The notes beneath the pieces were generated by a model. It worked only from the letters and a program-made list of their open reading frames with translations. It was not told where the DNA came from and did not search any database. A stretch of 64,000 nucleotides of DNA from Clostridiales bacterium (GTDB taxonomy: Bacteria > Bacillota > Clostridia > Oscillospirales > Oscillospiraceae), in NCBI GenBank assembly GCA_022782265.1, contig JALFOM010000084.1, positions 1,961-65,960 on the forward strand, read 5' to 3'. A program made the position numbers and the translations under genes. Shown here one piece after another: positions 1 to 64,000 of this stretch. Numbering within the stretch: position 1 is the first letter of the stretch; each line of letters begins with the position of its first letter.

Positions 1-122
1 ATCAGCCCCGTGAGCTTAAAAAGCAGGCTCCAGCCGAAAAGGGTGAAGGAGCACAGGGCGCTGGTGGACACCACGATGTCTCCGGCCAGCACTGCGTTGA
101 GACATACGATAAAACTTTCCAT
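1..122 (-). CDS. N-terminal part of a small hydrophobic (membrane) protein, open at the left window edge
   Basis: ATG at 122-120 with GAGG 5 nt upstream. My translation is MESFIVCLNAVLAGDIVVSTSALCSFTLFGWSLLFKLTGL, which is hydrophobic. It is absent from the ORF track because it is short and open-ended. Confidence 0.35.
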   Translation of the reverse strand, partial: MESFIVCLNAVLAGDIVVSTSALCSFTLFGWSLLFKLTGL

Positions 123-234
123 GCTTGCCTCGCTCTCCCTCTCTTTGAGTTTAACCCTTGCGGGAAGGCCAAGTCAAGTCTTGCGGTGAGGAACAAATAA
201 TGTTATAGTCTATGCGGAAAAGAGGTCATATACC

Positions 235-1500
235 ATGGATTACAAAGAAGCGCTTGCTTATATTGACGGCGTGGCCTGGTTCGGCTCCAAGCCCGGCCTT
301 TCCCGGGTGACGGAGCTGCTGCACGCCCTGGGCGATCCTCAGGACCGGCTGAAGTTTGTCCACATTGCGGGCACCAACGGCAAGGGCAGCTGCGCCGCCA
401 TGCTTGCCTCGGTGCTGAAGGCCGCAGGCTATAAAACCGGGCTCTTTACCTCCCCCTACCTCTACCGCTTCAATGAGCGGATGCAGATCAACGGGGAAGA
501 GATCGGAAACGAAGATCTGGCGGACATTGTCACCCGGGTGAGTGTCCCTGCTGAAAAAATGGAGGACCATCCCACCGAATTTGAGCTGATGACCGCCGCC
601 GCCATGCTGTGGTATGCGGAGGCGGGCTGCGATATCGTGGTGCTGGAGACCGGTCTGGGCGGAAGGTTCGACGCCACAAACGTCATCTCCCGGCCGGAGG
701 TCTCGGTCATTATGAACATCGGCCTTGACCACACCAAGGTTCTGGGGGACACGGTGGAACAGATCGCCGCCGAAAAGGCGGGGATCATCAAGCCCGGCTG
801 CCCCTGTGTTCTGTACCAGCAGAGCGAGAGCGTCACCCGGGTCATCCGGGACCGCTGCGCCGAAACGGGCTCCGCGCTGACCGTTGCGGATTTTTCTGCC
901 ATCAAGACCGAGTTTGACAGCCTTGAGGGCCAGGTCTTTACCTACAAGGGAGACGCCTACGCCATCCCCCTGCTGGGCGAGCACCAGCGGAAAAACGCCG
1001 CTGTGGTCATTGAGGCGACGGAGGTCCTGCGCCGCAGAGGCTGGAAGCTGCCCCAGGAGGATGTGGAGCACGGGCTGTACGCCGTCAGCTGGCCCGCCCG
1101 CTTTGAGCCGGTGTCCGAGGAACCGTACTTTATTGTGGACGGCGGCCACAACCCCCAGTGCGCCCAGACGGTGGCGGAAAACCTGAAAAACTATTTTCCG
1201 CTCTGCCGCCGGGTGCTGCTGATGGGCGTGCTGGCCGACAAGGACTATAAGAGCCTTTCCGAAATACTGGCCCCGGAGGCGGACGAATTTGTCTGTGTCA
1301 CACCCAGCAGCGACAGGGCCCTGCCCGCAGAGGAGCTGGCGGAGCTGCTCCGGACCTTTGGAAAGCCGGTGACGGTATGTGAAAGCATCAAAGCGGGCGT
1401 GTCCGCCGCCATCGACGCTGCCGGGCCCGACGGCATGGTCTGCGCCGTCGGCTCCCTGTACATGGTGGGGGAGATCCGGGCCTGTTTTGATTTATACTAA
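235..1500 (+). CDS. folC: bifunctional folylpolyglutamate synthase / dihydrofolate synthase
   Basis: 421-aa ORF with the Mur-ligase-type P-loop IAGTNGKGS and a DGGHNP motif. Length is typical of FolC. Confidence 0.9.
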   Translation: MDYKEALAYIDGVAWFGSKPGLSRVTELLHALGDPQDRLKFVHIAGTNGKGSCAAMLASVLKAAGYKTGLFTSPYLYRFNERMQINGEEIGNEDLADIVTRVSVPAEKMEDHPTEFELMTAAAMLWYAEAGCDIVVLETGLGGRFDATNVISRPEVSVIMNIGLDHTKVLGDTVEQIAAEKAGIIKPGCPCVLYQQSESVTRVIRDRCAETGSALTVADFSAIKTEFDSLEGQVFTYKGDAYAIPLLGEHQRKNAAVVIEATEVLRRRGWKLPQEDVEHGLYAVSWPARFEPVSEEPYFIVDGGHNPQCAQTVAENLKNYFPLCRRVLLMGVLADKDYKSLSEILAPEADEFVCVTPSSDRALPAEELAELLRTFGKPVTVCESIKAGVSAAIDAAGPDGMVCAVGSLYMVGEIRACFDLY

Positions 1501-1515
1501 TGAAGGAGAGACGCT

Positions 1516-1926
1516 ATGCGCATCATGGCAATTGATTACGGCGACGCGAGGATCGGTCTGGCGGTTTCGGACCTGCTGGGCATGATCTGCGGCGAGGCCT
1601 GGACCATGGAGGAATGGAACATGGAGCGGGCGTCAAAACGCATCAGCGAAGAAGCGAAAAAGCGGGATGTGGGCACGCTGGTACTGGGCCTGCCCAAGAA
1701 CATGGACGGCAGTGAGGGGCCGAGAGCAGAAAAGAGCCGGGTCTTTCGGGAGCTGCTCATGGCCGACAGCGGTCTGCCCGTGGTTCTCTGGGACGAGCGG
1801 CGCAGCAGCATCGAGGCCCACGCCATCCTCCACGCCGGAGGCAAAAAGGAAAAGCAGCACCGCAAGACCGTGGACGCGGTGGCCGCAAGCCTGATCCTTG
1901 AGGGATATCTGGGAAGCATAAAATAA
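1516..1926 (+). CDS. ruvX: Holliday junction resolvase-like RNase H-fold protein RuvX/YqgF
   Basis: 136 aa. The N-terminus MAIDYGDARIGLAVSD is the YqgF signature. It follows folC by 15 nt. Confidence 0.9.
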   Translation: MRIMAIDYGDARIGLAVSDLLGMICGEAWTMEEWNMERASKRISEEAKKRDVGTLVLGLPKNMDGSEGPRAEKSRVFRELLMADSGLPVVLWDERRSSIEAHAILHAGGKKEKQHRKTVDAVAASLILEGYLGSIK

Positions 1927-1941
1927 GAAGGAGAGGGAAAA

Positions 1942-2766
1942 ATGAACAATACAATCAATTTAGACAACTTTTCTTTCAAAGCCTTTACCGCATCTCTGGG
2001 CCTTTCCAAAATCCTTCCCGCAGTGGTCACCATGGCCATATGCCTGCTGGCCATCTGGCTGCTGACCAAGCTGACGGACAAGCTGCTGGGCCGCTCCAAA
2101 AAGATCGACGGAACCCTGGGCGGCTTCATCCGCTCTGCCGTGCGGGGCGTCATGTGGATTTTGACGGTGATTATCGTGGCAGACGCCCTGGGCATCCCCA
2201 CCACCTCTCTGGTGGCCCTGGTCAGTGTGGTCGGCCTGGCTCTGTCCCTGTCGGTGCAGAATATCATGTCCAATCTCTTCTCCGGCATCACCCTTCTGAT
2301 CACCAAGCCCTTTGTGGCCGGGGATTTTGTGGACATCGCGGGAAAGACCGGCACCATCAAGAGCATGGGCCTGTTTTACACCATGATGGACACGGTGGAC
2401 AACATGGTCATCAACATCCCCAACGGCGATGTGACCGCCGCTTCCATCATCAATTACAGCAAGGAGGAGCTGCGCCGGGTGGACATGCTGTTCTGCGCCT
2501 CCTATGACGACGCTACCGAGGACGTAAAAGCCGCCATTCTGGAGGCCGCGGCGGAGGATGAGCGGATCAAAACCGAGCCCGCGCCCTTTATCGCCCTGAA
2601 CCGGTATAAGGACAGCTGCATTGAATATGTTGTCCGGCTCTGGTGCAAAAATTCCGACTACTGGGCTGTGTATTTCGGCATGAACGAGCGGGTGAGAGCC
2701 GCCTTTGACCGAAACGGCATCCGCATGACCTACGAGCACATGAACGTGCATATTGTTGAAAAATAA
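1942..2766 (+). CDS. mechanosensitive ion channel family protein (MscS type)
   Basis: 274 aa. N-terminal TM helices are followed by an MscS beta-domain-like segment GDFVDIAGKTGTIKSMGLFYTMMDT. Confidence 0.85.
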   Translation: MNNTINLDNFSFKAFTASLGLSKILPAVVTMAICLLAIWLLTKLTDKLLGRSKKIDGTLGGFIRSAVRGVMWILTVIIVADALGIPTTSLVALVSVVGLALSLSVQNIMSNLFSGITLLITKPFVAGDFVDIAGKTGTIKSMGLFYTMMDTVDNMVINIPNGDVTAASIINYSKEELRRVDMLFCASYDDATEDVKAAILEAAAEDERIKTEPAPFIALNRYKDSCIEYVVRLWCKNSDYWAVYFGMNERVRAAFDRNGIRMTYEHMNVHIVEK

Positions 2767-2770
2767 TGCC

Positions 2771-2808
2771 AAAAGCGGCCATTACAACGCTGTAACGGCC
2801 GCTTTTTT
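2771..2808 (+). terminator. rho-independent terminator after the MscS gene
   Basis: aaaagcggcc...ggccgctttttt: GC-rich stem GCGGCC/GGCCGC followed by a T6 run. Confidence 0.7.
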
Positions 2809-2912
2809 GCACATAAAATTGGAAAATTGAAATATTTATCCGCCTTTATTTTCTCTGCCGCCGCACATAATGATAGTGCGGTGATTTCACGCGGGAGGGA
2901 GAAAATTTTGGC

Positions 2913-3836
2913 ATGAAAAAAACGATCATTACAGCGCTGATGTGCCTGGCGCTGGTCTCTGCCATGCCCACGGCGGCCTATGCCATGGAGCTTGTGGTAG
3001 GCGGGCAGCCGATGGGAATACAGCTCAATACCGACGGGGTAATGGTGGCAGGGCTGGCCTCCATAGAGACGGCAGAGGGCAAGAAGTCCCCCGCCGCCGA
3101 CGCAGGCTTTCGCCAGGGCGACATCATTATCAAAATCGGCGAGAGAAAAGTGAGCTGCGCGGCGGATTTTATTGACGCGGTGGCGGCGCTGAACGGGCAG
3201 AGCGCCCCGGTCACGGCCCTGAGAGACGGCAAAACGGTGGAGATGAGGGTGCAGCCGGTACTGTCCGGCGAGAACCAGTGGATGCTGGGCATGTGGCTTC
3301 GCGACGGCATATCGGGTATTGGCACTTTGACCTTTTGCGATCCGGACTCCGGGATATACGGCGCGCTGGGCCACAGTGTGAATGACGAGGACAGCGGCGT
3401 GATCCTGCCTCTGGGCGACGGCAGCATCAGCAGCGCCCAGATTGTGGGCGTCGTGCCCGGATCTCAGGGCGCGCCGGGTGAGCTGACCGGTGCCACCGAC
3501 ACCGGCAAGATCCTGGGCAGCGTGGAAAAGAACACGGAAAAGGGGATTTACGGTCACAGCTATGTGTCCCTGGGCGGCAAGGTGGTGGAGACCGGCAAGA
3601 TTCAAACCGGCAGCGCCTCGATTATTTCCACCGTCAGCGGCAGCGAGCCGAAGGAATACGCGGTGGAGATCAACCGGGTGTACAGTGAAAGCGGCTGTAC
3701 CCGGGTGATGCTGACCGTCACAGACCCTGAGCTCTGCGCCGCCACCGGCGGCATCGTACAGGGCATGAGCGGCAGCCCTATCCTCCAGAACGGCTGCCTG
3801 GTGGGTGCGGTGACCCATGTGTCAGTACCCACATGA
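2913..3836 (+). CDS. spoIVB: SpoIVB peptidase (S55), 5' portion of a gene split by an insertion; reads into the element and stops after 4 foreign codons
   Basis: Signal/TM N-terminus, PDZ-like GFRQGDIIIKIGERKV, catalytic His context GALGHSV and Ser context GMSGSPILQNG. The ORF ends ...GAVTHVSVPT* directly after the 17-bp junction repeat. The conserved tail is found at 13290-13388. Confidence 0.9.
   Translation: MKKTIITALMCLALVSAMPTAAYAMELVVGGQPMGIQLNTDGVMVAGLASIETAEGKKSPAADAGFRQGDIIIKIGERKVSCAADFIDAVAALNGQSAPVTALRDGKTVEMRVQPVLSGENQWMLGMWLRDGISGIGTLTFCDPDSGIYGALGHSVNDEDSGVILPLGDGSISSAQIVGVVPGSQGAPGELTGATDTGKILGSVEKNTEKGIYGHSYVSLGGKVVETGKIQTGSASIISTVSGSEPKEYAVEINRVYSESGCTRVMLTVTDPELCAATGGIVQGMSGSPILQNGCLVGAVTHVSVPT
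3806..3822 (+). repeat. left junction core (attL) TGCGGTGACCCATGTGT
   Basis: Identical 17-mer at 13289-13305. The flanking bases differ on both sides (g/a before, c/t after). Confidence 0.9.
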
Positions 3837-4006
3837 TACCCACCAGAAAGAAAGCGTTTCCTCACACAAAATACATAGTCACGGAAAGCGAGAATACGGA
3901 AAAAGCAACAAGAGCGCGGCGTCACGGCTGCGCTCTTGCTGCTTCATTTGTCTGATTGCATGATTATGACCGCAAAAGACATACAATAATTTTTTGGATT
4001 TAATAG

Positions 4007-4035
4007 TTGACAAAAGCAACGAATTTTAGTAATAT
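4007..4035 (+). promoter_or_regulatory. sigma-A type promoter of the two-gene cassette
   Basis: TTGACA (4007-4012), 17-nt spacer, TAATAT (4030-4035), 28 nt upstream of the ATG at 4064. Confidence 0.55.
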
Positions 4036-4063
4036 AGGCGCAGAAAAATATTGGAGGTTTTGC

Positions 4064-4687
4064 ATGAACCATTTCGATCTGAAATCTGAACTGATTACGC
4101 CCGCTGTTGCTCTGAAGCTTGTCCCTGCATTTGTTTCCGCTTATGAACTTGCCGCCTCTGCGGCTAACGAAATTGAGTTTCTCGGTGGAGAACTGCGGTA
4201 TCAGATTCTTCCTCATCTCCGTAACTGGGCGGTCGAGTTTGAGCTGGACAGGCGGGCACGCTTGGGCTTGATTCCGTTTTCCAGTAGCTTTGAGAGCAAC
4301 TCAAGGAACAATCACAGGCATCTTGAACTTCGGAAAGGCAATGTACTTCTTACGATAAGCCAGACGCATCACTGCATCGATCTTCCGCGTGATTGCGTGT
4401 TTCGTAACGAGCACTGCGAAAATGGGCAGTATTGCTTGGAAGGCTTCGAGGAAAAAGTTGACACCGCCAGCAAAAACATTTATGCTATCCTTACGCATGG
4501 TCAGGGCAAATCTGCTCCGGGCTTCATCCTCTGTGGCGTCCCTGCTCCGGATATGAAAAAGTGGTCCCAGGCGGTCAACCTTTATGATGTTGTTCGCAAT
4601 CTTGAGCTCGTAGACGATGCGCCTGTTACCGAAGAAATCCACCTGGGGTACAGAGAGTCCGTGAAAAAGAATATTACCAATGCTTGA
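4064..4687 (+). CDS. hypothetical protein, 207 aa, no family recognised
   Basis: ATG at 4064 preceded by GGAGG with 7-nt spacing (the track start at 4007 is a TTG inside the promoter). This is a 624-nt open frame in comparatively AT-rich DNA. It lies 16 nt upstream of the XRE-ImmA gene, so an operon is likely. Confidence 0.7.
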   Translation: MNHFDLKSELITPAVALKLVPAFVSAYELAASAANEIEFLGGELRYQILPHLRNWAVEFELDRRARLGLIPFSSSFESNSRNNHRHLELRKGNVLLTISQTHHCIDLPRDCVFRNEHCENGQYCLEGFEEKVDTASKNIYAILTHGQGKSAPGFILCGVPAPDMKKWSQAVNLYDVVRNLELVDDAPVTEEIHLGYRESVKKNITNA

Positions 4688-4703
4688 TGGGAGGCTTTAG
4701 ACA

Positions 4704-5876
4704 ATGTCTAGGCAATCCAAAATTGCTCAAAAAGAGCCTTTGGTGCCGGAAAGGATACGAGAAGCTCGGCTTGCAAGGGGCATGTCGGCAATAGATCTAG
4801 CTAGCGCAATTGGAGTATCCAGGCAAGCAATTTCAAAATATGAGCTTGGAAGTGCCGAGCCTAGTTTTGCAGTCCTTGAGGCTCTTTCTAATACCCTTAG
4901 AATGCCCATTTCTTTCTTTTCAAAACCACCTGAGGCCGGAGCAAACCGGGGAACGACTTTTTACCGCAGCTTAAAAACCAACGCGGCACGTGCAAAAGAC
5001 ATTATGGCGACCAAGAGTGAGTGGGCTTCAGAAATAGCTAGTTTTGTAGAGCGAGGAATAGTTTTTCCTGATGTGGATATCCCGAGCCTTCCCGAAGAAT
5101 TCAATAATGCAGAAGCATTTTCTGACGAGGAAATAGAAGATATTGCGGAGTATGTTCGACGCTGCTGGAAGTTAGGGAATGGCCCTATCCCTAATATTTC
5201 GAGGACACTTGAGGCCCACGGGGTTGTAATCTCCACCATAAAAACCGGATGCGAAGAAACTGACGCTTGTTCATGCTTCATAGATTCTCGCCCATTCATT
5301 TTCCTGGATACACAAAAGGAGTGCGCCGTACGAACAAGATTTAATCTCTCACATGAACTTGGGCACCTTATTTTGCATGGCGGGATCTCGCAGAGTGACA
5401 TTGCAGACAAAAAAGAGCAAGATCGAATTGAAAAAGAAGCAAACCATTTTGCTTCGTGTTTTTTGCTCCCAAGAGAATCCTTTCTGCGAGATATCCGCTC
5501 AACATCGCTGACTTCCTTCCTGCCGTTGAAGAAAAAATGGAAGGTTTCTATTCAAGCTATGGTATATAGGTGCAAGGAACTTGGCGTTTTTTCAGATAGC
5601 CAGATGATCTATATACAAAAACAAATATCTGCAAGGCGCTGGAGAAAAAACGAACCGTTTGATGATGAGTGGCCCTGTGAAGAACCAATCGTACTAAGGA
5701 CTGCGGTCAATATGCTTGTTGACCGAGGAGACTTTTCTAAAGAGGATTTTAGTTCAATCCTTAGGTTCCCTGCGTTAGATATCGAGGAGATTTGCTCTTT
5801 GCCAGAAGGATTTCTAAGCGAAAGGGAACAGGATATGCCAATAATCATTGATTTTGCCACAAAAAGGCAGATCTAA
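4704..5876 (+). CDS. XRE-family HTH fused to ImmA/IrrE (COG2856-type) zinc metallopeptidase
   Basis: 390 aa. N-terminal HTH: IREARLARGMSAIDLASAIGVSRQAISKYELG. HEXXH motif: SHELGHLILH. Downstream EKEANHFASCFLLP supplies the third-ligand region typical of the ImmA/IrrE family. A C-terminal extension of roughly 100 aa follows. Confidence 0.85.
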   Translation: MSRQSKIAQKEPLVPERIREARLARGMSAIDLASAIGVSRQAISKYELGSAEPSFAVLEALSNTLRMPISFFSKPPEAGANRGTTFYRSLKTNAARAKDIMATKSEWASEIASFVERGIVFPDVDIPSLPEEFNNAEAFSDEEIEDIAEYVRRCWKLGNGPIPNISRTLEAHGVVISTIKTGCEETDACSCFIDSRPFIFLDTQKECAVRTRFNLSHELGHLILHGGISQSDIADKKEQDRIEKEANHFASCFLLPRESFLRDIRSTSLTSFLPLKKKWKVSIQAMVYRCKELGVFSDSQMIYIQKQISARRWRKNEPFDDEWPCEEPIVLRTAVNMLVDRGDFSKEDFSSILRFPALDIEEICSLPEGFLSEREQDMPIIIDFATKRQI

Positions 5877-5905
5877 CCGAAACAATACAATATTGTTGTC
5901 CTTTA

Positions 5906-5937
5906 GGGAAGCATGTTTAAGAAGCATGCTTCCCTTT
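5906..5937 (+). terminator. rho-independent terminator closing the two-gene cassette
   Basis: gggaagcatg ... catgcttccc stem followed by tttt. Confidence 0.65.
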
Positions 5938-5985
5938 TCGCGTAGAAGCTATTCCAATTTAATCACAAGGAGGCGGACAGAACGC

Positions 5986-6336
5986 ATGAGAGCACTGGTT
6001 GCTCAAGAAGGGAGCTTTTCTTTTTACCGGGTTCCCCGGCAGCTTATCAAGGGGCGGGAGTATCGTCCGCTGTCGCCCGCTGGGAAGCTGCTGTTTGCCC
6101 TGCTTCTCGACCGCGTGAGCCTGTCCGTAAAAAACGGCTGGCGGGACGGGGAGGGGCGGACATATGTGTATTACGCCGTCGCGGAGATCTGCGAGGACTT
6201 CGGCTGCAGCCGCGTCACCGCCGGAAAGCTGCTTTCGGAGCTGGAGCGGATCGGCCTGATCGAGCGAAAAAAGCAGGGCCAGGGCAAGCCGGATCGGATT
6301 TGCGTCCTGCAATTTTGCGCCAAACCGGACTTCTAG
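5986..6336 (+). CDS. replication initiator A (RepA_N) N-terminal domain only, probable remnant
   Basis: ATG at 5986 after AAGGAGG. The sequence FYRVPRQLIKGREYRPLSPAGKLLFALLLDRVSLSVKNGWRDGEGRTYVYY...GLIERKKQGQGKPDRI matches my memory of the Firmicute RepA_N winged-helix domain. At 116 aa it lacks the usual C-terminal half. Confidence 0.7.
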   Translation: MRALVAQEGSFSFYRVPRQLIKGREYRPLSPAGKLLFALLLDRVSLSVKNGWRDGEGRTYVYYAVAEICEDFGCSRVTAGKLLSELERIGLIERKKQGQGKPDRICVLQFCAKPDF

Positions 6337-6365
6337 ACTTCCCAAAAGGAAACTTCTAGACTTCC
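6329..6365 (+). repeat. tandem iteron-like repeats ACTTCTAGACTTCC x2 (23-bp register)
   Basis: Copies at 6329-6342 and 6352-6365. The related 11-mer CCCGAAGTCTG occurs at 6371-6381 and 6516-6526, and an AT-rich stretch lies at 6390-6500. Confidence 0.45.
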
Positions 6366-6539
6366 GCTTTCCCGAAGTCTGGAGGTAAAAATCTTTTACA
6401 TCAAGAAACCAAAAACTTATGCCCTAATAAGACTGATAGAAAGAAACTGATAAAATTATACTGAGTGATCTATTCATCCATCTATCTATCATTACTACTA
6501 ATCTGCGCGTCAAAACCCGAAGTCTGAAAGGCGCAAATG

Positions 6540-6556
6540 TGTCTCACCGTGAGACA
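6540..6556. repeat. 17-bp palindrome TGTCTCAC-C-GTGAGACA (copy 1)
   Basis: Read directly. Followed by agttttctctttt. The flanks aaatg...(a)gtttt are shared with copy 3. Confidence 0.85.
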
Positions 6557-6598
6557 AGTTTTCTCTTTTCATGCGACAAAAGGAGAAAATACGCACCG

Positions 6599-6664
6599 TG
6601 TTAAGCAAGTATGGCATTTGTTAAACACAAACGCCCTTGTTAGGGGATGACCCCTAAAACCCCG
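6599..6664 (+). repeat. left arm of a ~65-nt imperfect inverted repeat
   Basis: Contains AAGCAAGTATGGCATTTG (6603-6620), the exact reverse complement of 10652-10669. Similarity extends through caaacgcc and a ttagggg...cctaa hairpin. Confidence 0.75.
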
Positions 6665-6717
6665 CGCAGCGGAACAAACAGACGCCTTTTGGAGAAACAC
6701 CGAACCAAGATGTGCCG

Positions 6718-6746
6718 TTGACAATTAGCGTAATTATGCATATAAT
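6718..6746 (+). promoter_or_regulatory. consensus sigma-A promoter of the Phd/RelE operon
   Basis: TTGACA (6718-6723), 17-nt spacer, TATAAT (6741-6746). AAGGAGG RBS before the ATG at 6771. Confidence 0.65.
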
Positions 6747-6770
6747 AATGCTAAGCAAGGAGGTGGCGAG

Positions 6771-7058
6771 ATGCCAAATATTCGTCCTGTTTCCGATCTG
6801 AGAAATCATTTCGCTGAGATTACCAAAGACGCTCAGCTCAGCGGTGAGCCGATCTTCCTGACCAAGAACGGCGTCGGCTCCATCGTTGTCATGAGCATGG
6901 AGAGCTACGAGCAGAACCGCTATGACAGCATGGTCTACGACAAGCTGCGCGAGGCGGAGCTGCAGGCTGCCAGCACGACGGAGCGTTTGAGCCATGCCGA
7001 TGTTATGGCGAAAGCGCGTGCGTTTCTGAGCGGTGCGGAGGAGCAAAAGCGTGCATAA
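6771..7058 (+). CDS. type II antitoxin, Phd/YefM family
   Basis: 95 aa. The N-terminus MPNIRPVSDLRNHFAEITKDAQLSGEPIFLTKNGVGSIVVMSMESYE is the Phd/YefM fold signature. It overlaps the downstream toxin gene. Confidence 0.85.
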   Translation: MPNIRPVSDLRNHFAEITKDAQLSGEPIFLTKNGVGSIVVMSMESYEQNRYDSMVYDKLREAELQAASTTERLSHADVMAKARAFLSGAEEQKRA

Positions 7059-7359
7059 GATCGTTTATTTGCCGCTGGCGGAGAGCGACTTGATGGACGC
7101 GCTGGGCTATATTGCCTACACGCTGGACGCGCCAAAAGCCGCCCGCGATCTGCTGGCCGAGTTTGACGAGACGGTACAGCGCATCGCGGAGTTCCCCTAC
7201 GCCCACGAGCTTTACCGGACAGACCGCCCGATGAAAGACGAGATCCGCAAGGTGCCGGTCAAGAACTATGTGCTCTATTATGCCGTCTTTCAAGACCGCG
7301 TAGAGATTCGCCGCTTTCTCTACGGCAAGAGAGACAGAAGCAGAATCGATGAAGAATAA
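7051..7359 (+). CDS. type II toxin, RelE/ParE family
   Basis: GTG at 7051 overlaps the antitoxin stop by 8 nt. About 102 aa with a DEIRKVPVKNYVLYYAVFQDRVEIRRFLYGKRD ParE/RelE-like C-terminus. Confidence 0.8.
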   Translation: MHKIVYLPLAESDLMDALGYIAYTLDAPKAARDLLAEFDETVQRIAEFPYAHELYRTDRPMKDEIRKVPVKNYVLYYAVFQDRVEIRRFLYGKRDRSRIDEE

Positions 7360-7528
7360 TGCAACACAGAAGATGAAGCTGCCCGCCGTCCCCGTCCCGG
7401 ACATGAGCAATCTCACGAAGGAGCAGTTGAAAGCGGAAATCGAGAAGGGCTTTGCTGACACTGCCGCCGGACGAGTAACGCCCGCTGCCGAGGTGTTTGC
7501 CGAGCTGCGGGGGAAAGACACGCAGTAA
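7349..7528 (+). CDS. small antitoxin-like ORF (59 aa)
   Basis: ATG at 7349 overlaps the RelE stop. The C-terminus LKAEIEKGFADTAAGRVTPAAEVFAELR resembles the tail of RelB/ParD-type antitoxin-like proteins (from memory). Below the ORF-track size cut-off. Confidence 0.4.
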   Translation: MKNNATQKMKLPAVPVPDMSNLTKEQLKAEIEKGFADTAAGRVTPAAEVFAELRGKDTQ

Positions 7529-7538
7529 ACCCATAATC

Positions 7539-7555
7539 CGTTTCACCGTGAAACG
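7539..7555. repeat. 17-bp palindrome CGTTTCAC-C-GTGAAACG
   Basis: Read directly. The flank aatccgtttcac is shared with the copy at 10579-10603. Confidence 0.8.
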
Positions 7556-7583
7556 AATTTACAAACGAATAGCTATCAACCGG

Positions 7584-7610
7584 AAACTTGTCTCACCGTG
7601 AGACAAGTTT
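7584..7610. repeat. 27-bp palindrome AAACTTGTCTCAC-C-GTGAGACAAGTTT (copy 2), terminator-like and possible oriT inverted repeat
   Basis: 13-bp perfect arms followed by ccttttttc. It sits immediately upstream of the mobC RBS. Confidence 0.8.
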
Positions 7611-7630
7611 CCTTTTTTCATGGAGGTGTT

Positions 7631-7939
7631 ATGAGAGAACGCAATCATTTTATCGGCCTTTGGCTAAATAATGAGGAATACGCCCATCTGCGAGAGCAAT
7701 GCGAGATCACGGGTTTACCAACCAGCGTACTGATCCGCAATGCCCTCGCTGGGGTACAGCTCCGGCAAAGACCACCCGGCGAATACGCGGGCCTGCTGCG
7801 GGCTCTATCGGCCATCGGCAACAACGTCAACCAAATCGCGCACTGGGCCAACGCCAAAAAGAGCATCCAAGAGGCGGAGATCCGGCAGGCGGTTCTGCTG
7901 GCAAACAAGGCGTGGGAGTTGGTAAAGGAGACGTTGTAA
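7631..7939 (+). CDS. mobC: plasmid mobilisation relaxosome protein MobC (orphan, no relaxase follows)
   Basis: ATG at 7631 after GGAGG. The sequence LNNEEYAHLREQCEITGLPTSVLIRNALAG...LSAIGNNVNQIAHWANA matches the MobC RHH plus IGNNLNQIAR motif. Confidence 0.85.
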   Translation: MRERNHFIGLWLNNEEYAHLREQCEITGLPTSVLIRNALAGVQLRQRPPGEYAGLLRALSAIGNNVNQIAHWANAKKSIQEAEIRQAVLLANKAWELVKETL

Positions 7940-7942
7940 ATG

Positions 7943-7959
7943 TGTCTCACCGTGAGACA
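7943..7959. repeat. 17-bp palindrome TGTCTCAC-C-GTGAGACA (copy 3)
   Basis: Starts 4 nt after the mobC stop. 7938-7965 is a direct repeat of 6535-6562 with one mismatch. Confidence 0.85.
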
Positions 7960-8114
7960 GGTTTTGACCGAGCTTCTGATGTCACTCAAAGCTCAAACTC
8001 TTCTTATTTGCGCTGTCGTGATATAATAAAGAAAAAACTTTTCCTGTTTTTGTGACACTTTGCTCAAAAAATGGATTTATATAAGTGAGGGCCCTTAAAC
8101 AAAGGAGACGAGGT

Positions 8115-8687
8115 ATGAACGACAGAGATATAGTCAATTTATACTGGCAGCGTTCAGAGCAGGCCATAGCGGAAACCGAGCGGAAATACGGGAGTTACTG
8201 CCACATTATCGCATATAACATCCTCGAAAACAGCGAAGATTCCGAGGAGTGCGTCAATGATACCTGGATGAGCGCATGGAACGCAATGCCGGACAAGCGC
8301 CCGGACCGGCTCAGCCCCTTCCTTGCCCGGATCACACGCAACTTCGCTCTGACAAAGATCGTCCGTCGCACGGCGAAGAAACGGGGCGGCGGTGAAGCAG
8401 AGCTTGCGCTGGAGGAGCTGGACGAGTGTCTTTCCTCCGGCTACGATCTGGAAAAGGAAATCGAAGATCGGGAGCTGAGTCGCGCCATAGACGAATTTAT
8501 AGGGCAGCTCGGTGAAGAAGAACAGCTTGTATTTGTCAGCCGGTATTGGTTCGTGGCGACCGAGCGGGAGATCGCGGAAAAGCTGGGCCTGAGCCGCAGT
8601 GGCGTCGCCGCCATGCTGAAAAGGACAAGAGGCAAGTTGAAGACATACCTGTTGATGGAGGGCTTATGTACAATTCGGAACGAATGA
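8115..8687 (+). CDS. sigma-70 family (ECF-like) RNA polymerase sigma factor, element copy
   Basis: ATG at 8115 after AAAGGAG. The region-2-like segment is IVNLYWQRSEQAIAETERKYGSYCHIIAYNILENSEDSEECVNDTWMSAW and region 4 is REIAEKLGLSRSGVAAMLKRTRGKL. By eye it is more than half identical to the chromosomal copy at 23649-24206. Confidence 0.85.
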   Translation: MNDRDIVNLYWQRSEQAIAETERKYGSYCHIIAYNILENSEDSEECVNDTWMSAWNAMPDKRPDRLSPFLARITRNFALTKIVRRTAKKRGGGEAELALEELDECLSSGYDLEKEIEDRELSRAIDEFIGQLGEEEQLVFVSRYWFVATEREIAEKLGLSRSGVAAMLKRTRGKLKTYLLMEGLCTIRNE

Positions 8688-9736
8688 TGAAAGCCGTTGG
8701 AGACATTTCCGATGATAAGATCGAGAAAACCGGCCGCGCGCTGGGCTATCAAAAAGAGAGACACAGCATGTCTCGCGCCCCCGTTCGGATGGGGAGATGG
8801 CTGTCCATTGCTGCGGTGGTTGCGCTGATCCTCGCGCTGGGTGTGACGGCCTATGCAATCTATACGCACTGGTCGCGAGGCATGGAGCAACGACTTCCCG
8901 CCACAGAGGAAGAAAAAGAACTGGCAGAGCAGAGCGGCCTGTCCGACACTTCCCATACTGTCAGCGCCACAGCCAACGGCGTGACGATCTCTGTGGAGCA
9001 GACGATCATCGACGGAGATTCCGCCGAGATTGCCCTGCGGATCGAGGGTTGGCAGCTTGACCGGGAACAGGAACTTGACGCCACCGTTTGGGGCTGGATG
9101 CCTACCTTCAACGGAGAAGGAGCGCCTGCGATGGGCGGCAGTTTCGTGGAAGACCGCGACGCAAATGACCGTGTTTTCATTATTGCGGCTGACGGCTCGA
9201 TGGAATTCGATATCTGGGCCAGAGCAGGAGACAAGCTAGGTACACTTTCCGGAAAAGAAATCCGTATTTGCATTGAAAGTTTAGGCGTTGGAGGTCTTAA
9301 AAGCGAGTATCAGCCGTTGGTGGAAGGCCCCTGGGAACTCGTTTGGACACCCAGTAGCAACAGCGAACTGCTGACCGTACAGCCTGATGCAGACCTCGGT
9401 GATACCGGGATCAAGTTGGTTTCCGCGGAGGTTGGCCCGATTTCTGCGAAGGTGGCGCTACAGCTTCCCGAACTCTGGAAGGGCTACGAAACCTTGGAGC
9501 ACCACGATCTCCAACTCGTGGGCGTGCGGCTGACCGACGGGACGGTGCTGACCAACATCTTTGGGCCGCCCACGCAGGAGGGCTACGCGGATATCGACAA
9601 TTTGATCCTTGAGCTGGACTACTCTTCGCATCAGATCCTCCAGCCGGAGCAGGTGGAGGCACTGATTTTTGCCAGCAACTTCCCTTGGGCGAGAACATTG
9701 ACAGACATCGATCTGATCATTATTCCAATCAAATAG
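8666..9736 (+). CDS. single-pass membrane protein co-translated with the sigma factor (putative anti-sigma factor)
   Basis: ATG at 8666 within GGAGGGCTTATG, the same overlap context as 24200. N-terminal cytoplasmic segment, TM helix WLSIAAVVALILALGVTAYAI, then a ~270-aa extracytoplasmic domain. Confidence 0.6.
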   Translation: MYNSERMMKAVGDISDDKIEKTGRALGYQKERHSMSRAPVRMGRWLSIAAVVALILALGVTAYAIYTHWSRGMEQRLPATEEEKELAEQSGLSDTSHTVSATANGVTISVEQTIIDGDSAEIALRIEGWQLDREQELDATVWGWMPTFNGEGAPAMGGSFVEDRDANDRVFIIAADGSMEFDIWARAGDKLGTLSGKEIRICIESLGVGGLKSEYQPLVEGPWELVWTPSSNSELLTVQPDADLGDTGIKLVSAEVGPISAKVALQLPELWKGYETLEHHDLQLVGVRLTDGTVLTNIFGPPTQEGYADIDNLILELDYSSHQILQPEQVEALIFASNFPWARTLTDIDLIIIPIK

Positions 9737-9760
9737 TAAGTATTGGAACACATAGAGATC

Positions 9761-9949
9761 ATGATCATAGAACAAGAACGAAAGTCATTATGGCTCCCAT
9801 GTCCAAAGTGTGGAGCCAGGACAAAGATCAAAATCTATGAGGACACCGTACTTCTGAATTTCCCCTTATACTGTACCAAGTGCAAGGAAGAAACCAAACT
9901 CGGCGTGATAAAATTCAAGATCGTAGTTAGCGACGAGCCAGACGCTTAA
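9761..9949 (+). CDS. cysteine-rich KTR domain (zinc-ribbon) small protein
   Basis: CPKCG...NFPLYCTKCK...EPDA pattern, as I remember for the Cys-rich KTR family on Firmicute mobile elements. The start is uncertain (TTG 9743 or ATG 9761). Confidence 0.7.
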   Translation: MIIEQERKSLWLPCPKCGARTKIKIYEDTVLLNFPLYCTKCKEETKLGVIKFKIVVSDEPDA

Positions 9950-9954
9950 AGCGC

Positions 9955-9990
9955 AGAGCCTGCTACTCCGTGAGTGGAGAAGCAGGCTCT
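9955..9990 (+). terminator. hairpin after the KTR gene
   Basis: agagcctgct ... agcaggctct (10-bp arms) followed by ttctgtcgtt. The T tract is weak. Confidence 0.45.
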
Positions 9991-10208
9991 TTCTGTCGTT
10001 ATTGGGCATTCAGCACAGGAGTTTTCCCTTCCCCCCGCAGGGCTGTTGGAGAAGCGTGTTTGAAATACCGCTGATTTGGCCTTATCAGTGAGATTCGGCA
10101 CCGTTGCTATAGCTTCGGTTTCGTTTTGAGATCAGGCACCGTCTATGTTCAAAAGCGAAAAGATAGTATTGCTTATTGACCTACACATTCAGAAAGCGGA
10201 GGACAGAT

Positions 10209-10580
10209 ATGTACAGCTTTCATTCTGAAAACAACATGTCCGGCGTGACGCCGGAGGAGATTGCGCGGCTGCTGCGCAGCATCGGAGCATCCGGCAGATT
10301 GGTCGGCTTCTATTACACTGTCTATATCGTGTACACGATCCTGCAAAAGCCGGATGAGTATTTCTGGATCACCAAATGCGCCTACCCGGAAACGGCCCGG
10401 TATTTCAAGGTCAGTCCGTCCTCCGTGGAGCACACGATCCGCACGCTGATCGCTTCGGTGTGGAATCGCCGCAATCATTCCGACATCAACCGCGTGGCCG
10501 GGATCGAGCTAGAGAAGCCGCCCACTAACAGCGAGTTTATCGATATACTGGTCGCCTATCTCCGCTACGGTGTGGATTAA
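10209..10580 (+). CDS. stand-alone Spo0A C-terminal (DNA-binding effector) domain protein, no receiver domain
   Basis: ATG at 10209 after GCGGAGG with 6-nt spacing. The sequence ITKCAYPETARYFKVSPSSVEHTIRTLIASVWNRRN...EKPPTNSEFIDILVAYLR parallels the Spo0A segment ...[32 protein letters not shown]...KPTNSEFIA that I recall. Confidence 0.8.
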   Translation: MYSFHSENNMSGVTPEEIARLLRSIGASGRLVGFYYTVYIVYTILQKPDEYFWITKCAYPETARYFKVSPSSVEHTIRTLIASVWNRRNHSDINRVAGIELEKPPTNSEFIDILVAYLRYGVD

Positions 10581-10603
10581 TCCGTTTCACCATGAAACGG
10601 ATT
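10579..10603 (+). terminator. hairpin AATCCGTTTCA-cca-TGAAACGGATT after the Spo0A_C gene
   Basis: 11-bp arms and a 3-nt loop, followed by ttcgc. Member of the GTTTCAC/GTGAAAC palindrome family. Confidence 0.55.
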
Positions 10604-10610
10604 TTCGCAT

Positions 10611-10675
10611 CGGGTGTTAGGTGGCGCCCCTAAAAGCGGCGTTTGAACTATCAAATGCCATACTTGCTTATAACA
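10611..10675 (-). repeat. right arm of the ~65-nt imperfect inverted repeat
   Basis: CAAATGCCATACTTGCTT (10652-10669) is the exact reverse complement of 6603-6620. Extended similarity was aligned by hand. Confidence 0.75.
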
Positions 10676-10732
10676 TGCGGCTTCCGTCGAGAAACGGATA
10701 AAAGGATTAAATAATGTAGTAATCATTCCGTA

Positions 10733-10960
10733 CTATCTCGAACGAAAAGAGGCCACTTTTCCCGATACTTGCGGTAAAATGGTGTTAAACCAAATAGAGC
10801 TGGCAGATACAATGGTGCCGAATAGAATCAAATGTCCGGCTATACGCTCGGGAAGAAATCTGCCGCAAACGACTTCTTTTTGTCGGGACTTGATTTCTTT
10901 TGCGAATTTTCGTTTTTTCAGCGCCTGATTTTGTTTTAGATATATGGAGAGAAGTCCCAA
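10733..10960 (-). CDS. possible small membrane protein (75 aa)
   Basis: TTG start preceded by GAGGAAGG with about 5-nt spacing. A basic N-terminus is followed by one hydrophobic helix, IAGHLILFGTIVSASSIWFNTIL. No homology recognised. Confidence 0.3.
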   Translation of the reverse strand: MGLLSIYLKQNQALKKRKFAKEIKSRQKEVVCGRFLPERIAGHLILFGTIVSASSIWFNTILPQVSGKVASFRSR

Positions 10961-11276
10961 AGGACACCTTCCTCGAAAACCGAATAGGGCAGGCAGATAC
11001 GTTCTGCTTGTGGGGAGCCGGGCAGCGGGTGCGCCAGGATGCCGATCAACCGAGAGGTGAAGATATCAGGCTGAGCGAGCAACACCGCGCTGTATGCAGC
11101 CGATGGCAAGGCTGAGGGCCACGATCCGCGAGCAGAGATAATGATACCTACGTTGATGGCACGTCACAGAGTCAAACGTCCCGCCATGAGCATGGAGGGA
11201 GGCACGAAACGATCCTACGGAGCGGCCCGCCCCGCCGCCGTCTGACCCTCGCCTTTGAAAAACCGTGAATCTTACG

Positions 11277-11313
11277 ATCCGCACTACACAAGAGTGCGGA
11301 TTTTGTCTTTTTT
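11277..11313 (+). terminator. strong rho-independent terminator in a gene-poor stretch
   Basis: atccgcact-acacaag-agtgcggat followed by tttgtctttttt. No convincing upstream CDS. Confidence 0.7.
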
Positions 11314-11318
11314 AGTCG

Positions 11319-11345
11319 AAATGTGTTTCACGGTGAAACACATTT
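11319..11345. repeat. 27-bp perfect palindrome AAATGTGTTTCAC-G-GTGAAACACATTT
   Basis: 13-bp arms. The half sites GTTTCAC/GTGAAAC equal parS half sites, but one extra central base is present. Confidence 0.85.
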
Positions 11346-11402
11346 TTCAAGCCCAAATTTGGCATACTAAACCATATCCACACACGAAAGGAGCGGGAGC
11401 TT

Positions 11403-11582
11403 ATCATCGTTTCCACGATTAAAAACGAAAACGCCGTGGTGCAGATCCACGACGATTATATTGAGGATATCGACGAGAACGCGGCGCGGGTGAAGGAGAT
11501 ATTGACCAAAGCCCGCAAGCGCCGCAAGGCGGCCGCGAAGCCCGCCGCCGCACAACAAAAGTCTTACGCGCCGCAGCTATAA
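11403..11582 (+). CDS. small basic-tailed ORF directly upstream of the recombinase, lacking a canonical start codon (RDF candidate or decayed gene)
   Basis: AAAGGAG at 11387-11393 lies 9 nt before an in-frame ATC at 11403. The first canonical start is GTG at 11436. Translation: IIVSTIKNENAVVQIHDDYIEDIDENAARVKEILTKARKRRKAAAKPAAAQQKSYAPQL*. A short hairpin plus T-run follows at 11570-11597. Confidence 0.35.
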   Translation: MIVSTIKNENAVVQIHDDYIEDIDENAARVKEILTKARKRRKAAAKPAAAQQKSYAPQL

Positions 11583-11620
11583 TCTGCGGCCTTTTTCTAT
11601 AAATTGCCACGCCTGAAAAT

Positions 11621-11649
11621 TTGACAGGCTATGGCCGATTTGAGATAAT
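11621..11649 (+). promoter_or_regulatory. sigma-A-like promoter of the recombinase gene
   Basis: TTGACA (11621-11626), 17-nt spacer, GATAAT (11644-11649). AAAGGAGG RBS, then ATG at 11671. Confidence 0.5.
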
Positions 11650-11670
11650 ATCGACAGAAAGGAGGCCCCC

Positions 11671-13212
11671 ATGGAGCAATATCTTGAATATCTCCGTAAA
11701 TCTCGCTTTGACCGTGATTATCTGGATTTGAGTGTGGAGGAAACGCTGAAACGGCACCAGGAGATTCTGGACAGACTGGCGAGAGACAGAGGATTCTATA
11801 TTGCGAAGGTGTATCGGGAGGTCGTGTCCGGCGAGTCCATCGCCGCCCGGCCCGAGGTACAGAAGATGCTGGAAGAAGTCTCTTCCGGGATCTATACCGG
11901 GGTGCTCGTTGTCGATGTGGAGCGTCTGGCCCGCGGCAACAGCGCGGATCAGGCATACATCAGCCAGATCTTTCAGTTCTCCGACACCAAGATCATCACC
12001 CCCGCCAAGACCTACGACCCGACGGACGAATTCGACCAGGAGTATTTCGAGTTCGGCCTGTTCATGAGCCGGAGAGAGTACAAGACCATCAACCGACGCC
12101 TTGTCAGAGGCCGTCAGAGCTCCGCCAGTGAAGGAAAATACGTCGGCAGCATCGCGCCCTATGGCTACGACCGGGTGAAGCTGCAGGGTGAGAAGGGCTA
12201 TACGCTCGAACCAAATCCGGCAGAGGCGGAGGCTGTGCGGCGGATGTTCGAGCTGTACGTCCGGCGGCAGGGTACGAAAATGATCGCCAATGAGCTGAAC
12301 GACCGCAAAATCCCCACGCGCCACGGCGGGAAGTGGGATGCCTCGACGGTGGGCAACATCCTCATAAACCCCGTCTATCTGGGCAAGATCAAGCGCGGCT
12401 ACGTCAAAGAGACCAAGCGCCTGGACGAGCGGGGCAATGTGGTGTCCAGCTACAGGCATTGCAAGGACGTGGAGGACTACGACCTGTACGAGGGCCGCCA
12501 CCCCGCGCTGATCGACGACGCGCTCTTTGAAAAAGCGCAGAAGATACGCAAGGAAAACTACGTCGGCCCGAAGGTAAAAAAGCAGTACGAGCTTGTCAAT
12601 CCCTTCGCGGGCGTGATGGTCTGCGCGGAGTGCGGAAAGCCTATCGGCCGCAAGGCCTCCTCGAAGAACCACCCCAACCCGCCCCGCGTGGCCTGTACCA
12701 ATCCTCACCACTGTCACAACCGCTCCGCGAGCTTTGCGCTGGTGGAAACGGAAATCCTGAGCGCGCTGCGGAGCTGGCTGGACGGCTACAGGATCAAGCT
12801 GGACACCGTGGGCTTTGCGGAGGATATAGCGGACTGTCGGCGGCAGCTGGAACGGATCGCAGCGGAGCGGGAGAAGCTGAAAGCGCAGCTTGACCGGGCC
12901 TACACACTGGTGGAGCAGGGCGTTTACAGTTTGGAGGTCTTCGGGGAACGGTGCGACAAGCTGACGCGAGAGCTGAATGATCTGCAGGAGCAGCAGGACG
13001 CCGCAGAGCAGAGTTTGGCGCAGTATGAGGCCGACGAGAGCAGCCAGCAGGAGATCATTCCGCAGACGGAGACGCTCCTGGCAAGCTACGACGAGTTGAC
13101 CGTACAGGAGCGCAACGAGCTCTTGAAGACCATCCTTTACAAGATTGAATACTACCGGGGAGAGGATGGGATCGTGTCCATTGACCTGTATCCCAGGCTC
13201 CCTAAAGCATAA
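11671..13212 (+). CDS. large serine recombinase (resolvase/invertase N-domain, recombinase domain, zinc ribbon, coiled coil)
   Basis: 513 aa. The catalytic-Ser context YLRKSRFD resembles the YLRRSRQD I recall for SPbeta SprA. Recombinase domain: GYTLEPNPAEAEAVRRMFELYV...WDASTVGNILINPVYLGK. Zinc ribbon: CAECGKPIG...CTNPHHCHN. A C-terminal coiled coil is present. Confidence 0.95.
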   Translation: MEQYLEYLRKSRFDRDYLDLSVEETLKRHQEILDRLARDRGFYIAKVYREVVSGESIAARPEVQKMLEEVSSGIYTGVLVVDVERLARGNSADQAYISQIFQFSDTKIITPAKTYDPTDEFDQEYFEFGLFMSRREYKTINRRLVRGRQSSASEGKYVGSIAPYGYDRVKLQGEKGYTLEPNPAEAEAVRRMFELYVRRQGTKMIANELNDRKIPTRHGGKWDASTVGNILINPVYLGKIKRGYVKETKRLDERGNVVSSYRHCKDVEDYDLYEGRHPALIDDALFEKAQKIRKENYVGPKVKKQYELVNPFAGVMVCAECGKPIGRKASSKNHPNPPRVACTNPHHCHNRSASFALVETEILSALRSWLDGYRIKLDTVGFAEDIADCRRQLERIAAEREKLKAQLDRAYTLVEQGVYSLEVFGERCDKLTRELNDLQEQQDAAEQSLAQYEADESSQQEIIPQTETLLASYDELTVQERNELLKTILYKIEYYRGEDGIVSIDLYPRLPKA

Positions 13213-13288
13213 GTTTGTATCCCCCAGTCACGGGCCGCTGTGCGTCCCGCGACAGCCCCCTTTAGGCAAGGGGGCCCTGTAGCCATCA

Positions 13289-13305
13289 TGCGGTGACCCA
13301 TGTGT
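13289..13305 (+). repeat. right junction core (attR) TGCGGTGACCCATGTGT
   Basis: Identical to 3806-3822. Confidence 0.9.
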
Positions 13306-13388
13306 TTGTCAACGATCCCACCAGGGGCTACGGCATCAGCATCCAGGACATGCTGGAGACAGCGGAGATTGAGGACAAGGCGGCGTAA
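13290..13388 (+). pseudogene. spoIVB: 3' fragment of spoIVB (last 32 codons plus stop), separated from its 5' part by the element
   Basis: My translation is AVTHVFVNDPTRGYGISIQDMLETAEIEDKAA*. The first five codons duplicate 3807-3821. There is no start codon or RBS of its own. Confidence 0.85.
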
Positions 13389-13452
13389 AAAGCCTTTGCA
13401 GAAACAGAAAATTCTGTTATCATGTCAGCCACGGACGTGACCGTTTGTGATG

Positions 13453-13490
13453 AATGTGCAAGCCGATTTCGGTTTGCACATTTATCTTTT
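13453..13490 (+). terminator. terminator after the spoIVB 3' end
   Basis: aatgtgcaagccga-tt-tcggtttgcacatt (14-bp stem with one G-U pair) followed by tatctttt. A second hairpin, ggtgcaccgga...tccggtgcacc plus tttt, lies at 13513-13544. Confidence 0.6.
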
Positions 13491-13557
13491 GTGCTTTAGC
13501 GCCAATCAATATGGTGCACCGGAAAACATTCCGGTGCACCTTTTGCCGGGGGCCATT

Positions 13558-14124
13558 TTAAAGAGGAAGGAAAGGTTTCAAGGTTTCTTTGACTTTGTCG
13601 GCGTCGGGAAGGGCATACATCACAAATCTCTCGCACATGCCGGTATTGTCGTCCGTAATCGCGCCGCTGAGCATGGCAGCTCTCCGCTTCCAGGGCTTCG
13701 CCTTTATGGCGTACTCACCGCAGAGCAGAGAGGTATGTCCGTCCTCATCCCGGTCCAGCTTTGCCGCGCTGATGGCGGAATACTCAACCGACTTGGCACT
13801 GTCCGTCAGGATGAGCAGGCGCTTGTCTGTGATGGCGTAAAGCGCGCGCTTTCTGATCTTTGAAGCGTCAAGCAGTCCGCGCAGAATGATAAAGATGCCG
13901 CAGGCTGCCACAATGACCAGCACAGCGGGCTTCAGCGGTGCATTGTTTATGCCGGCAAGAATCACATAGGCCACGCAGACGGCAATGGTCACCAGGGCCG
14001 TGATGATCCCGCTTCGGATAAAGGGGCTTTTATGTGTCTTATCCAGAGGCTCAAAGGGCTCCGGGCGTCCGCTCCAAAGCAGTTTTTCCTCTTCTCTCAG
14101 CGATTCTTTCAACAGCTCTTCCAT
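13558..14124 (-). CDS. membrane-flanked bacterial PH domain (DUF304-like) protein
   Basis: 188 aa. The EKLLWSGRP motif is followed by two TM helices and then a PH-like C-terminal domain. Confidence 0.65.
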   Translation of the reverse strand: MEELLKESLREEEKLLWSGRPEPFEPLDKTHKSPFIRSGIITALVTIAVCVAYVILAGINNAPLKPAVLVIVAACGIFIILRGLLDASKIRKRALYAITDKRLLILTDSAKSVEYSAISAAKLDRDEDGHTSLLCGEYAIKAKPWKRRAAMLSGAITDDNTGMCERFVMYALPDADKVKETLKPFLPL

Positions 14125-14228
14125 AGCTACCTCCTTATGTCTCCCGGTTACCCGGGATCTGCCCTTATTGTAGCAGAGGGGCCGGTAAAGATGGGGTTAA
14201 GGAGGGATGAAGGGCTGTAAATGTTCCG

Positions 14229-14939
14229 CTAAGAGTCGCCCTCGATCATGCGGTAGCCTACGCCGACTTCCGTAAAGATGTATTGGGGCTCTGCCGGGTT
14301 TTTCTCGATCTTCCGGCGGATGTTGGCCATGTTCACCCGGAGGATCTGGTTGCTCCCCTTACTCTGAGGGCCCCACAGCTCTTTCATAATAAAATCATAG
14401 GTCAGCACCTTTCCGGCGCACTTGCCTAAAAGGGCCACAATACGAAACTCATTCTGGGTCAAATGGGCGTTTTCGCCCCGGATCAGCACCTGGTGCTTGT
14501 CATAGTCTATGGTCAGGTCCCCGGCGGTAAATTTGCCGGTGCTGGCAATGGCGCTGTTGGCAAGGCCGGTGCGGGTGTGGCGGATGGCCACCCTGATCCG
14601 GGCCAGCAGCTCCGCCGCGCCGAAGGGCTTGGTGATGTAATCGTCCGCCCCCTTCTCCAGGGCCTGCACCTTATCCCGCTCATAGCTTCTGGCCGAGACC
14701 ACCACGATGGGGATCTGTGTCCACTGGCGTACCGTTTCAATAATTTCCATGCCGTCCATATCCGGCAGGCCCAGATCCAGCACCACCAGATCCGGGCAGT
14801 GAGAGCTGATCATGGAAAAGGCCTCGCTGCCGGAATGGGCCACGATCACGTCAAAGCCGTTTGCCGTGAGGATCGCCCGGATAAAGCCGGAAATACTTTT
14901 TTCGTCCTCGACCACGAGAACCTTATCCTTTATGGTCAT
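14229..14939 (-). CDS. kdpE: OmpR-family response regulator, KdpE-like
   Basis: Start at MTIKDKVLVVEDE (14939). The track ORF is extended upstream through the kinase gene. Receiver D-box is DLVVLDLGLPDMDG. The wHTH LTQNEFRIVALLGKCAGKVLTYDFIMKELWGP...TEVGVGYRM is close to E. coli KdpE as I recall it. Confidence 0.8.
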   Translation of the reverse strand: MTIKDKVLVVEDEKSISGFIRAILTANGFDVIVAHSGSEAFSMISSHCPDLVVLDLGLPDMDGMEIIETVRQWTQIPIVVVSARSYERDKVQALEKGADDYITKPFGAAELLARIRVAIRHTRTGLANSAIASTGKFTAGDLTIDYDKHQVLIRGENAHLTQNEFRIVALLGKCAGKVLTYDFIMKELWGPQSKGSNQILRVNMANIRRKIEKNPAEPQYIFTEVGVGYRMIEGDS

Positions 14940-14943
14940 TGCT

Positions 14944-16014
14944 TTACCTCCTGAGCGTAAATGTAAAGCCTGCTCCGCCGCCGGGCAGATTGCAGGCGCT
15001 GATCTGGCCGCCGTGGGCTTCCACGATGGTGCGGCAGAGCAGCAGGCCGATGCCCATGCTGCGGCTGTTGTCCGCCGTCTCCCTGCTGCGAAGCTGAAGG
15101 CTTCCGTCAAACAGGTGCTTCATCACCGCCGGTTCTATCCCCTTACCGTTGTCAGACACGGTTATTGTGGCATATTCGCTGCCCGCAGAGGCGTTTATCC
15201 GGATTTTGCTGGTGGTCTTTCCGTGGAATACGGCGTTATCCAGCAGGTTCAATACCACCTGCTCGATAAGCATGGCGTCCATAGGGACAAAAAGCGGCAT
15301 ATCCGGCACGGTGACGGAGACCTCAATGTCCGGGTTCTTTTTGCGGAAGTTCAGAACCACCTCGCTGAGCACCTCCTCCAGCGCCTCGACCTCCTTCTGT
15401 ATCCCCCGAACATCATCGCCGCTGATGCGGGTGATGGACAGCAGATTTTCCACCATGCGGCACAGCCAGTCTGCATCCTTTTTCGCGTCCTGCAAAAGCT
15501 CTGTGCACTGGGCCCCGTCAAGACTGCCGCCGCTTTCCAGCACCGCGCTGATGGAGCCACTGATGGAGGTGAGGGGCGTGCGAAGATCGTGGGAGATGGC
15601 CCGGAGCAGGTTTGCCCGCATCTTCTCCTTTTCCGACTCCAGCCGGATGCGTTCCTGCTCCTTGACCCTTGAGGTCAGGGTGGAGACGGCAAAGCCCACA
15701 GCCAGCATGGTCATGAAGGTGAGGGGGTAGCCGTAGATGGAAAAATCCAGCTTAAAATAGGGGTAGGTAAAGGCCCAGTTCACACCCAAAACGCTGACAA
15801 GGGCGGCAAGGGTGCCGTAAAAATAGCCGTCGGTGAGCAGGGAGACGATCAGCACCGCCAGCACAAAGATCATCGGCACATGCACGTCTGAGTCGCTGAC
15901 GCCTTTCAGGGTCTGACAGACGACAGAGGTCAGCCCCATGGTAACGAAAAACACCAGCCAGTCCTTCAGGCACAGGGGGAAAAATTTTTTCAGTTGTTTT
16001 TTCAGCTTCTTCAT
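14944..16014 (-). CDS. KdpD-type sensor histidine kinase, short form (membrane domain plus HisKA/HATPase, no N-terminal KdpD/Usp sensor)
   Basis: 356 aa. Four TM helices, then the H-box LLRAISHDLRTPLTSISG and the N/G boxes NLLDNAVFHG, DNGKGI and GIGLLLC. Confidence 0.8.
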   Translation of the reverse strand: MKKLKKQLKKFFPLCLKDWLVFFVTMGLTSVVCQTLKGVSDSDVHVPMIFVLAVLIVSLLTDGYFYGTLAALVSVLGVNWAFTYPYFKLDFSIYGYPLTFMTMLAVGFAVSTLTSRVKEQERIRLESEKEKMRANLLRAISHDLRTPLTSISGSISAVLESGGSLDGAQCTELLQDAKKDADWLCRMVENLLSITRISGDDVRGIQKEVEALEEVLSEVVLNFRKKNPDIEVSVTVPDMPLFVPMDAMLIEQVVLNLLDNAVFHGKTTSKIRINASAGSEYATITVSDNGKGIEPAVMKHLFDGSLQLRSRETADNSRSMGIGLLLCRTIVEAHGGQISACNLPGGGAGFTFTLRR

Positions 16015-16098
16015 GGTTTTGATTATAGCATAGTAAGCCGTTAAGCCGCCGCTAAGAAATTAACAGCGCACGAAGCTTTCCTTCGTGCGCTGTCTGTA

Positions 16099-17595
16099 TC
16101 AGTCCTTATCTTTGGCGTGGTACTCCTTCATGATCGAATCGAAATCGTCAAGGCCGACAAACTGGCCCTCGAGCTCGGCTGCATTGATCCGCTGCGTGGG
16201 CTCCTTTACGGTGGGCTTATCGTCCCGGCGGTACATCTGCTCCCGCTCCTGGCGGCGGCGCTGCTCGGCCCGCTTCTTCTCCTTCAGGTGCTTCCGGCGC
16301 AGGCTGCGGTAGCGTATCACCAGGGCAATATAGCCGATGAGCAAAATCGCCACCACGATAATAAGGGCCTTCACCCAGCCCTTGTGGAAGATCTCACCCA
16401 GCTGCTGCTTCAGAAATTCCGTCTTGGACATCTCGATCTTGGTGTTGGTCACCAGGTCTATGGTTCCGTAGTTCACGCCGTCAATAATGATGCTGGCCTG
16501 GCCCAGAACCGTGCCCGCCTCAATGGGCGCCACCAGTCTGTCCTCGTACACCGTACATTCAAGCTGACGGCCGGTCTCGTCCACATCGTTGGGCAGAAGC
16601 AGGGACACGTTCCCCGCGGCCCGGAGGTTGGCGCTTCCGTCCCCCTCCGCAAGCTGGACGGTAACTTTCACCAAGGGGTCGGCCGCAGAGACCACCTCCC
16701 GGTAGGAGAAGTTGTCAAACACCCAGTTATACAGCTTGACGGAGTCGGCAAAGTTGTCATAGGTACTGGCACCGGTATTCAGCACTCCTCCGCCGCCCAA
16801 AACGATCGCCAGCACCCTGACGCCGTCCTTTTCCGCGGTGGACACCAGGCAATACCCGGCCGCCTGGGTAAAACCGGTTTTCACGCCGGCCGCGTATTCA
16901 TAGACATAGCCGGAGCCGTAGGTGCCGTTGGCCGTGAGCAGAGCGTTTGAGCTGTAATAGCTGCGGGCCGGGTTTACATTGGTGGCCGGGATCTCAACAT
17001 ACTCCGTGTTGCAGATATTCATAAACTGCTCATGCTTTATGGCCTCTTTTGTAATAAGATAAAGATCATAGGCGGAGGTCTTGTTGGAAGAGGACAGGCC
17101 GTTGGGGTCGGCAAAGCTGGTGCTGGTGCAGCCCAGCGCCGCGGCTCTCTCGTTCATCATCGCTACAAAAGCGTCGATACTGCCAGCCACACGGACGGCA
17201 ATGACATTGCAGGCGTCGTTTGCCGAGTGGATCAGGGCACATTTGATGTAGTCGCCGAAGCTCATCTCCTCGCCGGAGACAATGCTGGCGTTGCTGCTGG
17301 AGCTGTCCATGCCCTGCTGGCAGTCCGCCGGGGCGGTGACCATCTCATCCATGCTGCACTGGCCGCTCTCCACCGCCTCAATGGCCAGAAGGCCGGTCAT
17401 AATCTTGGTCAGACTGGCGGGAGAACGCTGCTCATCCATATTTTTGGAATAAATGATTCTGCCGCTGTCCAGATCGGCAAGCACCGCCGCCTGTACCGCC
17501 AGACCCGGCTCATCCAGCGCCAGCGCGGCAGGGGCCCAGGCGGAGAGTGCCAGGCAGAATATCAAAATCAGAGGGAAAAGTTTAAATTTTTTCAT
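16099..17595 (-). CDS. D-alanyl-D-alanine carboxypeptidase (S11, PBP5-like) with C-terminal TM and charged tail
   Basis: Start at MKKFKLFPLILIF (17595) with a signal peptide. SxxK motif in PASLTKIMT, SxN in HSAND, KTG in VKTGFT. Confidence 0.85.
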   Translation of the reverse strand: MKKFKLFPLILIFCLALSAWAPAALALDEPGLAVQAAVLADLDSGRIIYSKNMDEQRSPASLTKIMTGLLAIEAVESGQCSMDEMVTAPADCQQGMDSSSSNASIVSGEEMSFGDYIKCALIHSANDACNVIAVRVAGSIDAFVAMMNERAAALGCTSTSFADPNGLSSSNKTSAYDLYLITKEAIKHEQFMNICNTEYVEIPATNVNPARSYYSSNALLTANGTYGSGYVYEYAAGVKTGFTQAAGYCLVSTAEKDGVRVLAIVLGGGGVLNTGASTYDNFADSVKLYNWVFDNFSYREVVSAADPLVKVTVQLAEGDGSANLRAAGNVSLLLPNDVDETGRQLECTVYEDRLVAPIEAGTVLGQASIIIDGVNYGTIDLVTNTKIEMSKTEFLKQQLGEIFHKGWVKALIIVVAILLIGYIALVIRYRSLRRKHLKEKKRAEQRRRQEREQMYRRDDKPTVKEPTQRINAAELEGQFVGLDDFDSIMKEYHAKDKD

Positions 17596-17738
17596 TTTGT
17601 TCTCCCGTTTTTCCCGGAATGTGTTATAGTATATATTCAGGGTAATATCCAAATAAAAGTCTGTGGGCAATATTATACGGTTTGCGGCGCGGAAATGCAA
17701 CACCAAATCACACCAGAATTATCCGGGAGGGACAAGTC

Positions 17739-18122
17739 GTGAACAGGAAATGGGCGCTGATTCTCAGTCTGTCGGCTGTGCTTGTCTTTTCCGCCGCTGT
17801 CTTGCTGCTGCGCTTTCCCTGGCGTATTGGGAAGCCTGTGGAGATCTCCGCAAAGGCGGTCTCCGAAGAGGCCTTGCTCACCGGCGGCGACGGGGAGCAG
17901 ACCGCGCTGGAGCTGCTGCCCGACGAAAGGCTGGACATCAACACTGCCACGGCGGAGGAATTGACGAAGCTGCCGGGGATCGGTCAGGCCCTTTCCCAGG
18001 CCATTGTTGAATATCGGGAGGAAAACGGCAATTTTTCCACCATTGAGGATATAATGAAGGTATCCGGCATCGGCGAAGGCCGCTTTGCCGCCATTGAGGA
18101 ATACATTTACGTTGAGGGATAA
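17739..18122 (+). CDS. comEA: ComEA-family helix-hairpin-helix DNA-binding protein
   Basis: GTG at 17739 after GGGAGG. An N-terminal TM is followed by the tandem HhH segment INTATAEELTKLPGIGQALSQAIVEYREENGNFSTIEDIMKVSGIG. Confidence 0.8.
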   Translation: MNRKWALILSLSAVLVFSAAVLLLRFPWRIGKPVEISAKAVSEEALLTGGDGEQTALELLPDERLDINTATAEELTKLPGIGQALSQAIVEYREENGNFSTIEDIMKVSGIGEGRFAAIEEYIYVEG

Positions 18123-18125
18123 TGC

Positions 18126-18812
18126 ATGAAAATACTGGTCGTTGACGACGAGCGTCTGCTGGTCAAAGGCATAAAATTCAATCTGGAGAACGAGGGCTAT
18201 ACCGTGGACGCGGGCTACGACGGCGAGGACGCCGTGAATATGGCCCGCACCGGGGAATATGATCTGATCATCCTGGACCTGATGATGCCCAAGAAGGACG
18301 GGCTGCAGGCCTGCCAGGAGATCCGGAGCTTTTCCACCGTGCCCATCATCATGCTCACCGCCCGCAGTGAGGGGGCCGATCTGCTCATGGGCTTCGAGTC
18401 CGGGGCGGACGACTATGTGACAAAGCCCTTCAACATTCTGGAGCTGAAGGCCCGTGTCCGTGCGCTGCTGCGCCGGGCAAGCATAGCCGCGCCTCAGGAA
18501 AGCTCCTCCGTGCTGAAGCGGGGACACATCACCATTGACCCGGAGCGGCGCAGCGCGGAGAAAGACGGCGTCCCCGTGGAGCTTACGCTGAAGGAGTTCG
18601 ATCTCATCGAATTTTTGATGAGAAGCCCCGGCCGGGTGTACAGCCGGGAGAGTCTGCTGGACCTGGTCTGGGGCTATGATTACCAGGGCGACACCCGGAC
18701 AGTGGACGTACATGTGCGCCGGCTCCGGGAAAAGCTGGAGCTGGACCCGGCCCATCCGGAGTACATCATCACCAAGTGGGGTGTGGGCTACTTCTTTGCG
18801 GACAGGAGCTGA
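18126..18812 (+). CDS. OmpR-family response regulator
   Basis: 228 aa. Receiver LIILDLMMPKKDG plus the wHTH LTLKEFDLIEFLMRSPGRVYSRESLLDLVWG...TKWGVGYFF. Confidence 0.9.
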   Translation: MKILVVDDERLLVKGIKFNLENEGYTVDAGYDGEDAVNMARTGEYDLIILDLMMPKKDGLQACQEIRSFSTVPIIMLTARSEGADLLMGFESGADDYVTKPFNILELKARVRALLRRASIAAPQESSSVLKRGHITIDPERRSAEKDGVPVELTLKEFDLIEFLMRSPGRVYSRESLLDLVWGYDYQGDTRTVDVHVRRLREKLELDPAHPEYIITKWGVGYFFADRS

Positions 18813-18815
18813 ATA

Positions 18816-20213
18816 ATGCACAGTATCCGAGTTCAGTTTTTGGCCTTTATTGCCGCCATCATGCTGGTGCTGCTGATCCTGCTGAACGTTCTCCCCATCG
18901 CCTCCTCCCGGGACCTGGTATTTGAGGAGAAGAAGGACTCCCTGTCCAGCCAGGCGGCGGTCATCGCCTCCTCCCTGTCCGGCCTGGAGCGGCTGAGTCA
19001 GGAGAGCATCACCGAGGTATTGCGGATCCTGGATATCAGCGGATTTTCCCGCTTGGTGGTGACCGACGCGGAGGGCGTCGTCCTGTATGACGACGGCGGA
19101 CGCACCGGCGTGATCACAGAGCTGGAGGATATCGTTACCGCCCTGTCGGGCAAAACGGTGTTTCGCTCTCTCTTTGCCGACAGCGCCTTTTCCAGCGCCT
19201 ATGCCATGCCGGTGAGCAGCCAGGGCAGCACCAAGGGCGCCGTATATCTCACCGAGTATGACACGGAGCGGGCCAGGATCATTCTGGACATTCAGAGTGA
19301 GATACGGGTCATGTCCGTGACCATCGTGCTGATCGTGCTGGTCGTGGCCGGAATCATTTTCAATCTCCTGCTCCGCCGTATGCAGGAGCTGGTGCGCTCC
19401 ATGCGCATTGTGGCCGGCGGGGATTACAGCCACCGCCTTGCCGTGCGCGGGCAGGACGAGCTGGCGGAGCTGGGAAACGAATTCAATCTTCTGACCCAGC
19501 GGCTGGACGAGACCGAGCGGCAGCGCCGCCGTTTCGTGTCCGACGCCTCCCACGAGCTGAAAACTCCTCTGGCCTCCATCCGCCTGCTGGCGGACAGCAT
19601 TGTGCAGAGCGAAAATATCGACATGGAGACCGCCCGCGAATTTGTCACCGATATCGGCAACGAGGCGGAACGGCTTCAGCGCACCACGGAAAAGCTGCTG
19701 GACCTGTCAAGGCTTGACGACGGGGTGCAGGTCCTGCCGGAGCCGGTGGATGTAAAGCAGGTGTCGCTGGACGCGCTGGTAATGCTGCGGCCCCTGGCAG
19801 AGGAAAAGCAGGTGAAGCTCCGCAGTGAGCTGGCAGAGGGCTGTGTGGTGATGGCCAACACCGACGACATGTTCCACATCATCTTCAACCTGACGGAAAA
19901 CGCCGTCAAATACAACGTGCCGGGAGGCAGCGTCCGCCTGATTCTGAAGGGGGACGAGGAGCACATCTATCTCACCGTGGAGGACACGGGAATAGGCATC
20001 CCGGAAGAGGACAGACTGAATATATTCTCCAGGTTCTACCGCGTGGACAAGGCCCGTTCACGGGAGGCCGGCGGCAGCGGCCTTGGATTGAGTATAGTAC
20101 ACGACGCGGTGCTCGCCCATGGGGGCACCATCGCCGTGGGGCAAAATAAACCGCAGGGCTCACGATTTATCGTCAGCTTCCCGCGGCCAACATCGGAGGA
20201 AACAGGAATATGA
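18816..20213 (+). CDS. sensor histidine kinase (TM-sensor-TM-HAMP-HisKA-HATPase)
   Basis: 465 aa. H-box FVSDASHELKTPL and G-boxes EDTGIGIP and GGSGLGLSIV. Confidence 0.9.
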   Translation: MHSIRVQFLAFIAAIMLVLLILLNVLPIASSRDLVFEEKKDSLSSQAAVIASSLSGLERLSQESITEVLRILDISGFSRLVVTDAEGVVLYDDGGRTGVITELEDIVTALSGKTVFRSLFADSAFSSAYAMPVSSQGSTKGAVYLTEYDTERARIILDIQSEIRVMSVTIVLIVLVVAGIIFNLLLRRMQELVRSMRIVAGGDYSHRLAVRGQDELAELGNEFNLLTQRLDETERQRRRFVSDASHELKTPLASIRLLADSIVQSENIDMETAREFVTDIGNEAERLQRTTEKLLDLSRLDDGVQVLPEPVDVKQVSLDALVMLRPLAEEKQVKLRSELAEGCVVMANTDDMFHIIFNLTENAVKYNVPGGSVRLILKGDEEHIYLTVEDTGIGIPEEDRLNIFSRFYRVDKARSREAGGSGLGLSIVHDAVLAHGGTIAVGQNKPQGSRFIVSFPRPTSEETGI

Positions 20214-21283
20214 ACAGTATTGCAAAAATTCAGGAAAAACTGCGTGAAAAGGAGCTTGACGCCATCCTGATCACCGACGAAAAGAACCAGCGCTACGCCG
20301 CCGGCTTCCCCTTTACCGACGGCTATGTGCTTGTCAGCCGTGAAAAGGCCTGGCTGCTCACCGATTCGCGCTACATAGAGGCGGCGGAAAGCACCGTGGA
20401 CAGCTGCGTCACCGTGCAGATGTTCGACCGGCAGCACAACCGGCTCTCCCTTCTCACCGCCGCTTTGAAGGAGGCAAAGGTCTCCCGTCTGGGTGCGGAG
20501 GAGCAGAAGCTGAACCACGGCGAATATCTGGAGCTGGAAAAGGCGCTGGGCATGTCTCTTCTGCCGGCGCAGGAGATTCTCTCCGGTCTGCGCGCCGCAA
20601 AGTGCGACGAGGAGATTGAGTATATGCGCCAGGCCCAGCGCATCAGCGAGCTGGCCCTTGAGGAGACCCTGCAGGTTATCAAGCCCGGCATGACCGAGCG
20701 GGAAGTGGCCGCGGAGCTGGTCTACCGTATGCTCCGCCACGGCAGCGAGGGCAACTCCTTTGACCCCATTGTGGTCACTGGCACCAAGACCAGCCTGCCC
20801 CACGGCGTGCCCGGGGACAAGGTGATCCGGGAGGGCGACCTCCTGACCATGGACTTCGGCTGCCTGAAAAACGGCTATTGCTCCGACATGACCCGCACCG
20901 TGGCCGTGGGACAGGCCACTGACGAGATGAAGAACATCTACGCCATTGTCCTGAAGGCTCAGCTTGCCGGTATCGCCGCCGCCCGTGCGGGCATCCCCGG
21001 CAAGGAGATCGACGGCGCGGCCCGCAAGGTGATCGTTGCCGCAGGCTTCGGCCAGTATTTCGGCCACGGCTTCGGCCACAGTCTGGGTCTGGACATCCAC
21101 GAGGCCCCCAGCGCCAACCCCAGCGGCGAGGCCCTCATGCCTGTGGGCGCGGTGGTCAGCGCGGAGCCGGGGATCTACCTGCCCGGAAAGTTCGGCGTGC
21201 GCATTGAAGATGTGATGGTATTGAACGAGACCGGCTGCGAAGTCATCACCAAGGCCCCCAAGGAGCAGCTGATTATCCTGTGA
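20210..21283 (+). CDS. M24-family Xaa-Pro aminopeptidase
   Basis: 357 aa. Creatinase-like N-domain followed by the metal ligands DFGCLKNGYCSDMTRT and GHGFGHSLGLDIHE. Confidence 0.85.
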   Translation: MNSIAKIQEKLREKELDAILITDEKNQRYAAGFPFTDGYVLVSREKAWLLTDSRYIEAAESTVDSCVTVQMFDRQHNRLSLLTAALKEAKVSRLGAEEQKLNHGEYLELEKALGMSLLPAQEILSGLRAAKCDEEIEYMRQAQRISELALEETLQVIKPGMTEREVAAELVYRMLRHGSEGNSFDPIVVTGTKTSLPHGVPGDKVIREGDLLTMDFGCLKNGYCSDMTRTVAVGQATDEMKNIYAIVLKAQLAGIAAARAGIPGKEIDGAARKVIVAAGFGQYFGHGFGHSLGLDIHEAPSANPSGEALMPVGAVVSAEPGIYLPGKFGVRIEDVMVLNETGCEVITKAPKEQLIIL

Positions 21284-21387
21284 AATCCCCGTTTTTCCGA
21301 AAAGGGTCTTGCAAAAAACGCGGTTATACTGTAGAATGTCTAAGTTAATACTATTATTTAATAATTTATTTTCGGGAGGTCCCATTT

Positions 21388-21945
21388 ATGATTACAGCAG
21401 GCGATTTCAGAAACGGCGTCACTTTTGAGATGGACGGCCAGGTCATGCAGGTCATCGAGTTCCAGCATGTCAAGCCCGGCAAGGGCGCGGCTTTCGTCCG
21501 TACCAAGATGAAGAACGTCATCACCGGCGCAGTCACAGAAACTTCTTTCAACCCCACCGCAAAGTTCGAGAATGCTACCGTTGACCGCATCACCATGGAA
21601 TACAGCTACAATGACGGCAACCTGTACTACTTCATGAACCCCGAGACCTATGAGCTGGAGCCTGTTGACGAGGCCGTCCTGGGCGACAACTTCAAGTTCG
21701 TCAAGGAGAACATGGAGTGCACCATCTACTCCTACAAGGGCAAGGTATTCAACGTGGAGCCTCCCTTCTTTGTGGAACTGGAAGTAACCCAGACCGACCC
21801 CGGCTTTGCCGGCAACACCGCCACCAACGCCACCAAGCCCGCCACTCTGGAGACCGGCGCTGAGATCAAGGTCCCCCTGTTCATCGAGCCCGGCGAGAAG
21901 GTCAAGATCGACACCCGCACCGGCGAGTATCTGAGCAGAGCATAA
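21388..21945 (+). CDS. efp: elongation factor P
   Basis: 185 aa. [43 protein letters not shown] is canonical EF-P. Confidence 0.95.
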
Positions 21946-21958
21946 TCTTGGAACAATG

Positions 21959-21988
21959 GGGGAGATGTACTGCGTCTCCCCTGTTTTT
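21959..21988 (+). terminator. terminator after efp
   Basis: ggggaga ... tctcccc followed by tgttttt. Confidence 0.6.
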
Positions 21989-22047
21989 ATCAGACGCACT
22001 GTTCACTGAAACACATCAGACGTCACCGTCATAAAGGAGGTTTTTCT

Positions 22048-22521
22048 ATGACGATTGTTGAAAAGGCAGCATACCTGAAGGGACTGACCGAGGGACTGGG
22101 CATCAGCCCCGACTCCAAGGAGGGAAAGCTGTGGGGCGCGCTGAACGAGCTTCTGTCCGACATGGCCCATGAGATAGAAGACCTTCAGGCCAGCAACCTG
22201 GACTTTGCCGAGGCGCTGGACGACATCAGCGAGGACCTGACTTATCTTGAGGAGCTTACCTGCGATCTGGACATGCCCGAGGACATGATGGACGGGGAAG
22301 ACTGCAGCGGAGACTGCTCCTCCTGCCTGCTGGACTGCGGCGCAGAGGATGAGGACGAGGACGACGAAGAGCTGAGCTATGACGGCGTGATGTACGAGGT
22401 CACCTGCCCGGTATGCGGCGAGGAGATCGCCTTTGACGAGGATACGCTGGCCGAAGGCTCCACCACCTGCCCCGGCTGCGGCGAGACCCTGGAGTTCGAT
22501 CTGGACAGCGAGGACGAGTGA
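22048..22521 (+). CDS. acidic zinc-ribbon protein (CD1247 N-terminal domain family, from memory)
   Basis: 157 aa. The N-terminus EKAAYLKGLTEGLGI is followed by a very acidic middle and a C-terminal CPVCG...CPGCG. Confidence 0.55.
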   Translation: MTIVEKAAYLKGLTEGLGISPDSKEGKLWGALNELLSDMAHEIEDLQASNLDFAEALDDISEDLTYLEELTCDLDMPEDMMDGEDCSGDCSSCLLDCGAEDEDEDDEELSYDGVMYEVTCPVCGEEIAFDEDTLAEGSTTCPGCGETLEFDLDSEDE

Positions 22522-22580
22522 CATAATTGATAGAACAAAGAGCGTCTGTGCGGATTTTTCGCATGGACGCTCTTCCGCTA

Positions 22581-22609
22581 TTGACAAATGTCGAAGGATA
22601 TACTATCCT
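22581..22609 (+). promoter_or_regulatory. putative promoter of the ZIP transporter gene with an overlapping 15-bp palindrome
   Basis: TTGACA (22581-22586), 17-nt spacer, TATCCT (22604-22609). The palindrome AGGATA-TAC-TATCCT lies at 22595-22609. Confidence 0.4.
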
Positions 22610-22635
22610 GCCGTAGAAAAGGATGGTAATGAAAC

Positions 22636-23499
22636 ATGACAATGGTATGGCAAGTGGTTCTGATCACGGCGATCGCCGGTGTGGGCGGAACAGGACTGGG
22701 CGGACTGATCGGCGCGCTGTTCAAAAAGGACAGCAGCCGGATTGTGAGCCTTCTGTTGTCCTTCGCCGGGGGCGTGATGATGGCGGTGGTCTGCTTTGAC
22801 CTGATCAGCAGCGCAATCCTGCCGGAGAACGCCGAAGAGCCCATCAGCGTTTTCATCGTTATGGCCGGCATTCTCTTTGGCTATTGCGTGGTGTATCTGC
22901 TTAACTACATCATCGACAAAAACACAAACCACGAGGTGGCCCATATTGACGCCGGCCACCCCCAGACGGCCGACGATCTGGACGAGCTGATCCACGCCGA
23001 CCACTACGAGGAGCACCGGAAGATGAACAGCTCCTACCAGCTCTTCATTGGTGGGCTGGTCATGGCCGCGGCCATCGCCCTGCACAACCTGCCGGAGGGC
23101 ATGGTCATCGGCGCGACCTACGCGGCGGACGCCGTGGAACTGTCCCCCTCCTCTCTGGGCAGCGGCCTTGTGATGGCGGTGATCATCGGCCTGCACAATA
23201 TCCCCGAGGGCATGGCTGTGGCCGTGCCGCTGATCTCCGGCGGCATGAGCCGGGCCAAGGCGGTGTTGCTCACTGCCGTCACCGGCGCTCCAACGGTCAT
23301 CGGCGCGCTGCTGGGCTTCTGGGTGGGTATGCTCAGCCCCCTGGCCCTGTCCCTCTCGCTGAGCTTTGCCTCCGGCGCCATGCTGTATGTGGTGCTGGGC
23401 GAGCTTCTGCCCGAGGGCATCCTGATGTGGCGCAGCAAAATGCCCGCCTCCGCAACCCTTGTTGGCATTCTGGTGGGCCTGCTCCTTATCTATGTTTAA
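22636..23499 (+). CDS. ZIP-family divalent metal transporter (ZupT-like)
   Basis: 287 aa, multi-TM. A His/Asp-rich loop HEVAHIDAGHPQTADDLDELIHADHYEEH is present, along with the conserved HNLPEG and HNIPEG motifs. Confidence 0.85.
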   Translation: MTMVWQVVLITAIAGVGGTGLGGLIGALFKKDSSRIVSLLLSFAGGVMMAVVCFDLISSAILPENAEEPISVFIVMAGILFGYCVVYLLNYIIDKNTNHEVAHIDAGHPQTADDLDELIHADHYEEHRKMNSSYQLFIGGLVMAAAIALHNLPEGMVIGATYAADAVELSPSSLGSGLVMAVIIGLHNIPEGMAVAVPLISGGMSRAKAVLLTAVTGAPTVIGALLGFWVGMLSPLALSLSLSFASGAMLYVVLGELLPEGILMWRSKMPASATLVGILVGLLLIYV

Positions 23500-23648
23500 T
23501 TGATAGTAAAAGATCCCGCAACCAGCGGCTATATGCCCTGTCTGCGGGGTCTTTTGCTGTAAAGACGCAAAAATTTTTGTTTTCTTTGCAATATCCGCCC
23601 GAAAACGGCGTTAATATGAGTGAAGGCCTTCAGGAAGGAGGAAACGCA

Positions 23649-24206
23649 ATGGAAGATTCCCAGATCGTGGAGCTTTACTGGCAGCGGCAAAGCGCCGCCA
23701 TATCGGAGACCGCGGCAAAATACGGCGCCTACTGCCGCACCGTGGCCTACAACATTCTCTCCAACACCGAGGATTCGGAGGAGTGCGTGAACGACACCTA
23801 CATGAGCGCCTGGAACGCCATGCCGGACAAGCGGCCGGAACGACTGGCCCCTTTTTTGGGGAAGATCACCAGAAACCACGCCCTGTCCCGGATGCGGGGC
23901 CGGGCAAGGCAGAAACGGGGCGGCGGAGAGCTGGCTCTGGCCCTTGATGAGCTGGACAAGTGCATCCCCTCCCCGGCAGACGTGGAGCGGGAAGTGGAGC
24001 GCCGGGAGTTGGCGACGGCCGTGGGCGCGTTTATTGACGGTCTGCCAAATCCGGAGCGGCAGGTTTTTGTCGGCCGTTACTGGTATCTGGCCTCGGTGGA
24101 CGAGATCGCGGAAAAGTTCGGCTTTTCCCGGAGCAAGACGGCCAGTATGCTTTTTCGCTGCCGGAAGAAGCTGCAAAAATTTTTACAACAGGAGGGCTTA
24201 TGCTGA
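23649..24206 (+). CDS. sigma-70 family (ECF-like) sigma factor, chromosomal copy
   Basis: ATG at 23649 after AGGAAGGAGG. IVELYWQRQSAAISETAAKYGAYCRTVAYNILSNTEDSEECVNDTYMSAW is a paralogue of 8115-8687. Confidence 0.85.
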   Translation: MEDSQIVELYWQRQSAAISETAAKYGAYCRTVAYNILSNTEDSEECVNDTYMSAWNAMPDKRPERLAPFLGKITRNHALSRMRGRARQKRGGGELALALDELDKCIPSPADVEREVERRELATAVGAFIDGLPNPERQVFVGRYWYLASVDEIAEKFGFSRSKTASMLFRCRKKLQKFLQQEGLC

Positions 24207-25903
24207 ATTCCGAAGCGCTCATTGCCGCCATGAGCGATATTGACGAGCGGCACATTGTGGAAGCCGGGCAGATGCTGGGCTATACGGGCCAGAAAGGAAA
24301 AAACGGACGGAAAAAGGCCCTGCGGGTGCTGCTGATCGCCGCGGCCATCAGCGTACTCTTCGCCGCCACCGCCGCCGCCACCGGCTGGTTCGGCTTTTCT
24401 TCCCGTGTAACGCCTGCGGAAGACCCTTTGGGCCTCTCCGAGGGCGGGTACATCTCCATGAACGATTACGCGGACTCGCCTGCCGGGCAGGCTCATGCCG
24501 AGTGGTGCCGGTTCTGGGAAGAATATGTGCGCAGTCATGAATTTGAAAATTACGATGATCTGAGCTGGCTGGGCGGCAACGAGGAGCTGGAAAGCTATTA
24601 TCACATCTACGCGGCCTATGATCAGGCAATGATGGACAAGCTGCTGGAGATCCGGGATCAATACGGGATCTCTTTACACACAGAAGCGGTAAATGTGCCG
24701 AATCTGGAATATTTCTACAAAGTACTGGGAATAGAGCCGTTCATCGACGAAAGTCTCAAATCTTCCCTTTTCCCGAAAGCCATCTATGAAGACGGTTCCT
24801 TCTCCGCCGAGGGGTCGATTTACTTTGGCGAGTATTCCTACTTGTTCAGCCTCATCAAAGGCATGAAAGGGGTTCTGGACCCCAGCTTTAATTACCTGTA
24901 TCGCGCAGAGGATTATCAGGAATGGCAATACACCACAGATAAGGGGCTGCTTCTCAATCTGGCGGTGTACACCGGCCCCATTGACCGGGGAGCCCTTGAC
25001 TGTTTTATCTTCTGCGAGGGGAAGGACTGTCTGGTCACCATCTTCGGTTCACTCCCCTGTGCGGAGGACAGCTTCCGCGCCGTGGAGGAATACGCGGAGC
25101 TTTTTGACTACGGCATCCTCTGCAACGCAAAGCCCGATCTGTCCTCCGTTCTCAACACGGCGCCCACCGTGGTTAAGCCGAAAGGGGAGCTGCTGACGCT
25201 GGCCGACTGGGTGGAGACCGATGAATATAAGGCTGCAACGGAGTTTCAGATGATCTTCCGGGATTACACCGAAGCGACGGGGGAATTTGAATACGCAGTA
25301 AAAGGCTACCCCGCTTTCTTCTACTACGGCGGCTTTCCCACAGGCCTCAGCTCCATTGACGAGGCGTATAACCGCATTCTTGAAGAATACGCGCTTCAGC
25401 CTGCCGGAAAGGCGGAGGCCGTCTGGGGTGGTCAAAAGGTCCCGGCGGAGTATATTCGCGCCGATCAGGGGCTCAAGTGCCCGGAGGGTGTTGATTATAC
25501 CAGCTTTCCCTATCTCTCAGTAGAGGAGATTTATGAAATCTTGGGCTGCGGCGACTTCTTCACCGGCGATGAGTCAATCAATCTTGCCATTGCCTACAAT
25601 AACGGTGCTTTTCTCTGCTACAACAACAGGGTATATGTTCATTATATCCCCAAGGGCTGCTTCTATCCTCTGATGCGTTATTGTCTGCACCCGGAGATGG
25701 AGGGCTGGGCCTATGACACCGCCTGCGGCGAGCAGGTGTATATCACCCAGGCAGGGGAAATGGTGTACCCGGTGGGCGGATACAGTACAATTCTCTACGA
25801 GACGGACCGGGCCTATGTGATTGCGCTGAACGAATCCGGCCAAAACGAACCCTACTATCTGGAGCTGCTGGCGGACAGCATTGATTTTACCAAATTCAAA
25901 TAA
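24200..25903 (+). CDS. single-pass membrane protein coupled to the sigma factor (putative anti-sigma factor) with a large extracytoplasmic domain
   Basis: 567 aa. The ATG overlaps the sigma gene stop. The N-terminus MLNSEALIAAMSDIDERHIVEAGQMLGY parallels 8666-9736. TM helix: VLLIAAAISVLFAATAAA. Confidence 0.55.
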   Translation: MLNSEALIAAMSDIDERHIVEAGQMLGYTGQKGKNGRKKALRVLLIAAAISVLFAATAAATGWFGFSSRVTPAEDPLGLSEGGYISMNDYADSPAGQAHAEWCRFWEEYVRSHEFENYDDLSWLGGNEELESYYHIYAAYDQAMMDKLLEIRDQYGISLHTEAVNVPNLEYFYKVLGIEPFIDESLKSSLFPKAIYEDGSFSAEGSIYFGEYSYLFSLIKGMKGVLDPSFNYLYRAEDYQEWQYTTDKGLLLNLAVYTGPIDRGALDCFIFCEGKDCLVTIFGSLPCAEDSFRAVEEYAELFDYGILCNAKPDLSSVLNTAPTVVKPKGELLTLADWVETDEYKAATEFQMIFRDYTEATGEFEYAVKGYPAFFYYGGFPTGLSSIDEAYNRILEEYALQPAGKAEAVWGGQKVPAEYIRADQGLKCPEGVDYTSFPYLSVEEIYEILGCGDFFTGDESINLAIAYNNGAFLCYNNRVYVHYIPKGCFYPLMRYCLHPEMEGWAYDTACGEQVYITQAGEMVYPVGGYSTILYETDRAYVIALNESGQNEPYYLELLADSIDFTKFK

Positions 25904-25912
25904 GCGCATCGT

Positions 25913-25950
25913 CTATCCTCCTGGGCTGTGCATGGGAGGATAGTTTTTTT
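25913..25950 (+). terminator. rho-independent terminator
   Basis: ctatcctcc ... ggaggatag followed by T7. Confidence 0.7.
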
Positions 25951-26055
25951 GTCCGATTCTCGCTTTTCGGGAGAGATTTTCGCTTTAAGGGCTGGTTTTT
26001 TTCCTCTTTCTTTCGTAGAATACAGGTAAACAAGACCGCTTACGGAGGAAAAAAG

Positions 26056-27270
26056 ATGGAACGGAAAACCATGGGCAGCTTCATTTCCGCCCTGCGCAAA
26101 GCACAGGGCTTGACCCAGCGGGAGCTGGCGGAGCGGCTGAACGTCTCGGACAAGGCCGTCAGCCGCTGGGAACGGGACGAGAGCGCCCCGGACCTGAGCC
26201 TGATCCCCGTGATTGCAGAGATTTTCGGCGTCACCGCCGACGAGCTTCTGCGGGGCGAGCGGGCAGACCCTGCCTCCGGGAATCCCGCCCGCGGGGCGGA
26301 AAAGCGGGAACGGGAGATCCGGCGACTGGCCCGTTCCGTAAGCACCGGCTTTCGTATACAGAGCATCATCTCCGCCGGGATTGCCCTGGCGGGCCTTGTG
26401 GCCGCCATGATTTTGAACTTCGGTTTTCTGCGGGCCTACGCGGGCTTTTTCGCCGCCTGCGTGTTCTTCATCGCGGCTGCCGTCTGCGAAGGGGCCTTTC
26501 TCCTCCGCTCCCGTTTTGCCCTGGCCGACAGCCTTGACGATGAGGCTGTTTCCCGCTGCCGGAGCGCCCTTACTGTCACGGCGGAGCTGGTCTTCTCCTT
26601 TATTCTGGTCCTGTTTGCCGCCGCTCTGCCCCTGATCCTGCTGGCGCCCTACGCCGAGGTGGGGCTTACCGGCGAGACCTGGCTGAAATACGCTCTGCCT
26701 GCCGCTGCCGCCGGGGCGCTGCTGTGCTTTGTTTTCTGTCTGCTTATGCAGTTGGTCCATGCCGTGCAGAGGAAGGACAGCCGGAAAGGGCGGCTTTTGA
26801 AAACCTCGCTTATCACAGCTGCAGCGCTGCTGCTGACCCTGGTTTTACATCTGGCGCTCTGTTCCGACTTCATGCGCTACACGGAGGGGATCGAATTTCA
26901 GGATTTCTCGAAATTCATCAACTATATGGAGACAATCTTGCCGGACCCGGAGGGCCGGTACTATTACGACATGCCCGGCTATTGCCTCGACGAAGACGAA
27001 AACCGGATTTCCCGCTCAGCCTATCTGACCGAAACCGTCTGCAGCCCCTCCGGGCAGGCGCTGTTCTCTTACTTAAACAAAAATATGGACGTCGCCGGGA
27101 TAAGCTATCACTGGAAGGGCGATACCTTGCTGGAGATCAAGGTCTGCACTTGGGCCCAGGCGGAGGAGGCAAAGGCCGTCATGCAGAAGGTCAGCGCCGC
27201 CTTTTACGCTTTTTACGCCCTGGAGCTGGGGGCAAGCCTGCTGCTGTTTTTCCGCAGGAAAAAGAAGTAG
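26056..27270 (+). CDS. XRE-family HTH protein with multiple TM helices
   Basis: 404 aa. The HTH ALRKAQGLTQRELAERLNVSDKAVSRWERD is followed by about five hydrophobic helices. Confidence 0.75.
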   Translation: MERKTMGSFISALRKAQGLTQRELAERLNVSDKAVSRWERDESAPDLSLIPVIAEIFGVTADELLRGERADPASGNPARGAEKREREIRRLARSVSTGFRIQSIISAGIALAGLVAAMILNFGFLRAYAGFFAACVFFIAAAVCEGAFLLRSRFALADSLDDEAVSRCRSALTVTAELVFSFILVLFAAALPLILLAPYAEVGLTGETWLKYALPAAAAGALLCFVFCLLMQLVHAVQRKDSRKGRLLKTSLITAAALLLTLVLHLALCSDFMRYTEGIEFQDFSKFINYMETILPDPEGRYYYDMPGYCLDEDENRISRSAYLTETVCSPSGQALFSYLNKNMDVAGISYHWKGDTLLEIKVCTWAQAEEAKAVMQKVSAAFYAFYALELGASLLLFFRRKKK

Positions 27271-27281
27271 ATCCTGATGGT

Positions 27282-27310
27282 TTTACTTTTCTGTCTCTCC
27301 GTGATATAAT
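27282..27310 (+). promoter_or_regulatory. putative extended -10 promoter of rarA
   Basis: TTTACT (27282-27287), 17-nt spacer, TGaTATAAT ending at 27310. Confidence 0.4.
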
Positions 27311-27343
27311 AAAACGATTCTGAATGTGAACGGAGGGCGGCCC

Positions 27344-28594
27344 ATGTACAAGCCGTTGGCAGACGAGATAAGACCCAAATCCCTGGACGATGTGGTGGGC
27401 CAGCGCCATATTCTGGGCCGGGACGGGATGCTGCGCCGCATTGTGGAGAGCGGGCAGATCCCCAACATGATCTTCTACGGCCCCTCCGGCACCGGCAAGA
27501 CCACCGTGGCACGCATTATCGCGGAGCGCACCAACCGCACCTTGCGAAAGCTCAACGCCACCACCGCCGGCATTGCCGACATCAAGCAGATCATCGCGGA
27601 GCTTGACACCATGCTGACCCCCGGCGGCGTGCTGCTCTATCTGGACGAGATCCAGTATTTCAACAAGAAACAGCAGCAGTCTCTGCTGGAATTTATCGAG
27701 GACGGGCGGATCACCCTCATCGCCTCCACCACGGAAAACCCCTATTTCTGCGTGTTCAACGCCATTCTCAGCCGCTCCACGGTGTTTGAGTTCAAGCCCG
27801 TCACGGCGAAAGAGGCGGAGGGCGCGGTACAGCGGGCCATCGGCATCATGAACGCCCGGCGGGAGAGCCCTCTCAGCCTTGAGCCGGGGGTGCTGCGGCA
27901 CATCGCCGCCTCCTGCGGCGGAGACGTACGAAAGGCCATGAACTCCGTGGAGCTGCTGTTTTCCGCCGCGGGAGACAAGGACAGCATCAGTCTTGCCGAC
28001 GCCAAGGCCATCTCCCAGCGCAGCGCCATGCGCTATGACCGGGACGGGGACGACCATTTTGACATTCTTTCTGCTTTGATGAAATCCCTTCGGGGTTCTG
28101 ACCCGGACGCCGCCATGCACTACCTGGCAAGGCTGCTGGAGGCGGGGGATCTTGTGGGTGCCTGCCGCCGCATCCTCTGCTCCGCCAGCGAGGACATCGG
28201 CCTTGCCTATCCCCAGGCGGTTCCCATTGTGAAAGCCTGTGTGGACTCCGCCTTGCAGCTGGGTCTGCCGGAGGCCAGGCTCCCCCTGGCGGAGGCCTGC
28301 CTGCTGCTGGCCACCGCGCCCAAATCCAACTCCGCCTGCATGGCCATCGACCGGGCCCTTGCCGACGTGCGCGCCGGCCGCACCGGCAGCATCCCCAGAG
28401 AGCTGCAGAACGTCCACGCTGACGGCACCGGCTTTGAGCGGGAACAGGGCTACAAATATCCCCATAATTTCAACGGTCACTGGGTAAAGCAGCAGTATCT
28501 GCCCGACGAGATCAAAAACGCGAAATACTACGAGTACGGCGACAACAAGACCGAACAGGCCGCCAAGCGCTACTGGGACGAGGTGAAAAAGTAA
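27344..28594 (+). CDS. rarA: replication-associated recombination protein A (AAA+ ATPase)
   Basis: ATG at 27344 after GGAGGG. Contains MYKPLADEIRPKSLDDVVGQ, Walker A GPSGTGKTT, Walker B LLYLDEIQYFN and a MgsA C-domain. Confidence 0.9.
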   Translation: MYKPLADEIRPKSLDDVVGQRHILGRDGMLRRIVESGQIPNMIFYGPSGTGKTTVARIIAERTNRTLRKLNATTAGIADIKQIIAELDTMLTPGGVLLYLDEIQYFNKKQQQSLLEFIEDGRITLIASTTENPYFCVFNAILSRSTVFEFKPVTAKEAEGAVQRAIGIMNARRESPLSLEPGVLRHIAASCGGDVRKAMNSVELLFSAAGDKDSISLADAKAISQRSAMRYDRDGDDHFDILSALMKSLRGSDPDAAMHYLARLLEAGDLVGACRRILCSASEDIGLAYPQAVPIVKACVDSALQLGLPEARLPLAEACLLLATAPKSNSACMAIDRALADVRAGRTGSIPRELQNVHADGTGFEREQGYKYPHNFNGHWVKQQYLPDEIKNAKYYEYGDNKTEQAAKRYWDEVKK

Positions 28595-28771
28595 ATGGAC
28601 ATTCAGGTTGGAGACGTCCTCACCATGAAAAAAGCCCACCCCTGCGGCAGCAAGCAGTGGCAGGTGCTGCGCATCGGGGCGGACTTCAAGCTGCGCTGCT
28701 GCGGCTGCGGCCACGAGGTCATGGGCCCCCGGTCGAAATTTGAAAAGAATGTGCGGCAAGTGCAGCGATGA
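28595..28771 (+). CDS. DUF951-family small protein
   Basis: 58-aa ORF below the track cut-off. MDIQVGDVLTMKKAHPCGSKQWQVLRIGADFKLRCCGCGHEVMGPRSKFEKN matches my memory of DUF951. It starts 1 nt after the rarA stop and overlaps the next gene by ATGA. Confidence 0.7.
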   Translation: MDIQVGDVLTMKKAHPCGSKQWQVLRIGADFKLRCCGCGHEVMGPRSKFEKNVRQVQR

Positions 28772-29016
28772 ACTATGTCTATATGCTCCGCTGCCGGGAC
28801 GGCAGCCTGTACACCGGCTGGACCAACGACCTGGAAAAGCGGCTGAAAGCCCACAACAGCGGCTCCGCCTCAAAATATACCCGGACGAGACTTCCGGCAG
28901 AGCTGGTGTATTTTGAGGAATGGGAGAGCAAAGAGGCCGCCATGAGCCGGGAATGGCACATCAAACGACTTAGCAGAGAAGAAAAACTGAAATTGATCGA
29001 AAACAGGTCAACCTGA
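28768..29016 (+). CDS. GIY-YIG nuclease family protein (small, YhbQ-like)
   Basis: 82 aa. YVYMLRCRDGSLYTGWTNDLEKRLKAHN is the GIY-YIG motif. Confidence 0.8.
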   Translation: MNYVYMLRCRDGSLYTGWTNDLEKRLKAHNSGSASKYTRTRLPAELVYFEEWESKEAAMSREWHIKRLSREEKLKLIENRST

Positions 29017-29100
29017 ACGCAGTGAAGGATCCCGTAAACAGAAGGTCAAGGCTCTGAATACGGGACCCTTCGTCGCATCGCTCCTCAGGATGACTTTTTG

Positions 29101-30126
29101 TTATATCAGAGCTTCCAGCTCATCCAGCTCCTCGTCGGTGGTGGCCCAGCTGGTGCAGAAGCGGGCTACCGTGTGCTTTTCGTCCGGCTTTTCCCAGACG
29201 GTGAAGCGCACATGCTGCCTCAGCTCCTCCGCTTTTTCGTCCGGCAGGACAATAAACTGCTGATTGGTGGGCGAGTCCAGATAAAAGGCATAGCCCCGCT
29301 TGCGGAACATCTGCTTCAGCCGCTCCGCCTTTTCTATGGCATGGCTGCCAATGGCAAAATACAGCCTGTCGGTAAACAGGGCGTCAAACTGTACGCCCAG
29401 CAGCCGCCCCTTGGCCAGCATGGCCCCCCGCTGCTTAATGAGCGTGGGAAAATGCTCCGGGGCATTTTTGTGGGTGAACACCAGGGCCTCGCCGCAGAGC
29501 GCACCCACCTTGGTCCCGCCGATATAGAATACGTCGCACAGACGGGCGATATCTTCAAGGCTCAGGTCCGTGCTCCGGCTCATCAGGCCGTAGCCCAGCC
29601 GGGCCCCGTCCAGAAACAGGGGCAGGTCATAGCGGCGGCAGACCTGGAACAGGCTCTCCAGCTCCGCCTTGCTGTACAAAGTTCCGTACTCCGTGGGGTG
29701 GGAAATGTAAACCATGCCCGGAAAGACCATGTGCTCATGGCTCTCGTCGGCGTAAAAGCTTTTGATCCAGGCCTCCAGCTCCAACCGGTCAATTTTGCCC
29801 TCGTGCTGGGGCAGGGTCAGCACCTTGTGGCCGGAATACTCAATCGCTCCGGCCTCGTGGCCGTTTACATGGCCGGTGACGGCGGAGAGCACCCCCTCAT
29901 AGGAGCGGAGCAGGGAGGAGATCACCACCTGGTTGGTCTGGGTGCCGCCGGAGATGAAAAAGACCTCCGCCTCCGGGCAGGCGCAGGCCGCGCGGATCTT
30001 CTCCGCCGCGCTGCGGCAGAAATCGTCGTTGCCGTAGCCCGGCTGTCTGATCAGATTGGTGTCCATCAACGCTTTGAGAACCAGCGGATGGGCCCCGACG
30101 TTATAGTCGTTTTCAAATGAGAGCAT
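29101..30126 (-). CDS. threonine aldolase / beta-eliminating lyase family PLP enzyme
   Basis: Start at MLSFENDY (30126) with GGAGGCA upstream. The sequence GGTQTNQ...DGARL...GGTKVG fits fold-type I threonine aldolases. Confidence 0.75.
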   Translation of the reverse strand: MLSFENDYNVGAHPLVLKALMDTNLIRQPGYGNDDFCRSAAEKIRAACACPEAEVFFISGGTQTNQVVISSLLRSYEGVLSAVTGHVNGHEAGAIEYSGHKVLTLPQHEGKIDRLELEAWIKSFYADESHEHMVFPGMVYISHPTEYGTLYSKAELESLFQVCRRYDLPLFLDGARLGYGLMSRSTDLSLEDIARLCDVFYIGGTKVGALCGEALVFTHKNAPEHFPTLIKQRGAMLAKGRLLGVQFDALFTDRLYFAIGSHAIEKAERLKQMFRKRGYAFYLDSPTNQQFIVLPDEKAEELRQHVRFTVWEKPDEKHTVARFCTSWATTDEELDELEALI

Positions 30127-30319
30127 AGCTTGCCTCCTGATTTTTTCGATGTTATAATAAATTATTATATCGCTGACGCCGCCCGGTGTAAAGAGACAGG
30201 AAGATTCCGGCGCGGGAATTAACATTTTTCCATTGTTCATAAGTGTTGAAATTTCAACACTATCATCCCGGTTCAACCGTTACAATGAGCACGACAGCAA
30301 AAGAAAGGAGTCTGATGAC

Positions 30320-31012
30320 ATGTTCAGAAGGATAATTAAAATAGATGAGGAAAAATGCAGCGGCTGCGGTCTGTGCGTCCGTGCCTGCCACGAGGGGGCC
30401 ATCGGTCTGGTAAACGGCAAGGCCAGGCTCATGCGGGAGGATTACTGCGACGGTCTGGGGGATTGTCTGCCTGCCTGCCCGGAAAACGCCATCTCCTTTG
30501 AGGAGCGGGAGGCCCCTGCCTATAACGAGGCGGCGGTGCTGGCCGCGAAGAAAAACGCCGGTCAGTCCGGCTGCCCGGGTGCTGCCCTGCGGGCTATTAC
30601 CCGGGAGGCTTCTTCCGTTGAACGGGAGGCCGCCCCTGTTTCCCCGGTAAGCCGGCTGCGTCAATGGCCGGTACAGATCAAGCTCGTCCCGGTCAACGCC
30701 CCCTTCTTTAACGGGGCGGATCTGCTGATCGCGGCGGACTGCACGGCCTATGCCTACGGCCGTTTCCACGAGGATTTCATCCGCGGCCGCATCTGCCTGA
30801 TCGGCTGCCCTAAGCTGGACCAGACGGACTACGCGGAAAAGCTGGCGGAGATCTTTGCCGCCAATGACATCAAAAGCATCACCCTGGCCCGGATGCAGGT
30901 TCCCTGCTGCGGCGGTCTGGAAAAGGCCGTGATGCGGGCGCTCCTTGCCAGCGGAAAATCCATCCCCTGCCAGGTAAAAGTCATCTCTTCCGAGGGAAAA
31001 ATCATCAATTAA
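30320..31012 (+). CDS. 4Fe-4S dicluster domain protein
   Basis: ATG at 30320 after AAAGGAG. Contains CSGCGLCVRAC and CDGLGDCLPACP ferredoxin motifs. Confidence 0.75.
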   Translation: MFRRIIKIDEEKCSGCGLCVRACHEGAIGLVNGKARLMREDYCDGLGDCLPACPENAISFEEREAPAYNEAAVLAAKKNAGQSGCPGAALRAITREASSVEREAAPVSPVSRLRQWPVQIKLVPVNAPFFNGADLLIAADCTAYAYGRFHEDFIRGRICLIGCPKLDQTDYAEKLAEIFAANDIKSITLARMQVPCCGGLEKAVMRALLASGKSIPCQVKVISSEGKIIN

Positions 31013-31029
31013 GCGGTTTAAAGACCCTG

Positions 31030-31058
31030 TTGACAGATGTTTGCTTATCGTGTATAAT
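31030..31058 (+). promoter_or_regulatory. consensus sigma-A promoter upstream of cysE
   Basis: TTGACA (31030-31035), 17-nt spacer, TGtTATAAT ending at 31058. A leader of about 117 nt precedes the ATG. Confidence 0.6.
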
Positions 31059-31175
31059 CCTTTTGTCCTATTTTTTTAGTAGGAATTGATTTCGTTCGGA
31101 GCGGTTTATGGTTTACCCTATTCGCCGATGTTCCTCCTGCCGCATAAACTATTTACGACAGGAAGGGATAAGAGG

Positions 31176-31814
31176 ATGTTTAACAACTTAAAAGAAATCG
31201 TTGAGGCCTATAAGGCCAGAGACCCGGCTGCCCGCAGTGCGCTTGAGATCTTGCTGCTGTACCCCGGCGTGAGAGCCGTAAGGAGCCACAGGAAAGCCCA
31301 CTGGTGTTATGAGCATGGGCTGAAATTTCTGGCCCGGCTGATCTCCCAGCGCAGCCGCCACCGTACCGGCATTGAGATTCACCCCGGCGCCAAGATCGGT
31401 AAGCGTCTGGTCATTGACCACGGCATGGGTATCGTCATCGGCGAGACGGCAGAGATCGGCGATGACTGCCTGATTTACCACGGCGTAACCCTGGGCGGCA
31501 CCGGCAAGGACGTGGGCAAGCGCCACCCCACCATCGGAAACAACGTGCTGATCGGCACCGGCGCGAAGGTTCTGGGCCCCTTCAAGGTGGGGGACAACAG
31601 CCGCATTGCCGCAAACTCCGTGGTGCTGAGCGAGATCCCGCCCAACAGCACCGCCGTGGGCGTACCCGCCCGGGTGGTGAAGGTAGACGGGCGCAAGGTC
31701 AACTACGTGGGTGACGTGGACCAGATCAGCGTTGCCGACCCGGTCAGCTCCGAGCTTGCCGCTATCCGCAGAGCCCTGGGCGAGATCAGCGAAAAACTGG
31801 ATAATCTGAATTGA
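31176..31814 (+). CDS. cysE: serine O-acetyltransferase
   Basis: Start at MFNNLKEIVEAY (31176). Contains DPAARSALEILLLYPG and hexapeptide repeats GIEIHPGAKIGKRLVIDHGMGIVIGETAEIG. Confidence 0.9.
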   Translation: MFNNLKEIVEAYKARDPAARSALEILLLYPGVRAVRSHRKAHWCYEHGLKFLARLISQRSRHRTGIEIHPGAKIGKRLVIDHGMGIVIGETAEIGDDCLIYHGVTLGGTGKDVGKRHPTIGNNVLIGTGAKVLGPFKVGDNSRIAANSVVLSEIPPNSTAVGVPARVVKVDGRKVNYVGDVDQISVADPVSSELAAIRRALGEISEKLDNLN

Positions 31815-31834
31815 TTCTGCTATTTTTGAAAAAA

Positions 31835-31860
31835 CCTGCATCTTTCGATGCAGGTTTTTT
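31835..31860. terminator. bidirectional terminator between convergent cysE and the K+ uptake operon
   Basis: cctgcatc-tttc-gatgcagg, flanked by A6 upstream and T6 downstream. Confidence 0.75.
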
Positions 31861-31911
31861 CAACATTTCAGCGTATTTCCGATAAAAAGAAGAGACTTTT
31901 TATTGAAAAAT

Positions 31912-32565
31912 TCAGTGGAGAAATTTCTGTATATCCTTATCCGAAGCCATGACCAGCACTCTTTCTCCGTTGGAAAACACATGGCTGCCGCCGGAGAGGG
32001 GCGCCACCACGCCGTTTTGCTTGGTGGCCAGGATGTTGATATTGTGCTTTTTCCGCACTTCCAGATCAACCGCCGTCCGGCCTACCCAGTGCTGGGGCAC
32101 GCTGATCTCATAGATGGCGTAATTGTTGGCCAGGGGCATATAGTCAAAGATGCTGTCGTCGCTGTAGGTGACGGCGGCCCAGTTTGCCATCTGTTTTTCC
32201 AGATACACCACGTCGTCCGCGCCGTTTCTCAGGAGGAACTTGGCATGGCTGTCCTGGGTGGCCCGGGAGAGGACGAAGGGTGCGCCGTTGTCCTTCAAAA
32301 GCGCGGTGGTCTCCAGAGAGCTCTGGAAATCGTCGGCAATGGCCACAATACACAGGTCGAAATTCCGCACGCCCAAAGACTCGATAAAGCGCTCGTTGGT
32401 GCTGTCCCCGATCTGGGCGCTGGTCACATAGTCCAGCACTGCGTTGACCTTGTTTTCGTCCTTGTCAATGGCCAGGACCTCATGGTTAAGCTGGTGAAGC
32501 TTCATGGCCAGGTGGCGGCCAAAGCGGCCCAGGCCGATCAGCAGAATGGATTTGGTTGTTTTCAT
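31912..32565 (-). CDS. Trk/Ktr K+ uptake peripheral subunit, single RCK (KtrA-like)
   Basis: Start at MKTTKSILLIGLGRFGRH (32565). The AAGGAGG lies inside the longer track ORF. Rossmann motif GLGRFG. Confidence 0.85.
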   Translation of the reverse strand: MKTTKSILLIGLGRFGRHLAMKLHQLNHEVLAIDKDENKVNAVLDYVTSAQIGDSTNERFIESLGVRNFDLCIVAIADDFQSSLETTALLKDNGAPFVLSRATQDSHAKFLLRNGADDVVYLEKQMANWAAVTYSDDSIFDYMPLANNYAIYEISVPQHWVGRTAVDLEVRKKHNINILATKQNGVVAPLSGGSHVFSNGERVLVMASDKDIQKFLH

Positions 32566-32590
32566 TTTTCCTCCTTGCATTTATACAGGC

Positions 32591-33931
32591 TCAGCCCACA
32601 GTTACCCGTCCCATGGGCAGCCTTGCTCCCGTGGGGCCGTCGCCGGCAGATACAGCGTAAATCAGCGTCAGCCCGCCCACGCGCCCAAAGAACATGAGCA
32701 GGATCAGCAGCAGATGAGAGACGGTGGACAGCTGCGATGTGATGCCCAGGGAAAGGCCCACCGTGGCCACGGCAGACGCCGCCTCAAACAGGGCCGACAT
32801 CAGCTCCACCTTATCGATGCAGCTGATGGCAATTCCCACACCCACAAAAAGCAGGATGTACAGCATAAACACCGCCGCCGCGTTGCGGATGGATTTGTCC
32901 GGGATTCGGCGGCCAAAGGCTTCGGCGCTCTCCCGGCCGCGGTAGGCCGCCCGTACACAGAGCAGCAGTACCGCAATGGTGGTCATCTTAAAGCCGCCGG
33001 CCGTGGAGCCGGGTGCGCCGCCAATCAGCATCAGGCAGAGCACCACAAGCTTTCCCGCGCCGCTCATGGCGTTCAGGTCCACTGTATTAAAACCCGCGGT
33101 CCTGGGCGTTACGGTCTGGAACAGGGCGGCAAGGGTCCGCTGTCCCAGGCTCAGTCCCGCCCACTGGGGCAGGGCAAACTCATAGAAGAACATGAAGCAG
33201 AAGCCGCCCAGCACAAGGACCAGAGAAGTGACCAGAATGATCTTGCTCTGCTGGCTGTACCGGTTAATCCGGAAGCCGTACTCCCGCACATCGCTCCAGG
33301 TGGCAAAGCCGATGCCGCCGATGAGGATGACGAACACCAGGGTGATGTTGACAATAGCGTCCCCGGTAAAGGCGGTCAGGGAGGAGCAGGGCTCCTTGAT
33401 CCCCATCAGGTCAAAGCCCGCGTTGCAGAAGGCGGAAATGGAGTGAAACACAGCGTACCACAGCCCTTTTGCCACATTCATGGACCGGCAGAAGCTGAGG
33501 GCCAGCAGCGCCGCCCCGGCAAGCTCCACCGCCAGGGTGACTTTCAGAATCATGCCCGTCATGCGGACGATCCCGCCCACCTGGGGGGCGGAGATGGACT
33601 CCTGCATCACCCAGCGCTCTTTCAGTCCGATCCTTCGGCCGGAAAAGATACTGATGATTACCGCCATGGTGACGACGCCCATGCCGCCGATCTGGATCAG
33701 GCAAAGGATGACGATCTGCCCGAACAGGGTCCAATATTGGGCCGTATCCTGCATAACCAGGCCCGTGACGCAGGAGGCGGAGGTTGCGGTAAAGAGGGCC
33801 GTCTCCAGTCCGGCTCCCCGGCCGTCCCGGGTGGCAAAGGGCAGCATCAGCAGCAGGGTACCCAGCAATATCATGGCAAGAAAGCTCAGCGGAATGATCT
33901 GAGAGGGTGAAAGCTGTCTGTTTTTTTTCAC
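32591..33931 (-). CDS. TrkH/KtrB-family K+ transporter membrane subunit
   Basis: 446 aa, polytopic, with repeated selectivity-filter-like motifs (TGF/AGF). Confidence 0.85.
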   Translation of the reverse strand: MKKNRQLSPSQIIPLSFLAMILLGTLLLMLPFATRDGRGAGLETALFTATSASCVTGLVMQDTAQYWTLFGQIVILCLIQIGGMGVVTMAVIISIFSGRRIGLKERWVMQESISAPQVGGIVRMTGMILKVTLAVELAGAALLALSFCRSMNVAKGLWYAVFHSISAFCNAGFDLMGIKEPCSSLTAFTGDAIVNITLVFVILIGGIGFATWSDVREYGFRINRYSQQSKIILVTSLVLVLGGFCFMFFYEFALPQWAGLSLGQRTLAALFQTVTPRTAGFNTVDLNAMSGAGKLVVLCLMLIGGAPGSTAGGFKMTTIAVLLLCVRAAYRGRESAEAFGRRIPDKSIRNAAAVFMLYILLFVGVGIAISCIDKVELMSALFEAASAVATVGLSLGITSQLSTVSHLLLILLMFFGRVGGLTLIYAVSAGDGPTGARLPMGRVTVG

Positions 33932-33948
33932 GTTTTACTCCTTTGGCA

Positions 33949-35385
33949 TCAGCGCTTCCAGGTATGGCGGCTGAAGAGCAGAAGAATGGGGTAGATCTCC
34001 AGCCTGCCGATCAGCATGGCCAGAGACAAAATGATCTTGGAAAAAGAGGAGAACATGGAGTAGCTGCCGGTGGGCCCCACCAGGGACATGCCGGGGCCGA
34101 TATTGGAAAGACAGGCCAGCGCGCCGGTGAAATTGGTCTCCATATCAAAGCCGTCCACGGAGATCAGCAGCGTGCAGACCAGCAGGATCATCAGATACAT
34201 GACAAAGAAGGTGTTCACCGCGTGGACGGCGCCGGTCTCCACCCTTTTCCCCTCCAGCTGAACCCGGGTGACGCTGCGGGGGCGGATCATCTTTTTCAGC
34301 TCCGCTTCGGCGGATTTCAGCAGCATGACCACACGGGAGACTTTCAAGCCGCCGCCGGTGCTGCCGGCGCAGGCGCCGATGAACATCAGCAGGATCAGCA
34401 GCCACTTTGAATACTGGGGCCATAAATTGAAGTCCACGGTGCCGAAGCCGGTGGTGCTGATGATGGTGGAGACATTGAAAAAGGCGTGGCGCAGAGCGGT
34501 GGTAAAGCTGCCGTACATACCTGAAATATTCACGGCAATGGTCAATACGGAGAACAGCACAATGGCCAGAAACCAGCGCAGCTCCTCATTTTTCAGCACG
34601 TCCTTTACCCGGCCGATGAGCAGCAGGTAGTACAGGTTGAAGTTCACGGAGAACAGCAGCATGAAAACGGAGATAACCATCTCCACATACAGGCTGTTGA
34701 ACGCGCCCACGCTTGCCGCTTTTGTGGAAAAGCCGCCGGTTCCGGCTGTGCCGAAGGCGTGGAGCAGCGCGTCAAAAAAGCTCATCCCGCCGGCCTTCAG
34801 GAAGATGGTCTCCAAGGCGGTCAGGGCCATATACATCAGGTAGAGGATCTTGGCGGTCTCCCTTGCTCTGGGCACCAGCTTGCCCACGGTGGGGCCGGGG
34901 ACCTCCGCACGCATGATGTGCATGGAGTGTTCTCCGCTCATGGGCAGTACGGCCATAACGAAGACCAGAACGCCCATGCCGCCGATCCAGTGGGTAAAGG
35001 AACGCCAGAACAGACAGCCGTGGGACATGCCCTCAATATCGGTCAGGATGGAGGCGCCGGTGGTGGTAAAGCCGGAGACCGTTTCAAACACCGCGTCGAT
35101 ATAATTGGGGATCTGGCCGCTGATCACAAAGGGCAGAGCGCCTAAAAGAGACATGCTGATCCAGGCAAGGCCCACAATGACAAAGCCTTCCCTGGCATAA
35201 ATATCCGTACTTCTGGGCTTGAAGCTCCGCAGAAAGAAGCTCACCGCCGCCGTAATCACCACGGCCACAACAAAGCCCAGAACATTTTCCCCATAACACA
35301 GGCCCGCCGCCAGAGGGAGCAGCATCAGCACCGCAAGGCAGGCCAGAACCGAGCCCAGGGTGTGAGAAATCATCCGGTAGTTCAT
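33949..35385 (-). CDS. trkH: TrkH-family K+ transporter membrane subunit
   Basis: 478 aa, polytopic. Contains GFTTTGAS and GGFSTK motifs. Overlaps the trkA stop by 4 nt. Confidence 0.85.
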   Translation of the reverse strand: MNYRMISHTLGSVLACLAVLMLLPLAAGLCYGENVLGFVVAVVITAAVSFFLRSFKPRSTDIYAREGFVIVGLAWISMSLLGALPFVISGQIPNYIDAVFETVSGFTTTGASILTDIEGMSHGCLFWRSFTHWIGGMGVLVFVMAVLPMSGEHSMHIMRAEVPGPTVGKLVPRARETAKILYLMYMALTALETIFLKAGGMSFFDALLHAFGTAGTGGFSTKAASVGAFNSLYVEMVISVFMLLFSVNFNLYYLLLIGRVKDVLKNEELRWFLAIVLFSVLTIAVNISGMYGSFTTALRHAFFNVSTIISTTGFGTVDFNLWPQYSKWLLILLMFIGACAGSTGGGLKVSRVVMLLKSAEAELKKMIRPRSVTRVQLEGKRVETGAVHAVNTFFVMYLMILLVCTLLISVDGFDMETNFTGALACLSNIGPGMSLVGPTGSYSMFSSFSKIILSLAMLIGRLEIYPILLLFSRHTWKR

Positions 35386-36746
35386 TGCTCTTCCTCTACA
35401 ATAGCGTCCAGATCCTTGAGCCGGCCGGCGGCGGTGACGATCACGGCGTGATCGCCGGGACAGATCACGGTTTCGCCGTCGGGGATGATACTCCTGCTGC
35501 CGCGGATGACGGCGCTGATCAGGATATTGGGTTTAAGCCGCAGGGTTTTCAGCGGGATCCCCACGCAGGCGGAGCCTTCGCCCACCTTGAATTCAAGGGC
35601 TTCCACCTTGCCGTCGGCCAGGCGGTAAAGGGTCTCCATGCTGCTGCCCACGGAATTGTTCATGGCCCGGACGTATCGGGTGATCTGCTGGGCCACCAGG
35701 TCCTTGGGGGTGACGATGCTGTCCAGCCCGGAGCTTTCCAGTATGCCGGTGAAGTGCTCCCGGTTCACCTTGGTGACGATTTTCGGCACACTGTGGTGCT
35801 TGGCGTACATGGAAGTGATGATATTGTCCCCGTCGTCGCCGGTGAGGGCCACAAAGGCGTCGGTACTGCGTATGCCTTCCTCCAGAAGCACCTCGTTTCG
35901 GGTGGCGTCGCCGCAGATGATGTGGGCGCTGGGAATCAGATCGCAGAGCAGGTCGCAGCGCTCCCTGTCCCTGTCGATGACGGTGACGTCAATGCCGCTG
36001 TCCAGCAGAAGGCGGGTGAGATAGACCGATATTCTGCTTCCGCCCATAATCATCACGTTTTTCACCGGGCGGCGGTACTGGCCGATGGCCACGAAAAATC
36101 TTCTCAGCTCCCGGGACGCGCCGGAGATGCTGAGCCTGTCCCCTGCGCGGAGGATAAAATCGCCGTTGGGGATCAGGGCGTCTCCGCCCCGCTCCACCAC
36201 GCAGACAAGGACCTTGGCGCCCAGCTCCCTGGGCAGATTTTTCAGCTGCATCCCGTCCAGCTTGCTCTTCTCCGGGACCTTGTGTTCAATGATCTCCACA
36301 CTGCCCTTGGAAAAGGCGTCCACCCGGACGGCACTGGGGAAGCGCAGCATACGGGAGATCTCCTTGGCACACTCATACTCGGGATTGATAATAACGGAAA
36401 GGCCCAGAACCTCACGGAGAAATTCGGTCTGGCTCAGATACTCCGGATCGCGGATACGGGCGATGATATGCTTGGTCCCCAGCTTCCGGGCGGCGATGCC
36501 GCAGATCATGTTTACCTCGTCCTGCTCGGTGGCGGCCATCAGCAGATCGGCCTCCGCCGCGCCGGCCTCCATGAGCGTTTCCGGGTTGGTGGCGTTGCCT
36601 TCAACGCAGATCACGTCCAGGTCGTTTGACAGATGAGATATGGTCTCCGGGTCCCGGTCTATCACGGTGATGTCATGTCCCTCATCCGAGAGCATGTTTG
36701 CCACGGAATAGCCCACCTTGCCCGCGCCCACAATGATTATCTTCAT
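35382..36746 (-). CDS. trkA: Trk system K+ uptake protein TrkA (tandem RCK)
   Basis: Start at MKIIIVGAGKVGYS (36746). A second Rossmann motif MIMGGSRIS and two TrkA-C domains are present. Confidence 0.9.
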   Translation of the reverse strand: MKIIIVGAGKVGYSVANMLSDEGHDITVIDRDPETISHLSNDLDVICVEGNATNPETLMEAGAAEADLLMAATEQDEVNMICGIAARKLGTKHIIARIRDPEYLSQTEFLREVLGLSVIINPEYECAKEISRMLRFPSAVRVDAFSKGSVEIIEHKVPEKSKLDGMQLKNLPRELGAKVLVCVVERGGDALIPNGDFILRAGDRLSISGASRELRRFFVAIGQYRRPVKNVMIMGGSRISVYLTRLLLDSGIDVTVIDRDRERCDLLCDLIPSAHIICGDATRNEVLLEEGIRSTDAFVALTGDDGDNIITSMYAKHHSVPKIVTKVNREHFTGILESSGLDSIVTPKDLVAQQITRYVRAMNNSVGSSMETLYRLADGKVEALEFKVGEGSACVGIPLKTLRLKPNILISAVIRGSRSIIPDGETVICPGDHAVIVTAAGRLKDLDAIVEEEQ

Positions 36747-36916
36747 ATTTGCTTTCTCCGTTCTGTTTCTGGGCAATATTTCATGTCATTATATCACAGC
36801 GTTTTATGCTTGTACAGAGAAATACGGCAGGGAAAATACCCTGTTTGGCCGTATTTTTTGGAATATTTCGTTTTTGCCCGCATAAGTTTAAGCAGTCTGA
36901 CAACGGAGGAGAGAGC

Positions 36917-38194
36917 ATGAGATTATTACGTCTGGGCAGCATGGGCCCTTCGGTACAGCTATTGCAGCTTGCCCTGAACCGGGCGGGCTTTGGTCCGCTG
37001 GAGCAGGACGGCGTTTTCGGCACAGCCACGCAGAATGCCCTTGCCCGCTTTCAGCAGGCCCAGGGTCTGACGCCGGACGGGATCGCGGGCAGCAGCACAC
37101 ACAGGGCGCTTCTGCCCTGGTACACCGGCTTTACGGTACATCGGGTACAGCGGGGTGACAGTCTTTATTCCGTCGCTGAACGGTACGGCAGCAGCGTGGA
37201 GGCCATACAGCTTGCCAATCCGGAGCTGAACCCGGCAAATCTCCTTATCGGCACGCAGCTGGTGGTTCCTCTTCCTTTCCCGGTGGTCCCTACGGACATC
37301 GCTTACTCCTCCCAGCTGGTGGCCTATTGCGTGAGAGGGCTTGCGGCCCGCTACCCCTTTATTGTCACCGGAGAAATCGGCAAAAGCGTCATGGGAAGGC
37401 CTCTGTGGGTTATGATTCTGGGCAGCGGCGAAAACCGGGTGATGTATAACGCCTCCCATCACGCCAACGAGTGGATCACCACACCGGTGCTGCTGAAATT
37501 TGCCGAGCAGCTGGCCTCCGCTTTTGCCTCCGGCGGCAGCGTCTTCGGCCAGAGCGCGGCTGAGCTGATGGACTATGCCTCAATATACTTCGTTCCTGCT
37601 GTGAACCCGGACGGCATCGACCTGGTGACCGGGGAGCTGACGCAGGGGGAGTATTATGACCGCGCGGCGGCCATTGCCGCAAATTATCCGCAGTTTCCCT
37701 TCCCTTCCGGCTGGAAGGCCAATATCCGGGGCGTTGATCTGAATCTCCAGTACCCGGCAGGCTGGGAGCAGGCCAGGGAGAACAAATATGCCCAGGGCAT
37801 ACGCTCTCCCGCTCCGGCGGATTTTGTGGGCTCTGCGCCTCTGACGGCCCCGGAGAGCCGGGCCATGTACGACTTTACTCTGTCCGTGGAGCCGGAGCTG
37901 ATTTTGGCTTATCACACCCAGGGTGAGGTGATCTTCTGGCAGTTTCTGGACTATGAGCCGGAGGGCTCCCGGAGCATCGCAGAGCTGTTTTCCCATGTGT
38001 CGGGCTACCGCGTGGAGAGCACGCCCTATGCCTCCGGCTTTGCGGGCTATAAGGACTGGTTTATTCAGGATTTCAACCGGCCGGGCTACACCATTGAGGC
38101 GGGGCTCGGGCTAAACCCGCTGCCTGTCTCGGATTTTGCCGGCATTTATGAAAAAAATCTGGGTATCCTTACCCTGGGCGCGCTGGTGACCTGA
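36917..38194 (+). CDS. M14-family peptidoglycan peptidase (gamma-D-glutamyl-meso-DAP peptidase-like) with PG-binding and LysM domains
   Basis: ATG at 36917 after GGAGGAG. PG_binding_1-like LQLALNRAGFGPLEQDGVFG and LysM HRVQRGDSLYSVAERYG are followed by HHANEW, the M14 HxxE zinc motif. Confidence 0.8.
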   Translation: MRLLRLGSMGPSVQLLQLALNRAGFGPLEQDGVFGTATQNALARFQQAQGLTPDGIAGSSTHRALLPWYTGFTVHRVQRGDSLYSVAERYGSSVEAIQLANPELNPANLLIGTQLVVPLPFPVVPTDIAYSSQLVAYCVRGLAARYPFIVTGEIGKSVMGRPLWVMILGSGENRVMYNASHHANEWITTPVLLKFAEQLASAFASGGSVFGQSAAELMDYASIYFVPAVNPDGIDLVTGELTQGEYYDRAAAIAANYPQFPFPSGWKANIRGVDLNLQYPAGWEQARENKYAQGIRSPAPADFVGSAPLTAPESRAMYDFTLSVEPELILAYHTQGEVIFWQFLDYEPEGSRSIAELFSHVSGYRVESTPYASGFAGYKDWFIQDFNRPGYTIEAGLGLNPLPVSDFAGIYEKNLGILTLGALVT

Positions 38195-38283
38195 CAAAAG
38201 CGGGAGAAATCACTTTAAATTATTTATATACTTTTGCGCCTTCTTTTGATATACTGAGTGCAGAACAAAAGGAGGTACCGACA

Positions 38284-38907
38284 TTGAATATTATCCGCTA
38301 TGGGCTTGTCCTGCTGCTGAGCTATCTTATCGGCTGCTCCAGTATGGCTCTCTATATTTCCAAATACAAAAAAGTAGATATCCGCAAGTCCGGTTCCGGC
38401 AACCTGGGCGCTTCCAACACCATGATCCTTCTGGGCTGGAAGCCGGCCGTGATCGTTGGCCTGCATGATATAGGCAAGGCTGTGCTGGCGGTGGCGCTGG
38501 CAAAGCTGTTTTGCCCGGATCAGCAGCTGATCCAGGCCGGGGCGGGCGTGGCCTGCGTACTGGGGCATATGTTTCCCTTTTATCTGCGCTTCAAGGGCGG
38601 AAAGGGCTTTGCCTCTTATCTGGGTATGACTCTGGCACTTAACTGGAAGTTCGCCCTTGTGGTCATGGTAATCGTGGTGATTGTAACGCTGATAAGCGAT
38701 TACATTGTTGTCGGAACTGCAACAACAATTGTTATTGTTCCGGCCTACATGGGTTATTTCACCCGCAATCTGCTGTTGGCGGCTATTCTCTGTGTTGCTA
38801 CTGCCGCCATACTGTATAAGCACCGGGAAAACTATTTTCGCATTTTAAACGGCACGGAGGTGGGGCTTCGCCGTGCCAACCGGGGCGAGCTTCGGGTCAA
38901 AAAGTAA
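38284..38907 (+). CDS. plsY: glycerol-3-phosphate acyltransferase PlsY
   Basis: TTG start after AAGGAGG. The SGSGNLGASN motif (PlsY GSGNxGATN type) is present in a polytopic 207-aa protein. Confidence 0.9.
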   Translation: MNIIRYGLVLLLSYLIGCSSMALYISKYKKVDIRKSGSGNLGASNTMILLGWKPAVIVGLHDIGKAVLAVALAKLFCPDQQLIQAGAGVACVLGHMFPFYLRFKGGKGFASYLGMTLALNWKFALVVMVIVVIVTLISDYIVVGTATTIVIVPAYMGYFTRNLLLAAILCVATAAILYKHRENYFRILNGTEVGLRRANRGELRVKK

Positions 38908-38920
38908 ATCTTGTATAGAA

Positions 38921-38956
38921 ACTGCCCGGTCAGCTGACCGGGCAGTCATTTTTTAG
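38921..38956. terminator. bidirectional terminator between plsY and asnS
   Basis: actgcccggtcag/ctgaccgggcagt, a 13-bp-arm palindrome, followed by cattttttag. Confidence 0.7.
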
Positions 38957-38963
38957 CTTTATT

Positions 38964-40370
<1,407 letters not shown>

Positions 40371-40470
40371 CCTTTCCTTGTGCCCTTGGGCACGCATAGT
40401 ATATTTTCAGCGTCTTTGCGCTGATTTTGCTATTATATCTATATTGTTCTTTTTTTGCAACAGCAAAAAT

Positions 40471-41361
40471 TCAAAAAATCAGCTTGACCGGCGCTTTGTA
40501 ATTACACAGCTCCACTTCCCTGTATTCTCCCCCGGCCTCGCCGTCACGGGTCCAGGCCACCGGCTTTTCAAAGCTGAATCTGGCCCGCTTGGTGTGAAGA
40601 ACCAGAAGCTTGTCGCTGTCATATTTCTGAGAGAGGATGCTGGTCAATATCTCGCCAAAGCCCTCCACGCTGCCCGGGTCCTTTACCAGAACCAGCTCGC
40701 TCATACCGTCGCCCAGGCTGACGATCTCCTCATTCAGCCGGACGATTCCCGCAACAGAGGTGGAGTTTGACATGCTGCCGTAGACCAGGTTTGCTTCAAT
40801 AATGCCCTCATCATATTCCACCCGGGCCTTGTATGCCTCTATCTTGGGCAGCTGGGCCGCCCCCTGCAGCACATAGGCCAGATGGCCCAGTACTTTTTTC
40901 TGGGTTTGGGGGGTGGAGTAGCTTACCTCGGTAAAAGCGCCGAAGGCGGCAATATAGGCAAAAAACTTGTCCCCGTCAAAGCCGCCGATATCATAGGGAT
41001 GAGGCGTTCCGGAAAGCATACGCTTTGCCGCCCCTACGGTGTCGTTTTTCGGCAGGGCAAGGGTGGTTGCCACGTCGTTTGCCGTGCCCATGGGGAAATA
41101 GCCCACCGGAGGAGGATCCTTCAGCTCCATCAGGCCGGCAAGCACCTCGCTTAGGGTTCCGTCGCCGCCGACGCAGGCCACGGTATCATATTCAGACGCA
41201 TATCTTGCCGCAAATTCTGTTGCTTCTCCCCTTCCGGAGGTAAAAAAAAGGGTGGTCCTGTATCCACCGATATCCAGTACATTCAGGGCCTCAGGCAGGT
41301 TGACTTTATATCCGCCCCGTCCGGCCGCCGGATTGATGATGAGCATGAGCCTTTTTTTCAT
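40471..41361 (-). CDS. diacylglycerol/lipid kinase family protein (YegS/DagK-like)
   Basis: Start at MKKRLMLIINPAAGRGG (41361). The GGDGT motif is in VACVGGDGTLSEV. Confidence 0.85.
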   Translation of the reverse strand: MKKRLMLIINPAAGRGGYKVNLPEALNVLDIGGYRTTLFFTSGRGEATEFAARYASEYDTVACVGGDGTLSEVLAGLMELKDPPPVGYFPMGTANDVATTLALPKNDTVGAAKRMLSGTPHPYDIGGFDGDKFFAYIAAFGAFTEVSYSTPQTQKKVLGHLAYVLQGAAQLPKIEAYKARVEYDEGIIEANLVYGSMSNSTSVAGIVRLNEEIVSLGDGMSELVLVKDPGSVEGFGEILTSILSQKYDSDKLLVLHTKRARFSFEKPVAWTRDGEAGGEYREVELCNYKAPVKLIF

Positions 41362-41447
41362 CTGTAAGTTCCCCTTTCTTAACGCCATTATAATCTATGG
41401 GGGGCGTGAGGTCAAATGAACAAACTGCTAATAAAGCAAATAACAAA

Positions 41448-41480
41448 GCAAAAAGGACACAGGAAATAACCTGTGTCCTT
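41448..41480 (-). terminator. terminator after rpsT
   Basis: aaggacacagg-aaataa-cctgtgtcctt, with a T-run on the minus strand. Confidence 0.65.
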
Positions 41481-41494
41481 GTGTTGCTGAAAAC

Positions 41495-41758
41495 TTAAGC
41501 CATCTCGTTGAGCTTTACAGACATAGCGGACTTCTTGTGAGCTGCGTTGTTCTTGTGAAGCAGACCCTTGCAAGCCGCACGGTCAACAGTCTTAACGGCA
41601 ACTTTATAGGCACTGACGGCTGCGTCGCGGTTGCCATCGGCAACGGCTGCGTCAAACTTTTTCATCATGGTCTTGAGCTCGGTCTTTTCAGCACGATTCT
41701 TTGCTCTGAGCTGCTTGGACTTTTCGTCTCTCTTGGCAGAAGATTTAATGTTGGCCAT
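41495..41758 (-). CDS. rpsT: 30S ribosomal protein S20
   Basis: 87 aa. MANIKSSAKRDEKSKQLRAKNRAEK is canonical S20. Confidence 0.95.
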   Translation of the reverse strand: MANIKSSAKRDEKSKQLRAKNRAEKTELKTMMKKFDAAVADGNRDAAVSAYKVAVKTVDRAACKGLLHKNNAAHKKSAMSVKLNEMA

Positions 41759-41939
41759 GTTCGATCGCCACCTCCTCCTATAAAATTGAGCTATACATAA
41801 CTCGCGTTTTGAAATTATAGCAAATTAAGTTCCGAAAATCAAGAGTTTTTTTCAAAAAAAAGTTTATTTTTTTCACTTGTTATTTCTTCTGCCCTTTTCG
41901 GAAAAAATACACAATATATAGTTTTCTGTGAGGTGCAGT

Positions 41940-42785
41940 ATGGCAATAAATGGCAGGACAGATATGGCCTCTGAGGCCCATCGGGATTATAAAAAGGGAA
42001 AGGCACTCCCTGGTGTGTCAGCAAAAGAGGAAACGCTGAACGGTTTTCCCCTGTATTCCGTTGAGATCAAAAATGAAGATGGCGCACAGGCTTTGAGAAA
42101 GCCGGTAGGCAAATACTATACACTGGAGCCGGAGCGTTTTTTTGAGCGCGGCTCTGATTCCTTTGCTCCAGCCGCTCAGGCCGTGGCGCAGCTGATAAAA
42201 AACTGCTCTGATGGTTTGTCTCCCTCTTCCGTTCTTGTGGCCGCTCTGGGCAATCCGGATATCACACCGGACGCTCTTGGCCCTCTAACCGCCTCCCACC
42301 TTATCGTGACACGCCATCTGAAGCATTCCGGCGACCCGATTTTTTCTTCCTTCCATTCTCTCGCCCTTTGCCGTACCGGTGTGCTTGGGACCTCCGGTAT
42401 TGAAAGTGCGCTGCATATCAAAACCCTCTGTGCTTTGCTCAAGCCTGAGCTTGTCATCGCCGTGGACGCTCTGGCCGGGTCTGATCCGGACCGTCTCTGC
42501 CGGACCATACAGGTAAACAGTGCCGGTGTGGCTCCCGGCTCCGGGGTTGGCAACGACCGGGAGGAATTGAGTCTGGATTACCTGGGTGTTCCTGTTGTTG
42601 GTATAGGCGTGCCCACGGTAATTGATTCTGAGCTTTTCGGCAGCGGAAGCAATACGCATATGTTTGTCACGCCCCGGAATATTGACAGTCTGGTTCGCAG
42701 CGCGGCCAGGCTGATCGGATACGGCATTGATCTGGCGGTACACGACGGGCTTTCTATTGGTGACATTGATATGCTGATCGGCTGA
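41940..42785 (+). CDS. gpr: GPR endopeptidase (spore germination protease)
   Basis: Start at MAINGRTDMASEA (41940). The segments LGNPDITPDALGP and VIAVDALAG...IQVNSAGVAPGSGVGN are GPR/A25 family signatures. Confidence 0.85.
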   Translation: MAINGRTDMASEAHRDYKKGKALPGVSAKEETLNGFPLYSVEIKNEDGAQALRKPVGKYYTLEPERFFERGSDSFAPAAQAVAQLIKNCSDGLSPSSVLVAALGNPDITPDALGPLTASHLIVTRHLKHSGDPIFSSFHSLALCRTGVLGTSGIESALHIKTLCALLKPELVIAVDALAGSDPDRLCRTIQVNSAGVAPGSGVGNDREELSLDYLGVPVVGIGVPTVIDSELFGSGSNTHMFVTPRNIDSLVRSAARLIGYGIDLAVHDGLSIGDIDMLIG

Positions 42786-42801
42786 TGTTTCACGTGAAAC
42801 A
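42786..42801. promoter_or_regulatory. parS site (perfect consensus TGTTTCACGTGAAACA)
   Basis: Exact 16-bp palindrome that begins at the last base of the gpr stop codon (42785). Confidence 0.85.
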
Positions 42802-42824
42802 TTCATTTTTACAAAAATTCAAAA

Positions 42825-42840
42825 TGTTTCACGTGAAACA
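42825..42840. promoter_or_regulatory. parS site (perfect consensus TGTTTCACGTGAAACA)
   Basis: Second exact copy, 39 bp from the first and about 65 bp upstream of parA. Confidence 0.85.
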
Positions 42841-42905
42841 TTGAAAAGGCGTCAGGATGCTGTTATAATGTCTGCCGAAAAGAAAAATGCAGGATGGAGA
42901 GCGTC

Positions 42906-43673
42906 ATGGCAAGAATAATTGCAGTAGCTAATCAAAAGGGCGGCGTGGGAAAAACCACAACCTGCGTGAACCTGAGCGCCGCTCTGCATAAAATGGGCAG
43001 ACGTGTACTGCTGGTGGACGGAGACCCTCAGGGAAACGCCAGCTCAGGGATGGGCGTATCCAAGGCCAATAAGCCCAATACCTACGATATGCTCATCAAC
43101 GGCAGTCAGCCTGAGGATTGCATTGTACATACGGATTACGGCGATGTGATCCCCACGGGAAACGAACTGGCCGCCGCGTCAGTGGAGCTGATCGACGCAG
43201 AAGAGAGAGAATATGTCTTAAAAAAGGCGCTGATCAGTCTATATACCGACTACGACTATATCTTTATTGACTGCCCGCCTTCACTGGAGCTGCTGACGAT
43301 AAACGCCCTTGTGGCAGCGGACAGCGTGCTGATTCCCATGCAGTGCGAATATTATGCACTGGAAGGAATCACGGACCTGATGACCAGCATCAAAATGTGC
43401 AACCGGCGGCTGAACCGGCGGCTGGAGGTTGAGGGCATCGTTTTGACCATGTACGATTCCCGGATGAATCTGACCACCCAGGTGGAAAACGAGCTGAGAA
43501 AGTTTTTGGGCAGCAAGGTCTACGGGACCGTAGTCCCACGAAGCATCAGGCTTTCCGAAGCGCCCAGCCACGGCATACCCGGCATTGAATATGACAAGTA
43601 CAACAAGGGCACAAAGGCCTATATGGCCCTGGCCCAGGAATTTATCGACAGATGCGAGAGAAAAGGAGGATAA
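42906..43673 (+). CDS. parA: ParA/Soj chromosome partitioning ATPase
   Basis: MARIIAVANQKGGVGKTT is the deviant Walker A motif. About 255 aa. Confidence 0.9.
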   Translation: MARIIAVANQKGGVGKTTTCVNLSAALHKMGRRVLLVDGDPQGNASSGMGVSKANKPNTYDMLINGSQPEDCIVHTDYGDVIPTGNELAAASVELIDAEEREYVLKKALISLYTDYDYIFIDCPPSLELLTINALVAADSVLIPMQCEYYALEGITDLMTSIKMCNRRLNRRLEVEGIVLTMYDSRMNLTTQVENELRKFLGSKVYGTVVPRSIRLSEAPSHGIPGIEYDKYNKGTKAYMALAQEFIDRCERKGG

Positions 43674-44546
43674 ATGGCAGCAAGAGAAAAAAAGGGGCTG
43701 GGCACCGGACTGGACGTCCTCTTTGGCGCAAACGGCCTGAATGAAGAAAATGATGCAGAGCTTCTTACTCTGCCCATTTCCAAAGTGGAGCCCAGAGCAG
43801 ACCAGCCCAGGGAATATTTTGACCAGCAGGCTTTACAGGAGCTGGCCGACTCCATTGCGCAATACGGTCTGATTCAGCCCATTACCGTGCGGAAGCTGAA
43901 CACGGGCTACTATCAGATCATCGCCGGTGAACGGCGCTGGCGGGCAAGCCGTTTGGCAGGCCTGGACGAGGTGCCAGTGAGAGTGATTGAGGCGGACGAC
44001 CGAAAAACCGCAGAGCTGGCTCTGGTAGAGAACCTGCAGAGAGAAGATCTGAACCCCATTGAGGAAGCCAAAGGCTATAAAACGCTGATTGAAGAGTTCG
44101 GATTGACCCAGGAAGAAGCGGCAAAAAGTGTGGGCCGCTCCCGTCCCAGCATCACAAATGCCCTGCGGCTTCTGTCTCTCTCCCCAAAGGTTTTGGAAAT
44201 GGTGGAGAAAAACGAGCTGTCAGCGGGCCATGCCCGGGCATTGATCTCCATAGCGAATGATAAAAAGCAGCTGGACGCCGCAATGGAAGTCAGGGAAAAG
44301 GGTCTCTCCGTCCGTAAAACGGAGCAGCTGGCGGAAAAGCTGACAAAAGAACCGGCACAGGAAAAAGAAGAGGACAGAAAAATATCCGTTGACTACGCGG
44401 CGGAAATTTCCGATCAACTTTCCAAAACACTGGGAAGAAAGGTAAAGCTGACTGACGGGAAAAGAACGGGCAAAATTGAAATTGAATTTTACGGGGCCGA
44501 CGACAGGGAAAATCTCATTGATCTTCTGCGCAGCCTTGGCAAATAA
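43674..44546 (+). CDS. parB: ParB/Spo0J chromosome partitioning protein
   Basis: 290 aa. Contains the GERRWRA arginine patch, an HTH and a C-terminal dimerisation region. Confidence 0.9.
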   Translation: MAAREKKGLGTGLDVLFGANGLNEENDAELLTLPISKVEPRADQPREYFDQQALQELADSIAQYGLIQPITVRKLNTGYYQIIAGERRWRASRLAGLDEVPVRVIEADDRKTAELALVENLQREDLNPIEEAKGYKTLIEEFGLTQEEAAKSVGRSRPSITNALRLLSLSPKVLEMVEKNELSAGHARALISIANDKKQLDAAMEVREKGLSVRKTEQLAEKLTKEPAQEKEEDRKISVDYAAEISDQLSKTLGRKVKLTDGKRTGKIEIEFYGADDRENLIDLLRSLGK

Positions 44547-44565
44547 AAAGTGAGGAGAAAAGAAC

Positions 44566-45870
44566 ATGCTTGATATACGTTTTGTAAGAGAAAACCCGGA
44601 ACTGGTAAAGGAAAACATCAAAAAGAAATTTCAGGCTCAGAAGCTTCCCCTGGTGGACGAGGTCATCGAGCTTGACGCCAAAAACCGCGCTGCCATCACC
44701 GAGGCCAGCGAGATCCGCGCCAGCAGAAATACCCTCTCCAAGCAGATCGGAATTCTGATGGGTCAGGCCAAAAAGGACCCCTCCAAGCTGGAGGAGGCCG
44801 AAAAAGTCAAGGCACAGGTCAAGGCAAACGCCGACCGCCTTGCCGAGCTGGAAGCTCTGGAGGAGGAGTATGCCCAGCGTATCCACGCCATTATGCTGAA
44901 TATCCCCAATATCATTGACCCCTCCGTCCCCATCGGTCCCGATGACAGCGCCAATGTGGAAGTGGAAAGATTCGGTGACCCGGTGATTCCCGATTTTGAA
45001 ATCCCTTATCACACCAAGATTATGGAGAGCTTCAACGGCGTGGATATGGACGCGGCAGGCAGAGTTTCCGGCAACGGTTTTTACTATCTGATGGGCGACA
45101 TTGCCAGACTCCATTCCGCGGTTCTGGCCTATGCCAGAGATTTCATGATCAACAAGGGCTTTATTTACTGCATTCCTCCCTTTATGATCCACGGCAATGT
45201 GGTGGAAGGCGTCATGAGCCAGACGGATATGGACGCCATGATGTACAAAATTGAGGGAGAAGACCTGTATCTGATCGGCACCTCGGAGCACTCCATGATC
45301 GGCAAGTTTATCGACCAGATCATTCCTGAGGACAAGCTGCCCCAGACTCTCACCAGCTACTCCCCCTGCTTCCGCAAGGAAAAAGGCGCCCACGGCATTG
45401 AGGAACGGGGCGTGTACCGTATCCATCAGTTTGAAAAGCAGGAAATGATTGTGGTCTGCAAGCCTGAGGATTCCATGGCCTGGTACGAGAAAATGTGGCG
45501 CTTCTCCGTGGAGCTTTTCCGCAGCCTGGATATTCCCGTGCGCCAGCTGGAGTGCTGCTCCGGCGACCTGGCCGACCTGAAGGTGAAGTCCTGCGATATT
45601 GAAGCCTGGTCCCCCAGACAGCAGAAGTATTTTGAAGTCTGCTCCTGCTCCAACCTGGGCGACGCCCAGGCCCGCCGGCTGAAAATCCGTGTCAAGGGCG
45701 CCGACGGCAAAATGTATCTGCCCCATACCCTGAATAACACAGTCGTTGCGCCGCCCCGTATGCTCATTGCCTTTCTGGAAAACCATCTCCAGGCCGACGG
45801 CAGCGTGACCATTCCTGAAGTTCTCCGGCCTTACATGGGCGGAACGGAAATCCTTATCCCCAACAAATAA
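44566..45870 (+). CDS. serS: serine--tRNA ligase
   Basis: 434 aa. N-terminal coiled coil MLDIRFVRENPELVKENIKKK plus class II motifs. Confidence 0.95.
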   Translation: MLDIRFVRENPELVKENIKKKFQAQKLPLVDEVIELDAKNRAAITEASEIRASRNTLSKQIGILMGQAKKDPSKLEEAEKVKAQVKANADRLAELEALEEEYAQRIHAIMLNIPNIIDPSVPIGPDDSANVEVERFGDPVIPDFEIPYHTKIMESFNGVDMDAAGRVSGNGFYYLMGDIARLHSAVLAYARDFMINKGFIYCIPPFMIHGNVVEGVMSQTDMDAMMYKIEGEDLYLIGTSEHSMIGKFIDQIIPEDKLPQTLTSYSPCFRKEKGAHGIEERGVYRIHQFEKQEMIVVCKPEDSMAWYEKMWRFSVELFRSLDIPVRQLECCSGDLADLKVKSCDIEAWSPRQQKYFEVCSCSNLGDAQARRLKIRVKGADGKMYLPHTLNNTVVAPPRMLIAFLENHLQADGSVTIPEVLRPYMGGTEILIPNK

Positions 45871-45888
45871 GAGAGGACAGAGAATAAG

Positions 45889-46329
45889 ATGAAAAAACTG
45901 ATCAGCGAATTTAAAGCCTTCATTATGCGCGGCAACGTGCTGGATATGGCTATCGGCGTTGTCATTGCCGGCGCTTTCGGCAAAATCACTACCTCTCTGG
46001 TCAATGACCTGATCCTGCCCCTTGTGAGCTGGATCTGCGGAACAAGAGACATGACCGCCCTGAATATTTTGGTCCGCCCCGCCGTGTACAATGAGGCCGG
46101 TGAAGTGGTGAAAGAAGCCATCACCCTGGGCTTTGGAAGCTTTGTTGGCACTGTGATCGACTTTCTGCTGATTGCTATGGTGGTATTCGCCATCGTCAAG
46201 GTGGCAAACAAGGCACACGACCTGGCACACAAGAAAGAAGAGAAAGCGGAAGCTGCTCCCGAAGAACCGGCAAAACCCACCACCGAAGAACTGCTGGCCC
46301 AGATTCTGGAAGAACTGAAGAAAAAGTAA
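45889..46329 (+). CDS. mscL: large-conductance mechanosensitive channel
   Basis: 146 aa. EFKAFIMRGNVLDMAIGVVIAGAFGKI is the canonical MscL TM1. Confidence 0.95.
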   Translation: MKKLISEFKAFIMRGNVLDMAIGVVIAGAFGKITTSLVNDLILPLVSWICGTRDMTALNILVRPAVYNEAGEVVKEAITLGFGSFVGTVIDFLLIAMVVFAIVKVANKAHDLAHKKEEKAEAAPEEPAKPTTEELLAQILEELKKK

Positions 46330-46342
46330 GATAGCATATATT

Positions 46343-46374
46343 GAGGCCGCCCAAACTGGGCGGCCTCTTTTTTT
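46343..46374 (+). terminator. terminator after mscL
   Basis: gaggccgccc-aaact-gggcggcctc followed by T7. Confidence 0.8.
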
Positions 46375-46404
46375 CGCTTTCTCCTACTATATTATATTTA
46401 TATC

Positions 46405-46433
46405 TTGCAAAGTATACAGTTTTTTGCTATACT
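46405..46433 (+). promoter_or_regulatory. putative dnaA promoter
   Basis: TTGCAA (46405-46410), 17-nt spacer, TATACT (46428-46433). Confidence 0.5.
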
Positions 46434-46471
46434 CTTATAGTTAGGAATACTATCGCAAATGAGGTGCGTTA

Positions 46472-47779
46472 ATGAACTCCGTAAACGATATATGGGATGA
46501 AATTGTAAAAATCCTTTCAAAGCAGCTCACACCAACAGCAATCAGCACCTGGTTTTCCGACTGCACCCCTGTGGAGATTGACGACTGCAAGCTGGTGCTG
46601 CATACCACAACAGATTTTAAGCGCAGCATCATCATATCCCGCTTCGGCGATACCATAAAGGCGGCCCTTTCCGATCTGTTCTCCTGTGATTTTGACATTA
46701 TGGTTCTGGCCGGTGATGAGATCAACGACTTTTCCATCAAGAAAAAAGCGGAAAATTCCCTGCCGGAAATGGAAGGCTACACCTTTGACCGCTTCATCGT
46801 GGGAAACTCCAATAAATTTGCCCACGCGGCAGCCCTGGCCGTTGCGGAAAGACCAGGCGTCACATACAATCCCCTGTTCATTTACGGCAACTCCGGCCTG
46901 GGAAAGACCCATCTGCTCCTTGCTATCGGCCAGGAAATCCATGAGAAAGACCCCACAAAGAAAATTGCCTATCTGAAAGGCGACGAGTTTACCAATCAGC
47001 TGATCCGGGCAATCAAGGACGGTACAGGCGAAGAGTTCCGCACCAAATACAGGAATGTAGACCTTTTCCTTGTGGACGATATCCAGTTCATTGCCGGCAA
47101 GCAGCAGACCCAGAACGAGTTTTTCCACACCTTCAATAACATCTATGAGGCCGGACATCAGATCGTCATCACCTCGGACCGTCCGCCTCTGGAGATGTCC
47201 CTTCTGGACGACCGTCTGCGCACCCGCTTTGAAGGAGGCCTGATGGCGGATATTCAGCCCCCTGACCTGGAGACCAGGATGGCCATTATCCGCAATAAGG
47301 CGGCCCAGCTGGGGCTTCTGCTGTCCGACGAAGCGGTGGAATACATCGCGGAAAACATCACAGCCAATATCCGGCAGCTTGAGGGCGTAATCAAGCGTCT
47401 GACAGCTTACAAAGAGATTCTGGATGATGTGATCACCATCGATTCCGTGAAACGAGCCATTAAAGATGTGATAAAAATCGGCACCTACATCCCCACTCCG
47501 GATATCATCATCAAAGAGACGGCGAAGTATTACTCGCTGAAGGAAGAAGACCTGCGGGGTCAAAACCGCTCCAAAAACACCGCCATGGCCAGACAGGTCT
47601 CCATGTATCTCATACGCTCGCTGACAAATCTCTCTCTGAAAGATATTGGTACCGAATACGAGGACAGAAACCATGCCACAGTCCTGGCCTCCATCCGGAA
47701 GGTGGAAGACCTGCTGAAAACCGACAGCTCCATGGCCGGTATCGTCAGGGACATTACCTCCAATATCAATTCCAATTAA
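46472..47779 (+). CDS. dnaA: chromosomal replication initiator protein DnaA
   Basis: 435 aa. Contains FDRFIVGNSN, Walker A GNSGLGKTHLL, Walker B LFLVDDIQF and the domain IV HTH. Confidence 0.97.
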   Translation: MNSVNDIWDEIVKILSKQLTPTAISTWFSDCTPVEIDDCKLVLHTTTDFKRSIIISRFGDTIKAALSDLFSCDFDIMVLAGDEINDFSIKKKAENSLPEMEGYTFDRFIVGNSNKFAHAAALAVAERPGVTYNPLFIYGNSGLGKTHLLLAIGQEIHEKDPTKKIAYLKGDEFTNQLIRAIKDGTGEEFRTKYRNVDLFLVDDIQFIAGKQQTQNEFFHTFNNIYEAGHQIVITSDRPPLEMSLLDDRLRTRFEGGLMADIQPPDLETRMAIIRNKAAQLGLLLSDEAVEYIAENITANIRQLEGVIKRLTAYKEILDDVITIDSVKRAIKDVIKIGTYIPTPDIIIKETAKYYSLKEEDLRGQNRSKNTAMARQVSMYLIRSLTNLSLKDIGTEYEDRNHATVLASIRKVEDLLKTDSSMAGIVRDITSNINSN

Positions 47780-47925
47780 TTTTCCACATTTTTGTGTGGT
47801 TAAGTTAAAAAAAGCATGTTGAAAAAATTCATGTCAATGTCCGGTGTGGAAAAGCGGAAATTTATAAACTTTTTTCTGAACAGAAAAAGTTCCCTGTTTT
47901 CAATGGCTCAGAGGACTTTTCCACA
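47780..47925. other. DnaA-box cluster (candidate oriC) in the dnaA-dnaN spacer
   Basis: Four 9-mers within 1-2 mismatches of TTATCCACA: TTTTCCACA at 47780-47788, TGTGGTTAA at 47795-47803, TGTGGAAAA at 47845-47853 and TTTTCCACA at 47917-47925. AT-rich DNA lies around them. Confidence 0.6.
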
Positions 47926-48013
47926 AAAATTTTTTCTACTGCTACGACTACCAATAAATTATCCTTTATAGCTGTATAGAAAAACATTTTTCCCTTTTGA
48001 AGGAGGAACTGAA

Positions 48014-49129
48014 ATGAAATTTACCTGTGAGAAATATCTGCTCCAGTCCGCATGTGCTATCGCTTCCAGAGCGACAGCCTCAAAAAGCCCTATCCCGGCT
48101 CTTGAAGGTCTGCTGATTCAGGCAGATACGGATGTGAGAGTTACCGGCTACGACCTGAAAGAAGGCATATACACCAATATCGGCGCGGACATTGAACAGA
48201 CCGGTTCTGTTGTCGTTGGCGCACGGCTTTTCGGCGAGATGATCCGCCGCCTGCCGGACGGCATCGTCAGCATCAGCGCAGATGACAACGAAAACATCAA
48301 TGTAAAATGCGGAAAAAGCGAATTCAATTTCATGGGAATCAGCGCTGAGGATTATCCGGAAATGCCCAGTGTGGACGGTCTGAACCATGTGGAGTTGCCC
48401 CAGAAGCTGCTGAAAAACATGATCAACCAGACAATTTTTGCCGTTTCGGACAGCGATGTGCGCCCTATCTATACCGGCACTCTGTTTGAGATCGAAGACG
48501 GCGAGCTGACTTTGGTGTCCGTTGACGGCTATCGTCTGGCAAAGCGCTGCGAGAAGATCGAAGGGAAAGATGTGGAAAACTGCTCCTTTGTGGTCCCCGG
48601 CTCCGCCCTTTCCGATATCGAGCGCATCTGCGGAGACACGGAGGACAGTGTGAGCATAGCTGTAGGCGCAAAGCACATCTCCTTTTCCATTGGCGAGACC
48701 GTGGTGGTCACCCGCAGGCTGGAAGGGGAATTTCTCAATTACCGTAAATCCATTCCCGACAAGTTCCGCTTTACCGTTCAGGTGGAGAGGGCGGAATTCA
48801 TGTCCACCATCGACCGCGTAGCCCTGATCGTCAGTGAAAAGAACAGCAGCCCCGTAAGACTCAGCTTCAACGACGGCAGCATCGACTGTCTCTGTGTCAC
48901 ACCCATCGGCAAGGCGGAGGATATCTGCACCTGCGAAGGCAGCGGCGAAGGACTGGAGATCGGCTTTAACGACCGTTATCTGATGGATGCCCTGAAGGCT
49001 GCCTCCGGCACGGATAAGCTGAATATCTGCCTGAATACCGCCTCCTCTCCCTGCGTGATCGACGCGGCGGACGGCAGCGGCACCTTTACCTATATGATCC
49101 TTCCCGTGCGTCTGCGCGCGGGCGACTGA
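48014..49129 (+). CDS. dnaN: DNA polymerase III beta sliding clamp
   Basis: 371 aa with canonical position and length. N-terminus: MKFTCEKYLLQSACAIASRA. Confidence 0.95.
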   Translation: MKFTCEKYLLQSACAIASRATASKSPIPALEGLLIQADTDVRVTGYDLKEGIYTNIGADIEQTGSVVVGARLFGEMIRRLPDGIVSISADDNENINVKCGKSEFNFMGISAEDYPEMPSVDGLNHVELPQKLLKNMINQTIFAVSDSDVRPIYTGTLFEIEDGELTLVSVDGYRLAKRCEKIEGKDVENCSFVVPGSALSDIERICGDTEDSVSIAVGAKHISFSIGETVVVTRRLEGEFLNYRKSIPDKFRFTVQVERAEFMSTIDRVALIVSEKNSSPVRLSFNDGSIDCLCVTPIGKAEDICTCEGSGEGLEIGFNDRYLMDALKAASGTDKLNICLNTASSPCVIDAADGSGTFTYMILPVRLRAGD

Positions 49130-49141
49130 TAAGAGAAAAAA

Positions 49142-49354
49142 ATGGAAAAAATATTGATTAATACAGAATTTATCAAGCTTGATTCCCTGTTGAAATTTGC
49201 CGCGCTGGTGGGAACCGGCGGGGAGGCAAAGCTTGTGATCAGCGAGGGCATGGTTAAGGTGAACGGCGAAGTCTGCACCATGCGGGGGAAAAAAATCTAT
49301 CCCGGCGACAGAGTGGATTTTGACCGCTTCAGCCTTGAAGTGACAAAGGAATGA
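49142..49354 (+). CDS. yaaA: S4-domain RNA-binding protein YaaA
   Basis: 70 aa. [42 protein letters not shown]. Conserved position between dnaN and recF. Confidence 0.85.
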
Positions 49355-50451
49355 GAGTTGAGAAGATCGCACTGAACGGATTTCGCAACTACGAATGGGA
49401 AACGGCGGAATTCGGCAGCGGGACCAATGTGATTTCCGGGCATAACGCTCAGGGGAAAACCAATCTGCTGGAAGCCGTCTACATGCTCTCAGCCGGGCGG
49501 AGCTTCCGTACCCGTTTTGACAAGGAGCTGATCGGCTTTGGCTATTCCTCGGCGGAGATCCTTGCCGATGTGGTAAGCCATGACCGAAGCCAGACCATCA
49601 ATATTCTCCTGCGGCAGGGCTTTGCCAAGAAAATTCTGGTAAACGGCGTGAAAAAATCCGCCGGTGAGCTCTCACAGGTGATCAATACGGTGCTTTTCTG
49701 CCCGGATGATCTGAACCTGATCAAAGAAGGGGCGGCAGTAAGGCGCAGGCTCATGGATAACGCCATCAGCCAGATCCGGCCCAGATACGGGGAAATCCTT
49801 TCGGAATTCAACCGGCTCTATGAGCATAAAAGCCGGATCTTGAAGGACTGGCGGGAAAAACCCTCTCTTCTGGACACGCTGGACGAATTTTCTGATGGGA
49901 TGTGCAGAGCCTCCGCACAGTTGATCCGCTACAGGGCCGCCTTTGCCGCAAGGCTTGACCAGGCGGCAGCCCCCATACACAGCGAATTTTCCGGCGCGGG
50001 GGAAGAACTCTCCATCAGCTATTCCACCGTCAGCACCGTGAAGAATATTTACGGCAGTGCCAAGGAAATTTATTACGATATCTGTGAGCATCAGGAAAAG
50101 CACCGGCAGGCGGAGATCGAAAGCGGCCAGTGTCTCACCGGCGCACACAAGGATGATCTGGAAATTGCCATAAACGGCAAAGCGGCCAGGAGCTTTGCTT
50201 CCCAGGGCCAGACCAGAACGGCGGCCCTGTCCATCAAGCTTGCCGAGCGTGAAATTTTTCTGGCGGAAACCGGGGAATATCCCATTCTGTTGCTGGACGA
50301 TGTGCTGTCTGAGCTTGACACGAAGCGGCAGGAATTTGTGCTCAACCGCATCGGCGGCGGACAGACCCTGATTACCTGCTGCGAGGACGAGGAAATCTCC
50401 AGCCGCACCGGCGGCAGGGTACTGTTTGTTGAGAAGGGCAGGATACGCTGA
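49351..50451 (+). CDS. recF: DNA replication/repair protein RecF
   Basis: 366 aa. Walker [14 protein letters not shown], signature [16 protein letters not shown], Walker [12 protein letters not shown]. Confidence 0.95.
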
Positions 50452-50708
50452 TGTATCTTCACCTTGGCAAAGGGACGGTAGTCAATACCGATGAAATCAT
50501 CGGCATATTCGACCTGGATATCACCTCCCAGTCCCATCTCACCAGAAAATATCTGAATATGGCCGAAAAGGCCGGGCAGGTGATCAACGCCGCGGAGGAT
50601 ATCCCGAAATCCTTTGTGGTCTGCTGTGAGCGGGGGAAAAAAACCGTATATCTCAGTCAGATGGCTTCCGCCACACTGCTTCGCCGGGCGGAATCCGGCA
50701 TTCTATAA
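50451..50708 (+). CDS. remB: DUF370 protein (RemB/YaaB-like)
   Basis: 85 aa. [23 protein letters not shown]. Conserved position between recF and gyrB. Confidence 0.8.
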   Translation: MYLHLGKGTVVNTDEIIGIFDLDITSQSHLTRKYLNMAEKAGQVINAAEDIPKSFVVCCERGKKTVYLSQMASATLLRRAESGIL

Positions 50709-50738
50709 AGTTCCAAGAAGGAAAGTTGAGGAAAATCA

Positions 50739-52670
50739 ATGTCTGATCAAATAGAAAAGAACAATCAGGAATATGACGCATCACAGATTCAGGTGCTGGA
50801 AGGGCTTGAGGCGGTAAGAAAACGCCCGGGCATGTATATCGGTTCCACCTCCTCCTCCGGTCTGCACCATCTTGTTTATGAGATTGTGGATAACTCCATT
50901 GATGAGGCACTGGCCGGCTTCTGCGACCGGATCGAAGTGGTCATCGAAGAGGGCGACATCATCCGCGTCACCGACAACGGCCGGGGCATCCCCGTAGATA
51001 CCCAGGAGCAGACCGGAAAATCCGCTCTGGAAGTGGTATTCACTGTACTGCACGCCGGCGGCAAATTCGGCGGCGGAGGCTACAAGGTCTCCGGCGGCCT
51101 TCACGGCGTGGGCGCCTCCGTGGTCAATGCCCTGTCTGAGTGGCTGGAGGTGGAGGTCCACAAGGAGGGCAAAATCTACCAGATGCGCTTTTCCCGGGGA
51201 GACATTACCCAGCCCATCACCGTGATCGGCGATACCGCGCGCACCGGCACCACCGTCCGTTTCAAGCCGGACCCGGAGATGTTCGATGATACGGTGTATG
51301 ACTATGAGATTCTGCACACCCGTATGCAGGAGCAGGCCTTCCTCAACGGCGGACTGACCATATCCATTGAAGATAAACGCCCGGGCAAAGAGCAGGGCGA
51401 GACCATGTGCTATAAGGGCGGCATCAAGGAATATGTCAGCTACCTGAACCGCCACAAATCCCCCATTCACAATGAGGTCATCTACCTCAGCGGCACCAAG
51501 GGCGACGCTGTGGCGGAGATCGCCCTGCAGTATAACGACGGCTATAGTGAAACGCTGGTCTCCTTTGCCAACGACATCCACACCCCGGAAGGCGGTATGC
51601 ACGAAACCGGCTTCAAGACCGCGCTGACCCGCGTGATCAACGCCTACGGCGCCAAGAATAACATCATCAAGGGCGACGACAAGGTGTCCGGCGAGGATGT
51701 GCGCGAGGGCATCACCGCGGTGATCTCCGTCAAGCTGCCGGAGGCCCAGTTTGAGGGCCAGACCAAGCAGAAGTTGGGCAACGCCTATATCCGCACGCTG
51801 GTGGACGGTATTGTCTCCGACCAGCTGACCACCTATTTTGAAGAGCATCCCGCCGCGGCAAAGGCGGTTTTGGACAAGGCCATGATGGCCAACCGGGCCA
51901 GGGAGGCTGCACGAAAGGCCAAGGAGTCCGTGCGCCGCAAAACCGGGCTGGAATCCGGCCAGATGCCCGATAAGCTGCAGGACTGCAACGAGCGGGACCC
52001 CTCCCTCTGCGAAATCTACATCGTCGAGGGCGACAGCGCCGCAGGCTCTGCCATCCAGGGCCGGGACAGCCGCTTCCAGGCCATCCTTGCCATGTGGGGC
52101 AAGATGCTGAACGTGGAAAAGGCCCGTGCCGATAAGATTTACGGCAATGACAAGCTCTATCCTTTAATCGTCGCTCTGGGCGCCGGTATCGGGGATGAGT
52201 TCAACATTGAAAAGCTCCGCTATCATAAGATCATTATTATGGCCGATGCTGATGTGGACGGAAGTCACATCCGCACGCTGCTGCTGACCTTCTTCTTCCG
52301 CTATATGCGCCCGCTGATCGAGCACGGTTATGTGTATTCCGCCGTACCGCCGCTGTATAAGCTGGTCCGGGGCAAGACCCAGAAAGTGGCCTATTCCGAC
52401 GAGCAGAGGGACCAGATCAGCGCGGAGATGCGCGCTGACAATCCCAACGCCAAGGTGGATATCTCCCGCTTCAAGGGTCTGGGTGAAATGGACCCCCATG
52501 AGCTTTGGGAGACCACCATGGACCCGGAAAAGCGCTCTCTCCGCCGCATCACCCTGAACGACGCCATCCGCGCGGACCAGGTATTCACCGTTCTCATGGG
52601 CGAGGACGTGGAGCCCAGGCGCGAGTGGATCGAGCAGAACGCCAAGTATGTGGTCAATCTGGATATCTGA
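50739..52670 (+). CDS. gyrB: DNA gyrase subunit B
   Basis: 643 aa. Contains [16 protein letters not shown], the Toprim EGDSAGG and PLKGK-type motifs. Confidence 0.97.
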
Positions 52671-52684
52671 GGAAGTGAGGTCAT

Positions 52685-55165
52685 ATGGCACATAAAAGAG
52701 ATTACAAACCTGAGGATATCGCATTTCCCAATCAGGTCATAACCGAATCGGAGCTGGTAAGCGAAATGCAGACCAGCTATATCGACTACGCCATGTCTGT
52801 CATCGTGGGCAGAGCCCTGCCCGACGTGCGGGACGGTCTGAAGCCCGTCCACCGGCGTATTCTTTACACCATGTATGAGGGCGGCCTTACCAGCGACAAG
52901 CCCTTCAAAAAGTCCGCCACCTGCGTGGGCGACGTGCTGGGCCACTACCACCCCCACGGAGACGCCTCTGTCTACGACGCCATGGTGCGTCTGGCCCAGG
53001 ACTTCTCCATGCGCTATATGCTGGTGGACGGCCACGGCAACTTCGGCTCCGTGGACGGAGACCCCCCTGCCGCCTACCGTTACACCGAGGCAAGGCTTTC
53101 CAAAATCTCCAACGAAATGCTGCGGGATATCGACAAGGAAACCGTGGACTGGGACCCCAACTTTGACGAGAGCCGCAAGGAACCCAGGGTACTTCCCTCC
53201 CGCTTCCCCAATCTTCTGGTCAACGGCTCCAGCGGTATCGCCGTGGGCATGGCCACCAATATCCCGCCCCATAACCTGAGAGAGGTCATCAACGCCTGTA
53301 TCTGCGTTCTGGAAAATCCGGACGCCACGCTGAACGACCTGATGCAGCATATCAGCGGGCCGGACTTTCCCACCCGGGGCATCATTATGGGCAGAAGCGG
53401 CATACGCCAGGCCTATGCCACCGGCCGGGGCAAGGTCATTGTCCGCGCCCGGGCGGAGTTTGAGGAGTTCGGCCAGAACCGCACCCGCATTATCGTCACC
53501 GAGCTTCCCTATCAGGTGAACAAGCGCCAGCTCATCAAGAATATTGCCGACCAGGTCCATGAAAAGCGGCTGGAGGGTATCTCCGACCTGCGGGACGAGA
53601 CCGACCGCAACGGTATGCGCATTGTGATTGAGCTGAAACGGGACGCCAATCCCCAGGTGGTGCTGAACCGGCTCTTCGCCCAGACGGCGCTGCAGTCCAG
53701 CTTTTCCATCAATATGCTGGCTCTGGTGAATAACCAGACCCAGCCCAAAATTCTCTCTCTGCGGCACATTCTGGACGAATATCTCAGCTTCCAGGAGGAG
53801 GTCATCGTCCGGCGCACAAAATACGACCTGCGCAAGGCGGAGGAGCGTGCCCATCTGTTGGAGGGCCTGCTCATCGCTCAGGACAACATTGACGAGGTCA
53901 TCCACATCATCCGCAGCAGCTATGACGACGCAAAACAGAACCTGATGAAGCGCTTCGGCCTGTCCGAGGTGCAGGCCCAGGCCATCTGCGATATGCGCCT
54001 GATCTCTCTCCAGGGGCTGAACCGGGAAAAGCTGGAGCAGGAGTATAAAGAACTGGAAGAGAAAATCAGCTACTATAAGAGCCTGCTTGCCGACCCGGAG
54101 CTCATTAAAGGCGTTTTGAAGGACGAGCTTACCGCCCTGAGAGACAAGTTCGGCGACGAGCGCCGGACCGAGATTCAGGACGTGGCCGATGAGATCGACG
54201 TGGAAGATCTGATCGAGGAAGAGCAGTGCGTCTTTACCCTGACCCACGGCGGATATATCAAGCGTCTGCCCGTCAGCGAATACCGGGCCCAGGGAAGAGG
54301 CGGCAAGGGCGTCCGCGCCATGGCCACCAAGGACGAGGACTATGTGGAGACAGTGTTCACCGCCTCCACCCACGACAATATTCTCTTCTTTACCGACACG
54401 GGCCGGGTCTATATCAAGAAGGGCTACAACATCCCCGAGGCCGGAAGAAACGCCAGAGGCAGCAACATCATCAACATTATCCAGATCGACAACGGCGAAA
54501 AGGTCAGCGCCATGATCCGTGGCCGCGCTCTGGATGAGGACAGCTATCTGATGTTTGTCACCAGAAACGGCACCGTCAAGCGCATGAGCCAGGCGGCATT
54601 GAAGAACATCCGGGCAAACGGCATCCGCGCCCTGACCCTGGACGAGGGGGATGAGCTGATCTCCGTCCTTCCCACCACGGGAGACGAAAATATTCTTATT
54701 GCCACCAACAAGGGCCTTGCGGTCTGCTTCAACGAAAACGACGTGCGCCCCATGGGCCGTACCGCCGTGGGCGTTCGGGGAATCCGGCTCCGGGAGGGCG
54801 ACTTTGTGGTAGGCGCCGGCAGCAGCGCTGAAGGCCGGCAGCTGCTCAGCATCACCGAAAAGGGCTACGGCAAGCGCACGGAGCTGGAGGAGTACAGCAT
54901 CCACGGCAGAGGCGGCATCGGCATAAAGAACTACAATGTCACCGAAAAAACCGGCAATGTGGCCGCGGTGAGAATGGTTGATCCGGAGGATGATATTCTT
55001 GTCATCTCCGACGACGGCACCATCATCCGCATGGCGGCGGACCATATCTCCGTTTTGGGCCGCGCCACTCAGGGCGTGCGCGTCATGCGCCTGATGGAGG
55101 GCAGCAAGGTCATCTCCATGGAAAAGACGGAAAAAGAGATGGATGAGGAAAGCGCCAAAGAGTAA
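52685..55165 (+). CDS. gyrA: DNA gyrase subunit A
   Basis: 826 aa. Contains the QRDR-like [17 protein letters not shown], the active-site [10 protein letters not shown] and the C-terminal beta-pinwheel. Confidence 0.97.
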
Positions 55166-55177
55166 GGAGGCCATTCA

Positions 55178-55612
55178 ATGAACGACCGGGAAAGACAAAA
55201 CAGCAAAAAGAATCAGTCGGGCGGCGGAAAAGGCATACTTATCGCCCTGGGCTTTATCATTCTGATGAATGTCATCGGCGCAGGCGGAGGAAGTGTGATC
55301 CTGGTCATTCTCGCCATTGTCCTGATTGTCGCCGTAGCGGTCATTGGGCTAAAGGCGGGGAAAAAGGCAATAAAGCAAAAAACGGAGGATCAGGCGCCTG
55401 TCCAGTGGAAAAGACCGGGCAATGACCTTCCTCAGAACGCGCCACGACCGGTTTCTTCCACCCAGATCGTCTATAATGAAAATGCCTCAGCGGAGAATTT
55501 TCAGCGTGACCGGCAGCGGCGCATCGCCCAGCTGGACGACTTTCTGAAAAACGGAATCATCGACAAAGAGGAATACAAGGTCCTTTTGTCCCGATATGAA
55601 AGAAATATCTGA
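55178..55612 (+). CDS. membrane protein with C-terminal SHOCT-like domain
   Basis: 144 aa. Two TM helices, then LDDFLKNGIIDKEEYKVLLSRY. Confidence 0.55.
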   Translation: MNDRERQNSKKNQSGGGKGILIALGFIILMNVIGAGGGSVILVILAIVLIVAVAVIGLKAGKKAIKQKTEDQAPVQWKRPGNDLPQNAPRPVSSTQIVYNENASAENFQRDRQRRIAQLDDFLKNGIIDKEEYKVLLSRYERNI

Positions 55613-55618
55613 GCTTTG

Positions 55619-56086
55619 ATGAAAACAGTCACCATCTATACAGACGGCGCATGCAGCGGAAACCCCGGCCCCGGCGGCTGGGGGGCGCTGCTGTGCTATA
55701 ACGGCGTGGAGAAAGAACTGTCCGGCGGCGCAGCCCAGACCACCAACACCCGCATGGAGCTGACTGGCGTGATCTCCGCACTACGGGCCCTGAAGGAGCC
55801 CTGCATCGTGGAGCTCTATTCCGATTCCAAGTATGTGATTGACGCGCTGGAAAAGGGCTGGGCGGTCTCCTGGCGGAAAAGGGGCTGGATCAAGTCCGAC
55901 AAAAAGCCTGCGCTGAACAGCGACCTGTGGGAAATTCTGCTGAAACTGACGGAAAAGCACCAGCTGCATTACCACTGGGTCAAGGGACACGCCGACAATG
56001 AATACAATAACCGCTGCGACGCGCTGGCCGTGGCCCAGCGGGACAGATATGCAGGCGGAGAGGCAGAGAATGAAGAAAAACTATAA
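55619..56086 (+). CDS. rnhA: ribonuclease HI
   Basis: The sequence [25 protein letters not shown]...TNTRMEL...DSKYV...[16 protein letters not shown] carries the RNase H DEDD residues. Confidence 0.9.
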
Positions 56087-57827
56087 CGACAATCCGTTCA
56101 AAATTTTCATCTCCTATATCACAGGGCATAAAGACCTTTTTGCCATAGACATGGCCTGCGCCATCATCGTTTCGGTGATCGACATGGTCTTTCCCTATAT
56201 CTCCAGAATGTCCATGAACCGGCTTTTGCCGCAAGGCCTGTTCACCACCTTCTTTGCGGTGATGGGCATTATGATCCTGGCCTTTATTTTCCGGGCGGTA
56301 CTCTATTATGTGATCACCGTTGTGGGACACAGAATGGGCGTGCTGGTGGAATCCGATATGCGGCGGGATATCTTCACCCATATGCAGGACCTGTCATGCA
56401 GCTTTTACGATAAAAACCGCACCGGTGTGCTGATGAGCCGCATCACCAGCGACCTGTTTGAGATCACCGAGCTTGCCCACCACGGGCCGGAAAATGTGGT
56501 AATCTGTATGCTGACCATCGTCGGCTCCATTGTGATGATGTTCACCATTGAGTGGCGGCTGGCCCTGGTGATCGCGGTGACCCTTCCCCTCTGCCTCTGG
56601 TTTACTCTGTCTCAGCGGAAGAGAATGAAGGAAGCCAATGTGGAGGTAAAGAGGAAGACCGCGGAGATCTCTGCCGCCATAGAGAGCAGCATCTCCGGCA
56701 TTCGCACCGCAAAAGCCTTTGCCAACGAGCAGCAGGAGAGCGATAAGTTCGACAAAGCAAACGAGCTGTTTCGCGGCTCCAAGGTGGAGTATTACAAAAC
56801 CATGGGCCTGTACATGAGCGGGATGGAGTTTACCACCAGCATCATTCAGGTGATCGTCATCGCCGTGGGCGGACTTTTAATCATGGGCGGAAAGATGGAC
56901 TATGTGGATCTGGTCACCTTTACCCTCTATGTGTCCGCCTTCATCTCCCCGGTGAAGCGACTGGCCCAGTTTTCTGAGATGTACATGCAGGGCTCTGCGG
57001 GCTTCAGCCGTTTTCTTGAGATCATGCGCACGGAGCCGGGCATAAAGGATAAGCCTGACGCCAAAGAGATGGGGCCGGTCCGGGGCGAGATCGACTATAA
57101 AGACGTGTCCTTTGACTACGGCAACGGTATCCCCGTTCTCAGTCATATTAATCTGCATGTTCAGCCGGGAGAGTGTCTGGCCGTTGTAGGGCCCTCCGGC
57201 GGCGGAAAGACCACCCTCTGCCAACTCCTGCCCCGCTTTTATGACGTCTGCGGCGGCAGCGTCACGGTGGACGGCATGGATGTGCGGGACGTGAAGCAGA
57301 GCAGTCTGCGCCGGAATATCGGCATTATTCAGCAGGACGTGTTCATGTTTGCCGGGACCATAAGGGAGAATATCCGCTACGGCCGCCCTGACGCCACCGA
57401 CGAGGAGATCATCCAGGCGGCAGTCAGAGCCCAGATCCATAACGAGATCATGGAAATGCCCGACGGCTACGACAGTTATATCGGCGAGCGGGGCGTGATG
57501 CTCTCCGGCGGACAGAAGCAGAGATTGTCCATTGCCAGGGTGTTTTTGAAAAATCCCAAGATCCTGATCCTGGACGAGGCCACCTCCGCCCTGGATACGG
57601 TCACGGAGCAGCGGATCCAGGCCGCTCTTGACCAGCTGAGCCAGGGCCGCACCACCATTATCATCGCCCACCGCCTTTCAACCATCAAAAACGCCGATGT
57701 CATCGCCGTGGTAGAGGGTGAGCATATTGTGGAAATGGGCTCCCATAAGGGGCTTATGGATAAAGACGGAATATACGCTGCGCTTTGCCGTGCGCAGAGC
57801 ATGGAAAAGGAGGAAACATCATGCTGA
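56070..57827 (+). CDS. ABC transporter, fused permease/ATP-binding (exporter type)
   Basis: Start at [10 protein letters not shown] (56070). Six TM helices, then Walker [10 protein letters not shown], signature LSGGQKQR and Walker [10 protein letters not shown]. Confidence 0.85.
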
Positions 57828-58405
57828 GCATCCGAAAATGCGGGCATAAAGAGTTGGAGAGATATTATCAGCTCTTTGAGATGGACTTTGACAGCCGGGA
57901 AATGCTGCCAAAGCTTTCCGTACATAAGGCGCTGACCAACGGCTCCGTGGAGCTGCTGGCCGTGGTTGATGAGGAGACCAAAATGGACCTGGCCTTTGCG
58001 CTGGTGGCCACCAAAAGTCTTTACGGCTATGTGCTGCTGAAGTATCTGTCCGTCATGCCCTGGTGCCGTGAGCAGGGCATAGGCATCGAGTCCATGCGCC
58101 TGGTCAACAAGCGCTATGCCGGCCGGCAGGGCATCATTGCCGAGCTTACCGAGTACCCCGAGGATGAGCCCCAGCGCCGCAGAAAGCTCCAGCGCTTTCT
58201 GGCCCGCTTCGGCTATGTGGAGGCGGAGAGCGATTACCGCATTGGCGGCGGAGACGCCCTGGTGATGATCAAGCCCATCCGTGGAAGCGCGGAGCTTGAG
58301 CCTGTGCTGCACCGGGTGATTGCGGATTTCTATTCCCGCTTCCTCTCACCCTTTGCCATGAACCGGCTGGTGGATATCCGACCGGTGAAAAAGACCGCAG
58401 AATAA
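57821..58405 (+). CDS. GNAT-family N-acetyltransferase (weak call)
   Basis: ATG at 57821 after AAGGAGG, overlapping the ABC gene stop. REQGIGIESM resembles acetyl-CoA-binding motif A. Confidence 0.5.
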   Translation: MLSIRKCGHKELERYYQLFEMDFDSREMLPKLSVHKALTNGSVELLAVVDEETKMDLAFALVATKSLYGYVLLKYLSVMPWCREQGIGIESMRLVNKRYAGRQGIIAELTEYPEDEPQRRRKLQRFLARFGYVEAESDYRIGGGDALVMIKPIRGSAELEPVLHRVIADFYSRFLSPFAMNRLVDIRPVKKTAE

Positions 58406-58412
58406 ACAAAAA

Positions 58413-58451
58413 AGAAGGCATAACAGTTTAAAATTGGCTGTTATGCCTTCT
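58413..58451. terminator. bidirectional terminator between convergent genes
   Basis: agaaggcataacag ... ctgttatgccttct (14-bp arms). Confidence 0.65.
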
Positions 58452-58455
58452 TTAA

Positions 58456-59889
58456 TTATTCTATATTGTCTCCGTTAAGACCATAGTATTTAATCATTCT
58501 CCCGGCGGCGTCGGTTGCGTCGCTTGAGGGGACCCAGATATCCGGCAGTAAGCCTTGCCCATCAATATTCTCTCCTGTGTCGCGCAGAATCAAACCCGTG
58601 CCGAAACGAACGTCCAGATGGGAATTTGGCAGGTAAAAATGAAAATTGTTATAAACCAGACTACAGCCTGAAGTGTTGCTGCCTAAAAACAAGGTATTTT
58701 CCAAGGTGCGAAGATTACCGACAGCCGTCTCGCCCGAGGAAGCTGTACCCTTGTCCTGAAGCACCAGGGTGACGCCCTCATGCTCCACCCATGTGCCAAT
58801 ATTTGTGCCGCTGTCCCAGCAGGGATCAATATCCACTTCATCATTCAACTGAGACGGATAGACCAACAGGTTAGCCGCGCTGAGCTTCTGCGCAAAGGCG
58901 AGCCGCTGGTCAGGATATTGTCCGGCGTAGCCATTGAACCATTCATTGATATACAGGTCGCTTCCACCGCCGTTACCGCGCACATCCAGCACCAGAACAG
59001 GACTGTCCGCATAATCCGATCCGCACTCTGCCAGACGGTCTAACTGACTTTGCTTTCCCCACATGGCATGGGAAATGAGCATGGGTGTGCCGTCATCCAG
59101 CGCAGTCTCAATAAAAGAATCCTTGCGGTCCCAAAATGCAGCCGTATCTCTTTCCCACTGAAGGGAAAGGGGCTGGCCTTCAATTTCAAGACTCGCGGGG
59201 AGAAATACCGCTTCCGTCGGTGTAGCCAGAGTGGCCAGACCCAGACACAGACGTCCCTCCCCGTCAATGGTGGGCTTTACCAGCGCCGGGTCAATGTCAC
59301 CGGGATCATCAAAATATACGCCGTCTACATAGTACATGGTTTTGTCATGGGCGGTACCGAGCCGGGAATCCCCGATAGTGAAATGCCCATCAATCAGTAT
59401 AGGGGAAAGCTGTCTTATCAGTAAGCGCTCCAGATCAGAAGGGCTTACTTCCCCTTCTTCCGGAAGCCTTGACAGCACCTCATCCAGAATGGGGAGAAAG
59501 ACTTCGTCACTGCCGAAATAATCATAGGCCCCATAGCAGTTTTTCAGCAGCAGAAAAAAGGTATTTACATCGTCTGCCGCCTCCTCTGGGGAGACTGAAC
59601 AGGATGTCTTTTCCGTAAGGAGATTTTTTATCTCATCCTCACTGAAATCATCGGCAAGCTCCTGTGTCCAGCTTTCGTCCAGAACAGGGGCTTTCCCATC
59701 ACAATATATGGCCCGGCGGCTCTCGTTTACTTCGTTCAAAAAGGCGTAAAACTCCTCCTGACGGGAGGAAAGATCGGTCTCTTCCTCTTGAATCCTTTCT
59801 TCCGCTTCCTGTAGTTCCGTCTGGCCGCAGCCGGTGAACAGCAGACAGAGCGAGAGAAACAGAGTAAACAAGGATATCTTTTTTCTCAT
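58456..59889 (-). CDS. S41-family peptidase lipoprotein
   Basis: Start at MRKKISLFTLFLSLCLLFTGC (lipobox). VLDVRGNGGGS and KGTASSGE fit the S41 core. Confidence 0.7.
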   Translation of the reverse strand: MRKKISLFTLFLSLCLLFTGCGQTELQEAEERIQEEETDLSSRQEEFYAFLNEVNESRRAIYCDGKAPVLDESWTQELADDFSEDEIKNLLTEKTSCSVSPEEAADDVNTFFLLLKNCYGAYDYFGSDEVFLPILDEVLSRLPEEGEVSPSDLERLLIRQLSPILIDGHFTIGDSRLGTAHDKTMYYVDGVYFDDPGDIDPALVKPTIDGEGRLCLGLATLATPTEAVFLPASLEIEGQPLSLQWERDTAAFWDRKDSFIETALDDGTPMLISHAMWGKQSQLDRLAECGSDYADSPVLVLDVRGNGGGSDLYINEWFNGYAGQYPDQRLAFAQKLSAANLLVYPSQLNDEVDIDPCWDSGTNIGTWVEHEGVTLVLQDKGTASSGETAVGNLRTLENTLFLGSNTSGCSLVYNNFHFYLPNSHLDVRFGTGLILRDTGENIDGQGLLPDIWVPSSDATDAAGRMIKYYGLNGDNIE

Positions 59890-59999
59890 TTTTCTTCTCC
59901 TCAAAATGAATTGAATAATTTTATTATAATCTGCTTATTCTTCGTATGGGTTAATGAGATGTTAACGATGCAGATATCTGGCTACAGGTAGAAAAGCGA

Positions 60000-60028
60000 T
60001 TGAATATGCGCTTTTTTTGTGGTATAAT
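60000..60028 (+). promoter_or_regulatory. extended -10 promoter directly abutting the mfd start codon
   Basis: TTGAAT (60000-60005), 17-nt spacer, TGgTATAAT ending at 60028. The ATG at 60038 has no Shine-Dalgarno (ccctcccat). Confidence 0.45.
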
Positions 60029-60037
60029 CCCTCCCAT

Positions 60038-63000
60038 ATGAACATTCTGATTGACCAGATTTTTGAAAATAAGGAAGCCGCCGCCCTCCCCGGTCTGCTG
60101 GAGAGCGGAGGACTTCCTGCGCTCGTTTCCGGCCTTTCCGCCGTACACCGGGCAAATCTTGCCGCCGCTCTGCGGCAGAGGACCGGCGCGCCCATTTTTG
60201 TGATCTGCCCGGACGACACTACGGCAGAGAACTTTGCCAACGACCTGCGCGCCATGCTCAGCTGTGACGCAGCGGTGCTGGGAATGCGGGACTTCACCTT
60301 CTATGCCACGGAAGCCGCTTCCCGGCAGGGGGAGCAAAAGCGCATTGCTGCCCTGTATGCGCTGGCAAATGGCAGTGCGCCGGTGGCCGTGGCCTCCGTC
60401 TCCGGCCTGCTCCAGCGCACCATGCCCGCCCAGACGCTGATGAAGGCCGCCTTTACCATCACGGACGGGGAAAGCTGCCCGCCCGAGGACGTGGAGGACG
60501 CCCTGCTCCGCTGCGGTTACTCCCGCACAGAGCAGGTGGAAGGCCCCGGTCAGTTTGCCCGCCGGGGCGGAATATTGGACTTTTTCTCTCCCTTTGACCA
60601 CGAGCCGGTGAGAATCGAGTTCTGGGGCGACGAGATCGACTCCATGGGCCGTTTCGATGTGGAGAGCCAGCGGCGTACCGATCAGGTAAAAAGCTGCGTC
60701 ATTCTCCCGGCGGCGGAGACCCTGCCCACCATGACCACGGGCGGCGTGGAGGCTCTTGCCCGGGAGATCGGGGCTTTTGCCGATAAATATGCAAAGCGCC
60801 GGAGCAGCGAAAACGCGGCAAAGCTTGCGGAGACCCTGCGCGCTGACGCTGAGCGGCTGAAAAACCGGCTTACCATGTCCGATGCGGACCGCTATCTGCC
60901 CATCATTTACCCCATGGCCTCCGGCGCGGATTACATCCCGGCGGACGCCATTGTGATCCTGGACCAGCCCAACCGCTGCGCGGAGCGGGCCAGGGATTAC
61001 GCAAAGCAGCTGGGCGAGGATATCAAGGAGCTGAACCGCCGGGGCCTTCTGGCCATGAGCCCGGACAGCTTTTATCTGAGCTTTGAGGCGCTGGCCAAGC
61101 GTCTGGAGGACTACCCGGTGTATATGGCGGACGCCTTCACCGTGGGCAGAAATCCCCTCACGCCCAAAACCCTCACCAGCATCTCCGCAAAGCAGCTCCC
61201 CTCCTACGCCGGCAGCGCTCAGGCCGCTGCGGAGGATGTGAAGCTCTATCTGAAGCAGGACTACCGGGTGGCGGTCCTGGCGGGGGATGAGCGCCGGGCC
61301 AAGGTGCTTCAGGACTTTTTCCGTGAGCACGATATTCCGGCTTTGATTTACGAAAAGCCGGAAAAGCTGCCGGATTTCGGAAAGTGCTGCATCACCATCG
61401 GCTCTGTTTCCGCCGGTATGGAATATCCGGGGATCAAGCTGGCCGTACTCACCGACGCTCAGCTGATCCGCGCAAAGAACAAAAAAGCCCGGAACAGAAA
61501 GCTGGGCCCCGGCCGGCAGCGGATCGAATCCTGCGCCGACCTGTCCGTGGGCGACTATGTGGTGCACGAAAACCACGGCATAGGCCGCTTCGCCGGCATC
61601 GTGAAGATGCAGGTGGACGGGCTGGAAAAGGACTATATCAAAATCTGCTACGCCGGAACGGACAGCCTCTATGTTCCGGCCACCCAGCTGGACCTGGTGT
61701 CCAAATACACCGGCGGCGGGGAGGAAAAGCCGGTAAAGCTGTCGAAAATGGGCGGAACAGAGTGGGCAAAGACCCGCTCCCGGGCCAAGAGCGCCGCCAA
61801 GGACATGGCAAAAAAGCTGATCGCTCTCTACGCCGAGCGGCAGCGCATCCCCGGCTATGCCTTTTCCCCGGACAGCGAGTGGCAGACCGAGTTTGAGGAT
61901 AACTTCGGCTATACCGAGACAGACGACCAGCTCCGCTGCGTGGCGGAGATCAAAAAGGATATGGAGTCCTCCGTCCCCATGGACCGGCTCCTCTGCGGCG
62001 ACGTGGGCTTCGGAAAAACGGAGGTAGCCCTTCGGGCGGTGATGAAGTGCGTACTGGACGGAAAGCAGGCCGCCATACTGGTGCCCACCACTGTCCTTGC
62101 CCAGCAGCACTATCAGACCGCGCTGCAGCGCTTCTTCGGCTTCCCGGTGAATATTGCGGTGCTCAGCCGCTTCAAAACCGGCGGACAGACTTCGAAAACC
62201 CTCTCCGACCTGGCCACCGGCAAGTGCGATCTGGTCATCGGCACCCACAGACTGCTCTCCAAGGACGTAAAGTTCAAGGATTTGGGCCTGCTGGTGGTGG
62301 ACGAGGAGCAGCGCTTCGGCGTCAGCCATAAGGAGCATATCAAGGAGCTGTCCAAGGGCGTTGATGTGCTGACCCTCTCCGCGACCCCCATCCCTAGAAC
62401 CTTGAACATGGCCATGTCCGGCATCCGGGACATGTCCACCATCGAGGAGCCGCCGGAGGACCGTCTTCCCGTACAGACCTTTGTGATGGAGCACGACTGG
62501 GGCGTCATCGCCGATGCCATCCGCCGGGAGATCCAGCGGGGCGGGCAGGTGTACTACCTGCATAACCGTATCGACGATATCGAGCGCACCGCCCGGAAGC
62601 TGATGGACCTGCTGGAGGACGTGACCGTGTCCGTGGCCCACGGGAAGATGGACAAAAACATGCTCTCCTCCGTGATGGAGAGCGTCTCCAACGGAGAGAC
62701 CCAGGTGCTGGTGTGTACCACCATCATTGAAACAGGTATAGACATTCCCAATGTGAACACCCTGATTATCGAAGACGCGGACCATCTGGGCCTGGCCCAG
62801 CTCCACCAGATCCGGGGCCGTGTGGGCCGCTCCACCCGCCGGGCCTCCGCCTATCTCACCTTCCGCCGGGACAAGGTGCTGACGGAAGTGGCGGAAAAGC
62901 GCCTGAATGCGATCCGGGATTTTGCCCAGTTCGGCTCCGGCTTCAAGATCGCCATGCGGGACCTGGAGATCCGGGGCGCAGGCAATCTTCTGGGCGCGGA

Positions 63001-63550
63001 GCAGTCCGGGCACATGATCGACGTGGGCTATGATATGTACATGAAGCTTCTCAGCGAAGCGGTGCTGGAGGCCCGGGGCGTCGAGGTGCCTGCCCGGGCG
63101 GAGTGCTCGGCAGACCTGGCTGTGGCCGCCAATATCCCGGACAGGTATATCCCCTCCGCCGAGCAGCGCATGGATATCTACCGGCGCATCGCTCTGATCC
63201 GCACGGAGGAGGAAGCGGACGACCTGACCGACGAGCTGATCGACCGTTTCGGCGATCCGCCGCCGGGGGTGAACGCCCTGATCCATGTGGCGCTGCTCCG
63301 GGGCGAGGCCGGCCGGGCCGGTATAACGGATATCTCCCAGAAACAGGGCTATCTGCGCTTTACGGTGAAGGATTTCAACATGGAGAAGGTCTCCGCTCTC
63401 TACGCCACGCCCGAATATAAAGGGCGTCTCCGTGTGGAGGCCGGTTCCAAGCCCTGTCTGAGCCTGAAAATCAAATCCAAGGGCCGTGTAATTGATGAGG
63501 CCCGGCGCTTTGCGGCTGCCTGGGCGGAAAAAAGTATTAATAAAGCTTAA
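60038..63550 (+). CDS. mfd: transcription-repair coupling factor
   Basis: About 1170 aa. UvrB-homology N-terminus, CarD-like RID (VGDYVVHENHGIGRF), SF2 helicase motifs GDVGFGKTEV and VVDEEQRFG, and a TRG motif. Confidence 0.95.
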   Translation: MNILIDQIFENKEAAALPGLLESGGLPALVSGLSAVHRANLAAALRQRTGAPIFVICPDDTTAENFANDLRAMLSCDAAVLGMRDFTFYATEAASRQGEQKRIAALYALANGSAPVAVASVSGLLQRTMPAQTLMKAAFTITDGESCPPEDVEDALLRCGYSRTEQVEGPGQFARRGGILDFFSPFDHEPVRIEFWGDEIDSMGRFDVESQRRTDQVKSCVILPAAETLPTMTTGGVEALAREIGAFADKYAKRRSSENAAKLAETLRADAERLKNRLTMSDADRYLPIIYPMASGADYIPADAIVILDQPNRCAERARDYAKQLGEDIKELNRRGLLAMSPDSFYLSFEALAKRLEDYPVYMADAFTVGRNPLTPKTLTSISAKQLPSYAGSAQAAAEDVKLYLKQDYRVAVLAGDERRAKVLQDFFREHDIPALIYEKPEKLPDFGKCCITIGSVSAGMEYPGIKLAVLTDAQLIRAKNKKARNRKLGPGRQRIESCADLSVGDYVVHENHGIGRFAGIVKMQVDGLEKDYIKICYAGTDSLYVPATQLDLVSKYTGGGEEKPVKLSKMGGTEWAKTRSRAKSAAKDMAKKLIALYAERQRIPGYAFSPDSEWQTEFEDNFGYTETDDQLRCVAEIKKDMESSVPMDRLLCGDVGFGKTEVALRAVMKCVLDGKQAAILVPTTVLAQQHYQTALQRFFGFPVNIAVLSRFKTGGQTSKTLSDLATGKCDLVIGTHRLLSKDVKFKDLGLLVVDEEQRFGVSHKEHIKELSKGVDVLTLSATPIPRTLNMAMSGIRDMSTIEEPPEDRLPVQTFVMEHDWGVIADAIRREIQRGGQVYYLHNRIDDIERTARKLMDLLEDVTVSVAHGKMDKNMLSSVMESVSNGETQVLVCTTIIETGIDIPNVNTLIIEDADHLGLAQLHQIRGRVGRSTRRASAYLTFRRDKVLTEVAEKRLNAIRDFAQFGSGFKIAMRDLEIRGAGNLLGAEQSGHMIDVGYDMYMKLLSEAVLEARGVEVPARAECSADLAVAANIPDRYIPSAEQRMDIYRRIALIRTEEEADDLTDELIDRFGDPPPGVNALIHVALLRGEAGRAGITDISQKQGYLRFTVKDFNMEKVSALYATPEYKGRLRVEAGSKPCLSLKIKSKGRVIDEARRFAAAWAEKSINKA

Positions 63551-63628
63551 ATTATCGGTTTAAGCCTTGTGAAAAGGCGGCTCCGGTGTTATATTGCAAA
63601 AGTACCGTCAAAGGAAAGGAAAGAGGAA

Positions 63629-64000
63629 ATGAAAAAACTTGTTGTCATTCTTGCGGCAGTCTGCATTCTGTTTGCAGGTGCTGTGGGATATATAAGCTAT
63701 ACAAACCGGCCCGCGGACGAGGAGCCGGCAGCAGAGCCGGAGACCAGCCAGGCCCTTGACGCAGAGGAGAGCGGCACTGAGGTGCAGACCCTGTCCGTGG
63801 ATTACGACGCTATGCGCGCAAGCCACGAGCCGGACGAGATCGTTGCCACCTGCAACGGACAGGACGTGCGCTGGGACGAGTATTTTTACTGGCTCAGCTA
63901 CAACGCGGCCCAGGTGGAAAACTACATCAACACCATGGCAAGCTACGGCGCAACGATAAGCTGGGACGACCCCTGGAGCCAGGATTCAGCGGAGAGCTAT
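63629..64000 (+). CDS. partial: membrane-anchored SurA-N/PrsA-like peptidylprolyl isomerase (N-terminal 124 codons, open at the window end)
   Basis: ATG at 63629 after AGAGGAAA. The signal anchor MKKLVVILAAVCILFAGAVG is followed by VATCNGQDVRWDEYFYWLSY, typical of the chaperone N-domain. Usual neighbour of mfd in Clostridia (from memory). Confidence 0.5.
   Translation, partial: MKKLVVILAAVCILFAGAVGYISYTNRPADEEPAAEPETSQALDAEESGTEVQTLSVDYDAMRASHEPDEIVATCNGQDVRWDEYFYWLSYNAAQVENYINTMASYGATISWDDPWSQDSAESY

Follow-up and report, generated by a model that had tools for sequence, protein, structure and literature searches.

Introduction

Spo0A is the master switch of sporulation, on which many gut Clostridia depend for their persistence and transmission. 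Several sporulation genes are known to be interrupted by intervening elements: sigK by skin, spsM by SPbeta and gerE by gin, all of them mother-cell genes. In conjugative elements of the Tn916 type, small regulators and a sigma-like protein adjoin the xis-int genes. Receiver-less spo0A homologues on mobile elements of the gut, together with a mimicry hypothesis for their function, have already been published (2019, 2023): PF08769, the Spo0A_C family, was found to be enriched in mobile elements of gut Firmicutes (Jiang et al. 2019, PMC6907783), and truncated, effector-only spo0A homologues were described in human-gut viromes, where the sporulation-mimicry hypothesis was stated (Schwartz et al. 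2023, PMC10294663). Chromosomal spo0A paralogues of the Clostridiales have also been described (Galperin et al. preprint 10.1101/2022.02.25.481979).

Here we analyze a gene of this kind carried by an element that targets spoIVB. The best explanation, to which we assign a probability of about 0.45, is that this receiver-less Spo0A_C paralogue is a functional accessory regulator residing in the variable part of the element and acting mainly in cis at 0A-type sites.

The element and its insertion in spoIVB

The gene lies on an integrative mobilizable element of 9,483 bp (3823–13305, counting one copy of a 17-nt core) within the window, by which we mean the whole 64-kb stretch of DNA that was analyzed. 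The core, TGCGGTGACCCATGTGT, is present at 3806–3822 and again at 13289–13305. The element separates the 5' part of spoIVB (2913–3836, plus strand), truncated after ...GAVTHV, from its 3' part at 13306–13387. The truncated product covers positions 2–195 of the 210 in Peptidase_S55, while rejoining the two halves yields a 330-aa SpoIVB that matches positions 2–210. An empty-site allele (L145), found on a contig of another sample, has both flanks 99% identical and an uninterrupted spoIVB; presence of the element is polymorphic between samples, and insertion at the same spoIVB codon is seen in at least five species. The earlier note had placed the gene on an element inserted in a sporulation gene, and both parts of that claim hold: the 17-nt core and the empty-site allele fix the boundaries of the mobile element, and the rejoined reading frame restores the full Peptidase_S55 match.

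The element encodes, in order, an unknown ORF, an HTH+M78 protein, RepA_N, Phd/ParE and a MobC/NikA-like protein. Next comes a sigma/anti-sigma pair, an ECF-type sigma factor (8085–8687, plus strand) and a DUF4179 putative anti-sigma protein (8546–9736, plus strand), and continues with a Cys-rich KTR gene (9743–9949, plus strand; PF14205, E=1.5e-20) that is a frequent upstream neighbor of Spo0A_C in related elements. These are followed by the Spo0A_C gene itself, a leader RNA and a large serine recombinase of 513 aa (11671–13212, plus strand) with the Pfam domains Resolvase, Recombinase and Zn_ribbon_recom. No phage genes were found in the element, which carries instead RepA_N, the MobC/NikA-like gene, a toxin-antitoxin pair and the serine recombinase.

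Within this group of elements the Spo0A_C gene is accessory. It is present in 24 of 51 leader-RNA/recombinase loci, and a sister element (L105) whose recombinase is 97% identical, and which has the same leader RNA and toxin-antitoxin pair, lacks it. Relatives at 70–77% identity reside in elements inserted elsewhere, for example adjoining dnaX, with serine or tyrosine recombinases. Since relatives occupy elements at other sites and L105 does without the gene, the coupling of Spo0A_C to the spoIVB insertion looks coincidental, and the suggestion of the earlier note that the element manipulates sporulation at two levels is weakened on the same grounds.

In element contexts the gene always lies just 5' of the integration module, whether this consists of a serine recombinase or of xis and a tyrosine integrase. 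This is a frequent place of Xis and recombination directionality factor genes, and on that account the large serine recombinase next to it might use the protein as its directionality factor or even need it as a cofactor. We regard such a role as highly improbable, because its occurrence in fewer than half of the loci and its absence from L105 largely refute it; moreover, Spo0A_C genes also stand 5' of unrelated serine recombinases and of xis plus tyrosine integrase modules, and occur in chromosomal contexts without any recombinase.

The Spo0A_C gene and its product

The Spo0A_C gene (10209–10580, plus strand) starts with ATG, is preceded at a distance of 6 nt by a ribosome-binding site, GGAGG (10198–10202), that is kept in sister elements, and encodes a stand-alone Spo0A_C domain of 123 aa. 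In a Pfam search the protein matched PF08769 with E=2.1e-24 and 86 bits (gathering score 25) over the complete profile (positions 1–104 of 104). It scored 51.7 bits against TIGR02875, the full Spo0A equivalog, below the cutoff of 200, and since this match is confined to positions 150–258 of 262, the protein has no receiver domain. The homology and the missing receiver, both proposed earlier from the sequence, are thus borne out, and the residues then aligned by eye (ITK, YP, VE, IR, W and PTNSEFI) are those that phmmer aligns to 1LQ1 and 1FC3. An AF2 model (pLDDT 86) consists of six helices, and its only significant structural matches in Foldseek are the Spo0A effector domains 1LQ1 and 1FC3 (TM 0.7–0.87, E 2e-5 to 4e-4). 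The 123-aa protein is therefore a Spo0A_C domain in both sequence and fold.

Two terminator-like hairpins flank the gene on the plus strand, an inverted repeat at 9955–9990, 3' of the KTR gene, and a hairpin with a T-run at 10580–10606, right after the stop codon; because of this arrangement the gene looks monocistronic, as a transcription unit of its own. A consensus scan 5' of the gene found no sigma-A-type promoter. Upstream of the gene (10089–10142, plus strand) are two direct repeats, TGAGATTCGGCACCGT at 10089–10104 and TGAGATCAGGCACCGT at 10127–10142, which share 14 of 16 bases and lie 38 nt apart. Repeat copy 1 contains, on the minus strand, TGCCGAA (10094–10100), a match to the relaxed form of the 0A box, TGNCGAA. 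The repeats, previously taken as 15-nt units that may be regulatory, are real; however, a 15-nt pattern of such kind is expected by chance 0.79 times per window, and they are poorly conserved: among five sister elements, only one keeps copy 2, and conservation of copy 1 is partial. The poor retention of copy 2 rules out the repeats as a conserved operator.

The gene is under purifying selection, with dN/dS values of 0.09–0.26 against five orthologues, and the exact 123-aa protein was found in 144 blocks of a metagenome collection. These values, along with the intact reading frame, ribosome-binding site and terminators, make it scarcely credible that the gene is a decaying remnant without function, even though a frameshift is present in one relative (L021 and P0074).

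A stand-alone family with an altered recognition helix

The recognition helix of the protein spans residues 70–85, and where the helix of Spo0A is invariant it reads SSVEHTIRTLIA, a different sequence. E74, H75 and R78 align with E213, R214 and R217 of B. subtilis Spo0A, which we take to be the base-contacting residues, so that two of the three (E74 and R78) are kept. Compared with SRVERAIRH, a stretch that four canonical Spo0A proteins share without change (Bacillus, Monoglobus, Sedimentibacter and Subdoligranulum, representing Bacilli, Clostridia and Tissierellia), the corresponding SSVEHTIRT shows four differences: R211S, R214H, A215T and H218T. Residues 227–240 of B. subtilis Spo0A, presumably the sigma-A contact surface, are not conserved in the window protein, and the loop preceding PTNSEF is three residues shorter than in Spo0A. 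Overall identity to the Spo0A effector domain (1LQ1, 1FC3) is about 30%. The glutamate and the second arginine of the Spo0A helix are kept, and because four positions differ, the binding specificity may differ from that of Spo0A. The stand-alone paralogues have the helix signature SVEHxIRT, and judged by its sequence the window protein is a member of this separate family and no copy of the host Spo0A.

All 53 genome matches of the family are stand-alone proteins of 107–126 aa, and a representative search returned 6,397 clusters with a match at E<=1e-3, the best matches being mostly 100–165 aa long. The hosts found all belong to the Clostridia, mostly to sporulation-capable lineages. Chromosomal relatives occur as ordinary paralogues among housekeeping genes, and a serine recombinase is not a universal neighbor of the family, as the 10 kb to either side of the Lachnospiraceae-type genes contain none. 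A search of a plasmid collection with the Spo0A_C protein returned true spo0A genes alone. A phage origin was also considered and rejected, as the matches in a phage collection are 26–34% identical and sit on unannotated faecal contigs.

An unbiased k-mer test on dereplicated regions upstream of family genes (n=39) and control regions (n=530) returned TGTCGA as the top k-mer, present in 21 of 39 upstream regions versus 11 of 530 controls (p=6e-20); Markov simulations predicted a mean of 2.1. The longer ATGTCGA was found in 15/39 versus 5/530, and tandem sites at 10-bp spacing in nine of the 39 regions against 0.005 in simulation. The sites peak sharply within 500 nt upstream of the genes and keep G2, C4 and G5 of the core, the bases of the 0A box that are contacted specifically by Spo0A (PMC3485338). 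Most of the signal stems from chromosomal Lachnospiraceae paralogues (18/30) rather than from mobile-element copies (3/9), which tells against a cis role on elements. The association with 0A-box-like TGTCGA sites is family-wide, and this strong enrichment just upstream of the genes makes a link of the family to the 0A DNA code plausible.

The window itself offers less. Canonical TGTCGA is absent 5' of the Spo0A_C gene throughout the window's subgroup (the window and L006–L010), TGTCGAA was not found anywhere in the 9.5-kb element, and across the 64-kb window there is no enrichment of either TGTCGAA or TGNCGAA. Because spoIVB and spo0A adjoin in Monoglobus and Sedimentibacter, the window was searched for the spo0A of the host and for another Spo0A_C copy, and neither was found.

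One reading of these data, proposed in the earlier note, is that the protein is directed at the host, as a constitutively active mimic or competitor of Spo0A that would sit on the 0A boxes of the host and so drive, delay or prevent entry into sporulation, or retune the regulon, to the benefit of the element. Retention of two of the three presumed base contacts, the association of the family with TGTCGA boxes, the prevalence of sporulation-capable hosts and the status of the gene as dispensable cargo all fit such a function, but the changed helix and the lack of conservation at the presumed sigma-A contact surface do not, and the relatives are also ordinary chromosomal paralogues. That the isolated DNA-binding domain of Spo0A binds its legitimate targets without phosphorylation, as the earlier note assumed, is established (PMC3485338). 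The hypothesis has precedent in the truncated spo0A of gut viromes (PMC10294663) and in the enrichment of PF08769 in mobile elements (PMC6907783), whereas several Spo0A homologues are expressed in non-sporulating Faecalibacterium (PMC13020158). On balance, we consider a host-directed role possible but unlikely.

The candidate leader RNA and the recombinase control region

Between the Spo0A_C gene and the recombinase lies a conserved block of about 335 nt (10971–11306, plus strand), a candidate structured leader RNA with a terminator hairpin at its end. Mean column identity over 16 elements is 85%, 20 of the 88 predicted pairs show compensatory changes, and a recombinase lies 3' of the block in 29 of 30 loci. 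No known Rfam family matches the block above threshold; pemK (RF02913) reaches 29.9 bits at 11138–11220, below the gathering score of 34.8, over the full model length and with E=0.003 in a 1.1-kb search. Just 3' of the RNA terminator are two 0A-like half-sites, TGTCTTT and AGTCGAA (11304–11320, plus strand), followed by a palindrome with 13-nt arms, AAATGTGTTTCAC-G-GTGAAACACATTT (11319–11345). Nearly all related loci keep the palindrome even though both of its arms vary. The recombinase promoter region (11621–11656, plus strand) holds a strong sigma-A-type sequence, TTGACA-17-GATAAT, whose -10 element is abutted by TGTCGAT on the minus strand (11650–11656), a single occurrence that is within chance for a 9.5-kb element.

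Among the related loci, TGTCGA[AT] occurs right after the leader terminator in 10 of 40 loci with Spo0A_C versus 0 of 21 without (p=0.009), and the relaxed NGTCGAN in 15/40 versus 1/21 (p=0.004), counts that derive from about six lineages and statistics that ignore kinship. Since host Spo0A would be present in either case, it is the protein encoded on the element to which this association points. Within the window's lineage the argument for a cis target does not discriminate: the window has AGTCGAA at this place, and a sister element without Spo0A_C keeps CGTCGAA.

The protein might, alternatively, be a generic HTH regulator of diverged specificity which controls the ECF sigma/anti-sigma/KTR cargo and surface proteins and is functionally unrelated to sporulation and 0A boxes. 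In that case host Spo0A would be the protein that binds the TGTCGA boxes 5' of family genes. Such a regulator would agree with the presence of sigma-70/KTR genes beside Spo0A_C in most mobile-element contexts, with SVEHxIRT in place of SRVERAIRH, with an element devoid of canonical 0A boxes and with the missing sigma-A-type promoter 5' of Spo0A_C, whose transcription could instead depend on the sigma factor that the element encodes. It is at odds with the joint occurrence of Spo0A_C and the post-terminator TGTCGA box, with elements that have Spo0A_C but no sigma/KTR genes (L061) and with chromosomal paralogues that have no such neighbors. We judge it unlikely, with roughly one chance in five left to it.

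We return to an accessory regulator acting mainly in cis. According to this model, the 123-aa protein would bind 0A-type DNA sites without phosphorylation, and its main targets would lie on the element, the candidates being the 0A-like boxes at 11304–11320, between the leader RNA and the recombinase gene, and the box at 11650–11656 at the promoter. Binding at these candidate sites would most likely repress or gate expression of the recombinase, and would place the control region of the element under the same DNA code as that read by host Spo0A~P. If the sporulation of the host were affected at all, this would be a by-product or secondary function, and cross-talk of the protein with host Spo0A is possible. 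A bolder version, in which the Spo0A look-alike and the 0A-type operators at the leader RNA and the recombinase promoter read or override the host's sporulation decision and so time excision from or re-integration into spoIVB, appears improbable to us.

Implications

If elements spread phosphorylation-independent Spo0A DNA-binding domains, these could rewire the sporulation decision or, alternatively, let the elements control their own excision through the same DNA code. The locus provides a compact and abundant test case, with defined candidate operators, a natural variant without the gene and an empty-site allele, and the tandem TGTCGA association and the SVEHxIRT signature lead to concrete predictions on DNA binding. 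Should a Spo0A look-alike indeed time excision from spoIVB, this would constitute a new type of switch by developmental gene interruption, with a mimic of the master regulator in control. SpoIVB is established as forespore-expressed in B. subtilis (preprint 10.1101/2022.02.25.481979), and such a switch would concern a gene needed in the forespore, which is the germ line, unlike the mother cell, which is disposable.

Comparison with known systems

The window protein resembles the Spo0A effector domain (1LQ1, 1FC3) in its six-helix fold, at TM 0.7–0.87, in its full coverage of PF08769 and in its PTNSEFI motif, and differs in its low identity (about 30%), its lack of a receiver and its SSVEHTIRT helix. 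With the published spo0A homologues of gut viromes and mobile elements (PMC10294663, PMC6907783) it shares a receiver-less Spo0A_C on a mobile element of gut Clostridia and the functional hypothesis; unlike in the viromes, it is carried by an integrative mobilizable element of small size and not by a phage, and Spo0A_C proteins of the phage collection are at only 26–34% identity to it. The Clostridiales paralogues (10.1101/2022.02.25.481979) and the stand-alone Spo0A_C of Blautia and other Lachnospiraceae have the same architecture, SVEHxIRT helix and NSEFIDIL motif. These proteins, however, are 33–45% identical to that of the window, are encoded among HtpG, DegV, LrgAB and LytR genes, and usually have a canonical, often tandem TGTCGA upstream, which the window gene lacks.

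In arrangement the element recalls those of the Tn916 type, in that a long leader separates the integration module from the genes immediately 5' of it, which are small regulators, an ECF-type sigma factor and a divergent HTH_3 gene; here, however, the recombinase is often of the large serine type and the leader is a conserved, structured one of about 335 nt. Like skin, SPbeta and gin, the element is inserted precisely in a sporulation gene, has a large serine recombinase at one end and, upon rejoining, restores the reading frame. It departs from them in carrying mobilization and replication genes, in its presence, at one and the same codon, in five species or more and in interrupting spoIVB, a forespore gene (in B. 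subtilis), whereas the known cases interrupt mother-cell genes.

A Receiver-less Spo0A_C Gene

The ORF at 10209–10580 (+) is a functional, receiver-less Spo0A_C paralogue. It opens with an ATG preceded at six bases by GGAGG, and its 123-aa product matches PF08769 (Spo0A_C) over profile positions 1–104 of 104 in a Pfam profile search (E=2.1e-24; 86 bits, cutoff 25), bearing out the homology claimed in an earlier note. Against TIGR02875, the NCBI Spo0A equivalog, it scores 51.7 bits, below the cutoff of 200, and aligns to positions 150–258 of 262 only; the protein therefore has no phospho-receiver domain, as had also been claimed. Only 1LQ1 and 1FC3, both structures of the Spo0A effector domain, were matched by phmmer (E ~1e-9), and the same two are the only PDB matches of the AF2 model (pLDDT 86, six helices), with TM 0.7–0.87 and rmsd ~2 Å. 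In pairwise comparison with five sister-element orthologues, dN/dS is 0.09–0.26, indicating purifying selection; that this short gene is a remnant has next to no probability. Terminator-like hairpins lie on both sides (9955–9990 upstream, 10580–10606 downstream), so the gene looks like its own transcription unit. The two upstream direct repeats, which the earlier note thought might be regulatory, do exist (10089–10104 and 10127–10142; 14 of 16 bases identical, starts 38 nt apart), but the case for regulation is weak: 0.79 repeat patterns of that kind are expected by chance per window, and among five sister elements L010 alone retains copy 2, and copy 1 is only partly conserved.

A Stand-Alone Family and its Recognition Helix

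A word-indexed search returned 89 relatives, nearly all of 118–131 aa, and in the 53 loci from a one-genome-per-species scan every matched ORF stands alone (107–126 aa). Profile searching of 1.84 billion representatives gave 6,397 clusters at E≤1e-3, 957 at E≤1e-10, with sizes of mostly 100–165 aa among the best 150. One group, from Oscillospiraceae and Ruminococcaceae MAGs, is 73–93% identical to the window protein; a second, from Blautia, Roseburia, Dorea, Mediterraneibacter and other Lachnospiraceae, is 33–45% identical. Four proteins of 428–849 aa (P0091, P0094, P0095 and P0096) carry tandem Spo0A_C domains, numbering 3, 4, 4 and 5 by Pfam, and could be a covalent version of head-to-tail Spo0A on tandem 0A boxes.

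The recognition helix of the family reads (S/N)VEHxIRT and that of Spo0A SRVERAIRH, the latter identical in B. subtilis, Monoglobus, Sedimentibacter and Subdoligranulum, which belongs to the Oscillospiraceae, as does the window's probable host. Residues R211, E213, R214, R217 and H218 of B. subtilis Spo0A correspond to S72, E74, H75, R78 and T79 of the window protein; in the 1LQ1 structure E213, R214 and R217 reportedly make the base-specific contacts. Residues 227–240 of B. subtilis Spo0A contact sigma-A, and the matching stretch of the window protein is not conserved. Spo0A contacts bases G2, C4 and G5 of TGTCGAA, and its isolated DNA-binding domain binds its targets without phosphorylation (PMC3485338).

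0A-type Boxes Upstream of the Family Genes

The Spo0A_C family is associated with 0A-type boxes. All k-mers in the 300 nt preceding each of 39 dereplicated family genes were compared with those in 530 regions upstream of other genes at these loci; TGTCGA was the top 6-mer (21/39 versus 11/530, p=6e-20) and ATGTCGA the top 7-mer (15/39 versus 5/530). In first-order Markov simulations 2.1 sequences contained TGTCGA on average and never more than 5. Located on the strand of the gene between −75 and −190, the sites form one sharp peak along 20 kb, with 24 matches in the −500 to 0 bin versus 1–6 in every other bin. In nine upstream regions another TGTC stands exactly 10 bp off (0.005 in simulations), a tandem arrangement known for Spo0A. 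TGTCGA precedes 18 of 30 Lachnospiraceae-type genes versus 3 of 9 Oscillospiraceae genes, the mobile-element type. Canonical TGTCGA is absent upstream of the gene in the window's own subgroup; the sole relaxed box upstream of the window gene, TGCCGAA on the minus strand inside repeat 1, is degenerate in sister elements. On sequence alone, the upstream boxes could be autoregulatory sites or sites for host Spo0A. We find it rather unlikely that the protein regulates neighbouring cargo with a diverged specificity.

The Lachnospiraceae-type genes are chromosomal and lie outside mobile elements, beside HtpG, DegV, LrgAB, LytR and similar genes. Those at L023–L058 (Blautia, Roseburia, Dorea and other Lachnospiraceae) are usually preceded, at a distance of 75–190 nt, by canonical TGTCGA boxes, often in tandem, and look like an unstudied family of small regulators linked to Spo0A boxes.

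An Accessory Gene of an Element in spoIVB

The 5' part of spoIVB (2913–3836) has a Peptidase_S55 match ending at profile position 195 of 210, and a 17-nt core, TGCGGTGACCCATGTGT, occurs at 3806–3822 and 13289–13305. Rejoining the halves across this core yields a 330-aa SpoIVB covering Peptidase_S55 positions 2–210 of 210; the interrupted protein lacks the last 27 residues. L145, a contig from another sample that is 99% identical in both flanks, carries exactly this rejoined gene uninterrupted. The 9,483 bp between are therefore truly inserted DNA, polymorphic within the species, and the earlier note was right to place an element in a sporulation gene, spoIVB. Its genes run from an unknown ORF through an HTH_3 and M78 fusion, RepA_N, a Phd/ParE toxin–antitoxin pair, a MobC/NikA-like protein, an ECF-type sigma factor, a DUF4179 protein, a Cys-rich KTR protein and Spo0A_C to a large serine recombinase, a gene set that is that of an integrative mobilizable element, not a phage. 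The insertion codon (GAVTHV|F) is common to at least five species, the window's and at least four others, including those of L007–L010; in these others the recombinase is 97% identical and the host SpoIVB only 52–59% identical to the window's. Elements targeting spoIVB range from 9.3 to 12.1 kb. No spo0A lies within the 64-kb window, and none directly follows spoIVB in the window (13388–14200) or in L007–L010; the two genes are adjacent in Monoglobus, Sedimentibacter and Bacillus. At 13388–14200 spoIVB is followed by a 188-aa minus-strand ORF with no Pfam match and then a KdpD-like two-component pair.

Relatives of the Spo0A_C protein occur in quite different elements. P0028 (75% identity) belongs to a full conjugative element (PrgI, VirB4-like, CHAP) inserted beside dnaX, in the order sigma70, two other genes, KTR, HTH_3 (opposite strand), Spo0A_C and serine recombinase; P0012 (77%) has the same order with a different serine recombinase; in P0057 and L011-type loci (70–77%) an HTH_17 excisionase and a tyrosine integrase come after a P0028-type module. 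Whatever the recombinase or insertion site, the gene thus belongs to a regulatory block that directly precedes the integration module. This constancy undercuts the pairing of the gene with the spoIVB site, from which the earlier note suggested that the element manipulates or senses sporulation at two levels. The sister element L105 (metagenome contig Ga0256405_10000237) shares the Phd/ParE pair and the leader RNA and has a 97% identical recombinase, and at 2944–5372 of its oriented coordinates an unrelated 723-aa ORF replaces the sigma/anti-sigma/KTR/Spo0A_C block; the gene lies upstream of the leader RNA in only 24 of 51 loci. The gene is therefore accessory, carried by a mobilizable element that targets spoIVB, in the regulatory portion of that element. 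Its place beside the integration module notwithstanding, L105, with the same recombinase and no Spo0A_C gene, rules out an obligatory integration part, a recombination directionality factor included, and we regard the latter as very improbable.

A Candidate Leader RNA and the Recombinase Control Region

The interval from the Spo0A_C gene to the recombinase contains a conserved non-coding block of ~335 nt (10971–11306, +), which may represent a structured leader RNA for the recombinase genes of mobile elements in clostridia. Its DNA is more conserved than the flanking proteins (85% mean column identity across lineages), and it is carried by the window, L001, L007, L009–L018, L062 and metagenome loci L070–L142, a metagenome scan with its invariant core having given 73 loci. 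Of the 88 pairs predicted by RNAalifold, 20 show compensatory changes, and the predicted fold ends in a terminator hairpin; an Rfam pemK-motif match at 11138–11220 is full-length and sub-threshold (29.9 versus 34.8 bits). Thirty loci extend far enough downstream to show what comes next, and in 29 of them it is a recombinase, of the serine type in 26 and the tyrosine type in 3. A small ORF between the leader and the recombinase promoter (11436–11582, +; 48 aa from a GTG, the frame open further upstream) is conserved among sister elements and matches no Pfam family; in other lineages an unrelated small, membrane-like ORF takes its place.

Directly after the terminator, nearly all leader-RNA loci have TTTTGTCGTTT, then a GTTTCAC-N-GTGAAAC-type palindrome. 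In the window its 13-nt arms, AAATGTGTTTCAC-G-GTGAAACACATTT, span 11319–11345; related loci keep it through matched changes on both arms (GTCTCAC/GTGAGAC, ACTTCTCAC/GTGAGAAGT), and it represents an operator or else a second hairpin in the RNA. TGTCGA[AT] occurs at this post-terminator position in 10 of 40 distinct loci with the Spo0A_C gene versus 0 of 21 without (Fisher p=0.009), and relaxed NGTCGAN in 15 of 40 versus 1 of 21 (p=0.004), in tests that ignore kinship, the positive loci coming from about six lineages. The window has AGTCGAA there (11314–11320), and L105, without the gene, keeps CGTCGAA at that position. Because host Spo0A is expected with or without the gene, the association points to the protein of the element itself as the more likely reader of these boxes. 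A further TGTCGAT (11650–11656, minus) lies directly against the −10 of the recombinase's strong promoter (11621–11649, TTGACA-17-GATAAT); its position suggests possible repression, yet a single 7-mer is within chance.

We tentatively propose, at a probability of about 0.45, that the Spo0A_C protein would bind 0A-type sites without phosphorylation and act mainly on the leader and recombinase control region of its own element. A mimic directed at host Spo0A sites, as proposed by the earlier note and by Schwartz et al., would draw on the same phosphorylation-independent binding, and the post-terminator association speaks for a target within the element; we consider this mimicry unlikely, if somewhat less so than cargo regulation. 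Control of the element's own region and host mimicry are not mutually exclusive. The observation in the earlier note is confirmed and its interpretation partly supported.

Comparison with Known Systems

The gene is of a known kind, as earlier reports describe such copies: PF08769 is enriched in mobile elements of gut Firmicutes (PMC6907783), and gut viromes contain truncated, effector-only spo0A homologues, for which the same mimicry hypothesis was put forward (PMC10294663). Clostridiales genomes hold multiple spo0A paralogues (10.1101/2022.02.25.481979), and the proteome of Faecalibacterium duncaniae, which does not sporulate, was found to include three Spo0A homologues (PMC13020158). New, as far as our searches show, are the recognition-helix signature of the family, its enrichment in upstream TGTCGA, the gene's modular placement and accessory status, the conserved leader RNA and the spoIVB-specific element; our literature search found no paper joining spoIVB with intervening elements.

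At the left end of the element (4704–5876, +) lies the 390-aa fusion of an HTH_3 (Cro/CI-type) domain and an M78 (ImmA/IrrE-type) peptidase. In ICEBs1, ImmR and ImmA form a repressor and anti-repressor pair, of which the domains of this protein are reminiscent. The insertion site itself differs from those of skin, SPbeta and gin: these interrupt mother-cell genes, whereas the element in the window interrupts spoIVB, which is described as a forespore-expressed gene (10.1101/2022.02.25.481979).
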